In this document: positions 1 through 13,528 of the stretch, piece after piece | Numbering within the stretch: position 1 is the stretch's first letter | Layout of the letters: each line of letters begins with the position of its first letter | Source: a virus | Lineage: Duplodnaviria > Heunggongvirae > Uroviricota > Caudoviricetes | Reading direction: 5' to 3' (one strand) | DNA length: 13,528 bases | IMG/VR virus record: IMGVR_UViG_2778261256_000011 | The notes under the pieces: model-generated | Told to the model about the DNA's origin: nothing | Seen by the model: only the letters and a program-made list of their open reading frames with translations | Database searches by the model: none | Position numbers and translations under genes: made by a program

Positions 1-570
1 TGTCGTTCTCAAAATCGGTGGAGCTGCATGACAAAGTCATCGGGCATTATCTGAACATAAAACACTATCAATAAGTTGGAGTCATTACCCGCATGATTCA
101 GCAGATAAATCCTTGAAAGCAGGTACTCAGCCCTCAGTGAACAGAATAAGTCAGCGTAATGTACTTTAGTGCTGACCACGTGCTCTGTATGATACAGAAT
201 CTATCTACTATAAACGAAAATACAGCACGATCAATGCTCACACTCTATATGGGACGTTCGTACCTGGACATGATTATCTGTGTTCAATGTCCCCGCATGA
301 CCGTCTTAACATCCAGAATATTACGTTTCCAAAAAAACCAGAAATGATAAAAAATGAGCTTAACGTACAATAATTTTCGATATCCAAACTGACCCCGTAA
401 AGGATGTTTCGGCTCTCTTATCGCAGCGTCTGAAACTGGCAGTGCTTGTTTGGCATGTCCGGATAGACCCGAGTGCCACCAGTCAGCCAAAGAGGTTGCG
501 ATTTCGATGTATGGGAAGTTCGTTGGCTTCCCCAATGACAAAATCAAGAAAACCAGAAAGGTAAAAACAC

Positions 571-3500
571 ATGAAGGCTCTGATGGTCAGAACTGACTTC
601 TCCCTGGGAGAGTCGGCTCTAAAAGCAGAAAACGCGGTGAAAATCGCGAGAGACGCTGGCTACACCGCTGTCATTTCCGCCGACAGCATGAATATTGCCA
701 GTGTAATCCCTCTGCAACGTGCCGCTGGCGACGACATGTCGGTAATTTGTGGCGTTAAGCTGAATGTTGTCGACGATCCGACATACGAGCACCGCGCTCG
801 CTTGGCGAAAGAGTCAGGAAGATGTATGGAATCATTAGTTCGTGATCGCAGCTACTGTTTCACGGCACTGATAAAGAATGAACAAGGTTATCGCGACGTG
901 TGCGAACTGATGACCTTAGCGAACAAACGCGAGCAATTCTACTTTGTCCCGCGTCTGGCGCTTGAGCAGCTGGCAGCCGCATATGCCAAAGGCAACATCA
1001 TCCTGCTGACGTCCGACATTGGCAGTGTATTCCAGCGCCGGGACTTCGCAAAAATTATCGGGACGCTGGTCACAGCTGGCGGTCGCGATAACTTCTACAG
1101 CGTGGTTTATCCGCACCCTACCCCATTCTACGACCAGATTAACGTCCGGGCGATGAAAGTGGCGAGCGCACTGAAAATAGAGCCAGTGGCGTTCTATCCC
1201 GCTTATTACGAAGCGATCGACGACGCTGACATTAAAGACATTGCGCACATGGTTACGAACAACATCAAAATCGACCAGCCGCATCGTCTGCGCATCCCCC
1301 ACCAGCGAGATAACGCTGTTAATGGTCGTCGCCATCTCCTTGAAGCGCTGAAAGCCTTCTCCGTTCGCATGGGCGTACCGGTAACAGCTGCAATGGCCTC
1401 AACAACGCAGGACACCATTATTGAAGCCTGCACATGGCGCTGGCATGAACTGCCACCAGCACTGCCCAAGATGGCAGACGACGAGCCTGCAACGCTGATG
1501 AAGCTGGCTGTCGCGGGGCTACGCAAGCGTCTAACTACTAAAGAGTTTGGCTACACACCACAGGCTTCTGAGCACCGAGTGTATGTTGAGCGACTGAAGT
1601 ACGAAATGGACACACTGACCCGTCTGGGCTTCTGTGGCTACTTCCTGATGGTACGCGATCTGATGAATCACAGCCGTGAAACTGGCATTCCTGTCGGGCC
1701 AGGTCGTGGTTCCTCTGCCGGTTCTCTGGTGGCGTGGTGCATAGGCATAACCAACGTCGATCCTATCCGTCACGGTCTTCTGTTTGAGCGTTTCATCAAC
1801 CCTGAACGTCTTGACTTACCGGATGCGGATCTGGACTTCAGCCAGGCACGTCGTCATGAGGTGATCGAGTATCTGAATGAACGCTATGGCGAAGATTACG
1901 TTGCCGGTATTCCAAACTTCACCTATCTGGGCGCCGCTTCTGCGCTGCGAGACACTGCGCGTATTTACGGTGTCGACGCTGCGGATATGGCGGTATCCAA
2001 AGAGTTCAAGAATCTGGAAGACGATAGCCTGTCTCTGGAAGAGCTGCGCGAGCAACTGGCCAGCCTGGACAAATACGCCACGAAAAACCCGGAAGCGTTC
2101 AAAGCGGCGTGTAAGCTACAAAGCCTGATGCGTGGTTTTGGCCGTCATGCAGCGGGGATGATCGTCGCTGGCGTTCCACTGGTAGAGCGCACGCCCGTCG
2201 AGCTGCGTGGCAACGCTCGCTGTATTGCATTCGATAAACGTTACTGCGAGGCAATGGGGCTGATTAAGCTGGACGTTCTCGGTCTGGCAACGCTCGATCT
2301 GCTGGATAGCGCGAAACGCTACATCAAAGAGAGTACCGGGGAAGACATCAATCTCGATGCTATCCCACTGGACGATCGCAAAGTTCTGGATGGGTTCGCT
2401 GCAGGGTACACTCAGGGCGTATTCCAGCTGGAGTCCGGCCCCATGCGCAAGCTGCTTAAAGATCTGGGCGGTGGCATTGAGCCAATGAGCTTCAAAACCG
2501 TTGTCGCCACGACCGCACTCTTCCGACCTGGCCCGATTCAATCAGGCATGTTGGACGACTATGTCTCCGTGGCCAAAGGCTTCATGGCTCCACATTCAAT
2601 TCATCCGCGTCTTGAGGAAGTCACCCGGGAGACTAATGGTGTTTTGCTCTATCAGGAACAAATCATGCAAAGTTCCCGAGTACTTGCCGGGTTCTCTATG
2701 GCCGAAGCAGACGCTCTGCGTTCCGCTATCGGTAAAAAGAACATGGATAAGATGAAAGCGATCGGCAGCGATTTTGTAGAACGAGCACAAGCAGGCTGGG
2801 TGACACTGTCACTCAAAAATGGAGGTACTGTAGAGGTTCACAAACACGCAAAACTGGATTGCTCAGACGGTAAGCGTAGAAGCTACAGCGAGGCTATTAG
2901 TGACGGCATAGACTACGTGGAGATCGTCTCTGAACAAGAAGGTCTCAGTAAGGAAAAAGCCCAAGAAATATGGGACGCCTTTGAGAAGTTCGGTGGATAT
3001 GCCTTCAACAAATCACACAGCGTTGCTTATTCTTTAATCAGCTATCAGTCTATGTGGTTAAAGACACATTACCCTGCTGAGTTCTTCGCTGCTGCGCTCA
3101 CCATTCTGGGCGAGGATAAGCACCAGGGCTTAGTTAAAGATGCGCTGACCTATGGCATTCGCGTATTGCCACCAGACGTTAACGTGTCATCTAACCGAAT
3201 TGAGATCCGCACGCTGGAAGACGGCAGTCAGGTTCTGTATGCACCATTCTCTGCTGTGAAAGGCTGCTCTGAGAATGGTTGCCAGGCCATCATGAGAGCG
3301 CGTGAGAAAGTTGGCGGCAAATTCGAATCACTGGCGCAATTTGAGGAATCTGTCGAGAAGCGAGCATGTAATAGCCGGGTACGCGAGTCGCTGCAAAAAG
3401 TCGGTGCGTTCGCATCGATTGAGCCTGGCTGTCTGCCAGCGACAGATCCGGAACGACTGCGCGACCAGGCAGAGTTGATGGGCAATCTGGTGATCGACGC

Positions 3501-4077
3501 TGTAAAAGCCTCTCGACCGTTCGAGATGAACCCTAAGCGCTCTGCCGAGGTGAATGTACTGATGACTCGCATGGCGGCCGAAATGGGTCTGGGAGACGAC
3601 CTGATCCGCCCAAGCATTGGCATTAAGCCGAAAATCATGGTCATTCTGGACAACGCGAACGGCAATGATGGGCGTACCGGCTACTTCATGGAGAACGGCT
3701 ACGACGACTTTAAGGCGAAGTTGCTTACTGCAGGCGATCTGCGCATGGGCGATCTCTACGTCACAGGCGTGTGCAAAAAGGTGAAGGACAAAGAGAAGGA
3801 CTACACCAAAGACGAGATCGGCCAGTTCACCGACTTTATGCGTGAAGAGATCAATCTGGTGCGTCCGACCTATGTACTGACGTGTGGCAGCCGGGCGACG
3901 TCGCTCTTCAACAACAAGAGCAAACCATCCGACCTGGTTGGACGCAAAGAGTATCTGCCGGAGCTGGATGCGACCGTTTTCTACGGATTTAACCCGAATA
4001 TCCTTTACTTCCGACCGGAAGAAGGAGAGCGACTGGAGGCCATTCTGACTGATATTGCGGAGACGATAAATAAGTAA
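571..4077 (+). CDS. dnaE: DNA polymerase III alpha subunit homologue (DnaE-type, family C replicative polymerase), 1168 aa
   Basis: Translation contains the hallmark DnaE palm/fingers motifs: GYFLMVRDLMNHSRETGIPVGPGRGSSAGSLVAWCIGITNVDPIRHGLLFERFINPERLDLPDADLDF, LFRPGPIQSGMLDDY, VLLYQEQIMQ, and FGGYAFNKSHSVAYSLISYQSMWLKTHYPAEFFAA. Length is close to E. coli DnaE (1160 aa). The N-terminal PHP region (MVRTDFSLGES) lacks the two His of the usual HxH metal motif, so it is a divergent paralogue. AAGG Shine-Dalgarno 9 nt before ATG 571; TAA TAA double stop at 4075-4080. Confidence 0.9.
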   Translation: MKALMVRTDFSLGESALKAENAVKIARDAGYTAVISADSMNIASVIPLQRAAGDDMSVICGVKLNVVDDPTYEHRARLAKESGRCMESLVRDRSYCFTALIKNEQGYRDVCELMTLANKREQFYFVPRLALEQLAAAYAKGNIILLTSDIGSVFQRRDFAKIIGTLVTAGGRDNFYSVVYPHPTPFYDQINVRAMKVASALKIEPVAFYPAYYEAIDDADIKDIAHMVTNNIKIDQPHRLRIPHQRDNAVNGRRHLLEALKAFSVRMGVPVTAAMASTTQDTIIEACTWRWHELPPALPKMADDEPATLMKLAVAGLRKRLTTKEFGYTPQASEHRVYVERLKYEMDTLTRLGFCGYFLMVRDLMNHSRETGIPVGPGRGSSAGSLVAWCIGITNVDPIRHGLLFERFINPERLDLPDADLDFSQARRHEVIEYLNERYGEDYVAGIPNFTYLGAASALRDTARIYGVDAADMAVSKEFKNLEDDSLSLEELREQLASLDKYATKNPEAFKAACKLQSLMRGFGRHAAGMIVAGVPLVERTPVELRGNARCIAFDKRYCEAMGLIKLDVLGLATLDLLDSAKRYIKESTGEDINLDAIPLDDRKVLDGFAAGYTQGVFQLESGPMRKLLKDLGGGIEPMSFKTVVATTALFRPGPIQSGMLDDYVSVAKGFMAPHSIHPRLEEVTRETNGVLLYQEQIMQSSRVLAGFSMAEADALRSAIGKKNMDKMKAIGSDFVERAQAGWVTLSLKNGGTVEVHKHAKLDCSDGKRRSYSEAISDGIDYVEIVSEQEGLSKEKAQEIWDAFEKFGGYAFNKSHSVAYSLISYQSMWLKTHYPAEFFAAALTILGEDKHQGLVKDALTYGIRVLPPDVNVSSNRIEIRTLEDGSQVLYAPFSAVKGCSENGCQAIMRAREKVGGKFESLAQFEESVEKRACNSRVRESLQKVGAFASIEPGCLPATDPERLRDQAELMGNLVIDAVKASRPFEMNPKRSAEVNVLMTRMAAEMGLGDDLIRPSIGIKPKIMVILDNANGNDGRTGYFMENGYDDFKAKLLTAGDLRMGDLYVTGVCKKVKDKEKDYTKDEIGQFTDFMREEINLVRPTYVLTCGSRATSLFNNKSKPSDLVGRKEYLPELDATVFYGFNPNILYFRPEEGERLEAILTDIAETINK

Positions 4078-4082
4078 TAAAG

Positions 4083-4107
4083 AAAAACCCGCCATTTGGC
4101 GGGTTTT
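4083..4107. terminator. Bidirectional rho-independent terminator between convergent genes
   Basis: aaaaaCCCGCCatttGGCGGGtttt: GC-rich 6-bp stem (4088-4093 / 4098-4103), 4-nt loop, T-run on the plus strand and A-run (T-run on minus) on the other side. It sits between the polymerase stop and the stop of the minus-strand gene. Confidence 0.65.
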
Positions 4108-4666
4108 ATGCGCAAATTTTTTCGCAGTCTTGCGAGTGACTGAGTGAGCGAGTAACTCTCTCCACCTCATGAATGTCGCCCAACGATCTTATACGCAGGG
4201 CAAGATTCCACGTACTCAATGTGCGCGCGTTACGCACCAGTTCTTCCCGTGCTTTTTCGTCTTTGCTGTCAAGACGACCGCAGTCGTTCAACCATTTAGC
4301 GACTTCCGCCCAGTCCCAGAGTGGAGACTGACCGCTGATACGCTGAACAGGGCAAGGAAAATCACCTTTGCCACGTAATCCGTCTTTAAGCAGAGTAATA
4401 GCCTGGCGCGTTAAGCCAGAGAGTTGAGCAATATCGCTCAAGCCTACCAGTGCTGAATCTACCGATTCCACCACTGCGCCAATGCCTGCTGTTTCAATAT
4501 CAAGGATTGCCGATTCGATTGCTTCATCTAAAGATTTAGCTTCTCGGTCAAATTCTACATACACTGAGTTTCCGTAGTAGCAAATGAGCGCATCATCGCA
4601 ACCGTGGCTATACAGAGCATCTGCGACTACGCAGTACTGACTACAGGTTATCAGAATTATCCCCAT
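4106..4666 (-). CDS. Hypothetical protein with a central helix-turn-helix-like segment; N-terminal region weakly HicB/UPF0150-like
   Basis: 186-aa ORF starting at ATG (plus 4664-4666), convergent with the polymerase gene. Segment LSDIAQLSGLTRQAITLL looks like an HTH recognition unit; the preceding SLDEAIESAILDIETAG resembles the helix of HicB-type antitoxin domains. No convincing Shine-Dalgarno and no partner toxin ORF nearby, so both the call and the function are tentative. Confidence 0.4.
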   Translation of the reverse strand: MGIILITCSQYCVVADALYSHGCDDALICYYGNSVYVEFDREAKSLDEAIESAILDIETAGIGAVVESVDSALVGLSDIAQLSGLTRQAITLLKDGLRGKGDFPCPVQRISGQSPLWDWAEVAKWLNDCGRLDSKDEKAREELVRNARTLSTWNLALRIRSLGDIHEVERVTRSLSHSQDCEKICA

Positions 4667-4756
4667 TTACATCAGCTTATCTACGTCAGCCCTCAAGTTC
4701 TTCAGCAAGCCAGCTCCACCGCCTGATTCCAACATGATAAAATTGATATGCGAAAA

Positions 4757-4775
4757 TAAGTATATAGATAACATT
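4757..4775 (+). promoter_or_regulatory. Copy 1 of bipartite motif TAAGTA-N6-TA(T/A)CATT (TAAGTAtatagaTAACATT), directly abutting ATG 4776
   Basis: Shares the TAAGTA half-site, the 6-nt spacing and 6/7 of the second half-site with the copies at 5226-5244 and 10003-10021. All three lie upstream of plus-strand genes. Confidence 0.3.
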
Positions 4776-5207
4776 ATGAGCACCGATATCTACGAAAAAA
4801 TCATGTCCGATCTGGAGTTCGACCGCGACAATCTGGAGGAAGTCTGGCGTCAGCAACCGCGTCTGTTGATGGAGTATGGCTCTAAGCTGGCACGGGCAGA
4901 ACGTGAGGTTGCAGATGCAAAACTCTCTCTCGACGCGATCGAGGCAAAAATCTATGACAACGAGCGTAAGAGCTTGAGTATGAATGGAATTAAGTTTAAT
5001 GAATCCGTACTGGAAGCGAAGGTTAGAACCAACCCGCAATACCTCGCAAAGCGCCAGAAACTCGACGATGCTCGACACATTGCAGACCTGTACAAGCACG
5101 CTGTAGCCGCCTTCTCCCACCGCCGCGATATGATTGTCCAGGCGTCGAAGATGGCTATCGTAGAGATAGAGCGTCTGGGGGCCGAACGATTCCATTTACC
5201 CCGTTAA
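4776..5207 (+). CDS. Hypothetical charged, predicted coiled-coil protein (143 aa from ATG 4776; the ORF track's alternative start at 4734 gives 157 aa)
   Basis: Open frame with protein-like composition (ARAEREVADAKLSLDAIEAKIYDNERKSL). The overlapping minus-strand ORF 4686-5195 has Cys-rich, non-protein-like composition. Neither candidate start has a clear Shine-Dalgarno; 4776 was chosen because the conserved motif copy lies immediately upstream of it. Confidence 0.45.
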   Translation: MSTDIYEKIMSDLEFDRDNLEEVWRQQPRLLMEYGSKLARAEREVADAKLSLDAIEAKIYDNERKSLSMNGIKFNESVLEAKVRTNPQYLAKRQKLDDARHIADLYKHAVAAFSHRRDMIVQASKMAIVEIERLGAERFHLPR

Positions 5208-5225
5208 TTTATGCTAGATAGTAAG

Positions 5226-5244
5226 TAAGTACTAATCTATCATT
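5226..5244 (+). promoter_or_regulatory. Copy 2 of bipartite motif TAAGTA-N6-TATCATT (TAAGTActaatcTATCATT), about 80 nt upstream of the ssb start
   Basis: 15/19 positions identical to the copy at 10003-10021 with identical half-site spacing; the core AGTACT is palindromic. Confidence 0.3.
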
Positions 5245-5326
5245 CTTCTCGCTCGAAAGAGCCACGAACAAACGAACGCCCAATGCGCATAGCGCCAATG
5301 GCCACAATCACAACAAGGAGAAATAC

Positions 5327-6343
5327 ATGTCTAAGTCATTACTTGATCTGCTTAACAAGACCCGTGGCGATATTGCTTCCAAACGTGGCAATAACATTGA
5401 TTTGACCCGTCTGAAAGATGGCAATAACTATCTGCGCATTTTTCCGAACAAGGACGATCCGAATGGCGTGTTCTTCCAGACTTTCGGTATGCACTACGTT
5501 AAGCATCAGAATGAGGAAGGCAAAGATGTAACCACCGCCTATATCTGCGAACAACACACCCACGGCCACGCTTGCCAGCTGTGTGAGATGGTTATGGAAG
5601 GTCGCGCTCGCTTTAAGGGCAACAAAGCGATGGAAGAGCGCATTAATAGTATGCGTGCTACGCCGCGTTATCTGGTCAACGGTGTTCTGTCTGCGCGTGA
5701 AGACTTTGCGGACGCAGAGAAATGCCAGCTAATTGAGCTGCCGTCTACGGTCTTCGACGATATCTGCAAAGTGATGTCCGAAGATATTGCGGACGATATT
5801 GGCAACCCACTGAGCAAAGAAGAAGGCTATGCGTTCCTGATTAAACGCACCGGTTCCGGTCGTGACACCAAGTACGACGTATCCCCGAAACGTAAAGTCT
5901 ACAAAGGCGACATTCCTGAGAAGCTCTGGACTACCCAACACGATCTGATCGCATATGCGAACCAGTCTGACGAAACTCGTTTGCTGTCCACGGCTCGCAC
6001 TATGGGTCGTCTGATTGGTATTGCGGCTCCGGCAGCAACTATGCCCTCACCAGCCATTTCTTCCGCTGCAAAATCAGCCGCAGCTGGACTGCCAGGCTTT
6101 GGCTCTATCACTGGACATACGGAAGGCACAGCTGCTGTCGCTACAGCACATACTCCGGCGCCAGAGTCCACCAGCCTGGTTGATGAAGAGATCCTGCGAG
6201 CAGCTGAAGCTGAGTTCAAACCGGAAGAAGCGAAAGCTCCGGAAGCCACCGAAGCCGCAAGTGCTTCAGCATCTGCTGCCGCTGCATCTGTACCAGCTGA
6301 TGAAGGTCTCGATGACCTGCTGGCTGAACTGGACGCTCTGTAA
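5327..6343 (+). CDS. T4 gp32-like single-stranded DNA-binding protein with zinc-binding subdomain, low-complexity linker and acidic C-terminal tail
   Basis: N-terminal pattern LKDGNNYLRIFPNKDDPNGVFF parallels the gp32 LDNAGNGQAVIRFLPSKND region. His/Cys cluster CEQHTHGHACQLC fits the gp32 His-Cys3 zinc site. C-terminal third is Ala/Ser/Pro/Glu-rich and ends in the acidic DDLLAELDAL. Strong AAGGAG Shine-Dalgarno 6 nt before ATG 5327; TAA stop followed by a terminator. Confidence 0.75.
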   Translation: MSKSLLDLLNKTRGDIASKRGNNIDLTRLKDGNNYLRIFPNKDDPNGVFFQTFGMHYVKHQNEEGKDVTTAYICEQHTHGHACQLCEMVMEGRARFKGNKAMEERINSMRATPRYLVNGVLSAREDFADAEKCQLIELPSTVFDDICKVMSEDIADDIGNPLSKEEGYAFLIKRTGSGRDTKYDVSPKRKVYKGDIPEKLWTTQHDLIAYANQSDETRLLSTARTMGRLIGIAAPAATMPSPAISSAAKSAAAGLPGFGSITGHTEGTAAVATAHTPAPESTSLVDEEILRAAEAEFKPEEAKAPEATEAASASASAAAASVPADEGLDDLLAELDAL

Positions 6344-6359
6344 TCCCATAACGTGACCA

Positions 6360-6388
6360 GTAAGGCGTCTGCGGACGCCTTACTTTTT
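6360..6388 (+). terminator. Rho-independent terminator after ssb
   Basis: GTAAGGCGTCtgcgGACGCCTTAC: perfect 10-bp stem with a 4-nt loop, followed by TTTTT (6384-6388). Confidence 0.75.
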
Positions 6389-6403
6389 GGAAGGAGTGTA
6401 CCG

Positions 6404-7348
6404 GTGAATTATCTCTTTGTGGACGGTAACAGCCTGGGCTATTACCACCAGCAATCCGACAAATTACACAACGGCGAGATGGAAGTTCAGGCGGCTTTTG
6501 GCTTCGTGAAGAACGTTCGTCGTTACGCCTCAATTCTCCATGCCCGGCCAATGATCTTGTGGGATGGATTCAGCGACAAACGTCGCGACTTCTACCCGGA
6601 GTACAAAGCGAACCGCGACGACGACCCGGACATGAAGAAGATGAAAGAAGGCTTTGCCATCCAGAAGCCGTACATCTTGAAAATGATGACCGCGCTGGGC
6701 GTTAACCAACTCATTGCAAAGGACGCAGAAGCGGATGACCTGGCTGGAATGCTGGTCTCTCGTCTGGCTCCGCAGCCGACTGTTGACCATATCTATCTGC
6801 TAACGGGCGATGGCGACTGGCTCCAGCTTGTTCGTGAGAACGTGAGCTGGATAAGCCTGCGTGAAGACGCCAAGCACAAGCAGGTGAACTTCGAACAGTT
6901 CGCAGAGCTGACCGGTCTGCCGACCCCACGCGCGTTTCTGGAAGCGAAAGCGTTGCAGGGCGATAACTCGGACAACATCAAAGGCGTAGGTGGCATTGGT
7001 GATGGTGGCGCGAAAGAGCTGCTTCATGAATGGGGAAGCGTGGCCGCAATGGTACGCGGCATTAACGACGGTTCCATTGTCATCAACAAAGGTCGCTATA
7101 AGACGGCATTCAACAAGCTGGCAAAGAACGCCTTCAACGAGAAGACGGGCTGCCGGATGCTCGAAGCCTTTAAGCGCAACATGATGCTGATGAACCTTAT
7201 CGACACAAAATTCCCACCCAGCGAAATCGAGTCGATTAAAGGCGCACGCGATATGAGCGCCTTTGAACAGATGTGTTACGAGCTGAATTTCCGTTCGTTT
7301 CTGGAAGATCTGGAAGTGTTTGTTCTGCCGTTTGAGAGGTATTGCTGA
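6404..7348 (+). CDS. 5'-3' exonuclease / flap endonuclease (DNA Pol I 5'-nuclease / T5 D15 / T4 RNase H family), GTG start
   Basis: Conserved family motifs: LFVDGNSLGYY (N-terminal metal site), EADDLAGMLVS, LLTGDGDWLQL, and the H3TH motif ALQGDNSDNIKGVGGIGDGGAKELL. The GTG at 6404 is 7 nt after GGAAGGAG and lies just downstream of the terminator hairpin; the ATG at 6353 used by the ORF track would put the hairpin inside the coding sequence. TGA stop at 7346-7348 overlaps the next ATG (TGATG). Confidence 0.85.
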   Translation: MNYLFVDGNSLGYYHQQSDKLHNGEMEVQAAFGFVKNVRRYASILHARPMILWDGFSDKRRDFYPEYKANRDDDPDMKKMKEGFAIQKPYILKMMTALGVNQLIAKDAEADDLAGMLVSRLAPQPTVDHIYLLTGDGDWLQLVRENVSWISLREDAKHKQVNFEQFAELTGLPTPRAFLEAKALQGDNSDNIKGVGGIGDGGAKELLHEWGSVAAMVRGINDGSIVINKGRYKTAFNKLAKNAFNEKTGCRMLEAFKRNMMLMNLIDTKFPPSEIESIKGARDMSAFEQMCYELNFRSFLEDLEVFVLPFERYC

Positions 7349-7614
7349 TGCTGAAATCCATCATTAATGGCGGGGCAACTACGCCAACCATGCTGGCAAA
7401 GGAGATTGTTTTCTGCCACGGCGAGCACGCTGTGGTAGCGCTGCCGAACATTCTGGGCGCTGCTGGCATCTCTGCTACTGAGCGTGAGTTCGCGCTGGTC
7501 AGTGAGCAGGTCGTGAAGATCATCGCTCGCGTCGCCAAACACCTGAACCACGACGCAATCAAGTTTGACGAAGCCGCTGCTTCGAAGCGAATCAACGAAT
7601 CAAAAGGAGCCTAA
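7348..7614 (+). CDS. Hypothetical 88-aa protein, translationally coupled between the nuclease gene and recA
   Basis: ATG overlaps the upstream TGA; TAA stop 2 nt before the recA ATG; GAGG about 9 nt upstream. No recognisable motifs. Confidence 0.5.
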   Translation: MLKSIINGGATTPTMLAKEIVFCHGEHAVVALPNILGAAGISATEREFALVSEQVVKIIARVAKHLNHDAIKFDEAAASKRINESKGA

Positions 7615-7616
7615 TC

Positions 7617-9959
7617 ATGGCAAAAGGCAAATCCGCACTGGCACTGGCGCTGAAAAAGAAAATCGGCAGCAATGACGAGATTCAGAAGGTCTCCCACTGG
7701 ATTGACTCCGGTTTCCCTCCACTGAACAAAGCCATTTCCTGACGTTACGACGGTGGTTTTCCGTGTGGGCGTATCGTTGAAGTCTTCGGGCCACCAAGCG
7801 CGGGGAAATGTGTTACCGCAGACACCATGCTGCTGACGGAGCGTGGAATGGTAACAGTGAAAGAACTGTTTGAGATTGAGGGGCACAAAGCAACATGCAC
7901 TACTCGCGATGTAGAGCATAACGTTGGACTCATCAATGAAAATGGCGTGATAGAGAAGACCTCACACCTGACATGGAACAACCGTCGCAAATTCAAGCGC
8001 ATTAAGCTGGCATCAGGGGGTTACATCGAGGCTACGTTCCGTCACCCAATTCGTGTGGTTGACGACTTAGGCAATATCGTCTGGCGGTATGCTGAAAAAA
8101 TCAGTGTAGGCGACACGATTCCTTCAATGGTTGGCACACATCAATTCGGCGATCAGCACTTGGATGCCAATATCGCAAAACTGATGGGCTATTTAATTGC
8201 TGACGGATACGTGGCCTCTGAAAATTCTGTGCATTTTTCTAACACAGATCCATTCATCAAGGATGAGTACTACCGCCTCATTTCGCTGGTATCAGACAAG
8301 ATGCCAGTTACGAGAAAACATAACGGCTCGGAAGACCATGTGCTGTTTAGCAAAGAGGTGCGTTCGCTGCTTTTTAAAGAATATGGTCTGGAGTATGAGA
8401 AAGCTGCTGGCAAGCAGGTTCCGTTGAGTGTGCGTCGCGCCAATAGCGAGGCTCAAATTGCATTCCTTCGCGGCTACTTTGAGCTGGAATGCCACGTCAA
8501 TGATGGTCGCTGCATTGAGGTTGTGAGCGCGAGTGGGTTGCTGCTACAGCAAATTCGCCTCATGCTCCTGAATCTGGGGATTACGTCAACTATCTCTGAA
8601 AAACACGTCGCAGGTTATAAAAACATATATTACCGGCTGTCATTCAGTGGCTCTAACTACGACCTTTTCCTGTCAACGATTGGGTTCGAGTCTCCGGCTC
8701 GTTTAGCAGTGGCAACCAAACGGGACATTAGTTTTGACCGCACTTATTTAGGCTACGTTCCGCACATCAGCGGCTTAGTGAAATCACTCTACGAGTCACT
8801 CACCAAGACCTCTCGTAAAGACTACGTTCTGGTAGATCACGTTATTGGCCGCGGCGATCGTGTCGGAATAGACAAACTGCGAGAAATCTATGTCTCCTTC
8901 ATTGGCAGAAAGAATCGTTTTAACGAGCATCTGTTTGCACAACTGGCAGCGGTAATTGACTCTAACTTGTTCTACGACGAAGTCGTGGCTATTGAGGAAG
9001 GTGAAGCACCAACGTTCGACGTAGCGATGCCGGAAACACACTCTTTCTGGTCTAACGGGATTATCAGCCACAACACATTCCTCGCGACGGCTGCGATGGT
9101 GTCAGCACAAACACAGGATGGTCTGGCCGTATTCCTTGACCACGAAAACAGTTTCGACGTTGGTCTGGCGGTAGCGAACGGACTGAACGCCGACGAAGAC
9201 GACGGTCAGTGGGTCTACAAACAGCCGGATACCTTCGAAGACTCCGTAGAGCTGATCGGCACAATCCTCAAGCTGGTGCGCGACGAAGAGCTTATTCCGG
9301 AAACAGCCCCTATCTGCATCGTAGCCGACTCTCTGGCGTCGATGGTTCCGAACTCGAAGGCTGAGAAGTTCGACAAGATGGCAGAAGGCACTGCGAAGGA
9401 CAAAGATCAGCTGAACATGAACGACAACACGGCGCTGGCGCGCGCGACAAGTGCGAACTTCCCTACTCTGGCGCTTTGGGCGCGTAAGTACAACGCGTGC
9501 ATCATCTTCTTGAACCAGGTGCGTACCAAAATTGGTGTGATGTTTGGCGATCCGACTACGTCTCCGGGTGGCGACTCTCCGAAGTTCTACGCGTCGGTGC
9601 GCATCCGTCTGGGTGCATCCGTCATGAAGGATGGCAAAGAGAAGATCGGACAGGACGTTGGCGCCGAGTGCATTAAAAACAAAGTCGCGCCTCCGTTTGG
9701 CAAATGCTCATGGAAATTCTACTTCGACCCGACTCGCGGGCTGGACGTCGTCGAGTCTCTGGTTGAATACATGCTGGAGGAAGGATACCTGCCCAAGAGC
9801 GCCAGCGGGCGTGTGGAAATTGGCGAGAAGAAATACACCAAATCGCAGATCGTCGAGATGTACCGCGAGAAGCCACTCCCGGAAATCATCGCAGCACTCC
9901 AGGCGATAGACGAACGGCGAGCGAAAGAGTCGTCACCAGCAGAGACAGAAGAAGCGTAA
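7617..9959 (+). CDS. recA: RecA recombinase homologue (bacterial RecA type) interrupted by an intein in the P-loop and by an in-frame TGA in the N-extein; may be a pseudogene or need stop-codon readthrough
   Basis: AAGGAG Shine-Dalgarno 7 nt before ATG 7617. N-extein MAKGKSALALALKKKIGSNDEIQKVSHWIDSGFPPLNKAIS, then TGA (7740-7742), then in the same frame RYDGGFPCGRIVEVFGPPSAGK (Walker A; compare E. coli RecA [21 protein letters not shown]). C-extein TFLATAAMVSAQ ... CIIFLNQVRTKIGVMFGDPTTSPGGDSPKFYASVRIRLGA closely matches RecA [38 protein letters not shown]. No ATG/GTG/TTG lies in frame between the TGA and the P-loop. Spliced product would be about 357 aa. Confidence 0.85.
7809..9074 (+). mobile_element. 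Intein (422 aa) with LAGLIDADG homing endonuclease domain, inserted between the Walker A Lys and the following Thr of RecA
   Basis: Begins with Cys directly after GPPSAGK (CVTADTMLLTE, block A) and ends with SHN followed by a +1 Thr (block G). Block B TxxH is present (ATFRHPIRV). Two LAGLIDADG motifs (LMGYLIADGYV and FLRGYFELECHV). Block F-like VVAIEEGEAPTFDVAMPETHSFWSNGIISHN. Removing the segment restores a contiguous GPPSAGK-TFLATAAM P-loop. Confidence 0.85.
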
Positions 9960-9965
9960 TCACAA

Positions 9966-9987
9966 GACGTCCATTGGACGCCTTTTT
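9966..9987 (+). terminator. Probable rho-independent terminator after recA
   Basis: GACGTCCattGGACGCC: 7-bp stem with one mismatch and a 3-nt loop, followed by TTTTT (9983-9987), 7 nt after the recA TAA. Confidence 0.5.
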
Positions 9988-10002
9988 ATACTTGAAAGTA
10001 TA

Positions 10003-10021
10003 TAAGTACTTACTTATCATT
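10003..10021 (+). promoter_or_regulatory. Copy 3 of bipartite motif TAAGTA-N6-TATCATT (TAAGTActtactTATCATT), 28 nt upstream of ATG 10050
   Basis: Contains the perfect 10-bp palindrome TAAGTACTTA; matches the other two copies in both half-sites and spacing. Confidence 0.3.
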
Positions 10022-10049
10022 TCTACACCCAAACGACAAAAGGAAACAC

Positions 10050-10250
10050 ATGATTAAGGGTTATCTCATGGCTGTTTCAGCAGTGGTATCAGTCTGCTTT
10101 ATTTACGGTTTACTGGTTCCATCGCTTATATCAGCTAAAAGCGATCTGGCCTTCTTTATCGGACTTGCCATCGCTTTAATCTTCCCGGTTGCCTTGTTAA
10201 AAGCTGGCCGCAGGTATATCAACTCACTCAATAAAACTAAGGAGAAGTAA
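10050..10250 (+). CDS. Small (66 aa) predicted two-helix membrane protein
   Basis: Two hydrophobic stretches (AVSAVVSVCFIYGLLVPSLI and LAFFIGLAIALIFPVALL) separated by a short polar turn; basic C-terminus. AGGA 5 nt before the ATG; TAA stop. Confidence 0.5.
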   Translation: MIKGYLMAVSAVVSVCFIYGLLVPSLISAKSDLAFFIGLAIALIFPVALLKAGRRYINSLNKTKEK

Positions 10251-10253
10251 GTA

Positions 10254-10445
10254 ATGAAGAAAGGTTTACTGGCGGTGGCTTTGGCTGCTATTTGCACAAT
10301 GGGTCTGACCGGCTGCGATCGCGTGGAACCGGGATACGTTGGCATTAAGGTAAACAAATTGGGTGAAGACAAAGGTATCGGTGAAGTTGTCGGCGTTGGC
10401 CGTCAGTGGACTGGTCTGAATACCGAGCTGTACACCTCTCTTTAA
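10254..10445 (+). CDS. Small (63 aa) predicted lipoprotein
   Basis: Signal peptide MKKGLLAVALAAICTMGLTG followed by Cys (lipobox LTGC). GGAG 9 nt upstream. Mature part about 43 aa (DRVEPGYVGIKVNKLGEDKGIGEVVGVGRQWTGLNTELYTSL). Confidence 0.5.
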   Translation: MKKGLLAVALAAICTMGLTGCDRVEPGYVGIKVNKLGEDKGIGEVVGVGRQWTGLNTELYTSL

Positions 10446-10468
10446 GTCATCTTAAATGACTCTGAGGT

Positions 10469-10516
10469 GTCTGTTAAACCTGTGGCGATTCAGTCTATTA
10501 AACCTGTAGCGATTCA
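10469..10516. repeat. Two tandem copies of a 24-bp unit (GTCTGTTAAACCTGTGGCGATTCA / GTCTATTAAACCTGTAGCGATTCA; 22/24 identical)
   Basis: Direct reading of the sequence: units at 10469-10492 and 10493-10516 in perfect register. Located in the intergenic region where the sequence appears to shift to lower GC, upstream of hsdM. Confidence 0.8.
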
Positions 10517-10677
10517 CTTTATGGTGTCATAAACTTAAATCTAGCGCCGGGTAGAACAAGTTAATCGAACGATGTAGCGGCCATTTAGGCGTTACAGAAA
10601 GAACAGAATTTTAAATTTATAGTGAAGCCGTTGCAGCAACTTTGTGGGGTGCAACCAACACTGAACAGGAAAAGAAA

Positions 10678-13107
10678 ATGGATCATAGTGTACATAACAA
10701 GCTCATCTCATTTATTTGGAACATTGCCGACGACTGTTTACGTGATGTGTACGTTCGCGGTAAGTACCGCGATGTGATTTTACCTATGGTGGTATTACGA
10801 CGTTTAGATACGTTACTTGAACCCACCAAAGAAGCCGTGCTTGAAGAGGTCAAGTTCCAAAAAGAAGAGATGCAAGCCACGGAGCTTGATGATGAACCAT
10901 TGAAGGCGGCTAGTGGTTATGTTTTTTACAATACATCTAAATGGACCCTGAAATCCCTGTTCAACACCGCAACGAATAACCAACAGATATTACTCGCCAA
11001 CTTTGAAGAGTACCTGCTTGGCTTTAGCGATAATGTTAAAGAAATCATTGAATGCTTTAACCTCAAGTTGCAAATTCGTCACATGGCCTCAAAGCAAGTC
11101 CTTCTTGATGTCGTCGAAAAGTTTGTTTCCCCTTACATCAACTTAACTCATGAAACGGTCGAAGACCCAGATGGCAACAAGATGCCAGCCCTTACTAACC
11201 TGGGTATGGGGTACGTGTTCGAAGAGTTGATCCGTAAGTTCAACGAGGAGAATAACGAAGAAGCCGGTGAGCACTTTACACCTAGGGAAGTGATTGAGCT
11301 GATGACACACTTGGTTTTTGACCCAGTGAAAGAGCAGCTACCATTGACCATGACCGTTTACGACCCTGCGTGTGGTAGCGGTGGTATGCTCACTGAATCT
11401 CAAAACTTCATTGAAGAGAAATACCCGAACGACAGCCGAGATATTTACCTTTACGGCAAAGAGATCAATGACGAGACCTACGCGATTTGTAAATCGGACA
11501 TGATGATCAAAGGTAACAACCCTGAGAACATCAAGGTAGGCTCAACCTTGTCTACCGACGAGTTTGCGGCTTCTCGCTTTGACTTTATGTTGTCTAACCC
11601 GCCATACGGTAAGAGTTGGGCGTCTGAACAGAAGTACATTAAAGACGGCAGTGATGTGATTGACCCGCGTTTTAAGGTTAGCCTGAAAGACTATTGGGGA
11701 AATCTCGAAGTGGTGGATGCCACGCCACGTTCGAGTGATGGCCAGCTGCTTTTCTTAATGGAGATGGTCAACAAGATGAAAGATCCGAGCGTAAGTCCAT
11801 TAGGCAGCCGGATTGCCTCTGTTCATAACGGCTCATCGCTCTTTACCGGTGATGCGGGCAGTGGCGAAAGTAATATTCGTCGCTTCATCATTGAAAACGA
11901 CATGCTAGATGCCATCGTTCAGTTACCTAATAACCTGTTCTATAACACTGGCATTACCACTTACATTTGGGTGTTGAACAACAATAAACCTGAGGCGCGT
12001 AAAGGTAAGGTGCAATTAATTGATGCCAGCTTGCTCTACCGTAAGTTGCGCAAGAACTTAGGTAACAAAAACTGCGAATTTGCGCCTGAGCACATCACGG
12101 AAATTACCGATACTTACCTCGCGTGTAAGGATGTTGAAAGAGCACTGGATGCAAACAATGATCCTGTTGGCATCGCCAGTAAGGTATTCAGCAATGACGA
12201 TTTTGGCTACTACAAAGTCACTATAGAGCGCCCAGATCGCCGCAAAGCCAAGTTTACTCAAGACGCAATAGCCCCACTGCGTTTTGATAAGCAACTTAGT
12301 GAAGTGATGGAGTACGTGTACGCAGAGCACGGCGAACGTGTTTACGAAAAAACTGGCTACGGGTCAGCTCAGAAAAAGAGCTTCTTAAAATCCATCGAGA
12401 AAGACATTCTTTCTTGGTGTGAAGATAACGACATCAGTCTCAATGCTAAGGCTAAGGCCAAACTGCTTGATGTGAAACACTGGCTGGCGCTAAAAGCATT
12501 GCTTGAAACTGCACAAACGCTGATGGCTGACATCGGTAGCATTGAATTTGATGACTTCAATAGCTTTAAAACCCAAGTTGATAAATCGCTAAAAGCCCAT
12601 GCTATTAAGCTTTCAGCACCTGAGAAAAATGCCATTCTTCACGCGGTGAGCTGGTATGACGAAACCGCCAAGAAAGTGGTTAAAAAGGTAGTTAAATTAA
12701 CGGGTGATAAATTAAACGACCTGCTGGAGCGCTATGAGTGTGAAGTCGCTGACTTGCCAGATTTTGGTTATTACCCCGTTCCTTCAGCAGAAGGCGGTAA
12801 AAAAGGCGAGTATATCACTTACGAGACCAATTCAGACCTGCGAGATACAGAATCTGTTCCATTAAAGCAAAGCATTTACCAGTACTTCCTAGATGAAGTG
12901 AAGCCTCATGTCGATGAAGCATGGATAAACCTAGATACGGTAAAAATTGGCTATGAAATCAGCTTCAATAAGTATTTCTACCGTCATAAACCGCTGCGTA
13001 GTTTAGAAGAGGTCGCAACCGACATCATCAACCTAGAACAAAAAGCCGAAGGTCTCATTGCGCAGATATTGGGTGTTAAAGTGGCGGAAGCTCAGGGAGA
13101 AGCGTAA
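10678..13107 (+). CDS. hsdM: Type I restriction-modification system methyltransferase subunit HsdM (long form, about 809 aa, with C-terminal extension)
   Basis: N-terminal HsdM domain (ISFIWNIADDCLRDVYVRGKYRDVILPMVVLRRLD), AdoMet motif I VYDPACGSGGML, and N6-adenine catalytic motif IV LSNPPYG. Start moved to ATG 10678 (AGGA 7 nt upstream) rather than the upstream alternative-codon start at 10642. TAA stop overlaps the next ATG (TAATG). Confidence 0.85.
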   Translation: MDHSVHNKLISFIWNIADDCLRDVYVRGKYRDVILPMVVLRRLDTLLEPTKEAVLEEVKFQKEEMQATELDDEPLKAASGYVFYNTSKWTLKSLFNTATNNQQILLANFEEYLLGFSDNVKEIIECFNLKLQIRHMASKQVLLDVVEKFVSPYINLTHETVEDPDGNKMPALTNLGMGYVFEELIRKFNEENNEEAGEHFTPREVIELMTHLVFDPVKEQLPLTMTVYDPACGSGGMLTESQNFIEEKYPNDSRDIYLYGKEINDETYAICKSDMMIKGNNPENIKVGSTLSTDEFAASRFDFMLSNPPYGKSWASEQKYIKDGSDVIDPRFKVSLKDYWGNLEVVDATPRSSDGQLLFLMEMVNKMKDPSVSPLGSRIASVHNGSSLFTGDAGSGESNIRRFIIENDMLDAIVQLPNNLFYNTGITTYIWVLNNNKPEARKGKVQLIDASLLYRKLRKNLGNKNCEFAPEHITEITDTYLACKDVERALDANNDPVGIASKVFSNDDFGYYKVTIERPDRRKAKFTQDAIAPLRFDKQLSEVMEYVYAEHGERVYEKTGYGSAQKKSFLKSIEKDILSWCEDNDISLNAKAKAKLLDVKHWLALKALLETAQTLMADIGSIEFDDFNSFKTQVDKSLKAHAIKLSAPEKNAILHAVSWYDETAKKVVKKVVKLTGDKLNDLLERYECEVADLPDFGYYPVPSAEGGKKGEYITYETNSDLRDTESVPLKQSIYQYFLDEVKPHVDEAWINLDTVKIGYEISFNKYFYRHKPLRSLEEVATDIINLEQKAEGLIAQILGVKVAEAQGEA

Positions 13108-13528
13108 TGGAGCGTTTAGCATTGATGCCGAAATATGAGGATTATGTAGATTCTGGAGTTGAATGGTTAGGGGATTTACCGAGCCATTGGGACGCAGTAA
13201 AAATGAAGTTTCTTTTCAAAGATACGTCGATGAAAAACAAGCCTAACGAAACTTTATTATCTGTTACACAAAGTCAAGGTGTTGTTCCCAGAGAGTGGGT
13301 AGAAAACAGAATGGTTATGCCATCTGGCAATCTAGAAAGCTTCAAGTTCATTGCAAAAGGTGACTTTGCTATAAGCCTTCGTTCCTTTGAAGGTGGTTTG
13401 GAGTATTGTCATCATGATGGAATCATAAGCCCTGCTTATACGGTGTTAAAAACTAAGAAAGATTATCTACTTGCAGGATATTACAAATATTTGTTTAAAA
13501 GTCAGACTTTTATTTCAGAGTTACAAAC
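13107..13528 (+). CDS. hsdS: Type I restriction-modification specificity subunit HsdS, 5' portion only (runs off the window end)
   Basis: Translationally coupled to hsdM. Translation MERLALMPKYEDYVDSGVEWLGDLPSHWDAVKMKFLFK ... KGDFAISLRSFEGGLEYCHHDGIISPAYTVLKTKKDYLLAGYYKYLFKSQTF fits the HsdS target-recognition-domain pattern. It is absent from the ORF track because no stop is reached before the window ends. Confidence 0.75.
   Translation, partial: MERLALMPKYEDYVDSGVEWLGDLPSHWDAVKMKFLFKDTSMKNKPNETLLSVTQSQGVVPREWVENRMVMPSGNLESFKFIAKGDFAISLRSFEGGLEYCHHDGIISPAYTVLKTKKDYLLAGYYKYLFKSQTFISELQ

Follow-up and report, generated by a model that had tools for sequence, protein, structure and literature searches.

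The recombination and replication genes of the window (the whole 13,528-nt stretch of DNA analysed) very probably form the lytic-replication and recombination block of a phage-plasmid of the SSU5/pHCM2 type carried by E. coli. The module comprises a DnaE polymerase, a minus-strand regulator, a UvsY-like mediator, a gp32-type SSB, a T5-type flap endonuclease, a small ORF, and RecA (Table 1). Such a gene block is already catalogued, and its odd polymerase features are family traits. The first-pass annotation proposed a replication and recombination module with a divergent DnaE, and its reading as part of a mobile (phage) element whose DnaE is not the host's is supported. Its four genes for DnaE, gp32-like SSB, flap endonuclease, and RecA are Pfam-confirmed on the plus strand, but it missed the minus-strand regulator between them and overlooked the UvsY-like gene as well as the UDG-like domain at the C-terminus of DnaE.

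Table 1. Features of the module, with positions counted from the first nucleotide of the window.
Feature	Position	Strand	Evidence
dnaE, phage-type Pol III alpha, 1168 aa	571..4077	+	Pfam, phmmer, AF2, Foldseek
47-aa fingers insertion of DnaE, aa 742-788	2794..2934	+	Alignment to DnaE of E. coli and to remote homologues
Family-4 UDG-like domain of DnaE, aa ~1018-1168, replacing the OB fold and tau-binding domain	3622..4074	+	
GC-rich hairpin, 10 pairs, between convergent dnaE and regulator; likely bidirectional terminator	4084..4107		
HTH regulator, AlpA-like/HicB-like, 186 aa	4106..4666	-	PHROG, RefSeq
UvsY-like recombination mediator, 143 aa	4776..5207	+	AF2, Foldseek, Cyrano annotation
gp32-family ssDNA-binding protein, 338 aa, Ala/Glu-rich acidic C-terminal tail	5327..6343	+	Pfam, PHROG
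5'-3' exonuclease/flap endonuclease (FEN), ORF open from 6353	6404..7348	+	Pfam
Conserved small ORF, 88 aa, function unknown, between FEN and recA	7348..7614	+	
recA, bacterial RecA type, with intein and in-frame TGA	7617..9959	+	Pfam RecA 6e-30
422-aa LAGLIDADG intein in RecA Walker A/P-loop, GPPSAGK/C...SHN/T	7809..9074	+	
Terminator-like hairpin (9968-9980) and T tract, 3' of recA	9968..9990	+	

The window covers 13.5 kb of its replicon and is 99.5% identical to plasmid pYUXYEH3934-1 (NZ_CP110979) over 97% coverage; the closest relative is a 188-kb multiresistance cointegrate plasmid. In nucleotide comparison, phages SSU5 and Cyrano match nt 396-10000 with 86-94% identity over 85-93% coverage, and the gene order is identical in SSU5, pJN2-26, Cyrano, and contigs L006-L009, L019, and L020. 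Nucleotide similarity and synteny place the element in the SSU5 supergroup of phage-plasmids, in which RecA-like genes are persistent (Pfeifer et al. 2021, PMC7969092). Like the Salmonella phage SSU5, the S. Typhi plasmid pHCM2, and the E. coli phage-plasmid Cyrano, it has dnaE, regulator, uvsY-like, gp32, exonuclease, small ORF, and recA in the same order. In contrast to SSU5 and Cyrano, the window has an IS1-bounded junction upstream of dnaE and a type I R-M system inserted downstream, and lacks the hicA and DUF7740 genes that lie between dnaE and uvsY in both phages. Virion, lysis, RepA, and partition genes are present in the relatives. The best full-length matches are on plasmids, the other matches are phage genomes, and a 61-nt recA probe finds plasmids in 29 of 29 matches and a chromosome in none. 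These plasmid-borne matches contradict an ordinary chromosome with this DnaE as the sole host replicase, the case set against the proposal at the outset.

RecA matches bacterial RecA (~1e-35) better than T4 UvsX (2e-5). The end of its gene had been placed correctly, whereas the start is at 7617 and not at 7827, and the reading frame contains an intein and a TGA. The intein boundaries were set by comparison with the intein-less RecA of SSU5; removal of the intein restores GPPSAGK/T, and the spliced extein is identical to SSU5 RecA at 352 of 358 residues. Pfam matches comprise Intein_splicing (1.5e-11) and LAGLIDADG_3 (3.5e-18), and the sequence shows Cys1 (CVTAD...), a TFRH block B, the SHN/T junction, LMGYLIADG, and LRGYFELE. 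It is thus a class 1 LAGLIDADG intein with a precise presence/absence polymorphism, being present in the window and Cyrano and absent in SSU5. Because of the TGA (7740-7742, codon 42), which occurs in this copy only, full-length RecA cannot be made from it. The codon may be private or a sequencing error, since it is absent from 29 of 29 complete E. coli plasmids carrying the segment.

This nonsense codon would also fit a decaying, 'plasmidised' phage-plasmid derivative in which the replication and recombination block is an unused relic. In the same direction, an IS1 end (1-88) and unrelated DNA (89-395) replace the CobT/AAA5 genes found upstream of dnaE in every relative, the R-M insertion truncates the downstream SPFH gene, the nearest relative is a multiresistance cointegrate, and DnaE-RecA deletion fusions occur among the homologues (P0088, P0093, P0118). 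Against decay, the reading frames of dnaE, uvsY, gp32, FEN, and the intein are open and intact, the differences of dnaE from its relatives are mostly synonymous-looking third-position changes, and the TGA appears in none of the complete plasmids. Cyrano, with the same block, makes virions (PMC9928086). A relic is considered rather unlikely, and the block is read as a lytic gene set.

The UvsY-like protein lies directly upstream of gp32, and its AF2 model (pLDDT 90.8) has T4 UvsY as all of its top 19 Foldseek PDB matches (TM 0.66-0.90), while the next-best non-UvsY PDB matches reach TM <=0.51. Sequence comparison gives a different result: there is no Pfam match at E<=10, including PF11056, no UvsY match of the family profile in the PDB, and an hhalign probability of 1.5% (E 0.035) against eight UvsY sequences. 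The 143-aa ORF has a UvsY fold, as predicted by the model, with a relationship undetectable by sequence. The gp32-like protein matches Pfam gp32 (PF08804; 7.7e-72, 242 bits against a cut-off of 26.8) over the entire model (1-208/208), and phrog_1192 SSB (1.4e-119). Its family membership is given by the Pfam HMM, as phmmer against solved structures finds no gp32. Its sequence shows a Cys/His cluster (YICEQHTHGHACQLC), a candidate for the Zn-binding cluster that T4 gp32 has at His64/Cys77/Cys87/Cys90. The flap endonuclease has both the resolvase-like domain (5_3_exonuc_N, PF02739, 2e-24) and the H3TH domain (5_3_exonuc, PF01367, 4e-12), and its closest solved relative is the T5 D15 exonuclease (8.7e-17).

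The regulator matches phrog_2620 'excisionase and transcriptional regulator' (4.6e-85) and is labelled 'helix-turn-helix transcriptional regulator' in RefSeq. The small ORF matches phrog_2207 (3e-58) and occupies the same position in SSU5, pJN2-26, and L006-L009. Operon-like packing is seen from uvsY through gp32, FEN, and the small ORF to recA. The genes had been described as separated by terminators, which holds for convincing hairpins after dnaE and recA only; the 15 hairpins of the window are no excess over shuffles (13.6 +/- 3.5).

The module is not self-contained, contrary to the initial suggestion. It represents about 10 kb of an SSU5-type phage-plasmid of ~100-110 kb, and helicase, primase, and clamp genes are absent from the window, as initially stated. 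According to the annotation of Cyrano, genes for a DnaB-like helicase, a primase, and a ligase are found 9-15 kb upstream of the module. Downstream of it come RepA, SbcCD, RuvC, RNR, ThyX, and an exonuclease of the epsilon-like type, followed at a greater distance by UvsW and RNase H. The pairing of gp32 with a family C polymerase, thought to be unusual, is real but is no peculiarity of the window. Even contigs with a DnaE of just 41-53% identity show the order CobT-AAA5-DnaE(UDG)-...-147 aa ORF-gp32-FEN-RecA again, so the pairing is conserved across the lineage.

A gp32-family SSB, a UvsY-fold mediator, and a RecA-family recombinase encoded side by side resemble T4, and by this analogy the composition of the replisome and recombination-dependent replication can be proposed. 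Compared with T4, the polymerase is of family C and not B, the recombinase resembles bacterial RecA more than UvsX, the helicase is annotated as DnaB-like, the flap nuclease is of the T5 type and not T4 RNase H, and no clamp or clamp loader is annotated. RepA, encoded outside the window, would serve plasmid upkeep, and the element would use its own replisome on induction. DnaE would be the catalytic subunit, acting alongside the DnaB-like helicase, the primase, and the ligase that the phage encodes. It would probably run on the host beta clamp, because no clamp gene is annotated in 27.6-108.4 kb of Cyrano, and would be proofread in trans by the phage epsilon-like exonuclease, because its PHP domain cannot bind metal. 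The flap endonuclease would remove Okazaki primers. As in T4, gp32 may coat ssDNA, UvsY may load the recombinase, and D-loops may prime recombination-dependent replication, giving concatemers for packaging. Concatemer formation could be aided by the SbcCD, UvsW, and RuvC homologues elsewhere, the Cyrano proteins (SbcC/SbcD-like, UvsW, RuvC) being presumably the counterparts of T4 gp46/47, UvsW, and gp49. A literature search found no experiment on the module.

DnaE contains a degenerate PHP domain, palm/thumb/fingers, (HhH)2, and the C-terminal UDG-like domain. Pfam matches comprise PHP, DNA_pol3_alpha (4e-73), finger (2e-46), and HHH_6; phmmer against the PDB finds Taq Pol III alpha (1.7e-125), Foldseek with the AF2 model (pLDDT 84) finds 2HPI (4.5e-58), and phrog_405 matches from end to end. 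D418, D420, and D568 (PDADLDF, KLDVLGL) are invariant in alignment A4, and comparison with E. coli DnaE suggests that they are the catalytic Asp triad. The polymerase active site is intact, and the protein is a DnaE-type C-family polymerase. The reported loss of the N-terminal PHP histidines is correct, with 'VHLRVHSDYS' of E. coli aligned to 'LMVRTDFS'. Later ligand positions (the TD-H, E, H83, and D201/H203 equivalents) are also replaced, and all metal ligands are thus lost.

The insertion noted before the fingers motif is likewise real. It comprises 47 residues between E. coli A731 and E732 and ends 18 residues upstream of FGGYAFNKSHS. DSSP on the AF2 model gives strands at 743-748, 753-757, 761-763, 769-771, and 782-789 and a helix at 772-777 (pLDDT 70-83), which is consistent with a beta-rich mini-module. 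The insertion point coincides exactly with the site where dnaE is split into two genes in relatives (L006-L009). In L006 and L007 a NUMOD4/HNH_3 endonuclease gene lies between ORFs of 787 and 389 aa, while in the window the halves are fused in frame, without the endonuclease gene. The insertion is inside a mosaic (recombination) patch of ~500 bp (nt ~2518-3080); the window dnaE has an SSU5-like backbone with a Cyrano-type patch around the insertion. The endonuclease gene between the halves, by a highly conserved polymerase motif, recalls phage genes interrupted by free-standing homing endonucleases, such as nrdA/mobE of phage Aeh1, and also the 'fractured genes' that Dassa et al. reportedly described in 2009. 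In contrast to 'fractured genes', dnaE has no recognisable split-intein halves.

It is very improbable that the insertion is what remains of a degenerated intein or split intein and not a docking module. It does lie ~20 residues upstream of the cyanobacterial DnaE split-intein site, which precedes CFNKSHS; it is beta-rich like the Hint N-terminal region; and the relatives have the homing endonuclease gene in 'fractured genes' style. However, it has only 47 aa, begins with GW and not with Cys/Ser/Thr, lacks a terminal HN-Cys/Ser/Thr, and stays in frame where the gene is fused, in two divergent alleles. The insertion gives no match to Pfam Intein_splicing, and its profile matches DnaE proteins only.

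The C-terminus of DnaE differs from that of the E. coli-type replicase DnaE1. It cannot be aligned to residues 960-1160 of the E. coli protein, and its fold is that of a UDG. QAELM (aa ~966-970) is a candidate clamp-binding motif, although MAFFT leaves E. coli QADMF unaligned with it. The UDG-like domain resembles family-4 UDGs in Foldseek (4ZBX, 1L9G, 1UI1; TMt 0.73-0.75), and profile A1 matches PDB UDGs at 1.4e-8. Pfam UDG (PF03167) scores 18.5 bits here, under the cut-off, against 25.6-48.1 bits in homologues, and is over the cut-off in P0096, P0107, and P0119. An active family 4 UDG has motif A GE(A/G)PG, motif B HPS, and four Cys for an Fe-S cluster. In the DnaE clade these motifs are altered to LDNAN and NPN, Asp is invariant and His absent in 11 of 11 aligned homologues, and inspection of the sequence reveals no Cys-x2-Cys upstream. 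These motifs argue against an active uracil-DNA glycosylase. The domain would most likely hold or inspect the single-stranded template, as the replaced OB fold would.

A DnaE variant with a C-terminal UDG domain is said to have been described by Aravind and Koonin in 2000 as well as by Timinskas and colleagues. Passages of the latter work from 2014 report this unusual architecture in Y. pestis and S. enterica copies and place it outside DnaE1-3 as 'DnaEX' (Timinskas et al., PMC3919608). The window protein is a DnaEX variant: its core is PHP-Pol3-(HhH)2, and a UDG of the archaeal type (family 4) takes the place of the OB and tau-binding CTD; the same passages are silent on the fingers insertion and on split genes. 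A type IV UDG fold covalently joined to a phage replicative polymerase is also found in UDG-fused A-family polymerases, which include inactive (N4-like) and active (SPO1/SP15-like) forms; in those with a solved structure, the UDG domain touches the 5' template strand (bioRxiv 2025.03.26.645540). In contrast, the present polymerase is of family C, and its UDG is C-terminal, in the OB fold position. A bacterial accessory or error-prone (DnaE2/ImuC-like) polymerase, or a host replicase, among unrelated cargo is scarcely credible: RefSeq does label the protein simply 'DNA polymerase III subunit alpha', and plasmid-borne C-family polymerases are mostly DnaE2 in the passages of PMC3919608, but the DnaEX architecture with UDG for OB and CTD domains, the end-to-end phrog_405 match, the lack of imuA/imuB neighbours, the synteny with phage genes down to 41% DnaE identity, and the exclusively plasmid-borne recA-probe matches all oppose it.

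The beta-rich insertion at the gene-split and homing-endonuclease site of relatives is possibly a new detail. As a small beta module at an endonuclease target, it may let split DnaE halves dock. On this tentative reading, which we regard as possible but doubtful, the N-fragment would contribute four strands and the helix and the C-fragment one strand, and the fused genes would be secondary re-fusions. The C-fragment strand YVEIVSEQ of the window DnaE is equivalent to KIAKVISEQ, which opens the C-fragment of the relatives. If docking is true, a C-family replicative polymerase would work as two non-covalently joined polypeptides once a homing endonuclease gene has divided its gene within the fingers domain. 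The split site would then be a natural one that a Pol III alpha has without any intein, and the case would illustrate how a host gene adapts when endonucleases invade it repeatedly.

In a megablast search of complete E. coli genomes, 13 records cover at least 80% of the whole window, and among the best matches listed all are plasmids of 96-189 kb. The best match, pYUXYEH3934-1 (NZ_CP110979), is a 188-kb tet(A) plasmid and the closest relative; it aligns with nt 396-13528 at 99.5% identity, with 70 substitutions and 0 indels. In a search of phage genomes, nt 396-10000 match Salmonella phage SSU5 (94% identity, 85% coverage), Escherichia phage Cyrano (86% identity, 93% coverage), and SSU5-like Klebsiella phages. 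SSU5, pHCM2, pMT1, and their relatives form the largest known phage-plasmid supergroup, the persistent genome of which includes RecA-like genes (PMC7969092). Cyrano produces virions and has about 5 plasmid copies per cell (PMC9928086). It follows that the window is part of a known element that has been well sampled.

The upstream region of dnaE adjoins IS1 and unrelated DNA at nt 395/396, the place of an AAA5 gene in relatives; in all relatives dnaE is preceded by CobT/AAA5 genes, which nt 1-395 replace here. Nt 1-88 match what we take to be an IS1 end, and the plasmid matches are annotated 'IS1 family transposase'; nt 89-395 have no relation to SSU5-type elements and are found beside IS1 on 137 other plasmids. 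A type I R-M system (hsdM, then the start of hsdS) follows codon 63 of the SPFH/stomatin gene (window 10254-13528), with a G+C content of 41-46% (hsdM segment 43%) against about 52%. It is an insertion, since the stomatin-like gene found there in SSU5 and Cyrano is complete, and the same insertion is found in NZ_CP110979. Codon 42 of recA is an in-frame TGA (G7740T, window 7740-7742). The closest relative has G at 7740, and all 29 of 29 complete E. coli plasmids with the 61-nt recA stretch are one base off the window (98.4% identity), so none has its exact sequence; the stop is a private mutation or a sequencing error. The nt 395/396 junction, the recA stop, and the R-M insertion suggest that this copy is a rearranged, possibly defective derivative.

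Genes in the window and their positions
Feature	Coordinates (nt)	Strand
dnaE	571-4077	+
HTH regulator	4106-4666	-
143-aa ORF (UvsY-like)	4776-5207	+
gp32-family SSB	5327-6343	+
5'-3' exonuclease/FEN	6404-7348	+
Conserved 88-aa ORF	7348-7614	+
recA	7617-9959	+
Small membrane-protein gene	10050-10250	+
SPFH/stomatin gene, first 63 codons	10254-10445	+
Type I hsdM	10642/10678-13107	+

The gene content agrees with the first-pass annotation in that no helicase, primase, or clamp gene is present in the window. A tRNA scan of the window found none, and no RNA family was found in it at the Rfam gathering threshold. The genes had also been described as separated by terminators; the terminator scan count is not above that of shuffles, and this description is dropped except for two hairpins. 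The interval between dnaE and uvsY (window 4078-4775) is variable when compared with those of two relatives (L004 5209-6785 and L002 22683-24659). SSU5 and the Klebsiella relatives have a DUF7740 gene between dnaE and uvsY, a hicA-like gene adjoins the regulator in SSU5 and Cyrano, and the window and NZ_CP110979 have the regulator alone.

The window DnaE has an intact active site (D418, D420, and D568 invariant) and an altered PHP domain. The loss of PHP His residues noted in the first reading is real: 'VHLRVHSDYS' of E. coli DnaE is 'LMVRTDFS' here. Other ligand positions are likewise replaced relative to E. coli DnaE, with ADS for TDF/TDH, K at the Glu position, C/F at H83, and YPAYY for NDVRF. 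The replacement is found in every homologue down to 41% identity and is thus a clade trait. The PHP domain of E. coli is itself partly degenerate and serves in epsilon binding; Cyrano encodes an epsilon-like exonuclease.

That description of DnaE, sound for the PHP loss and the insertion, missed the C-terminal UDG-like domain. Past the (HhH)2 region, the window DnaE shows no alignment to the OB and tau-binding domains of E. coli. With Pfam UDG, its final ~150 residues reach 18.5 bits, short of the cut-off, which the matching region in relatives exceeds (25.6, 27.5, and 48.1 bits). A profile of this region from 11 homologues matches four solved family-4 UDGs at ~1.5e-8. For the AlphaFold model of DnaE (pLDDT 84), the structural matches are Pol III alpha from Taq and E. 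coli at 1e-58 to 1e-49, followed by family-4 UDG and UdgX, with target TM of 0.60-0.75. The canonical UDG catalytic motifs have been lost (GE(A/G)PG reads LDNAN, and HPS reads NPN), so the domain probably has a non-catalytic role, which may be template-binding or uracil-sensing. UDG-fused A-family phage polymerases offer a parallel, and in these the UDG domain contacts the 5' template strand (bioRxiv 2025.03.26.645540). A 2014 paper describes the DnaE-UDG architecture as an additional polymerase in some Y. pestis and S. enterica strains (PMC3919608); these copies are pMT1 and pHCM2. Directly after (HhH)2, DQAELMG (DnaE aa ~966-970, nt ~3466-3480) is conserved in the clade as Q-[AVS]-[EL]-[LY]-[ML]. 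It resembles a beta-clamp-binding pentapeptide and is a candidate for one; MAFFT does not align it with QADMF of E. coli.

The insertion in the fingers domain, put at about 40 residues in the first reading, is 47 residues long (aa 742-788). It falls where A731 and E732 adjoin in E. coli DnaE, and it ends 18 residues ahead of FGGYAFNKSHS. Every homologue with 58% identity or more has it, and those at 41-53% (P0107, P0116, P0119, P0120) lack it. These distant homologues still have the UDG domain, and the insertion is therefore the younger feature. Its predicted structure consists of strands at 743-748, 753-757, 761-763, and 769-771, a helix at 772-777, and a strand at 782-789 (pLDDT 70-83), within a stretch that is otherwise helical in the model. 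Among 1.84 billion representative proteins, the insertion profile is found in DnaE only, after discarding adhesin-like multi-repeat proteins (LapA among them, each matching over 3-14 short stretches), which were judged compositional beta-hairpin matches. The matches of informative length are mostly N-parts of ~740-790 aa ending in the insertion.

Many relatives have dnaE divided into two genes. In two Klebsiella contigs (L006, L007), a 787-aa N-part terminates inside the insertion; next come a NUMOD4/HNH_3 homing endonuclease gene and then a 389-aa C-part starting MKIAKVISEQEGLS. In two other contigs (L008, L009), the halves are 70 nt apart, and the spacer has an inverted repeat and no endonuclease gene. 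In the spacer of L008 (8374-8443) the inverted repeat is perfect (AAAACAAGTTGTTTT...AAAACAACTTGTTT) and is accompanied by a fresh ribosome-binding site; this spacer may be a terminator or the footprint of endonuclease gene loss. The fused window sequence '...EAISDGIDY-VEIVSEQEGLS' equals the N-part tail plus the C-part head, and the split point lies between the predicted helix and the last strand of the insertion. The insertion may let the split halves dock. An intein remnant was rejected, as splicing residues are absent. Over most of its length the window dnaE shares 92-100% identity with SSU5, with 76% in the last 120 nt. At nt ~2518-3080, identity to SSU5 falls to 36-82%, whereas that to Cyrano is 97-100%; this is a recombination tract with the insertion at its centre, a pattern to be expected close to a homing site.

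The recA frame, labelled as a whole 'LAGLIDADG family homing endonuclease' in RefSeq, begins at 7617 and contains a 422-aa LAGLIDADG intein (nt 7809-9074), the boundaries of which were set against the intein-less SSU5 RecA (358 aa). The intein follows Lys64 in the Walker A motif (GPPSAGK|C...SHN|T) and has two LAGLIDADG motifs alongside Cys1, TFRH, and HN/Thr+1. Cyrano and most E. coli relatives share it; SSU5 and Klebsiella pJN2-26 lack it. The exteins are identical to SSU5 RecA at 352/358 positions, and are closer to bacterial RecA (~1e-35) than to T4 UvsX (2e-5). Three proteins from other contigs (P0088, P0093, P0118) are DnaE-RecA fusions arising from deletions. In P0088, DnaE residue ~775, inside the insertion, is joined to the last seven RecA-intein residues and the C-extein. 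The fusions point to decay, or to recombination between the two homing-element sites.

The 143-aa ORF was named UvsY by the Cyrano annotators. By sequence, it has no Pfam match at E<=10, its profile has no match among PDB sequences, and hhalign against eight UvsY of T4-like phages (the T4 member confirmed as 100% identical to T4) gives a probability of 1.5%. In its AlphaFold model (pLDDT 90.8), the top 19 PDB matches are all T4 UvsY chains (TM 0.66-0.90), and the next have TM <=0.51; on this predicted fold, it is accepted as a putative UvsY-fold mediator. Truncation of uvsY in the window was ruled out: the 143-aa form is common and the 150-aa form of NZ_CP110979 is the outlier. A phmmer search of the gp32-family SSB against the PDB gave no match. 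In the non-T4-like Vibrio phage 2.058.O (L017, 101.6 kb), a Pfam-recognised UvsY adjoins a helicase, a 5'-3' exonuclease, and an OB-fold protein, a set that may be a distant cousin of the window module.

Contrary to the first reading, the module is not self-contained, and other replication and recombination functions are encoded elsewhere in Cyrano. A DnaB-type helicase, primase, and ligase lie 9-15 kb upstream. RepA, SbcCD, RuvC, RNR, ThyX, DHFR, and the epsilon-like exonuclease lie downstream, with UvsW and RNase H beyond them. No clamp or clamp loader is annotated in Cyrano at 27.6-108.4 kb, the part inspected. The pairing of gp32 with a family-C polymerase, considered unusual in the first reading, does exist and is unlike T4, yet it is a conserved trait of a known lineage: the order CobT-AAA5-DnaE(UDG)-...-147 aa ORF-gp32-FEN-RecA is retained in ~40-100 kb contigs with DnaE only 41-53% identical. 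From this gene content we infer that RepA would drive plasmid maintenance and that, on induction, a phage replisome would be built around DnaE. Recombination-dependent replication would be primed by gp32, UvsY, and RecA, and FEN would process Okazaki fragments.

The first-pass observation is thus largely correct and incomplete, and its interpretation is partly supported. The replication/recombination feature is already known, and that the insertion marks a split site is a modest detail, possibly unreported. The literature searched includes no experimental study of the SSU5-type lytic replication machinery, and nothing specific on SSU5 with DnaE, gp32, UvsY, intein, or homing endonuclease. The main practical value is negative, as the 'unusual pairing' is a conserved family trait and not a new element. 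The natural split site in the fingers domain, with its associated homing endonuclease, could be of use in engineering split polymerases. Phage-plasmids of the SSU5 type, which carry resistance genes, occur commonly in E. coli, Salmonella, Klebsiella, and Yersinia. Their C-family polymerase, with the OB and tau-binding domains swapped for a UDG fold alongside a T4-like gp32/UvsY/RecA set, could, like the split site, be worth work.

Follow-up and report, generated by a model that had tools for sequence, protein, structure and literature searches.

A conserved family of palindromic sites in SSU5-like phage-plasmids includes two candidate operators embedded in sigma-70 promoters

The 13,528-nucleotide stretch of DNA analyzed here, referred to below as the window, carries genes for DNA replication, recombination and modification, among which are distributed the short repeated elements that are the subject of this report (Table 1). 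It is 94.5% identical to positions 46445 to 56134 of the Salmonella phage SSU5, and 97 to 99.5% identical to phage-plasmids of Escherichia coli (for example, NZ_CP110979, pNT1F34-108k); judged by its sequence, the window is part of an E. coli SSU5-like phage-plasmid. The window begins with 90 to 96 bases that correspond to the terminus of an IS1 copy. The start of the uvsY-like gene is ambiguous, as either ATG 4776 or ATG 4803 may be used; in the related phage-plasmid Cyrano the first of these starts is a GTG, and the second, an ATG, is the annotated one. The terminator that ends the recA-intein transcript has a stem, CGTCCATTGGACG, followed by a T run, and this stem shows a compensatory change from T:A to C:G in the Yersinia pestis plasmid pMT1.

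Table 1. Genes, repeated motif copies and predicted regulatory features of the window
Feature	Position	Strand	Remarks
DnaE gene	571-4077		
ORF, 186 aa	4106-4666	minus	Cyrano counterpart annotated HicB
TTGATA upstream of copy 1	4743-4748	+	ATTGATA invariant in 5 genomes
TAAGTA-N6-TAWCATT, copy 1	4757-4775	+	TAAGTATATAGATAACATT
UvsY-like recombination mediator gene	4776-5207	+	Cyrano annotation
-35-like hexamer TAGATA, copy 2 unit, before ssb	5215-5220	+	TAGATA-17-TATCAT, 9/12
Candidate operator, copy 2	5221-5240		GTAAGTAA-GTAC-TAATCTAT; arms 7/8 and 5/8 relative to ATAAGTAA / TTACTTAT
TAAGTA-N6-TAWCATT, copy 2	5226-5244	+	TAAGTACTAATCTATCATT; inner left arm, centre, right arm and -10
-10 hexamer TATCAT, copy 2	5238-5243	+	Overlaps last 3 nt of right arm
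T4 gp32-like single-strand DNA-binding protein gene (ssb), 3' of copy 2 unit	5327-6343	+	Pfam gp32, E = 7.7e-72
5'-3' exonuclease gene	6353-7348		
RecA gene with inserted LAGLIDADG intein	ends 9959		
Intrinsic terminator of recA-intein transcript	9968-9990	+	Directly 5' of copy 3 promoter
-35 hexamer TTGAAA, copy 3 unit, before membrane-protein gene	9992-9997	+	TTGAAA-17-TATCAT, 10/12
Candidate operator, copy 3	9998-10017		GTATATAA-GTAC-TTACTTAT; arms 5/8 and 8/8
TAAGTA-N6-TAWCATT, copy 3	10003-10021	+	TAAGTACTTACTTATCATT
-10 hexamer TATCAT, copy 3	10015-10020	+	
Small membrane-protein gene, 3' of copy 3 unit	10050-10250	+	SSU5 and Cyrano annotation
Type I HsdM methyltransferase gene	10642-13107		

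The initial annotation had reported a bipartite motif, TAAGTA-N6-TAWCATT, upstream of three plus-strand genes. All three copies are exact and lie where they had been placed, against 0.00 expected from 200 dinucleotide-preserving shuffles, and we could confirm both the palindromic core of the motif and the 10-bp palindrome within copy 3. When two mismatches were allowed, the window yielded a single additional match, at 10761; it lies inside the hsdM coding sequence, receives no support from the family models described below, and was discarded.

The boundaries of the motif as first drawn were nevertheless wrong, since it forms part of a palindrome of 20 to 26 bp combined with promoter hexamers. 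At copies 2 and 3, the 17-bp spacer between the hexamers of a sigma-70 promoter is filled by a 20-bp palindrome, ATAAGTAA-N4-TTACTTAT, which overlaps the first 3 nt of the -10 hexamer (predicted positions -29 to -10). Of the two half-sites, TAAGTA corresponds to the inner left arm and centre of the palindrome and does not represent a -35 box; TAWCATT corresponds to the -10 hexamer, which overlaps the right arm. As aligned, the original motif is thus the right two-thirds of a putative composite unit. The view that it does not look like a sigma-70 -35/-10 pair has to be abandoned for copies 2 and 3, where TATCAT, in the second half-site, is a -10 hexamer and a -35-like hexamer lies exactly 17 nt upstream. 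It had also been proposed that the motif is either an element-specific promoter or an operator for an element-encoded regulator; each half of this proposal fits in part, and what falls is the choice between them, as the unit reads as a promoter with an embedded operator. From this geometry we predict that transcription starts near 5250 for copy 2 and at A10027 for copy 3.

Conservation follows this architecture closely. In alignments of four to five genomes, the -35 hexamer, both palindrome arms and the -10 hexamer are invariant while the flanks diverge, and the palindrome is the only conserved element in both window regions other than the promoter hexamers. The arms of copy 2 are unchanged across the window, SSU5, Cyrano, pJN2-26 and pRHBSTW-00636_4, a more distant relative (hereafter KP636). 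Its -35 hexamer keeps T.GAT in five genomes and is improved to TTGATA in KP636, and that of copy 3 keeps TTGA in four genomes; TAT.AT is conserved across relatives in the -10 hexamers of both units. Both promoters thus keep their -35 and -10 hexamers, 17 bp apart, across relatives. pMT1 carries both units, and there TATTAT replaces TATCAT in each of them, as it does for copy 2 in pJN2-26; this substitution retains the -10 consensus and abolishes the original motif string.

The three copies, which had been presented as equal members of one set, are not equivalent. With a position weight matrix (PWM) built from the family of sites, for which the threshold was 13.7 bits and the best shuffle reached 19.2 bits, copy 2 scores 27 to 28 bits and copy 3 scores 31 bits, against 12.4 bits for copy 1, which is under the threshold and within the range of shuffled sequence. 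Only TAAG and the upstream TTGATA of copy 1 are conserved in relatives; its TAACATT half varies, being TAACGCT in SSU5, TATTAGA in Cyrano, TAACAAA in pJN2-26 and TATCAAA in pMT1. Copy 1 has no sigma-70 -35/-10 pair at a spacing of 16 to 18 bp. At best it would be a single left-arm half-site, AATAAGTA, lacking the right arm. The TTGATA at 4743 to 4748 is possibly the -35 box of the uvsY-like gene, for which we identified no conserved -10 hexamer in the aligned relatives. The observation of a repeated motif is therefore real for two of the three copies, copies 2 and 3.

A scan of the SSU5 genome revealed that matches to the motif share a longer context on both strands, close to the palindrome ATGATAAGTAAGTACTTACTTATCAT, and KP636 clarified its architecture: a variable centre of 4 nt is flanked by two inverted arms of 8 nt, ATAAGTAA and TTACTTAT. 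We call this palindromic regulon, ATAAGTAA-N4-TTACTTAT, motif A. Using a symmetric two-arm model and comparing each genome with shuffled genomes, we counted 26 sites in SSU5, 23 in Cyrano, 26 in KP636 and 27 in pNT1F34-108k, which belongs to the lineage of the window; shuffled versions of each contained 0 to 1. In each of the four genomes 22 site centres are non-coding, and non-coding DNA makes up about 11 to 12% of the sequence (p = 1e-16 to 1e-19). The genome-wide intergenic enrichment that the initial annotation had proposed as a check is thus borne out. It cannot be explained by AT-richness: 18 SSU5 sites lie wholly within annotated intergenic segments, and dinucleotide-preserving shuffles of the same DNA give 0.9 (maximum 4).

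The enrichment is specific to the intergenic DNA of the structural, replication and nucleotide-metabolism modules. Among SSU5 gaps of at least 60 nt, 19 of the 42 located between 0 and 85 kb contain a site, against none of the 16 between 85 and 103 kb. Besides ssb, the genes preceded by sites include nrdA, thyX, the ligase region and other replication genes. Cyrano, about 85% identical at the DNA level, and KP636, whose SSB is only 48% identical, retain sites at syntenic positions. Among these are one past the capsid gene, one within the 3' end of the portal gene, and those ahead of ssb, nrdA and the membrane-protein gene. Even an Aeromonas caviae phage-plasmid, with a GC content of 55% and an SSB about 26% identical, has a cognate palindrome, TGATCAGTAA-N4-TTACTGATCA (TCAGTAA-N4-TTACTGA), present at 29 sites against 0.2 expected. 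Its geometry and its AGTAA/TTACT core are unchanged, and a single arm position differs: position 3, which is A in Enterobacterales and C in Aeromonas. Copies 2 and 3 are best explained as members of a conserved regulon of about 25 predicted sites per genome in SSU5-like phage-plasmids. We found no description of the motif string or of such a regulon in the searchable literature.

The promoter context seen in the window is not general in the family. The median site centre lies 23.5 nt past the upstream stop codon, and the distance to the start codon ranges from 11 to more than 400 nt. Strong sigma-70 geometry, defined with approximate matrices as at least the 99th percentile of random positions, is directed towards the gene at 16 of 75 family sites and in reverse at 4 of 75, and the former 16 fall into few orthologous groups. 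About 70% of the sites have no convincing -35/-10 pair in either direction, the site at SSU5 5468 to 5493 being an example; the palindrome overlaps core promoter elements at copies 2 and 3, but at only about 20% of family sites. A strand-aware EM procedure oriented the flanks co-directionally with the genes at 33 of 50 sites. We rejected a one-directional promoter model on this low proportion, and on the conservation of anti-oriented sites between genomes. Certain sites lie directly past stop codons, others precede terminator hairpins or cover start codons, and simple promoter occlusion leaves these placements unexplained.

SSU5 carries, in addition, a second palindromic regulon with its own promoter context, motif B, AAGAAAACAA-N-TTGTTTA (AAACAA-N-TTGTTT). 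Exact copies number 11 in SSU5, all of them intergenic, with none in shuffles, and relaxed copies number about 16 to 21 per genome in the four enterobacterial genomes. Motif A is alone on the structural genes and motif B is alone in the 85 to 95 kb region of small genes; both occur on the replication genes.

The reading that we favor, with some reserve, is that copies 2 and 3 are composite promoter-operator units silenced by an element-encoded repressor, most likely an Xre-family protein whose gene is linked to the integrase gene. A dimeric protein encoded by the element would bind the palindrome and block RNA polymerase at the two promoters, which would keep the recombination and replication operon from ssb onward, and the membrane-protein operon, silent in the plasmid prophage. 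The two units would form part of a regulon of about 25 sites extending over structural, replication and nucleotide-metabolism genes in every SSU5-like phage-plasmid examined. The roughly 70% of sites that have no recognizable promoter may act as roadblocks, as auxiliary or cooperative sites, or as weak promoters.

Expression data are available for a Cyrano lysogen. There, the first genes after sites have a median log2 value of 3.06 with a detection floor of 2.32, values that belong to this relative and not to the window element. CYRAN_56, the orthologue of the gene behind copy 3, has a near-consensus promoter; in LB its signal in the lysogen does not exceed the detection floor, and it rises by 5.3 log2 after 6 h in macrophages. 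Near-consensus promoters with optimal 17-bp spacing, yet with silent genes behind them in the Cyrano lysogen, are an observation that speaks for repression. Junction by junction, Cyrano RNA-seq shows no overall step-up at sites (p = 0.21 to 0.99). The absolute step size at sites exceeds that at all junctions (p about 0.01 to 0.03), with no excess over junctions that have gaps of at least 40 nt; because there is no excess at matched gap length, we regard the step-ups from gene 11 to 12, 55 to 56 and 59 to 60 as anecdotal. These RNA-seq data cannot separate a repressor from an activator, nor a promoter from a roadblock.

As to the binder, the integrase-linked Xre-family helix-turn-helix (HTH) protein, represented by CYRAN_45 and by WP_193115165.1 of pNT1F34-108k, appears the most likely candidate, on evidence that is circumstantial but consistent. 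Its gene adjoins the integrase gene, and its distribution among plasmids mirrors that of SSB (865 versus 977 records, with near-identical genus counts). That SSU5, described as virulent, does not have the gene also counts in favor of Xre. In the Cyrano lysogen its RNA-seq value is 95.8 against a background of 9.8. In pNT1F34 and in Cyrano the promoter of the Xre gene itself, TTGATG-17-TACCAT, surrounds a variant palindrome, ATCAGTAA-GCAC-TTACCATA, in the same register as in the window units; in KP636, tandem variant sites cover the start of the Xre gene. All of these score under the family threshold. The Aeromonas phage-plasmid encodes an Xre homologue (E = 1e-9) with a cognate site about 60 nt upstream, and here too the variant sites at the Xre promoter are under the threshold. 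Such low scores at Xre promoters speak against Xre as the binder, as does SSU5, which has no Xre gene and keeps all of the sites.

Two other proteins were considered and set aside. The first is the product of the minus-strand ORF at 4106 to 4666, a candidate regulator within the window itself: it has no Pfam match, and its counterpart in Cyrano is annotated as the HicB antitoxin. Probably, then, it regulates a local toxin-antitoxin system instead of acting as the global binder. The second is the FljA-family protein SSU5_121, which has no HTH match and is weakly expressed in the lysogen (18 against the background of 9.8). Its gene is core to the family and belongs to Pfam Flag1_repress (E = 3e-81), and its only match in Aeromonas is annotated as Hfq; SSU5_121 is a probable RNA-binding protein.

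The strongest competitor of repression, which we nevertheless consider rather unlikely, is that the sites are activator-dependent promoters of the kind used by the late genes of phage P1, in which a palindrome near -20, bound by an element-encoded early lytic activator, would replace or supplement the -35 box. Motif A would then define a middle or late promoter class, and motif B an early class under repressor control. Most sites do have TAnnnT by the right arm and no -35 box, TTG being found at -35 in 2 of about 22 SSU5 sites, and the partition of motifs A and B over the modules resembles temporal classes. The P1 late promoters, moreover, demonstrate that a palindrome between -35 and -10 can be an activator site; P1 has 11 of them, and their Lpa box, AAGTTACTT, resembles the core found here, AAGTACTT. 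Under partial induction, Cyrano shows step-ups at certain sites lacking a -35 box (11 to 12 and 33 to 34). Against this, near-consensus -35 hexamers at 17 bp are conserved in the window copies and in other orthologous groups, which should need no activator, and the genes behind such promoters are silent in the lysogen. An activator is likewise hard to reconcile with the mixed orientation of conserved sites and the lack of an overall step-up described above. The palindrome is also longer than that of P1 (20 to 26 bp versus 9 bp), and early-type and late-type genes alike carry it. Finally, tblastn detected no Lpa homologue in five genomes (best E = 0.91). It should be added that motif B could equally be the operator set of the master repressor, and motif A that of another factor.

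If the sites are operators, they might be bound by another element-encoded protein than Xre, for example a ParB/Srx-like protein, acting as a KorB-like silencer or on dispersed centromere-like sites, or some other core protein. There is a precedent in RK2 KorB, which belongs to the ParB family and has about 12 palindromic, dispersed operators. Two ParB/Srx-like proteins are encoded, their genes are present in SSU5, where all of the sites are kept, and a family site occurs between the divergently arranged UvsW helicase operon and ParB-like genes in SSU5, Cyrano, KP636 and Aeromonas. But in the lysogen grown in LB, precisely where silencing is needed, CYRAN_119, the ParB-like protein of Cyrano, does not rise above the detection floor; the sites are unlike known parS or OB sequences, and we saw no autoregulatory cluster of multiple sites. 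We judge such a binder improbable.

A still weaker case can be made for an element acting at the RNA level, with hairpins in polycistronic transcripts serving in RNA processing or stability, or being recognized by the conserved FljA-family protein, which may be Sm-like. Many sites are intercistronic and lie directly past stop codons, the FljA-family gene is a core gene, and FljA reportedly acts on fliC mRNA. However, the arms do not covary: across 68 distinct sites, Watson-Crick pairs number 461, where column composition predicts 457 (z = 0.47), and G:T mismatches between the arms are as frequent as A:C mismatches. RNA folds of the window copies are no better than those of shuffled sequences (z about -1.2), and no Rfam match was found in the window. 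Because covariation is lacking and the folds are weak, the half-sites appear to be conserved independently, as sequence. The palindromes of the window copies lie upstream of the predicted +1, and the distance to start codons varies widely. A dimeric sequence-specific protein is indicated as the putative binder, and a hairpin is not; we consider the RNA reading very improbable. That the sites are functionless chance resemblances among AT-rich intergenic sequences is practically negligible, being compatible with copy 1 alone and refuted for copies 2 and 3, as the family numbers 23 to 29 sites per genome against 0 to 1 in shuffles and its positions are conserved across deep divergence.

Returning to repression through dispersed operators, the closest parallel is the C1 system of phage P1. 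In both, a plasmid prophage of about 100 kb carries a single kind of repressor-type site on many lytic operons, with sites overlapping sigma-70 promoters and operators at the repressor's own gene (known from the annotation in P1, candidate variant sites here). Here, many copies are on lytic operons and none on maintenance or lysogeny genes, and in the Cyrano data the genes behind sites are silent in the lysogen and Xre is expressed. The two systems differ in that the P1 operators are asymmetric 17-mers, ATTGCTCTAATAAATT, while those described here are palindromes of unrelated sequence. Furthermore, the late genes of P1 use the separate Lpa system, whereas one motif here covers both structural and replication genes. 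No P1 C1 homologue was found by tblastn (E > 1.8 in all genomes). As for the Lpa late promoters themselves, they have in common with most family sites a -10 hexamer with a short upstream inverted repeat and no -35 box, similar but not identical cores, and many copies per genome; they differ from the window copies, which have a conserved -35 hexamer, and from the family in general, whose sites are not restricted to late genes of morphogenesis and lysis.

The second parallel is with the gp71 stoperators reportedly described in mycobacteriophage L5. These are 13-bp, asymmetric and orientation-dependent sites. They resemble motif A in number (about 25 to 30 sites per genome) and in placement, as most lie in short intergenic gaps of lytic operons, many have no promoter, and they are often found beside stop or start codons. 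They differ in symmetry, since motif A consists of 20-bp palindromes with flanks in mixed orientation and not of asymmetric elements in a single orientation. Resemblance to the Xre-family Cro/CI proteins of lambdoid phages lies in dyad-symmetric sites of 17 to 20 bp that overlap promoters, in HTH dimers, and in repressor autoregulation, for which there is a candidate here; but lambdoid phages have few operators, clustered in one immunity region, against about 25 single sites dispersed over 85 kb. The OB operators of KorB in RK2/IncP plasmids likewise form a dispersed palindromic set on a plasmid, some at promoters and others far from them. Their sequences are unrelated to those found here, and the ParB-like CYRAN_119 is not expressed in the Cyrano lysogen. 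In kind, the regulon resembles the C1 operators of P1 as well as the stoperators of L5, and it is a member of neither family.

The SSU5-type family includes pMT1 of Y. pestis and, according to the literature, pHCM2 of Salmonella Typhi, pLF82/Cyrano, and many E. coli and Klebsiella elements that carry resistance genes. The sites are probably a switch that keeps the viral genes silent in the plasmid state. More tentatively, and with less confidence than we place in repression at the two window promoters, we propose that SSU5-like phage-plasmids may be silenced by a palindromic network of about 25 sites and one small Xre-family repressor, most of the sites being promoter-less roadblocks or cooperative anchors. 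If true, this network would be a Gram-negative, symmetric-site counterpart of the mycobacteriophage stoperators, conserved with drifting specificity from Aeromonas to Yersinia. It would, together with the independent AAACAA-N-TTGTTT regulon, split the genome into two control circuits. It would cover pMT1, and probably pHCM2 and the resistance-carrying E. coli and Klebsiella elements. SSU5, described in the literature as virulent, may behave so because it lacks the integrase/Xre module, an explanation that we offer as a possibility. With a candidate operator at about 25 positions per genome and a named candidate repressor, the way in which SSU5-type elements settle on persistence as a plasmid or on lysis becomes directly testable, and the candidate operator sequence offers a signature for annotating lytic transcription units across hundreds of plasmid records.

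Apart from motif A, the 20-bp palindromic operator candidate with about 25 sites per genome, a second palindrome, motif B (AAGAAAACAA-N-TTGTTTA), is over-represented in SSU5: 11 exact copies were found, all of them intergenic, versus none in shuffled sequences. Under a relaxed definition, each of four enterobacterial genomes (SSU5, Cyrano, pNT1F34 and KP636) carries about 16 to 21 copies; there are none within the window, and motif B is missing from the more distant Aeromonas caviae phage-plasmid. The copies frequently occur in pairs flanking a GATAAT -10 element and adjoining the ribosome-binding site, and the genes 3' of them include terS, parA, dnaB, cobT, nrdB and most of the small genes at 80-98 kb, so placed that motifs A and B are largely complementary. 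Motif B is probably the operator set for a second regulator.

Among the genes directly 3' of motif-A sites, only CYRAN_81 and CYRAN_34 are clearly expressed in the Cyrano lysogen grown in LB (117 and 44, respectively, with a background of 9.8); the sites before these two genes may be leaky or under different regulation. Loops similar to the operator motif are also found in a family of long GC-stemmed hairpins, present in three copies of the form GAACCTGCTTC(C/T)GTATATA...TATACGGAAGCAGG followed by a run of T. These hairpins, whose loops are AT-rich, are terminator-like, and both their number and their position are conserved in SSU5, Cyrano and pNT1F34.

Coordinates of the features in the window and its relatives
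Feature	Element	Position	Remark
IS1 end	window	first 90-96 bases	sequence match to IS1 copy
HicB-like ORF	window	4106-4666	minus strand
RecA gene with intein	window	7617-9959	LAGLIDADG homing endonuclease in intein
HsdM type I methyltransferase	window	10642-13107	Pfam N6_Mtase and HsdM_N; after membrane-protein gene
Motif B, exact copies	SSU5	81, 30449, 42729, 80773, 82468, 87625, 87941, 88370, 90740, 92759, 94525	
GC-stemmed hairpins	SSU5	about 33.48, 78.33, 103.29 kb	
GC-stemmed hairpins	Cyrano	31184, 78108, 108366	
GC-stemmed hairpins	pNT1F34	38451, 70558, 93044	
CYRAN_34	Cyrano	34791-35573	
CYRAN_81	Cyrano	78657-78791	
FljA homologue ('repressor of phase-1 flagellin')	SSU5	96897-97343	SSU5_121
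FljA homologue	Cyrano		CYRAN_114
FljA homologue	KP636	94043-94591	

Within the window, an IS1 insertion or rearrangement lies just 5' of dnaE, since the first 90-96 bases match the end of IS1 and homology to the SSU5-like backbone starts only at 396, leaving region 1-395 outside; intact relatives have cobT/moxR genes at this position, and the integrase/Xre module farther upstream. About 430 bp of SSU5 holding SSU5_055, a position at which the Cyrano gene is annotated as a HicA toxin, are missing (window 4667-4775 versus SSU5 51186-51729), so that the HicB-like ORF lacks its partner. Where the uvsY-like gene starts is ambiguous (4776 versus 4803): the ATG at 4776 adjoins copy 1, which is at best a half-site of motif A, and has no ribosome-binding site; Cyrano has GTG at the matching codon and is annotated from the conserved second ATG, that at 4803. 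A conserved block, CTCGAAAGAGCCACGAAC, lies at 5253-5270, within what is predicted to be the 5' UTR of the gp32-like ssb; it is kept in part even in KP636 and could, by analogy with the T4 gene 32 leader, be a site of translational autoregulation.

The recA intein is inserted in the P-loop (GPPSAGKC|V...); the RecA genes of SSU5 and of Yersinia pestis pMT1 have no intein. An in-frame TGA stop in the N-extein (7740-7742), where SSU5 and pNT1F34 have GGA, is either a nonsense mutation, making the gene a pseudogene, or a sequencing error. As for the gene after the membrane-protein gene, HsdM belongs in pNT1F34 to a cassette that is complete (hsdM-hsdS-DUF4268-hsdR); in SSU5, pMT1 and Cyrano this place is taken by an SPFH/stomatin-like gene.

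The FljA homologue is a core gene of the family, with a strong match to Pfam PF03614 (E = 3e-81) and, over its C-terminal half, a weak one to an Aeromonas phage-plasmid gene that carries an Hfq annotation. The FljA-like product may be an RNA-binding regulator, or the means by which the element affects host flagellin.

Follow-up and report, generated by a model that had tools for sequence, protein, structure and literature searches.

Positions 7809-9074 of the window (the whole 13,528-nt stretch of viral DNA analysed here) very probably encode the intein published as RecA-c2, complete with a LAGLIDADG endonuclease, in the Walker A motif of a RecA-like recombinase gene of an SSU5-family phage-plasmid, in a copy that has been either inactivated or misread. 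The original prediction had described a 422-aa insertion at these coordinates, beginning with Cys directly after GPPSAGK and ending in His-Asn before Thr, and direct reading of the sequence confirmed every one of these details. The novelty that the prediction implied was mistaken, as intein and site had been published in 2015 as RecA-c2 (PMC4513877). Both the intein and its location in the P-loop were already known, as was its presence in E. coli, and NCBI annotates copies as "intein-containing recombinase RecA". What is added here is the context, namely that the element is borne by SSU5-type phage-plasmids, a group of replicons that commonly carry accessory genes in Enterobacteriaceae.

Anatomy of the intein and its host gene

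The host gene (Table 1) starts with an ATG just downstream of AAAGGAG, and pYUXYEH3934-1, pCFSAN006211 and E. hormaechei FRM each have an annotated, intact orthologue of 2343 nt. An intact allele is also represented by WP_022649903.1. The NCBI labels of such orthologues vary between "LAGLIDADG family homing endonuclease", "recombinase RecA" and "intein-containing recombinase RecA". The insert of 1266 nt (422 aa) is in frame and free of stop codons; its first residues, CVTADTM, directly follow GPPSAGK (codons at 7788-7808), and the C-extein opens with ACA at 9075 and continues as TFLATAAM. Neither junction contains a start or a stop codon. With an N-terminal nucleophile, a Thr-x-x-His block B and a C-terminal His-Asn followed by Thr+1, the insert is an intein of the class 1 type, and with an acidic residue near the C-terminal end of both LAGLIDADG motifs, its endonuclease is of the monomeric two-motif type. 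Block B and the two motifs had been predicted, and all three were found (Table 1). When aligned with PI-PkoII, E227 of the second motif is opposite the Asp of ...GYFIGDGDV. Because the matching position is Gly in two distant allelic inteins (P0004 and P0007), the second catalytic acid is not certain from sequence.

Table 1. Features of the recombinase gene and its intein, in window coordinates.
Feature	Position	Strand	Remarks
Whole host gene, intein-containing phage-type RecA-like recombinase	7617..9959	+	780 codons + stop; premature TGA in window copy
N-extein, 64 codons, last residues Walker A GPPSAGK	7617..7808	+	aligns with SSU5 empty allele
In-frame TGA, codon 42	7740..7742	+	23 codons before intein; Gly (GGA, GGT or GGG) in relatives; single G-to-T substitution
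Intein, 422 aa, precursor residues 65-486; Hint domain split by LAGLIDADG endonuclease	7809..9074	+	Pfam, NCBIfam, PDB, AF2, Foldseek
Cys1, N-terminal splicing nucleophile, block A CVTADT (TGT)	7809..7811	+	conserved in all allelic inteins aligned
Block B, T76-F-R-H79 (EATFRHP)	8034..8045	+	T-x-x-H-P column conserved in family alignment
LAGLIDADG motif 1, KLMGYLIADGY, residues 124-134, acidic D132	8178..8210 (about)	+	aligned to PI-PkoII motif
LAGLIDADG motif 2, FLRGYFELECH, residues 219-229, E225 and E227	8463..8495 (about)	+	aligned to PI-PkoII
Block G, His421-Asn422, C-terminal splice junction	9069..9074	+	SHN/T conserved across family
C-extein, 294 codons + stop, first residue Thr+1 (T487) completing Walker A GK/T	9075..9959	+	joined exteins match Pfam RecA

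The assignment to inteins and LAGLIDADG endonucleases held in the profile search, in which both Pfam models were matched above their cut-offs: LAGLIDADG_3 (PF14528) with 68.2 bits (E 7.6e-19; cut-off 22.5) and Intein_splicing (PF14890) with 47.0 bits (E 3.2e-12; cut-off 35.8), the latter covering intein residues 9-422. In addition, TIGR01445 (intein_Nterm) scored 36.4 bits, with a cut-off of 24.5. Judged from sequence, the content of intein and LAGLIDADG motifs is far beyond chance. PI-PkoII and VMA inteins were the sequence matches in PDB. The AF2 model of the intein (pLDDT 86, pTM 0.88) had 7qss as its top Foldseek match (E 2e-25, TM 0.75), followed by 1dq3, 2cw7 and 1vde, and all of the best PDB folds were endonuclease-containing inteins. 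In this model, the two terminal parts of the insert together build a Hint fold; the splicing part also matched the mini-inteins 4oz6 and 1am2, and the central domain the folds of I-DmoI and I-Tsp061I.

The host protein had been predicted to be RecA, which is true for the family and not for the type. The joined exteins match Pfam RecA (E 4.6e-42, 144.7 bits, cut-off 27). Against TIGR02012, the bacterial RecA equivalog, the protein reached 135.1 bits, far below the cut-off of 325.3, and it matched phrog_97, "UvsX-like recombinase", with an E value of 8e-92. By its profile matches, it is a phage-type, UvsX-like member of the RecA family and not a cellular RecA. The replicon is an SSU5-family phage-plasmid of Enterobacteriaceae, and the gene is part of its module for replication and recombination. 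Among 5,426 complete E. coli genomes, no intein was present in chromosomal recA, and all E. coli matches were on plasmids.

As the intein is inserted between Lys and Thr of Walker A in this UvsX-like recombinase, its motifs suggest that intact copies yield an 86.6-kDa precursor, which would have to splice in order to rejoin GPPSAGK with Thr. The predicted products are a 39.0-kDa recombinase and a free intein of 47.7 kDa. Inteins in P-loops attract interest because they might act as post-translational switches of ATPases, and an example from E. coli, being mesophilic, is convenient for experiments.

A premature TGA in the window copy

Upstream of the intein, codon 42 of the N-extein is a TGA (Table 1), which the original prediction had missed. 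In each of the 85 relatives listed, the corresponding stretch reads NKAISGR[YF]DGGF, with Gly at codon 42 and an intact ORF, and among the 86 alleles listed the TGA is private to the window. The closest record, pYUXYEH3934-1 (99.7%), has GGA at this codon. A 32-mer containing the TGA had zero exact matches in the viral and metagenome collections. The private changes of the window in the host gene numbered only three, namely the nonsense codon, one synonymous change and K499T, where Lys is otherwise invariant; a test of relaxed selection would need more.

The frame of the host gene is thus broken within the N-extein of the window copy and, because the TGA ends translation upstream of the intein, the precursor is not made from this copy as written; barring readthrough, the predicted product is a 4.4-kDa peptide. 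The window copy is either a pseudogene, that is, a recently inactivated allele, or the product of a sequencing error. If the allele is real, a G-to-T substitution would have changed GGA for Gly42 into TGA, leaving no precursor, recombinase or intein to be made from the normal start. The intein coding sequence is still intact. It had been predicted that active recombinase requires splicing; this stands in so far as Walker A is split, but in the window copy the TGA at codon 42 also blocks the protein. As the copy is broken upstream of the intein, it would be an error to label it a functional recombinase or intein.

Downstream of the TGA, there is an in-frame ATG at 7827 and another at 7848, which has GGAG 6 nt ahead of it. 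Internal re-initiation at these codons is a possibility; the product, lacking Cys1 and block A, could not splice.

Several other accounts of the stop codon, and a second lesion, were considered and discarded. Genome-wide recoding of TGA (code 4 or 25) does not agree with the normal dnaE (1168 aa) and hsdM (809 aa) of the window, nor with the GGN codon of all relatives. Selenocysteine insertion or a structured readthrough signal was rejected on account of the 70 nt downstream of the TGA, whose folding does not exceed that of shuffled sequences (z 0.16). Relative to pYUXYEH3934-1, the small ORF at 4776-5207 appears to carry Q144*. It was not counted as a second nonsense mutation: the window's shorter ORF ends exactly where the PHROG 2058 profile ends, and the longer form of pYUXYEH3934-1 is therefore the variant.

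Alternatively, the TGA might be decoded, either by near-cognate readthrough with Trp or at a recoding signal, so that a low level of precursor is made from a down-tuned but functional allele. UGA followed by C is the least efficient stop context in E. coli termination, and the stop codon is indeed followed by C here; moreover, the 2.2 kb downstream form an open frame that differs very little from intact alleles. However, an open frame is to be expected anyway after a very recent mutation. The Gly codon of every relative listed, the lack of a second copy of the TGA-containing 32-mer in the collections searched, the unremarkable folding of the downstream RNA and the normal use of TGA-free frames by the remaining long ORFs in the window all speak against decoding, which we regard as very improbable.

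Empty sites and the spread of the intein

That removal of the intein restores the RecA P-loop, as had been predicted, is evident from alleles that are free of the insert. In Salmonella phage SSU5, GPPSAGK is directly followed by TFLATAAM, with nothing in between, and 60 further alleles of the 86 listed have the same uninterrupted GPPSAGKT. In these 61 close orthologues, exactly the 1266 nt are missing and Walker A is continuous, so that the segment is an insertion, as predicted, and not a native domain. The SSU5-type empty site reads GCCGGTAAA before and ACCTTTTTG after the insertion point (also given as GGGCCGCCAAGCGCCGGTAAA and ACCTTTTTGGCAACGGCTGCGATG), and the flanks of the occupied type are GCGGGGAAA and ACATTCCTC.

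A scan of genome contigs returned four loci, and the population sample was drawn from viral contigs instead. It consists of the best 80 of 118 matches. Because the ranking of this sample favours full-length, that is, empty, alleles, occupancy was taken from the matches in plasmids and E. coli genomes, with the intein called as present when a record covered at least 80% of the query. By this measure, 231 of 763 matching plasmid records (∼30%) carried the intein, as did about half of the matching E. coli genomes (114 of 226), in all cases on plasmids.

Occupied and empty alleles were mixed in at least four extein clades, even below 2% divergence. In pairs whose exteins averaged 83.7% identity, the intein DNA had a mean identity of 97.9%; between the window and Klebsiella phage p4727, the values were 84% for the exteins and 99.9% for the intein. 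The codons GCG GGG AAA precede and ACA TTC CT follow the intein in all 25 occupied alleles listed, whereas GCGGGG occurs in 4 and ACA in 2 of the 61 empty ones. Within about 10 nt of the intein, the flanks return to the local background, and co-conversion tracts seem to extend over no more than about 6-10 nt. All 25 intein copies listed are open and have kept both LAGLIDADG motifs, and their variable codons comprise 40 with synonymous changes only and 33 that change the amino acid.

The contrast between intein and extein identity, together with the shared flanking codons, fits homing into empty alleles. From these population patterns, the endonuclease would be expected to act when two phage-plasmids share a cell, cutting the P-loop codons of the allele that lacks the intein; repair off the occupied allele would then bring in the intein and, with it, a small number of flanking bases. 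Recombination of longer recA stretches, and not homing driven by the endonuclease, could account for part of the higher conservation of the intein; the switch of the flanks within about 10 nt is a point against such recombination. As far as sequence comparison can tell, the pattern looks like the textbook signature of ongoing homing. The chances are about even that SSU5-family phage-plasmids of E. coli, Klebsiella, Salmonella and Enterobacter host intein homing at present, with the window copy as an early step of decay. This reading is based on the occupancy of a third to half of the alleles and on an intein that is near-identical across recA backgrounds differing by 16%. If it is true, these elements offer a natural and genetically tractable E. 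coli system in which intein homing and decay can be watched.

Two other readings of the insert have to be weighed against this pattern. The intein might be a fixed, vertically inherited passenger with a dead endonuclease, its patchiness resulting from repeated precise losses and not from gains by homing. Decay does occur in the allelic intein family, as the endonuclease domain is degenerate or deleted in the distant members P0011, P0015, P0017 and P0018. Vertical descent, however, cannot produce inteins ∼98% identical across exteins ∼84% identical; occupied alleles have their private flanking codons in common whatever the background, and the open copies, their conserved motifs and the 40 synonymous-only against 33 amino-acid-changing codons likewise speak against a dead passenger, which is very unlikely. 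Still further from the evidence is the reading of the 422 residues as a native recombinase domain, or as a free-standing endonuclease gene fused by misannotation. PGAP calls many copies plain "LAGLIDADG family homing endonuclease", and in PHROG 9666, a family of unknown function, the 779-aa protein is modelled as a whole, both of which would agree with this reading, but it is already refuted by the empty-site alleles. Furthermore, the segment starts with Cys and ends in His-Asn before Thr, the splicing models match both of its ends, its predicted fold is like that of solved inteins with a Hint domain from the terminal parts, and its junctions are devoid of start and stop codons. We consider the native-domain reading practically dismissed.

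Relation to known inteins

The RecA intein of Mycobacterium tuberculosis, PI-MtuI (insertion point a, residues 252-691), is likewise a LAGLIDADG-containing intein in a RecA protein, but it is found after ...KVVKNK, at the monomer-monomer interface. The predicted difference between the two sites proved correct: the homologous stretch of the window protein, ECIKNKVAPPF, is uninterrupted, and NF007072, which models the mycobacterial type of intein-containing RecA, yielded 96.4 bits, with a cut-off of 1024.

The architecture of the window intein, a two-motif LAGLIDADG endonuclease inside a Hint domain, is shared with the archaeal P-loop inteins of the RFC small subunit and IF-2 and with VMA inteins. 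Models of the RFC small subunit were the best profile matches apart from RecA (E 2e-22 for the precursor, 1e-17 for the intein alone), and the match begins at the GPPxxGK motif. The best fold matches (TM 0.75) were TliVMA (7qss), PI-SceI (1vde), PI-PfuI (1dq3) and PI-TkoII (2cw7). These inteins reside in other host proteins and other domains of life, with an identity of only 10-20%, and direct descent cannot be claimed.

A counterpart in position is the intein of Pyrococcus horikoshii RadA (insertion point c1), which lies between Lys (-1) and Thr (+1) at the same point of the homologous P-loop in a recombinase of the RecA superfamily, and whose splicing is, as for RecA-c2, required to rebuild the ATP site. 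Its structure was determined by Oeemig et al (2012), as cited in PMC4513877. In contrast to the window intein, it is a mini-intein without endonuclease, from a hyperthermophilic archaeon, and it was absent from the sequence matches of the window intein. The inteins at c1 and c2 have little sequence similarity, from which independent invasions were deduced by the authors of that report (PMC4513877).

The element itself is that of Topilina, Novikova, Stanger, Banavali and Belfort (Topilina et al, 2015, Nucleic Acids Res 43:6631; PMC4513877, Table 1 and Figure 1), who placed insertion point c2 at residues 65-486 and described the site as the P-loop, with eight E. coli strains, two Enterobacter and one Salmonella as hosts. 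Comparison with the catalogued RecA inteins, which had been proposed along with the prediction, led to exactly this site, as the window coordinates convert to residues (7809-7617)/3+1 = 65 and (9074-7617+1)/3 = 486. Plasmid or phage context and population pattern were not analysed in the 2015 report, and our literature search returned nothing relevant linking SSU5-like elements or phage-plasmids with inteins. Whereas Topilina et al treated the c2 host as the "bacterial RecA" of E. coli, it is here a gene of SSU5-family phage-plasmids and never chromosomal. Host protein, site after the Walker A Lys, residue numbers and host genera all agree, and the window intein and RecA-c2 are the same element; what sets the window copy apart is the premature TGA at codon 42 of its N-extein.

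An intein with a homing endonuclease in the P-loop of a recombinase

The RecA-like gene is preceded by a ribosome-binding site (AAAGGAG, six bases ahead of ATG 7617), and its translation placed GPPSAGK at residues 57-64 of the precursor. The interrupting segment (1266 nt, 422 aa) occupies 7809-9074, exactly as originally predicted: it starts with Cys directly after GPPSAGK, ends in His-Asn and is followed by Thr. The block B TxxH sequence and the two LAGLIDADG motifs, which had also been proposed, are present. The class-1 residues are complete (Cys1, block B Thr and His, terminal His-Asn, and Thr+1), and acidic residues are kept in both LAGLIDADG motifs (D132; E225 and E227), E227 of the segment lying opposite the catalytic Asp of PI-PkoII in the alignment from a PDB sequence search.

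Features of the recombinase gene, its insert and its surroundings
Feature	Position	Strand	Detail
Host ORF	7617-9959	+	ATG 7617; stop 9957-9959; 780 codons
Cys, residue 65 of precursor	7809-7811	+	TGT
His-Asn, residues 485-486 of precursor	9069-9074	+
Thr, residue 487 of precursor	9075-9077	+	ACA; FLATAAM next
Block B motif	inside segment		T76-F-R-H79
LAGLIDADG motif 1	124-134 of segment		KLMGYLIADGY
LAGLIDADG motif 2	219-229 of segment		FLRGYFELECH
DNA polymerase III alpha gene (dnaE)	571-4077		recombinase gene lies downstream
gp32-like single-strand-binding protein	5327-6343		before recombinase gene
5'-3' exonuclease	6404-7348		before recombinase gene
88-aa ORF	7348-7614		before recombinase gene
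66-aa membrane protein gene	10050-10250
hsdM, type I restriction-modification methyltransferase	10678-13107	+	begins 10678; region runs to 13528

In profile searches, the segment significantly matched Pfam LAGLIDADG_3 (E 7.6e-19; 68.2 bits versus a cut-off of 22.5) and Intein_splicing (segment residues 9-422; E 3.2e-12; 47 bits versus 35.8), and the exteins (the host parts before and after it), joined with the segment taken out, matched Pfam RecA (E 4.6e-42). The NCBIfam model of the intein N-terminal domain scored above its cut-off; partial matches were to the intein portions of the archaeal intein-containing RFC small subunit, IF-2, GyrA, DnaB and VMA models. The PDB sequence search returned PI-PkoII and Thermococcus/Pyrococcus VMA inteins. 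For the AlphaFold2 model of the segment (mean pLDDT 86, pTM 0.88; the input alignment included distant allelic inteins), the best Foldseek match in the PDB was TliVMA (7qss; E 2e-25, TM 0.75), followed by PI-PfuI, PI-TkoII, PhoVMA and PI-SceI, all top matches being endonuclease-containing inteins. The splicing part resembled mini-inteins, and the central domain resembled I-DmoI and I-Tsp061I. The segment is predicted to fold as a bifunctional intein, and by every test available it is an intein with a homing endonuclease.

The 86.6-kDa precursor would splice into a 39.0-kDa recombinase, with its GPPSAGKT P-loop restored, and a 47.7-kDa free intein (computed masses). Because the ATP site would be unable to form before splicing, recombinase activity would depend on it.

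The Walker A motif GPPSAGKT (window 7788-7808 / 9075-9098; same positions in the compared loci L001-L091) resembles the clamp-loader/RFC form GPPGxGKT, not the classical RecA form GPESSGKT. RecA models matching the exteins aside, archaeal RFC small-subunit models were the top NCBIfam matches of both the precursor and the intein alone, and the RFC match begins at the GPPSAGKT-type motif, which could reflect a target preference shared by the endonucleases.

The host replicon and the spread of the intein

The exteins exceeded the Pfam RecA threshold, scored below that of the bacterial RecA equivalog TIGR02012 (135 versus 325 bits) and matched PHROG 97, 'UvsX-like recombinase'. A search of 5,426 complete E. 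coli genomes located 227 matching places, every one on a plasmid and none on a chromosome; thus, the host protein is a recombinase belonging to the phage-plasmid itself and not the cellular RecA. The window itself comes from a phage-plasmid of the SSU5 family. By megablast, it matched Salmonella phage SSU5, Escherichia phages Cyrano and PhiR41_1, Klebsiella phage p4727 and 763 plasmid records (Klebsiella, Escherichia, Enterobacter, Yersinia, Salmonella and Citrobacter), the closest being E. coli plasmid pYUXYEH3934-1 (99.7% identity over the gene region; 99.47% over window 396-13528).

Identity to this plasmid is 100% over 9968-13528; in the plasmid, hsdM is followed by an S subunit, a DUF4268 gene and an R subunit. 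An SPFH/band-7 gene takes the place of hsdM after the gene for the 66-aa membrane protein in SSU5, Cyrano and pCFSAN006211. Within dnaE, 32 of the 70 mismatches to the plasmid are packed into ∼560 nt (3261-3822), which points to a patch acquired by recombination with a more distant allele. Positions 1-395 did not align to the otherwise 99.5% identical plasmid, which carries an AAA-ATPase gene upstream of dnaE at this point; they may belong to another upstream gene or mark a mosaic junction. A small ORF (4776-5207, +) is seven codons shorter than its annotated plasmid counterpart owing to a stop created by C-to-T at 5205. Damage was rejected as the explanation: the shorter form is probably the usual one because it stops precisely where the PHROG 2058 profile stops.

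The 'putative RecA-like recombinase' of SSU5 (358 aa) runs from GPPSAGK directly into TFLATAAM, a precise empty site, so that the segment is an insertion and not a native domain. The 86 alleles sampled (window, annotated records and IMG/VR contigs) comprised 61 empty and 25 occupied ones, which are not occupancy frequencies, as the viral-contig part was the best 80 of 118 matches in a ranking that favours full-length (empty) ones. The intein is carried by 231 of the 763 matching plasmid records (∼30%) and, among the E. coli genomes with a match, by half (114 of 226).

In all 25 occupied alleles, the insert is exactly 1266 nt long and its reading frame is open. Compared with the window, the intein DNA of Cyrano, PhiR41_1 and p4727 is 97-99.9% identical, whereas their exteins are 84-85% identical; over 184 occupied-allele pairs with 80-86% extein identity, mean intein identity was 97.9%. 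Occupied and empty alleles are intermixed in at least four extein clades, even at <2% divergence. Every occupied allele has GCG GGG AAA before the intein and ACA TTC CT after it, with the flanks following the local background farther away; GCGGGG occurs in only 4, and ACA in only 2, of the 61 empty alleles. Such flanks are what very short co-conversion tracts would be expected to leave. These population data support the homing into empty alleles that the original prediction had proposed: the endonuclease would cut the P-loop codons of an empty allele, and the intein would be copied in during repair.

A nonsense codon in the window copy

Codon 42 of the host gene is an in-frame TGA (7740-7742), which does not figure in the original prediction; because of it, the mechanical ORF list gives only 7827-9959 for this gene. 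The window has T at 7740, whereas all 85 relatives have G, encoding Gly42 (GGA, GGT or GGG; ...LNKAISGRYDGGFP...), and none of them contains a premature stop. A 32-mer containing the TGA had no match in IMG/VR or the metagenome collections. As written, translation from 7617 stops after 41 residues, and, judged from its sequence, this copy cannot make precursor, recombinase or intein and would be non-functional.

Low-level UGA readthrough at codon 42 found no support: the RNA downstream of the TGA is unremarkable, and the standard code applies elsewhere in the window. Likewise unsupported is re-initiation at ATG 7848, which is in frame and lies six bases downstream of a GGAG; the resulting product would lack Cys1 and be unable to splice. 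Most simply, the TGA is read as a mutation that inactivated the gene very recently or as a base-calling error; the window copy is a pseudogene or contains a base-call error, and the upstream nonsense codon is the only feature specific to it.

Just three changes in the host gene occur in the window alone: the nonsense change at 7740, a synonymous one at 8538, and K499T (A-to-C at 9112), which replaces an otherwise invariant Lys of the C-extein (SAQKQDG). Two of these, the TGA and K499T, look damaging, which are too few events to test relaxed selection.

Relation to known RecA inteins

Comparison with catalogued inteins showed that the P-loop site is not new and that the element has been described and annotated before. 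A survey of RadA and RecA inteins distinguished five insertion points (a to e), with bacterial c2 at residues 65-486 in eight E. coli strains, two Enterobacter and one Salmonella (Topilina et al, 2015, Nucleic Acids Res 43:6631, PMC4513877, Table 1); the residue numbers computed for the window intein are identical. Copies are labeled 'intein-containing recombinase RecA', 'recombinase RecA' or 'LAGLIDADG family homing endonuclease' by the NCBI pipeline, and PHROG 9666 is a 779-position profile covering the whole precursor.

When the intein by itself was used as the query, a database search retrieved allelic inteins (28-45% identity) in other RecA proteins, again at the site ...SGK|C...HN|T. Proteins P0007 to P0010 have phage-like contexts (P0009 at L093:4001-6217), and P0011 (L092:3001-5166), encoded on a 550-kb contig of assembly GCA_027484465.1, is a canonical RecA that includes the RecA C-terminal domain. 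In P0011, P0015, P0017 and P0018, the endonuclease domain is degenerate or deleted, as expected for the decay stage of the homing cycle. As c2 was listed only in Enterobacteriaceae in the 2015 survey (PMC4513877), these allelic inteins extend its host range, a modest addition. The mycobacterial RecA intein, by contrast, sits at site a (residues 252-691), after KVVKNK; as the original prediction had correctly stated, the window intein lies at the P-loop instead, and the homologous sequence ECIKNKVAPPF is unbroken in the window.

Follow-up and report, generated by a model that had tools for sequence, protein, structure and literature searches.

In an SSU5-type phage-plasmid, a recA-like gene with an intein was very likely inactivated by a recent one-base nonsense mutation, GGA to TGA, that turned Gly42 into a stop. 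This allele lies in a 13,528-nucleotide stretch of DNA (hereafter the window) that makes up the whole of contig NNVY01000078.1 (assembly GCA_002485945.1). The TGA derives in one step from the codon of close relatives, no start codon behind it rescues the gene, and the gene is otherwise intact, which is what a recent pseudogene looks like. The original prediction for this DNA had held that a functional protein needs readthrough or recoding at the stop, the alternatives being that the gene recently became a pseudogene or that the base was missequenced. The pseudogene, one step from GGA, is the reading that we favor, whereas the sequencing error is less favored, and the need for readthrough or recoding is not supported, given that the stop is unconserved, that no recoding signal accompanies it and that frameshifted copies of the gene occur elsewhere.

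A lone stop codon in an otherwise open recA-like gene

The codon at 7740-7742 reads TGA, in frame and followed by C at 7743, as originally described, and translation of 7617-9962 in a single frame yields 41 residues, a lone internal stop, RYDGGFPCGRIVEVFGPPSAGK, the intein and the C-extein. Between 7617 and 9959 the gene has no stop or frameshift besides the TGA at codon 42. All of its parts lie on the plus strand. A Shine-Dalgarno sequence, AAGGAG, can be read at 7604-7609 and is the sole good ribosome-binding site for this frame; it precedes the first 41 codons of the N-extein (7617-7739, within the open reading frame 7617-7742). The premature TGA (G42*, 7740-7742), which comparison with relatives derives from GGA via a G-to-T change at 7740, is followed by the remainder of the N-extein (7743-7808), untranslated unless the stop is read through, and the translation of this part ends in the Walker A motif GPPSAGK (7788-7808). 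Directly after the Walker A lysine (GK/C...HN/T) comes a 422-codon intein with a LAGLIDADG homing endonuclease, recognized by Pfam at 7809-9074, and the translated C-extein with its TAA stop (9957-9959) occupies 9075-9959.

The insert begins CVTADT and ends GIISHN, the C-extein begins TFLATAAM, and Pfam profiles match the insert for Intein_splicing (E = 3.2e-12) and LAGLIDADG_3 (E = 7.6e-19). In intein-less relatives such as SSU5, the sequence GK/TFLATAAM precisely spans the junction. These profile matches together with the exact intein-less junction mark the insert as a bona fide intein within the Walker A motif, and it has the splicing blocks, Cys1, the terminal His-Asn, the +1 nucleophile and the endonuclease domain of one.

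For the extein part we reconstructed the spliced protein by restoring codon 42 to Gly and removing the insert. This protein matched the Pfam RecA profile PF00154 with E = 5.4e-42 and 144.5 bits (cut-off 27) over residues 29-281, a match that takes in Walker A and, from its start and end points, spans codon 42. It also matched E. coli RecA chains in the PDB at about 1e-31 to 1e-35, with GPPSAGKT aligned to GPESSGKT, and in this reconstructed protein the Pfam and PDB RecA matches reach roughly residue 315. That the frame aligns continuously with RecA, as had been proposed, is confirmed by alignment of the intein-less SSU5 "RecA-like recombinase" across the site. From a hand alignment, we equate the codon-42 glycine with that of the LG(A)GG turn preceding the first RecA strand.

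No start codon lies between the TGA and the P-loop, again in agreement with the original prediction: in the list of open reading frames, the first in-frame ATG, GTG or TTG after the stop is the ATG at 7827-7829, which is intein Met7, lies downstream of the P-loop, has no Shine-Dalgarno sequence and opens a 710-codon reading frame (7827-9959). A protein look-up with the 710-residue product returned no match. TGA is also a genuine stop in the immediate neighborhood, as had been claimed, with the exonuclease gene ending in TGA at 7346-7348 and a further TGA at 7352-7354; the remaining eight genes of the window terminate with TAA. The window's 41-residue N-terminus is the family's commonest, with an exact match in 49 of 112 loci, and this 41-residue product is on record as WP_280176383.1, "hypothetical protein [Escherichia coli]".

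On the preferred reading, ribosomes would start at ATG 7617, served by the strong Shine-Dalgarno sequence, and stop after 41 codons, such that neither the recombinase nor the intein homing endonuclease would be made in meaningful amounts. Full-length precursor would arise only through ordinary background misreading of UGA, at about 10^-3 to 10^-2, the range of background stop-codon readthrough quoted in PMC10570021, and in this precursor a bulky residue, probably Trp, would replace a glycine that is fixed in the family.

Source element and nearest relatives

By gene order and DNA identity, both shared with SSU5 and IncFIB phage-plasmids, the window is assignable to an SSU5-like phage-plasmid. 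In its extein and flanking DNA the window has 97.1% identity to phage SSU5, and over about 13 kb it matches IncFIB plasmids from E. coli and relatives at 97-99.5% identity, with a gene order common to both. The same gene is found in SSU5 (RecA-like recombinase SSU5_060, AFL46987.1), in pMT1 of Yersinia pestis and in pHCM2 of Salmonella Typhi, in the same neighborhood of dnaE, a gp32-like gene, a 5'-3' exonuclease, a small ORF and recA and with exteins at about 97% DNA identity; unlike the window, these three have an intein-less, uninterrupted gene of 358 codons with GGA at codon 42. The window's intein also occurs, at the same position in the P-loop, in the "intein-containing recombinase RecA" of IncFIB phage-plasmids from E. 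coli, Enterobacter and Citrobacter (WP_266059207.1, WP_022649903.1), among which pYUXYEH3934-1 (WP_266059207.1) is 99.7% identical to the window over 7300-10100. In these plasmids the gene is open for 779-781 codons and has GGA at codon 42, where the window has TGA. The window's gene is thus a known intein-containing recA-like gene from a known phage-plasmid family, in an ordinary nonsense allele.

The nearest record, pYUXYEH3934-1, differs from the window by 70 substitutions and zero indels over 13,133 bases. Relative to seven close relatives, 16 of the window's substitutions are private, the TGA among them, and the recA-like gene holds only two others, one synonymous and one K499T. Somewhat against inactivation, decay is not seen elsewhere in the gene, so the loss must be very recent. 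Because the lineage has 16 private substitutions, a single nonsense change would be unremarkable if the gene is weakly selected. We infer that the element tolerates a missing recA, the gene being dispensable for plasmid life.

Glycine at codon 42 in relatives

The original prediction had proposed looking at the codon that orthologues carry at this position, and relatives proved to carry a sense codon. A search with degenerate flanks covered 112 loci and found glycine in 111 of them, using GGA (43), GGT (38), GGG (27) and GGC (3), with TGA once and TGG in none; all complete copies of the gene among these loci are open except the TGA copy. The use of all four glycine codons points to purifying selection for glycine and not for a stop. 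When the flanks were fixed and the codon left free, GGA was found in 34 of 34 loci, and ten relatives aligned from the start codon have GGA, GGT or GGG in a gene that is open for 358 or 779-781 codons. Base 7740 is G in all seven closest relatives, so that GGA to TGA is a single G-to-T step.

Searches for the stop itself revealed no second copy in the collections covered. An exact match to the 83 bases round the stop occurred in none of 253 plasmids, all of which fell in the 95-99% identity band, and the best plasmid matches listed differ from the window at 1 of the 83 positions. An exact 29-mer with the TGA was absent from genome, viral and metagenome collections, and the TGA version of the degenerate-flank query was absent from IMG/VR and the JGI metagenomes, with 91 GGN stretches present in IMG/VR.

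Other disrupted copies of the gene

Plain loss of the gene is seen elsewhere in the family. Disrupted alleles in relatives encode short N-terminal RecA fragments (P0003, P0004, P0007, P0013, P0026, P0038 and P0043), of which P0003, P0004, P0013, P0026 and P0038 are on contigs of 108-115 kb and P0043 is on a contig of 110.8 kb. Among the lesions are losses of one base from the run of C at codons 33-35, as well as frameshifts at codon 52 and just past the GK of Walker A. The fragment ending ...SGFLH was exactly reproduced by simulating the deletion of one C in the run 7715-7717, and the fragment ending ...SGFLR would, on our own reading of the Klebsiella-type sequence, be the product of the same C deletion. 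A third fragment, ...SGFPH, was reproduced by a simulated deletion at 7718-7720 and was seen only on a 1.3-kb contig, and a fourth, ...CGAYR, is from an Enterobacter plasmid. Intein-less E. coli copies contribute three distinct frameshifts directly after GK. All of these alleles, like that of the window, leave a short N-terminal piece of RecA, although the window's lesion is a base substitution and the others are frameshifts. The original prediction had named frameshifted orthologues as the observation that would speak for plain pseudogenization, and several relatives do have a frameshifted recA, which indicates that the gene is lost sporadically in the SSU5-type family.

A second carrier of the stop and the possibility of a sequencing error

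It is unlikely that the T at 7740 stems from faulty base calling or assembly and that the true plasmid has GGA and an intact gene. Such an error would account for a single-base difference from all close relatives in a recA-like gene whose remainder is intact, and the window does come from a draft assembly, on a contig that terminates in a copy of IS1. However, the 13.1 kb compared with the nearest relative contain no indels and all other genes are intact, so the consensus looks clean. As a rough estimate, errors in a short-read isolate consensus are far rarer than the window's 16 private substitutions, and random changes give a stop in only a few per cent of cases. Against an error there is also an independent dataset with T at the position equivalent to 7740, and we therefore favor a real allele over an error.

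This second carrier came from a look-up of the 41-residue product, which matched eleven contigs, nine of them simply ending at codon 41. In contig 65618 of the Logan assembly of ERR11042411 (L051), by contrast with those that end, codon 42 is TGA and the sequence continues beyond it. This haplotype is intein-less, differs from the window at the positions equivalent to 7724 and 7769 as well as dozens of times within the exonuclease and gp32-like genes, and is closest to two other loci, L015 and L031. The stop shared by the window and L051 thus either arose twice, or moved on a tract of fewer than 45 bases, or is a site-specific artefact. A one-step route to a stop at codon 42 is open to the GGA clade only (43 of the 112 loci), and the intein-less gene as a whole has 116 possible nonsense changes of one step. 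For a random loss-of-function change the recurrence is mildly unexpected, in a comparison that is biased because the look-up detects truncations at codon 42 only.

The contigs that end at codon 41 bear on the same site. No fragments of 36-40 or 42-44 residues were found in the protein collection, as against 41-residue fragments on eleven contigs, which puts a cluster of contig breaks at codon 42. Four contigs break after GG, which fits synonymous variation at the third position, and three metagenome contigs (from SRR069192, SRR16279980 and SRR10692702) break exactly before base 7740; coexistence of G and T in samples would give contig breaks just before 7740. Control look-ups were made of products truncated at lengths of 36-45 residues (including K38* and Y44*) and at ten one-step nonsense sites from C50* to E105*. 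Matches at 54, 63, 75 and 77 residues were partial genes at contig ends or probable fragments, which makes for no clean nonsense baseline.

Readthrough, restart and recoding at the stop

A further reading, and a quite improbable one, is that TGA42 is a tolerated or even favored "attenuated" allele, in which a leaky UGA-C allows some G42W precursor to be made and spliced, giving low levels of recombinase and endonuclease. The original prediction had proposed UGA followed by C as a plausible readthrough context, and weak termination there is indeed documented for E. coli in PMC5289835, which cites Poole et al. 1995. Such an allele would also fit a preserved frame in a gene whose rest is intact, and the presence of the identical TGA on a second, intein-less haplotype. 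The stop is nevertheless unconserved, being found at 1 of 112 loci and with no exact match in 253 plasmids, where programmed readthrough would be expected to show conservation among orthologues. Its context is moreover the same as in the GGA relatives, base for base on both sides, with nothing evolved round the stop. In ten of ten relatives located by the start codon, the C after the codon is the first base of an Arg codon (CGT or CGC), and the C at 7743 was therefore inherited and not evolved for leakiness. A stimulatory structure is lacking as well, as the folding of the 76 bases at 7735-7810 did not differ significantly from that of shuffled sequences (z = -0.62).

The product and the host argue in the same direction. 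Because the family holds glycine through four codons and TGG occurs in no relative, a Trp-containing product is probably impaired. Misreading of UGA by tRNA-Trp is favored by a following A and not by C (Engelberg-Kulka 1981, as cited in PMC5289835), and ribosome profiling detected UGA readthrough products in E. coli K-12, with its weak RF2 (Thr246), that disappeared when the strain had the E. coli B-type RF2, a better terminator at UGA (PMC5373646). Relatives, in addition, lose the gene through frameshifts, which are beyond rescue by readthrough. A trace of full-length protein is to be expected from any UGA, and nothing here suggests more. Very doubtful, too, is a reading of TGA42 as a "throttle" allele, recurrent or maintained, whose UGA-C keeps a toxic recombinase and endonuclease at trace level during plasmid life; the G-to-T change on two distinct haplotypes and the three contig breaks just before 7740 would speak for it.

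Translation could in principle restart behind the TGA, at ATG 7827 or at ATC 7773, to give an N-terminally truncated endonuclease or a partial recombinase, and we regard this as highly improbable. A reading frame of 710 codons does open at ATG 7827, and a public collection holds a 728-residue gene call from ATC 7773, whose product would keep the P-loop. Both sites, however, lack an upstream Shine-Dalgarno sequence, and the 25 bases before 7827 hold no AGGAG-like motif at a useful distance; ATC is, besides, a very poor initiator. The product from 7827 would have neither Walker A nor the intein Cys1 and therefore neither normal splicing nor RecA action, and that from 7773 would be without 52 N-terminal residues, about 24 of them inside the Pfam RecA match.

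Insertion of selenocysteine, or a variant genetic code in the host, is effectively refuted: its sole support is that the stop is UGA, whereas an Rfam scan of 7500-8000 with E-values up to 10 gave no match and no SECIS element, no significant hairpin follows the UGA, relatives have Gly and not Cys or Sec, TGA ends the neighboring exonuclease gene, and the SSU5-type family has its hosts among the Enterobacteriaceae, whose genetic code is the standard one. Suppression of the stop by the element itself would call for an opal suppressor tRNA with anticodon UCA. Scans for tRNA genes found none in the window and none in 16 kb of the nearest relative, and in SSU5 (99.8 of 103.3 kb scanned) only a tRNA-Asn(GTT) and a doubtful tRNA-Lys(TTT).

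Comparison with a known recoding site, and annotation

The recoding site of prfB, the RF2 gene, uses an upstream Shine-Dalgarno-like stimulator in addition to its stop. The prfB site, CUU UGA C, has the weakly terminating UGA-C in common with the window, as given in PMC5289835, but it is conserved and works by +1 frameshifting (PMC5289835), whereas the window's stop is unconserved, has its downstream frame in phase zero and is without a stimulator. The TGA in this recA should not be cited as a case of recoding.

The allele carries little biological weight, being a premature stop in a single copy of a phage-plasmid gene that is well known. Should the allele be real, the element has lost its own recombinase and its intein homing activity, which fits the dispensability of such genes during plasmid carriage. 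For annotation, the locus is better described as a pseudogene or interrupted CDS than as two pieces, a "hypothetical protein" of 41 residues and an ORF of 728 residues with a non-canonical start. The same stop in a second dataset is the one point possibly worth a look.

Two smaller observations concern the stop and the rest of the window. A by-eye check for a quasi-palindrome or repeat that could have templated the G-to-T change at 7740 found none that yields T; the only nearby complementary arm, at 7800-7807, would template C. Elsewhere, an apparent second premature stop, Q144* at 5205 relative to pYUXYEH3934-1, is no lesion, as six other close relatives have the same 143-residue product, and at this site it is pYUXYEH3934-1 that is the odd one out.

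Recurrence of the codon 42 stop and contig ends at the same codon

Evaluating public datasets for the premature TGA at codon 42 of the recA-like gene (7740-7742) revealed a second carrier, with the same GGA-to-TGA change found at 1607-1609 of locus L051 (contig 65618 of the ERR11042411 Logan assembly), which is equivalent to window 7740-7742. This dataset is independent, and the haplotype that it holds differs from that of the window in being without the intein and in having other flanking SNPs.

Nine public contigs terminate within this same codon (window 7739-7741; recA loci L047-L050 and L052-L055), with end points lying directly before the codon in three contigs, after its G in one and after GG in four. 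The contig ends after GG are consistent with synonymous variation at the third position, and G/T heterogeneity inside the samples concerned would fit the three breaks that fall ahead of base 7740. N-terminal RecA fragments of 36-40 and of 42-44 residues were absent from the collection searched.

The contig's public gene call places a 728-residue ORF at 7773-9959, starting at an in-frame ATC (Ile53), beside a 41-residue ORF. The locus would be better annotated as a single interrupted recA gene.

Other recA lesions and the intein homing site

Codons 33-35 of recA contain a C-rich run, TTCCCTCC (7715-7720), in which one-base deletions recur among relatives of two different backgrounds, giving products that end in SGFLH, SGFLR or SGFPH. 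This run is either a slippage hotspot or the site of a homopolymer sequencing artefact.

Just 5' of the intein, in the region of codons 62-63, intein-containing alleles read GCG GGG AAA and intein-less alleles read GCC GGT AAA, and these differences, at 7802 and 7805, are synonymous and co-vary with the presence of the intein, the pattern that either co-conversion or target-site protection should give. Three distinct frameshift alleles, seen as the short N-terminal RecA proteins P0026, P0038 and P0043 from E. coli contigs of ~110 kb, diverge just after the Walker A GK (GKPFWQRQQ*, GKTWQRQQ* and GKTFWQRQQ*), and all three map precisely to the intein homing site in intein-less copies. Faulty repair after endonuclease cleavage may have left these frameshifts as scars; alternatively, they may be assembly errors.

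Neighboring genes and the left end of the window

Among the 16 substitutions private to the window, 5 fall within an 82-base stretch inside dnaE (3349-3430). Rather than separate mutational events, this cluster appears to reflect a short tract acquired from an unsampled relative by recombination. A small ORF (4776-5207) stops at TAA (5205-5207) after 143 residues, as it does in the six other close relatives fetched, whereas the nearest relative, pYUXYEH3934-1, has CAA at the equivalent position and an ORF seven codons longer. Downstream of recA lies a type I restriction-modification module (10678-13528; an hsdM-like methyltransferase plus the beginning of an S subunit). The E. coli relatives fetched share this module, but SSU5 lacks it and has one SPFH-domain gene and one NinX-like gene in its place.

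At the left end, positions 1-89 are the end portion of an IS1 element, the matching sequence being annotated as 'IS1 family transposase'; the exact boundary was placed by our inspection of the IS1 terminal repeat. The adjoining stretch (90-395) has no counterpart in the phage-plasmid relatives; their homology to the window begins at 396, just past the end of their AAA ATPase gene, and IS1 together with this stretch is common to 136 plasmids.

Follow-up and report, generated by a model that had tools for sequence, protein, structure and literature searches.

The 24-bp tandem repeat lying ahead of the type I restriction-modification (R-M) genes in virus record IMGVR_UViG_2778261256_000011 is most likely a relic that insertion-sequence activity left behind where an acquired R-M island begins on its left side. 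The repeat, the hairpin beside it and the stop codon of a small upstream "lipoprotein" gene are all parts of a 79-bp insertion-sequence scar. Unless another record is named, coordinates refer to the window, i.e., the whole 13,528-nt stretch of DNA that was analyzed.

The repeat as the left end of an IS3-family element

The tandem reported in the preliminary description was borne out by Tandem Repeats Finder, for which the segment 10469-10516 was the top-scoring array in the window (period 24, 2.0 copies, 91% matches, score 82); its two copies, GTCTGTTAAACCTGTGGCGATTCA and GTCTATTAAACCTGTAGCGATTCA, are identical at 22 of 24 positions. Hits to a 243-bp junction query came from 1,283 plasmid records (Klebsiella, Escherichia, Enterobacter, Citrobacter, Pantoea, and others), and nearly all of them spanned only the first 55-62 nt (window 10438 to approximately 10494). 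In three unrelated plasmids the conserved stretch entered an open reading frame on its left (MSGKRYPEEFKIEAVKQVVDRG...), and similarity was lost directly after ...GCGATTCA. Full copies of the element, found at loci L003-L005, L012, and L015, run on into orfA of an IS3-family orfA/orfB arrangement, and the OrfA protein of locus L014 is exactly identical to a deposit entitled "ISEhe3 orfA [Enterobacter hormaechei]"; it is on this depositor's label for an identical OrfA that the name ISEhe3 rests. The junction repeat unit is identified from these matches as the left end of ISEhe3, of the IS3 family, read on the minus strand of the window. Two other assignments were discarded. Transposase binding sites of the Tn7 or Tn402 type, suggested by the TGT... 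start and the repeated units of approximately 22 bp, were given up in view of the 55-nt match that runs into an IS3-family orfA, and the name ISEc52, attached by PGAP to a gene at locus L011, belongs to an IS911-like element inserted within the ISEhe3 copy there.

ISEhe3 was first named in Erwinia herbicola/Pantoea agglomerans and is common in Shigella, E. coli, Klebsiella, and Enterobacter. One copy adjoins gtr genes in an E. coli chromosome, and fragments of the element have been reported in a gtr gene setting (PMC4924310). The element is 1,228-1,229 bp long, with ends TGAATCGCC...GGCGATTCA, and has terminal 5'-TG...CA-3' dinucleotides and imperfect inverted repeats, the left (IRL) reading TGAATCGCCACAGGTTTAACAGACAC and the right (IRR, reverse complement) reading TGAATCGCCACTGATAATCTAGACAC. 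The two have 11 of 11 terminal nucleotides and an AGACAC block (nt 21-26) in common; only the IRL is present in the window. In full relatives, the orfA ATG lies at element nt 64 and OrfA has 92 amino acids. RefSeq annotates an "IS3 family transposase, programmed frameshift" at locus L015, while neither orfA nor orfB is found in the window. Around three complete copies (L005, L012, and L015), a small sample from contexts that are possibly rearranged, no matching flanks of the kind left by 3-4 bp target duplications were seen.

By its match to full copies, the segment 10438-10492 on the minus strand represents nt 1-55 of the ISEhe3 left end, i.e., the IRL plus leader, and stops 4-9 nt short of the orfA ATG position. 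Repeat copy 1 (10469-10492, minus strand) is the last 24 nt of this remnant and corresponds to the terminal 24 nt of the IRL, TGAATCGCCACAGGTTTAACAGAC on the element strand; the other 31 nt of the remnant are leader. A promoter scan found leftward promoter-like hexamers (TTAACA-17-TAAGAT) within the remnant. A hairpin described earlier at 10445-10461 (AGTCAT-CTTAA-ATGACT) does exist, as the inner stem of a longer hairpin at approximately 10432-10470 (outer stem ACACCTC/GAGGTGT, inner stem AGTCAT/ATGACT), but it is the conserved leader hairpin of ISEhe3, present in every copy examined, and not a terminator of the lipoprotein gene. Folding gave a dG of -13.9 kcal/mol on the plus strand (z -3.9 versus shuffles) and -16.4 on the minus strand (z -4.8); an Rfam scan of 10000-11000 gave no match. 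The 55 nt of the window are thus identical or nearly identical to full ISEhe3 copies, complete with IRL, promoter-like hexamers, and leader hairpin; the window differs from them in having neither a transposase gene nor a right end and in carrying two direct left tips where normal copies have one.

Normal ISEhe3 copies stop precisely at ...GCGATTCA, which makes the second unit a supernumerary one. Repeat copy 2 (10493-10516, minus strand) is read as an isolated IRL tip, 24 nt long, that stems from a second ISEhe3 copy and is oriented like copy 1. In relatives other than the closest kin of the window it has the form GTCTATTAAACCTGTGGCGATTCA, here termed the A-variant, to which the window adds one G>A change, and the A-variant is exactly the normal IRL of another natural ISEhe3 isoform, the copy at locus L004. 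The possibility that copy 2 is a right inverted repeat, i.e., a relic of an IRR-IRL circle junction or dimer, was rejected. The ISEhe3 IRR reads GTCTAGATTATCAGTGGCGATTCA or GTCTAGATTATCAGT..., which neither unit of the window resembles, and copy 2 is not an IRR because its interior, TTAAACCTGT, differs from that of the IRR, GATTATCAGT; moreover, the two units are in direct orientation.

The acquired island, its joints, and its distribution

Homology to plasmids of Vibrio gigantis and Shewanella aestuarii starts at 10515, right after copy 2. The segment 10517-10564 (plus strand) is the 3' remnant of a gene for a putative WYL-domain regulator, consisting of its last 15 codons (LYGVINLNLAPGRTS) and a TAA at 10562-10564. 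The gene is intact in the Vibrio and Shewanella plasmids, where its product matches Pfam WYL with E = 1.3e-14 and its end sits 113 bp upstream of hsdM, and the translation from the window matches the WYL C-terminus. Among the 80 closest relatives of this HsdM, nine, the very closest among them, have a WYL gene immediately ahead of hsdM, so that WYL-hsdM is taken to be the native arrangement, and the insertion-sequence tip marks what is recognizable as its break point. WYL-domain regulators of the BrxR/CapW type occur upstream of defence operons. The native locus is like them in having a WYL gene ahead of hsdM, with putative regulation of the R-M genes, and the window differs in retaining only the last 15 WYL codons.

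Downstream of the remnant lie hsdM (10678-13107, plus strand), encoding a predicted methyltransferase of 809 amino acids with Pfam HsdM_N and N6_Mtase domains, and the 5' part of hsdS (13107-13528, plus strand; annotation from pYUXYEH3934-1), which runs off the window. In relatives, hsdS is followed by a DUF4268 gene and then hsdR, and in pYUXYEH3934-1 the Pfam matches are Methylase_S for HsdS and HSDR_N, ResIII, and SWI2_SNF2 for HsdR. The operon is assigned by these domains to type I restriction-modification (HsdM, HsdS, and HsdR), with an extra DUF4268 gene between hsdS and hsdR. The HsdM protein is unusually long, its C-terminal ~320 amino acids being free of any Pfam domain, and more than 580 relatives with the same long HsdM occur across Proteobacteria, Bacteroidota, and other groups; the DUF4268 gene (20140-21303 of locus L002, from pYUXYEH3934-1) has a weak NucS-like match.

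The R-M operon has 92-95% DNA identity with that of the marine V. gigantis p1 plasmid and is also found on a Shewanella plasmid. In both of these the repeat is absent and the intact WYL gene stands in its place. Only in V. gigantis p1 are tnsD and tnsE of a Tn7-like element annotated directly upstream of WYL-hsdM; no tns genes are present in the window or in pYUXYEH3934-1. Further downstream on V. gigantis p1 lie an ATPase gene, an HTH gene, and SAVED-domain and nucleotidyltransferase genes (CBASS-like), and taken together, the genes of this region (locus L007, 7715-24286) resemble a defence island carried by a marine plasmid.

The native WYL-hsdM intergenic region (10565-10677, plus strand) contains weak promoter-like hexamers, the sequence GTTGCA-N14-TGCAAC, and a ribosome-binding site, and is near-identical in V. 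gigantis, V. thalassae, and a Kangiellaceae metagenome-assembled genome. The GTTGCA/TGCAAC repeat had been located correctly at 10630-10655 but wrongly called imperfect, as its arms are perfect. It folds no better than shuffled sequence (z = +0.5), and since, by our own estimate, two perfect 6-bp arms no more than 20 nt apart should arise approximately once per 240 bp, it is at chance level and statistically unremarkable. Its arms are unchanged in three close relatives, in which the spacer varies, and it may perhaps be a real cis element of the operon. At three distant WYL-hsdM loci (L039, L044, and L053), a different short perfect hairpin occupies the corresponding place in each case, e.g., CCACAC-GATTAG-GTGTGG and GAAACGAG-AGC-CTCGTTTC, so that the presence of a hairpin between the two genes may be a conserved structural trait.

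To the left of the scar, 10.4 kb of the window resembles Salmonella phage SSU5, with 94.5% identity over 396-10437 in a megablast search of phage records (63% window coverage) and a range of 94-98% along the backbone. Matches to pHCM2 of S. Typhi and pMT1 of Y. pestis also stop at 10437, in DNA annotated "SPFH domain-containing protein". Given the SSU5 match and this common end point, the window is classified as an SSU5-group (SSU5/pHCM2/pMT1-like) phage-plasmid. Backbone genes predicted by Pfam, all on the plus strand, encode a DnaE-type polymerase (571-4077), a gp32-like single-strand DNA-binding protein (5327-6343), a 5'-3' exonuclease (6353-7348), and a RecA-like protein with an intein and LAGLIDADG endonuclease (7827-9959). 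The nearest deposited relative is E. coli pYUXYEH3934-1 (locus L002), with 99.47% identity over 396-13528; the 70 differences all precede 9968, and identity reaches 100% over the island (10438-13528).

Several features of the backbone stand apart from the junction. The dnaE segment 3261-3822 holds 36 of the 70 mismatches with pYUXYEH3934-1 and looks like a backbone recombination tract. The RecA-like recombinase gene (7617-9959) contains a 1,275-bp intein at approximately 7809-9083 with a LAGLIDADG endonuclease, which is missing from SSU5. A G>T change at 7740 turns codon 42 of this gene from GGA to TGA (stop at 7740-7742), and because the codon is intact in pYUXYEH3934-1, either the gene is a pseudogene here or the stop is a sequencing error. 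Positions 1-90 are the end of an IS1, and 91-395 are unmatched in pYUXYEH3934-1, which has an AAA ATPase gene there; the left ends of the plasmids differ.

The joint between backbone and scar could be read by three-way comparison. In SSU5, the full-length gene SSU5_062 ("lipoprotein/SPFH domain protein", 831 bp, 3355-4185 of locus L001) reads ...GCTGTACACCT/TCCCC, the reverse strand of ISEhe3 reads ...CATGGGCACCT/CTCTTTAAG, and the window reads ...GCTGTACACCTCTCTTTAAG. A 5-bp microhomology, CACCT (10433-10437), links ISEhe3 (nt 56-60) with the SPFH gene at its codon 61. As the joint is within ISEhe3, it arose by illegitimate deletion and was not made by transposase. The small 63-codon gene at 10254-10445 (plus strand) is a truncated SPFH/band-7 lipoprotein gene with 61 native codons, and the stop that was attributed to it is foreign, its last two codons and TAA coming from the ISEhe3 remnant.

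The right edge of the island lies beyond the window and was read in pYUXYEH3934-1. Of the gene 3' of hsdR only the first 93 bp remain, and they run directly into internal sequence of an IS911-like orfB; this IS911-like fragment extends for approximately 620 bp to a right inverted repeat (...GTTGACCACTTCA), which abuts the backbone inside the SSU5_064 homologue. In all, approximately 8.9 kb stands in place of 1.47 kb of backbone comprising SPFH codons 62-276, a DUF2591 gene, and the start of SSU5_064. The preliminary description took the junction for an insertion or recombination site of a horizontally acquired defence cargo and called for a search for related genomes free of the R-M module. 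This view held: such genomes were found (SSU5, pHCM2, and pMT1), they keep an intact SPFH gene, and homology to them ends at 10437. No integrase or recombinase gene was found adjoining the repeat or in the island, as judged from the window and the pYUXYEH3934-1 annotation and Pfam matches.

A compositional break at the repeat had also been proposed. GC content does fall, from 51.0% in the backbone (91-10437) to 43.1% in the island (10438-13528), with 40.0% in the junction itself (10438-10677), and GC3 shifts from 0.59 in dnaE, 0.65 in the exonuclease gene, and 0.59 in recA to 0.50 in hsdM and 0.33 in hsdS. The change is gradual, however, and is not located exactly at the repeat. Because GC is already down to 44% at 9960-10437, in backbone DNA common to SSU5, and backbone windows range from 0.43 to 0.56, composition alone cannot place the junction.

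The tandem was found in 56 complete genomes of E. coli as well as in 30 records of plasmids, and it adjoins this R-M operon in every locus opened or read across the joint. Its left flank has only two forms. Form A, the SPFH fusion of SSU5-like phage-plasmids, was seen in 28 plasmids whose sequence spans the joint completely, and also in contigs from metagenomes and IMG/VR. In form B, which is a chromosomal island but occurs on plasmid pPN43 too, nt 46 of ISEhe3 is the insertion point of an IS911 that a group II intron has split. This intron (ltrA) interrupts the IS911 left of the R-M block at loci L009 and L010 (10487-13977) and L006 (approximately 11500-12018), and the R-M island of the E. 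coli chromosome adjoins raffinose/sucrose utilisation genes and Ag43. Form A retains more of ISEhe3, and form B retains more of the gene 3' of hsdR; neither derives from the other, and comparison of the two indicates a shared ancestor that already had both tips and the truncated WYL gene. SSU5-like phage-plasmids of the E. coli/Shigella clade have been described as carrying R-M systems and undergoing insertion sequence-mediated gain and loss, in a survey preprint whose accessible part gives no account of this junction, of the SPFH truncation, or of the origin of the R-M block (10.1101/2025.09.12.675607).

Origin of the tandem tips

The favored account of the repeat involves two insertions. An ISEhe3 with the A-variant IRL would have inserted into the 3' end of the WYL gene, parting the R-M operon from its regulator. 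A second ISEhe3 in the same orientation would then have used as its target a GTC triplet within the IRL of the resident copy, at 22-24 nt from the tip, so that the outer 24 nt were cut off from their element. What was left of the first copy would have been lost through recombination between the direct element bodies or by a later deletion. Finally, a microhomology-mediated deletion in the phage-plasmid lineage would have fused the SPFH gene to the element leader. The order of these events is a reconstruction, because no intermediate was found. Neither a single ISEhe3 in the WYL gene nor a full-length ISEhe3 with the 24-nt tandem was present among the plasmids, E. coli genomes, and metagenomes; a metagenome scan for the tip/WYL joint returned nine loci, all nine with the tandem already there, and a pattern scan of genome contigs for tandem tips returned none.

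Two properties of the repeat favor an origin from two elements: its phase coincides exactly with the element tip, and its outer unit, in the usual form with one mismatch, equals the natural IRL of the L004 isoform. A second type of tandem, which combines a 20-nt tip (starting with GTT) with a full IRL, occurs in a Leclercia plasmid (L011, 3001-3048) and in an IMG/VR contig (L110, 179-209), with unrelated outer flanks. Among the outer flanks of the IRL at 114 other distinct insertions, GTT (9/114, p = 8e-5) and GT (16/114, p = 0.002) are over-represented, a modest preference, and as both tandem joints start with GTN, both lie at favored target triplets. Apparent extra tandems (H297-H299) proved to be single ends with chance extensions. 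At L011, no remainder of the resident copy was found beyond the far side of the element, so that secondary loss must be assumed; this, the missing intermediate, and the lack of evident target duplications around the three complete copies count against the two-insertion account.

Alternatively, an ISEhe3 variant that was already double-tipped, and whose outer tip was active, might have inserted into the WYL gene as a unit, the tandem then being a heritable trait of an isoform. The two unrelated flanks of the 20-nt tandem at L011 and L110 are as expected if a tandem-ended element transposes, and the outer tip at the present locus abuts the WYL remnant precisely. This explanation is nevertheless unlikely: outer tips of 24 and 20 nt are without the inner conserved AGACAC block (nt 21-26) and may not bind transposase, the 24-nt tandem was seen at one site only among plasmids, E. 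coli genomes, metagenomes, and viral contigs, and the duplication would still have to arise beforehand, most simply by self-insertion. Replication slippage or unequal exchange could have duplicated 24 bp at the element end, with point mutations then separating the copies, and it is true that short tandem duplications are common and that these copies differ at only one or two positions. Such a process is very improbable here, given a duplication boundary that is the exact element terminus and has no flanking microhomology, an outer copy equal to the pre-existing natural IRL variant at L004, another tandem of 20 nt in the same tip phase elsewhere, and joints that are both at the favored GTN target.

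It had also been suggested that the units are binding sites regulating the R-M genes, as in an operator or iteron, or an att-like recombination site. They do form direct repeats approximately 160 bp upstream of hsdM, and the G>A change in copy 2 creates a very weak promoter-like TTAAAC-16-TATTAA on the plus strand. On the other hand, the native Vibrio, Shewanella, and Kangiellaceae operons share the same intergenic region and are without the 24-mer, no plus-strand promoter passes a consensus scan, the units are identical to ISEhe3 left-end tips in more than 1,200 plasmids in unrelated contexts, and the right end of the island holds an IS911-like right inverted repeat instead of a matching unit. 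Because the native operon does without the units and there is no recombinase in the vicinity, neither a regulatory nor an att function is supported, and such a role is scarcely credible as the source of the repeat.

The two-insertion origin raises the question of whether ISEhe3, inserting in the same orientation, prefers GTN triplets in the interior of its own IRL, at a distance of 18-24 nt from the tip, and so gives rise to double-tipped elements that persist or move. Direct left-tip tandems in three contexts among approximately 118 distinct IRL flanks are far above random targeting, and such a preference is possible, if on balance doubtful. End-targeted insertion, in which an IS3-family element prefers the end of a resident copy as its target, has been described for IS911 (work of Loot/Turlan/Rousseau/Chandler, cited in PMC7986276). 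The likeness to ISEhe3 would lie in an IS3-family element that targets the end of a resident copy of itself. In IS911, insertion reportedly adjoins the outside of the resident end and yields an abutted, inverted junction of the IRR-IRL type. ISEhe3 differs from this reported geometry in that its tips are direct and the joint is 24 nt inside the resident IRL (20 nt at L011 and L110). Self-targeting by ISEhe3 would possibly be a mode distinct from the end-adjacent targeting of IS911, and a minor novelty.

Present function and meaning

As a scar with neither a transposase gene nor a partner right end, the two tips are most likely inert today. A strict promoter scan of the plus strand ahead of hsdM found no consensus promoter, and a relaxed scan gave only weak candidates at approximately 10591-10623, within the native intergenic region. 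Transcription of hsdM probably starts in this retained region or comes from backbone read-through, which is possible because all genes from 5327 onward point in the same direction.

The junction is of an ordinary, known kind, a remnant of a known insertion sequence beside an acquired R-M island in a known class of phage-plasmids. For annotation, its value is that the small "lipoprotein" is to be recorded as a truncated SPFH gene and the repeat and hairpin as an insertion-sequence scar. Direct left-end tandems hint at self-targeting by ISEhe3, a small but testable point for transposon specialists. The scar also allows the history of a defence island to be traced: its operon, with counterparts on Vibrio and Shewanella plasmids, was probably parted from its WYL gene by an element insertion and is present today in chromosomal islands of E. 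coli and approximately 30 SSU5-like phage-plasmids. If self-targeting is true, the first insertion would have cut the R-M operon from its WYL regulator, and may thereby have deregulated a defence cassette that then spread.

Follow-up and report, generated by a model that had tools for sequence, protein, structure and literature searches.

The window, by which we mean the whole 13,528-nt stretch of DNA that was analysed, carries a phage-type replication and recombination module, a short insertion sequence (IS) remnant and the beginning of an operon for a Type I restriction-modification (R-M) system (Table 1). A preliminary description, made from the letters of the window, had placed long hsdM and coupled hsdS genes beside gp32-like, RecA and DnaE genes, and proposed that the R-M genes are defence cargo on a phage or mobile element. 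The three neighbours are indeed present upstream of the R-M genes and on the same strand, and the cargo proposal is borne out by the features described below.

Table 1. Features of the window (positions in nucleotides; aa, residues of HsdM)
Feature	Position	Strand	Basis or remark
SSU5-type replication/recombination module (context, not R-M)	571-9959	+	Pfam, NCBIfam, SSU5 identity
dnaE	571-4077	+	Pfam/NCBIfam
Regulator gene within the SSU5-type module		-	
gp32-like SSB gene	5327-6343	+	Pfam/NCBIfam
5'-3' exonuclease gene	6353-7348	+	Pfam/NCBIfam
recA, intein-containing	7617-9959	+	Pfam/NCBIfam
SSU5_062-like lipoprotein gene, 5' stump	10254-10437	+	SSU5 backbone ends at 10437
IS3-family remnant: terminal ~58 nt (inverted repeat and leader) and second partial inverted repeat	10436-10516		
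Cassette left end: last ~50 nt of WYL/BrxR gene (10515-10564) and 113-nt hsdM leader	10515-10677	+	
hsdM, long-form Type I methyltransferase subunit	10678-13107	+	ORF, translation, Pfam, PADLOC
HsdM_N domain, aa 10-149	10705-11124	+	Pfam PF12161, E 6.6e-23
Gamma-class N6-adenine methyltransferase domain (N6_Mtase), aa 177-487	11206-12138	+	Pfam PF02384, E 5.5e-60
Family-specific C-terminal module, aa 488-775	12139-13002	+	
C-terminal amphipathic helix (aa 776-798) and tail	13003-13104	+	Predicted helix
hsdS 5' end, 140 codons (N-terminal conserved stretch and start of TRD1)	13107-13528	+	Cut by window end

An IS-bounded cassette on an SSU5-type backbone

Over positions 396-10437 the window is 94.5% identical to phage SSU5, and it is 99.5% identical throughout to plasmid NZ_CP110979.1, in which a repA gene lies downstream. 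Plasmids of approximately 96-189 kb, several of them 107-116 kb, match it at 97-99.5% identity with the genes in the same order. Judging from its replication module, the carrier is an SSU5-like phage-plasmid of E. coli, whose virion genes lie outside the window. The preliminary description had allowed that the surroundings might turn out to be ordinary chromosomal DNA, and this carrier speaks against that reading. The recA gene of the window contains a nonsense codon, which may mean that damage is building up in this copy of the element.

Similarity to SSU5 breaks at 10437 and resumes beyond the R-M genes inside SSU5_064, with an 8.2-kb cassette taking the place of three SSU5 backbone genes downstream of recA. 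The GC content of the cassette is 0.41-0.46 compared with 0.50-0.55 for the backbone, and remnants of IS3-family elements lie on both sides. Given the low GC content, the break in similarity to SSU5 and the IS remnants, the R-M DNA is a foreign insertion. The left remnant forms a tandem 24-nt direct repeat (10469-10516) and matches the end adjoining ‘ISEhe3 orfA’ in phage SfIV, as well as 1290 plasmid records. The identical IS-cassette junction is found in E. coli chromosomal copies.

Immediately inside this junction, at 10515, begins the similarity to cassettes from Proteus, Providencia, Vibrio and Actinobacillus. This position corresponds to position 9838 of a related cassette locus and falls inside the brxR gene of that locus (8964-9887). 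We considered whether hsdM retains a promoter of its own after the loss of brxR, but a simple scan of 10515-10677, which is weak evidence, revealed no sigma-70-like promoter. Expression of hsdM may therefore depend on read-through from backbone genes.

R-M systems have been reported previously on SSU5-group phage-plasmids of E. coli and Shigella. The present cassette was found in approximately 20-29 of about 740-770 SSU5-type plasmids in PLSDB, and in at least 20 PLSDB plasmids backbone and cassette are arranged as here over at least 80% of the window. None of the deposited SSU5-like phage genomes carries it.

The cassettes of Vibrio alginolyticus, Actinobacillus pleuropneumoniae, Proteus and Providencia have the same genes in the same order (hsdM, hsdS, a DUF4268 gene and hsdR). 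Their DNA is 93.4-98.6% identical to ours over hsdM and 96-99% identical over the DUF4268 gene and hsdR, and their HsdM proteins are 94-99% identical to the one described here. However, they are headed by brxR (WYL/BrxR), which is deleted in our cassette save for its end, and in our case IS3-family ends abut the cassette and the carrier is an SSU5-like phage-plasmid rather than an integrative and conjugative element (ICE). In the Vibrio and Actinobacillus copies, genes for an integrase, AlpA, MobI, IMS/Peptidase_S24 (rumBA-like) and RNase_T precede brxR and the cassette. As judged by its int-xis-mobI-rumBA side, this arrangement resembles hotspot 5 of SXT/R391-type ICEs. It agrees with the published organisation of SXT hotspot 5, in which a WYL gene comes first among the defence genes. 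The Proteus copies sit in another island. The closest relatives adjoin CBASS-type genes (SAVED, SMODS), other defence-associated genes and BrxR.

The long HsdM subunit and the remainder of the operon

The hsdM reading frame extends from the ATG at 10678 to a TAA at 13105-13107 and encodes 809 amino acids. An exact-sequence look-up in RefSeq returned WP_032187687.1, whose start agrees exactly. The predicted protein combines HsdM_N and gamma-class N6 methyltransferase domains with motif I (DPACGSGG, residues 229-236, nucleotides 11362-11385) and motif IV (NPPY, residues 307-310, nucleotides 11596-11607), as expected of a Type I HsdM, and both motifs are invariant across two family alignments. 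By sequence and by fold, the methyltransferase domain matches the solved HsdM chains 7vru, 3khk, 3lkd and EcoR124.

Solved HsdM chains are 445-544 residues long, and our protein is approximately 280 residues longer than the HsdM of EcoKI. The preliminary description had put the extension after the catalytic domain and proposed a domain search of this part. The placement is correct, as no Pfam match was found in the approximately 320 residues beyond residue 487. Residues 488-775 are nevertheless predicted to form a confident fold (pLDDT 90), consisting of a beta-hairpin (500-524), a helical bundle (528-656) and an alpha/beta part (658-759), although this module matched no Pfam family and no structure in the PDB. 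Conservation of the module is 0.60-0.73, compared with 0.86 in the catalytic core, and its net charge is about -4. A role in DNA binding is unsupported in view of this charge. Rather, given the lower conservation and the fact that it is not basic, the module fits a structural or subunit-contact role. The helix that follows carries hydrophobic residues spaced 3-4 apart (V779, I783, L786, A790, L793 and I797), and it is a putative HsdS-binding helix, as C-terminal helices in solved HsdM structures suggest by analogy.

Long HsdM proteins of this type are common. The PADLOC model MTase_I PDLC03029 matches residues 2-798 (E 2e-268), and the window protein thus belongs over its full length, the C-terminal module included, to a family of approximately 800-residue proteins found in at least 594 species of several phyla. 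Members from Pseudomonas and Bacteroidota (780-800 residues) are about 70% identical to it. Close homologues occur in lengths of 804, 809, 814, 819, 824 and 829 residues, which raised the possibility of a variable 5-residue tandem repeat. However, the alignment instead revealed five independent 5-residue indels in different places.

All 80 species loci that we surveyed have an HsdM of about 800 residues followed by hsdS. Among these, 73 also carry hsdR (approximately 1005 residues) in the order M-S-R, and the remaining seven, for the most part short contigs, did not yield both hsdM and hsdR. A length of 809 residues is the normal architecture of a widespread and already catalogued Type I family, and because the long form is standard there, the length of HsdM alone is unremarkable.

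The hsdM stop codon and the hsdS start codon overlap by one base (TAATG, 13105-13109), and the sequence AGGGAG lies 7-12 nt upstream of the hsdS ATG. The translational coupling noted in the preliminary description is therefore plausible, the geometry being that of EcoKI. The start of hsdS is 100% identical to genes annotated as ‘restriction endonuclease subunit S’ in 10 E. coli genomes. In NZ_CP110979.1 the HsdS protein has 440 residues and full-length matches to Methylase_S and to PADLOC Specificity_I. The HsdS assignment of the 140 codons in the window rests on such relatives, in which two variable target-recognition domain (TRD) segments flank a conserved centre. Similarity to other cassettes ends at approximately 13111-13186, where TRD1 begins, and between cassette copies only the two TRD segments of hsdS differ. 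Thus, the recognition specificity is likely to differ from that of the related cassettes.

No hsdR lies within the 13,528-nt window. The suggestion that this gene might be located downstream agrees with NZ_CP110979.1, whose operon consists of hsdM, hsdS, a DUF4268 gene and hsdR, and encodes an HsdM identical to that of the window. Its HsdS, DUF4268 protein (PD-(D/E)XK-like, PADLOC candidate PDC-S11) and HsdR have matches in Pfam and PADLOC, and with all four genes present the system is complete in that plasmid. An intact HsdR of 1005 residues is encoded there and in all related cassettes examined. Given that the window ends at codon 140 of hsdS, intact hsdS and hsdR genes in the present molecule are presumed from these relatives.

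Function and origin of the cassette

On the basis of sequence comparisons, the region is very probably the 5' half of a conventional Type I R-M operon (hsdM, hsdS, DUF4268 gene, hsdR) carried as cargo on an SSU5-like phage-plasmid of E. coli. As established for other Type I systems, two HsdM subunits and one HsdS subunit would assemble into a methyltransferase placing N6-methyladenine marks on a bipartite target, and the addition of two HsdR subunits would create an ATP-driven translocase-nuclease that cuts unmodified incoming DNA. By this action the plasmid-prophage could shield both itself and its host from other phages and plasmids. The TAATG overlap would couple the translation of HsdM and HsdS. 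The 8.2-kb cassette appears to stem from a pool of cassettes of 93-99% identity, which as a rule are headed by a WYL/BrxR gene. In the E. coli lineage, brxR was removed by an IS3-family element. The IS-bounded cassette is present in E. coli chromosomes and, in this phage-plasmid lineage, occupies the place of the three backbone genes.

Several other explanations deserve consideration. The preliminary description had allowed that the long HsdM might be standard for its family, with hsdR absent and the system decayed. The part concerning length holds, whereas the part concerning absence and decay probably does not. Still, the copy in this particular molecule might be an orphan remnant, either a methylase only or non-functional, that lacks working restriction. 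Such a remnant would be consistent with the position of hsdR outside the window, with the loss of brxR and any promoter associated with it, with the premature stop in recA and with the truncated cassette copies, including truncated hsdM genes, in a few E. coli records. However, hsdM is intact and encodes the same protein as a plasmid with the complete four-gene operon, the start of hsdS is identical to 10 annotated full-length genes, and the arrangement recurs among the PLSDB plasmids noted above. We therefore judge decay to be very unlikely. A main selected role other than defence against phages is likewise improbable. Candidates would be post-segregational stabilisation of the plasmid-prophage, or N6-methyladenine acting as an epigenetic regulator of genes in the host or the phage. 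R-M modules can act as addiction modules, and a low-copy plasmid-prophage would benefit from being stabilised. Also, Type I methyltransferases, P. aeruginosa HsdMSR among them, are reported to affect gene expression. The addiction argument is weakened by restriction alleviation, through which classical Type I systems are known not to kill when they are lost or gained. Moreover, the closest relatives reside in defence hotspots beside CBASS-type genes and BrxR, and neither stabilisation nor regulation excludes defence.

A different proposal is that the approximately 290-residue module gives HsdM a function beyond the classical one, for example as a docking or signalling platform for embedded accessory defence genes such as DUF4268/PDC-S11. 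The model for this idea is PrrC, which EcoprrI keeps under control. In favour of the proposal, the module has a confidently predicted fold and is conserved between phyla without matching Pfam or a solved structure, and published work recognises genes embedded in Type I loci as a source of defence systems. In addition, the distance between hsdM and hsdR exceeds the span expected for hsdS only (<1.5 kb) in 52 of the 73 operons with both genes, and the extra genes vary (DUF4268, Schlafen/AlbA_2-HATPase, DUF1016/YhcG and GmrSD). The platform role is nevertheless unlikely in our judgement, because these embedded genes are unrelated to one another and because the lower conservation and non-basic character of the module suit a structural or subunit-contact role. 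The other 21 of the 73 operons consist of M-S-R only and have the long HsdM as well, which shows the module to be independent of embedded genes. On the same grounds we discarded a docking site that would be specific to the DUF4268 protein, since these 21 operons carry no embedded gene and others carry unrelated ones. In its strongest form, in which an undescribed fold makes this family the preferred chassis for embedded immune genes by tethering or sensing them or by tying them to the status of the restriction complex, the proposal is quite improbable. If true, the phage-plasmid would carry a two-layer system composed of R-M and a DUF4268/PDC-S11 effector rather than plain R-M. The DUF4268 literature and a NAR 2025 paper on Type I gene orders yielded nothing specific.

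With the conventional R-M operon as the preferred explanation, the annotation is settled as a complete-type Type I R-M cassette on an SSU5-group phage-plasmid. This is an already known kind of system, and the exact HsdM protein is already in RefSeq. The locus does show how defence cargo moves, as the cassette is found in ICE-like contexts (Vibrio and Actinobacillus), Proteus islands, E. coli chromosomes and a plasmid-prophage, and IS elements mark the joints. It has a modest bearing on which E. coli lineages resist phages, therapeutic ones included, and on the competition of phage-plasmids with other mobile elements. For anyone determining the structure of a Type I complex from this family, the conserved HsdM module, which lacks a solved structure, would make a reasonable target.

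Comparison with known R-M systems

The gene order M-S-R is common to the operon described here and the Type IC systems EcoR124I and EcoprrI. In EcoprrI, prrC is embedded between hsdS and hsdR, and the present operon likewise has an unrelated gene in this place, although it encodes a DUF4268/PD-(D/E)XK-like protein and not an anticodon nuclease. The N-terminal and catalytic domains of EcoR124 HsdM superpose on those of our protein. However, EcoR124 HsdM has 520 residues, lacks the 290-residue module and is only about 19-21% identical in the fold alignment (phmmer 79.8 bits against the EcoR124II M chain, catalytic core only), which places our HsdM outside Type IC, where high identity to EcoR124I is expected.

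EcoKI, a Type IA system, has the gene order R-M-S. It shares with the present system an NPPY gamma-class methyltransferase, but its HsdM (529 residues) has only weak similarity to ours (E 2e-9, catalytic core only), and in view of this and of the order M-S-(x)-R we do not assign the cassette to Type IA. The one-base overlap of the hsdM stop and hsdS start codons, with translational coupling, is described for EcoKI (PMC3510504).

The HsdMSR system of P. aeruginosa PAO1 (PA2735, PA2734 and PA2732) is an active Type I system with the target GATC(N)6GTC, and its locus tags leave room for one gene between hsdS and hsdR. We considered PA2735 as a characterised long-form member, but this is unsupported because the PAO1 papers give no protein length. 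Strains of P. aeruginosa do have HsdM proteins of 796-799 residues that are 69-72% identical to ours, in M-S-[embedded]-R operons where the embedded gene is of the Schlafen/AlbA_2-HATPase type rather than DUF4268.

Among phage-plasmids, P1 carries the Type III R-M system EcoP1I. Like EcoP1I and the R-M and PrrC systems on SSU5-group elements, the cassette described here is accessory cargo on a plasmid-prophage; it differs from them in being a Type I system of the long-HsdM family that is inserted downstream of recA in the SSU5 replication module.

The hsdM-hsdS pair and the rest of the operon

The preliminary description assigned an HsdM of about 809 aa to the window, with its extra length placed after the catalytic domain, and proposed that hsdS is coupled to it through a TAATG overlap. 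We judge this description to be right in all particulars because the ORF, the domain assignments, the TAATG and the lengths of solved chains agree with it. Residues 10-149 of HsdM correspond to HsdM_N and residues 177-487 to N6_Mtase (Pfam), and both motif I (DPACGSGG, 229-236) and motif IV (NPPY, 307-310) are invariant across all alignments. A domain search of the C-terminal part, also suggested there, yielded no Pfam domain for residues 488-809, even at E = 1. Solved HsdM chains measure 445-544 aa (EcoKI HsdM, 529 aa), and their alignments stop near residue 480-488, leaving a remainder of 50-100 residues in those chains versus 322 here. The hsdM stop codon overlaps the next ATG, an AGGGAG lies upstream, and the frame that follows is open for 140 codons, up to the window end.

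Plasmid NZ_CP110979.1 encodes an HsdM identical to that of the window (WP_032187687.1), which is already present in RefSeq with the annotation of a Type I M subunit. The 387-aa protein of this plasmid, listed by PADLOC as the candidate PDC-S11, combines a weak PD-(D/E)XK/NucS_C-like N-terminus with a DUF4268 C-terminus. The expectation that hsdR might lie downstream of the window is matched in this plasmid, where the gene is found approximately 4.1 kb past the hsdM stop codon. Given that the window stops within hsdS, we can only infer that hsdR would occupy the same place in the window's own molecule.

Coordinates of the operon, its insertion joints and the predicted parts of HsdM (L001, the matching locus in NZ_CP110979.1)
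Feature	Location	Strand	Description
hsdM	ATG 10678 to TAA 13105-13107	+	ORF, 809 aa
hsdS	L001, after hsdM		440 aa
DUF4268 gene	L001 26044-27207, outside window, between hsdS and hsdR		387 aa
hsdR	L001, after DUF4268 gene		1005 aa; HSDR_N, ResIII/SWI2-SNF2, T1R_D3
Left joint	10436-10493		IS3-family terminal ~58 nt
Left joint	10497-10517		Second partial copy of same inverted repeat
Right joint	L001		Final 615 bp of IS911-type orfB and its inverted repeat
Predicted beta-hairpin	HsdM 500-524
Predicted helical bundle	HsdM 528-656
Predicted alpha/beta part	HsdM 658-759
Predicted long amphipathic helix	HsdM 776-798		Hydrophobic residues at 3-4 spacing

Carrier, joints and relatives of the cassette

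Over bases 396-10437 the window shows 94.5% identity to Salmonella phage SSU5 and 82-86% to other SSU5-like phages, and over bases 396-13528 it shows 97-99.5% identity to plasmids of E. coli, Shigella and Enterobacter that range from approximately 96 to 189 kb, several of them being 107-116 kb. The genes follow the order of the SSU5 replication/recombination module (dnaE, a minus-strand regulator, a gp32-like SSB, a 5'-3' exonuclease and recA). On the basis of these identities, plasmid matches and gene order, the window is part of an SSU5-group phage-plasmid. The backbone segment occurs in about 740-770 PLSDB plasmids and the cassette in about 20-29; the cassette is absent from all deposited SSU5-like phage genomes.

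Several other features of the backbone were observed. Bases 1-90 are an IS1 end, joined to the phage-plasmid backbone a short way upstream of dnaE, and bases 91-395 are not common to the window and its best-matching plasmid, NZ_CP110979.1, nor to SSU5. The C-terminus of DnaE (aa 1048-1164; 3712-4062) matches family-4 uracil-DNA glycosylase (TIGR00758) only weakly, below the cut-off (E 7e-7), and may represent a fused or degenerate UDG-like domain. The recA gene (7617-9959) carries an intein of approximately 1.27 kb with a LAGLIDADG homing endonuclease, and this intein is missing from phage SSU5. Because its N-extein contains an in-frame TGA at codon 42 (7740-7742), which is GGA in the 99.5%-identical plasmid, either the window's recA is a pseudogene or the TGA is a sequencing error.

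The proposal that the system is defence cargo carried by a phage or mobile element is supported by a low-GC insertion with IS remnants at its joints. GC content drops from 0.50-0.55 to 0.41-0.46 across the last 3.5 kb of the window. SSU5 homology ends at 10437, within the lipoprotein gene SSU5_062, and in NZ_CP110979.1 it returns 8.9 kb on, at the 3' end of SSU5_064, so that the cassette stands in place of 1.47 kb of backbone. At the left joint, two IS3-family terminal inverted repeats in the same orientation form a tandem 24-nt direct repeat, GTCTGTTAAACCTGTGGCGATTCA followed by GTCTATTAAACCTGTAGCGATTCA (10436-10516). The IS3-family terminus adjoins ‘ISEhe3 orfA’ in phage SfIV, and 55-64 nt of this terminus also occur in 1290 PLSDB plasmid records and several phages. 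The cassette is thus an insertion. E. coli chromosomal copies share this left junction, there interrupted by an IS911-like element carrying a group II intron. In two such loci (L008 and L009, ~8400-12000, upstream of the cassette), the intron (ltrA) splits this IS3-family element, which shows repeated mobile-element nesting at the junction.

From 10515 onwards, related loci in Providencia, Proteus mirabilis, Vibrio alginolyticus, V. thalassae and Actinobacillus pleuropneumoniae match the window DNA with 93.4-98.6% identity. Homology starts at the same base in all relatives except A. pleuropneumoniae, where it starts two bases later (10517). The E. coli lineage has lost brxR, since this homology begins 50 nt before the stop codon of the WYL/BrxR regulator gene located ahead of hsdM in the relatives. 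Variation between copies is confined to the two parts of hsdS that encode the TRDs, with the central conserved region retained. Among 5426 complete E. coli genomes, hsdM is found in 62 (40 chromosomal, 22 plasmid), and ten complete genomes carry the window's TRD1 allele.

In V. alginolyticus and A. pleuropneumoniae, one side of the cassette holds integrase, AlpA, MobI, rumBA-like and RNase_T genes, and the other holds genes for SAVED and SMODS/DncV-like CBASS-type domains (L094 20303-22430 and L096 20306-22445, respectively). This context looks like the 5' part of SXT/R391 ICEs, in whose published layout a WYL gene always comes first in hotspot 5, a site of defence systems such as the Type I system of ICEVchInd6. 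The Proteus cassette resides in another island, with antirestriction, RadC, DUF932, AlpA and DUF3987 genes. CBASS-type SAVED and SMODS/DncV-like genes were also observed directly downstream of a related cassette in P. aeruginosa (L012 16813-18391). Given these neighbours, the cassette belongs to larger defence islands in all three species, unlike that on the phage-plasmid.

The long HsdM and its C-terminal module

Although the unusual length of HsdM is real, it does not distinguish this system and is instead the standard for its family. The PADLOC model PDLC03029, a full-length Type I methyltransferase model, covers residues 2-798 (E 2e-268). Enterobacterales, Vibrionaceae, Shewanella and Pasteurellaceae encode homologues of 780-830 aa with 89-99% identity, and proteins of 796-799 aa in Pseudomonas and 780-790 aa in Bacteroidota are ~70% identical. 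The module alone (residues 488-760) retrieves 750 clusters at 50% identity, and its patterns match at least 594 species-representative genomes, with Alpha-, Gamma- and Zetaproteobacteria, Bacteroidota, Spirochaetota, Chloroflexota, Nitrospinota and others among the matches listed. In the best 80 loci, an HsdM match of ~800 residues is followed by hsdS on the same strand. An HsdR of ~1005 aa, 65-98% identical to that of E. coli, is present in 73 of them; the remaining seven, which are mostly short contigs, did not yield hsdM and hsdR together.

Conservation across phyla is unusually high in these loci: members from Bacteroidota or Spirochaetota share ~70% identity in HsdM and 65-70% in HsdR with those of E. 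coli, which points to strong constraint combined with frequent horizontal transfer. Close homologues (>89% identical) are set apart by five distinct indels, each exactly five residues long (at ~252, 559, 729 and 798, and at 701-705 in Klebsiella-type proteins), and HsdM lengths of 804-829 aa therefore change in steps of five.

The 73 operons holding both hsdM and hsdR vary in what they embed: 21 are plain M-S-R, 11 contain a full DUF4268 gene and 41 contain additional DNA of another kind, up to 7.3 kb long. In 15 of the 73, a gene could also fit between hsdM and hsdS. In P. aeruginosa, for example, a Schlafen/AlbA_2-HATPase is embedded, and a Cytophaga-like locus has DUF1016/YhcG together with two GmrSD-type genes. 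The long HsdM is found in operons with and without embedded genes, so the module is not tied to a particular one.

AlphaFold2 modelling from an 86-sequence alignment gave HsdM an overall pLDDT of 81.8, with 90.1 over residues 488-809. Conservation in the module is lower than in the catalytic core, its charge is acidic to neutral, and sub-segment 676-705 is missing from some members of the family with lengths of 725-735 aa. The module has no solved structural counterpart, and we consider it a candidate lineage-specific peripheral domain. The terminal helix might bind HsdS, by analogy with the C-terminal helices of classical HsdM proteins.

Relation to known systems

Overall, the system appears to be an ordinary Type I R-M cassette delivered by IS elements as cargo on a phage-plasmid, and the conserved module is its one remaining point of interest. 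A survey has reported R-M systems on SSU5-group phage-plasmids from E. coli and Shigella. Published work indicates that Type I loci often contain embedded defence candidates, and the operons examined here fit this. The placement of the DUF4268/PDC-S11 gene between hsdS and hsdR resembles that of prrC, which is embedded in the Type I operon of EcoprrI. Judged by identity, the system falls outside both the IA and IC families, and the active system of P. aeruginosa PAO1 (PA2735, PA2734, PA2732) may be a characterised relative.
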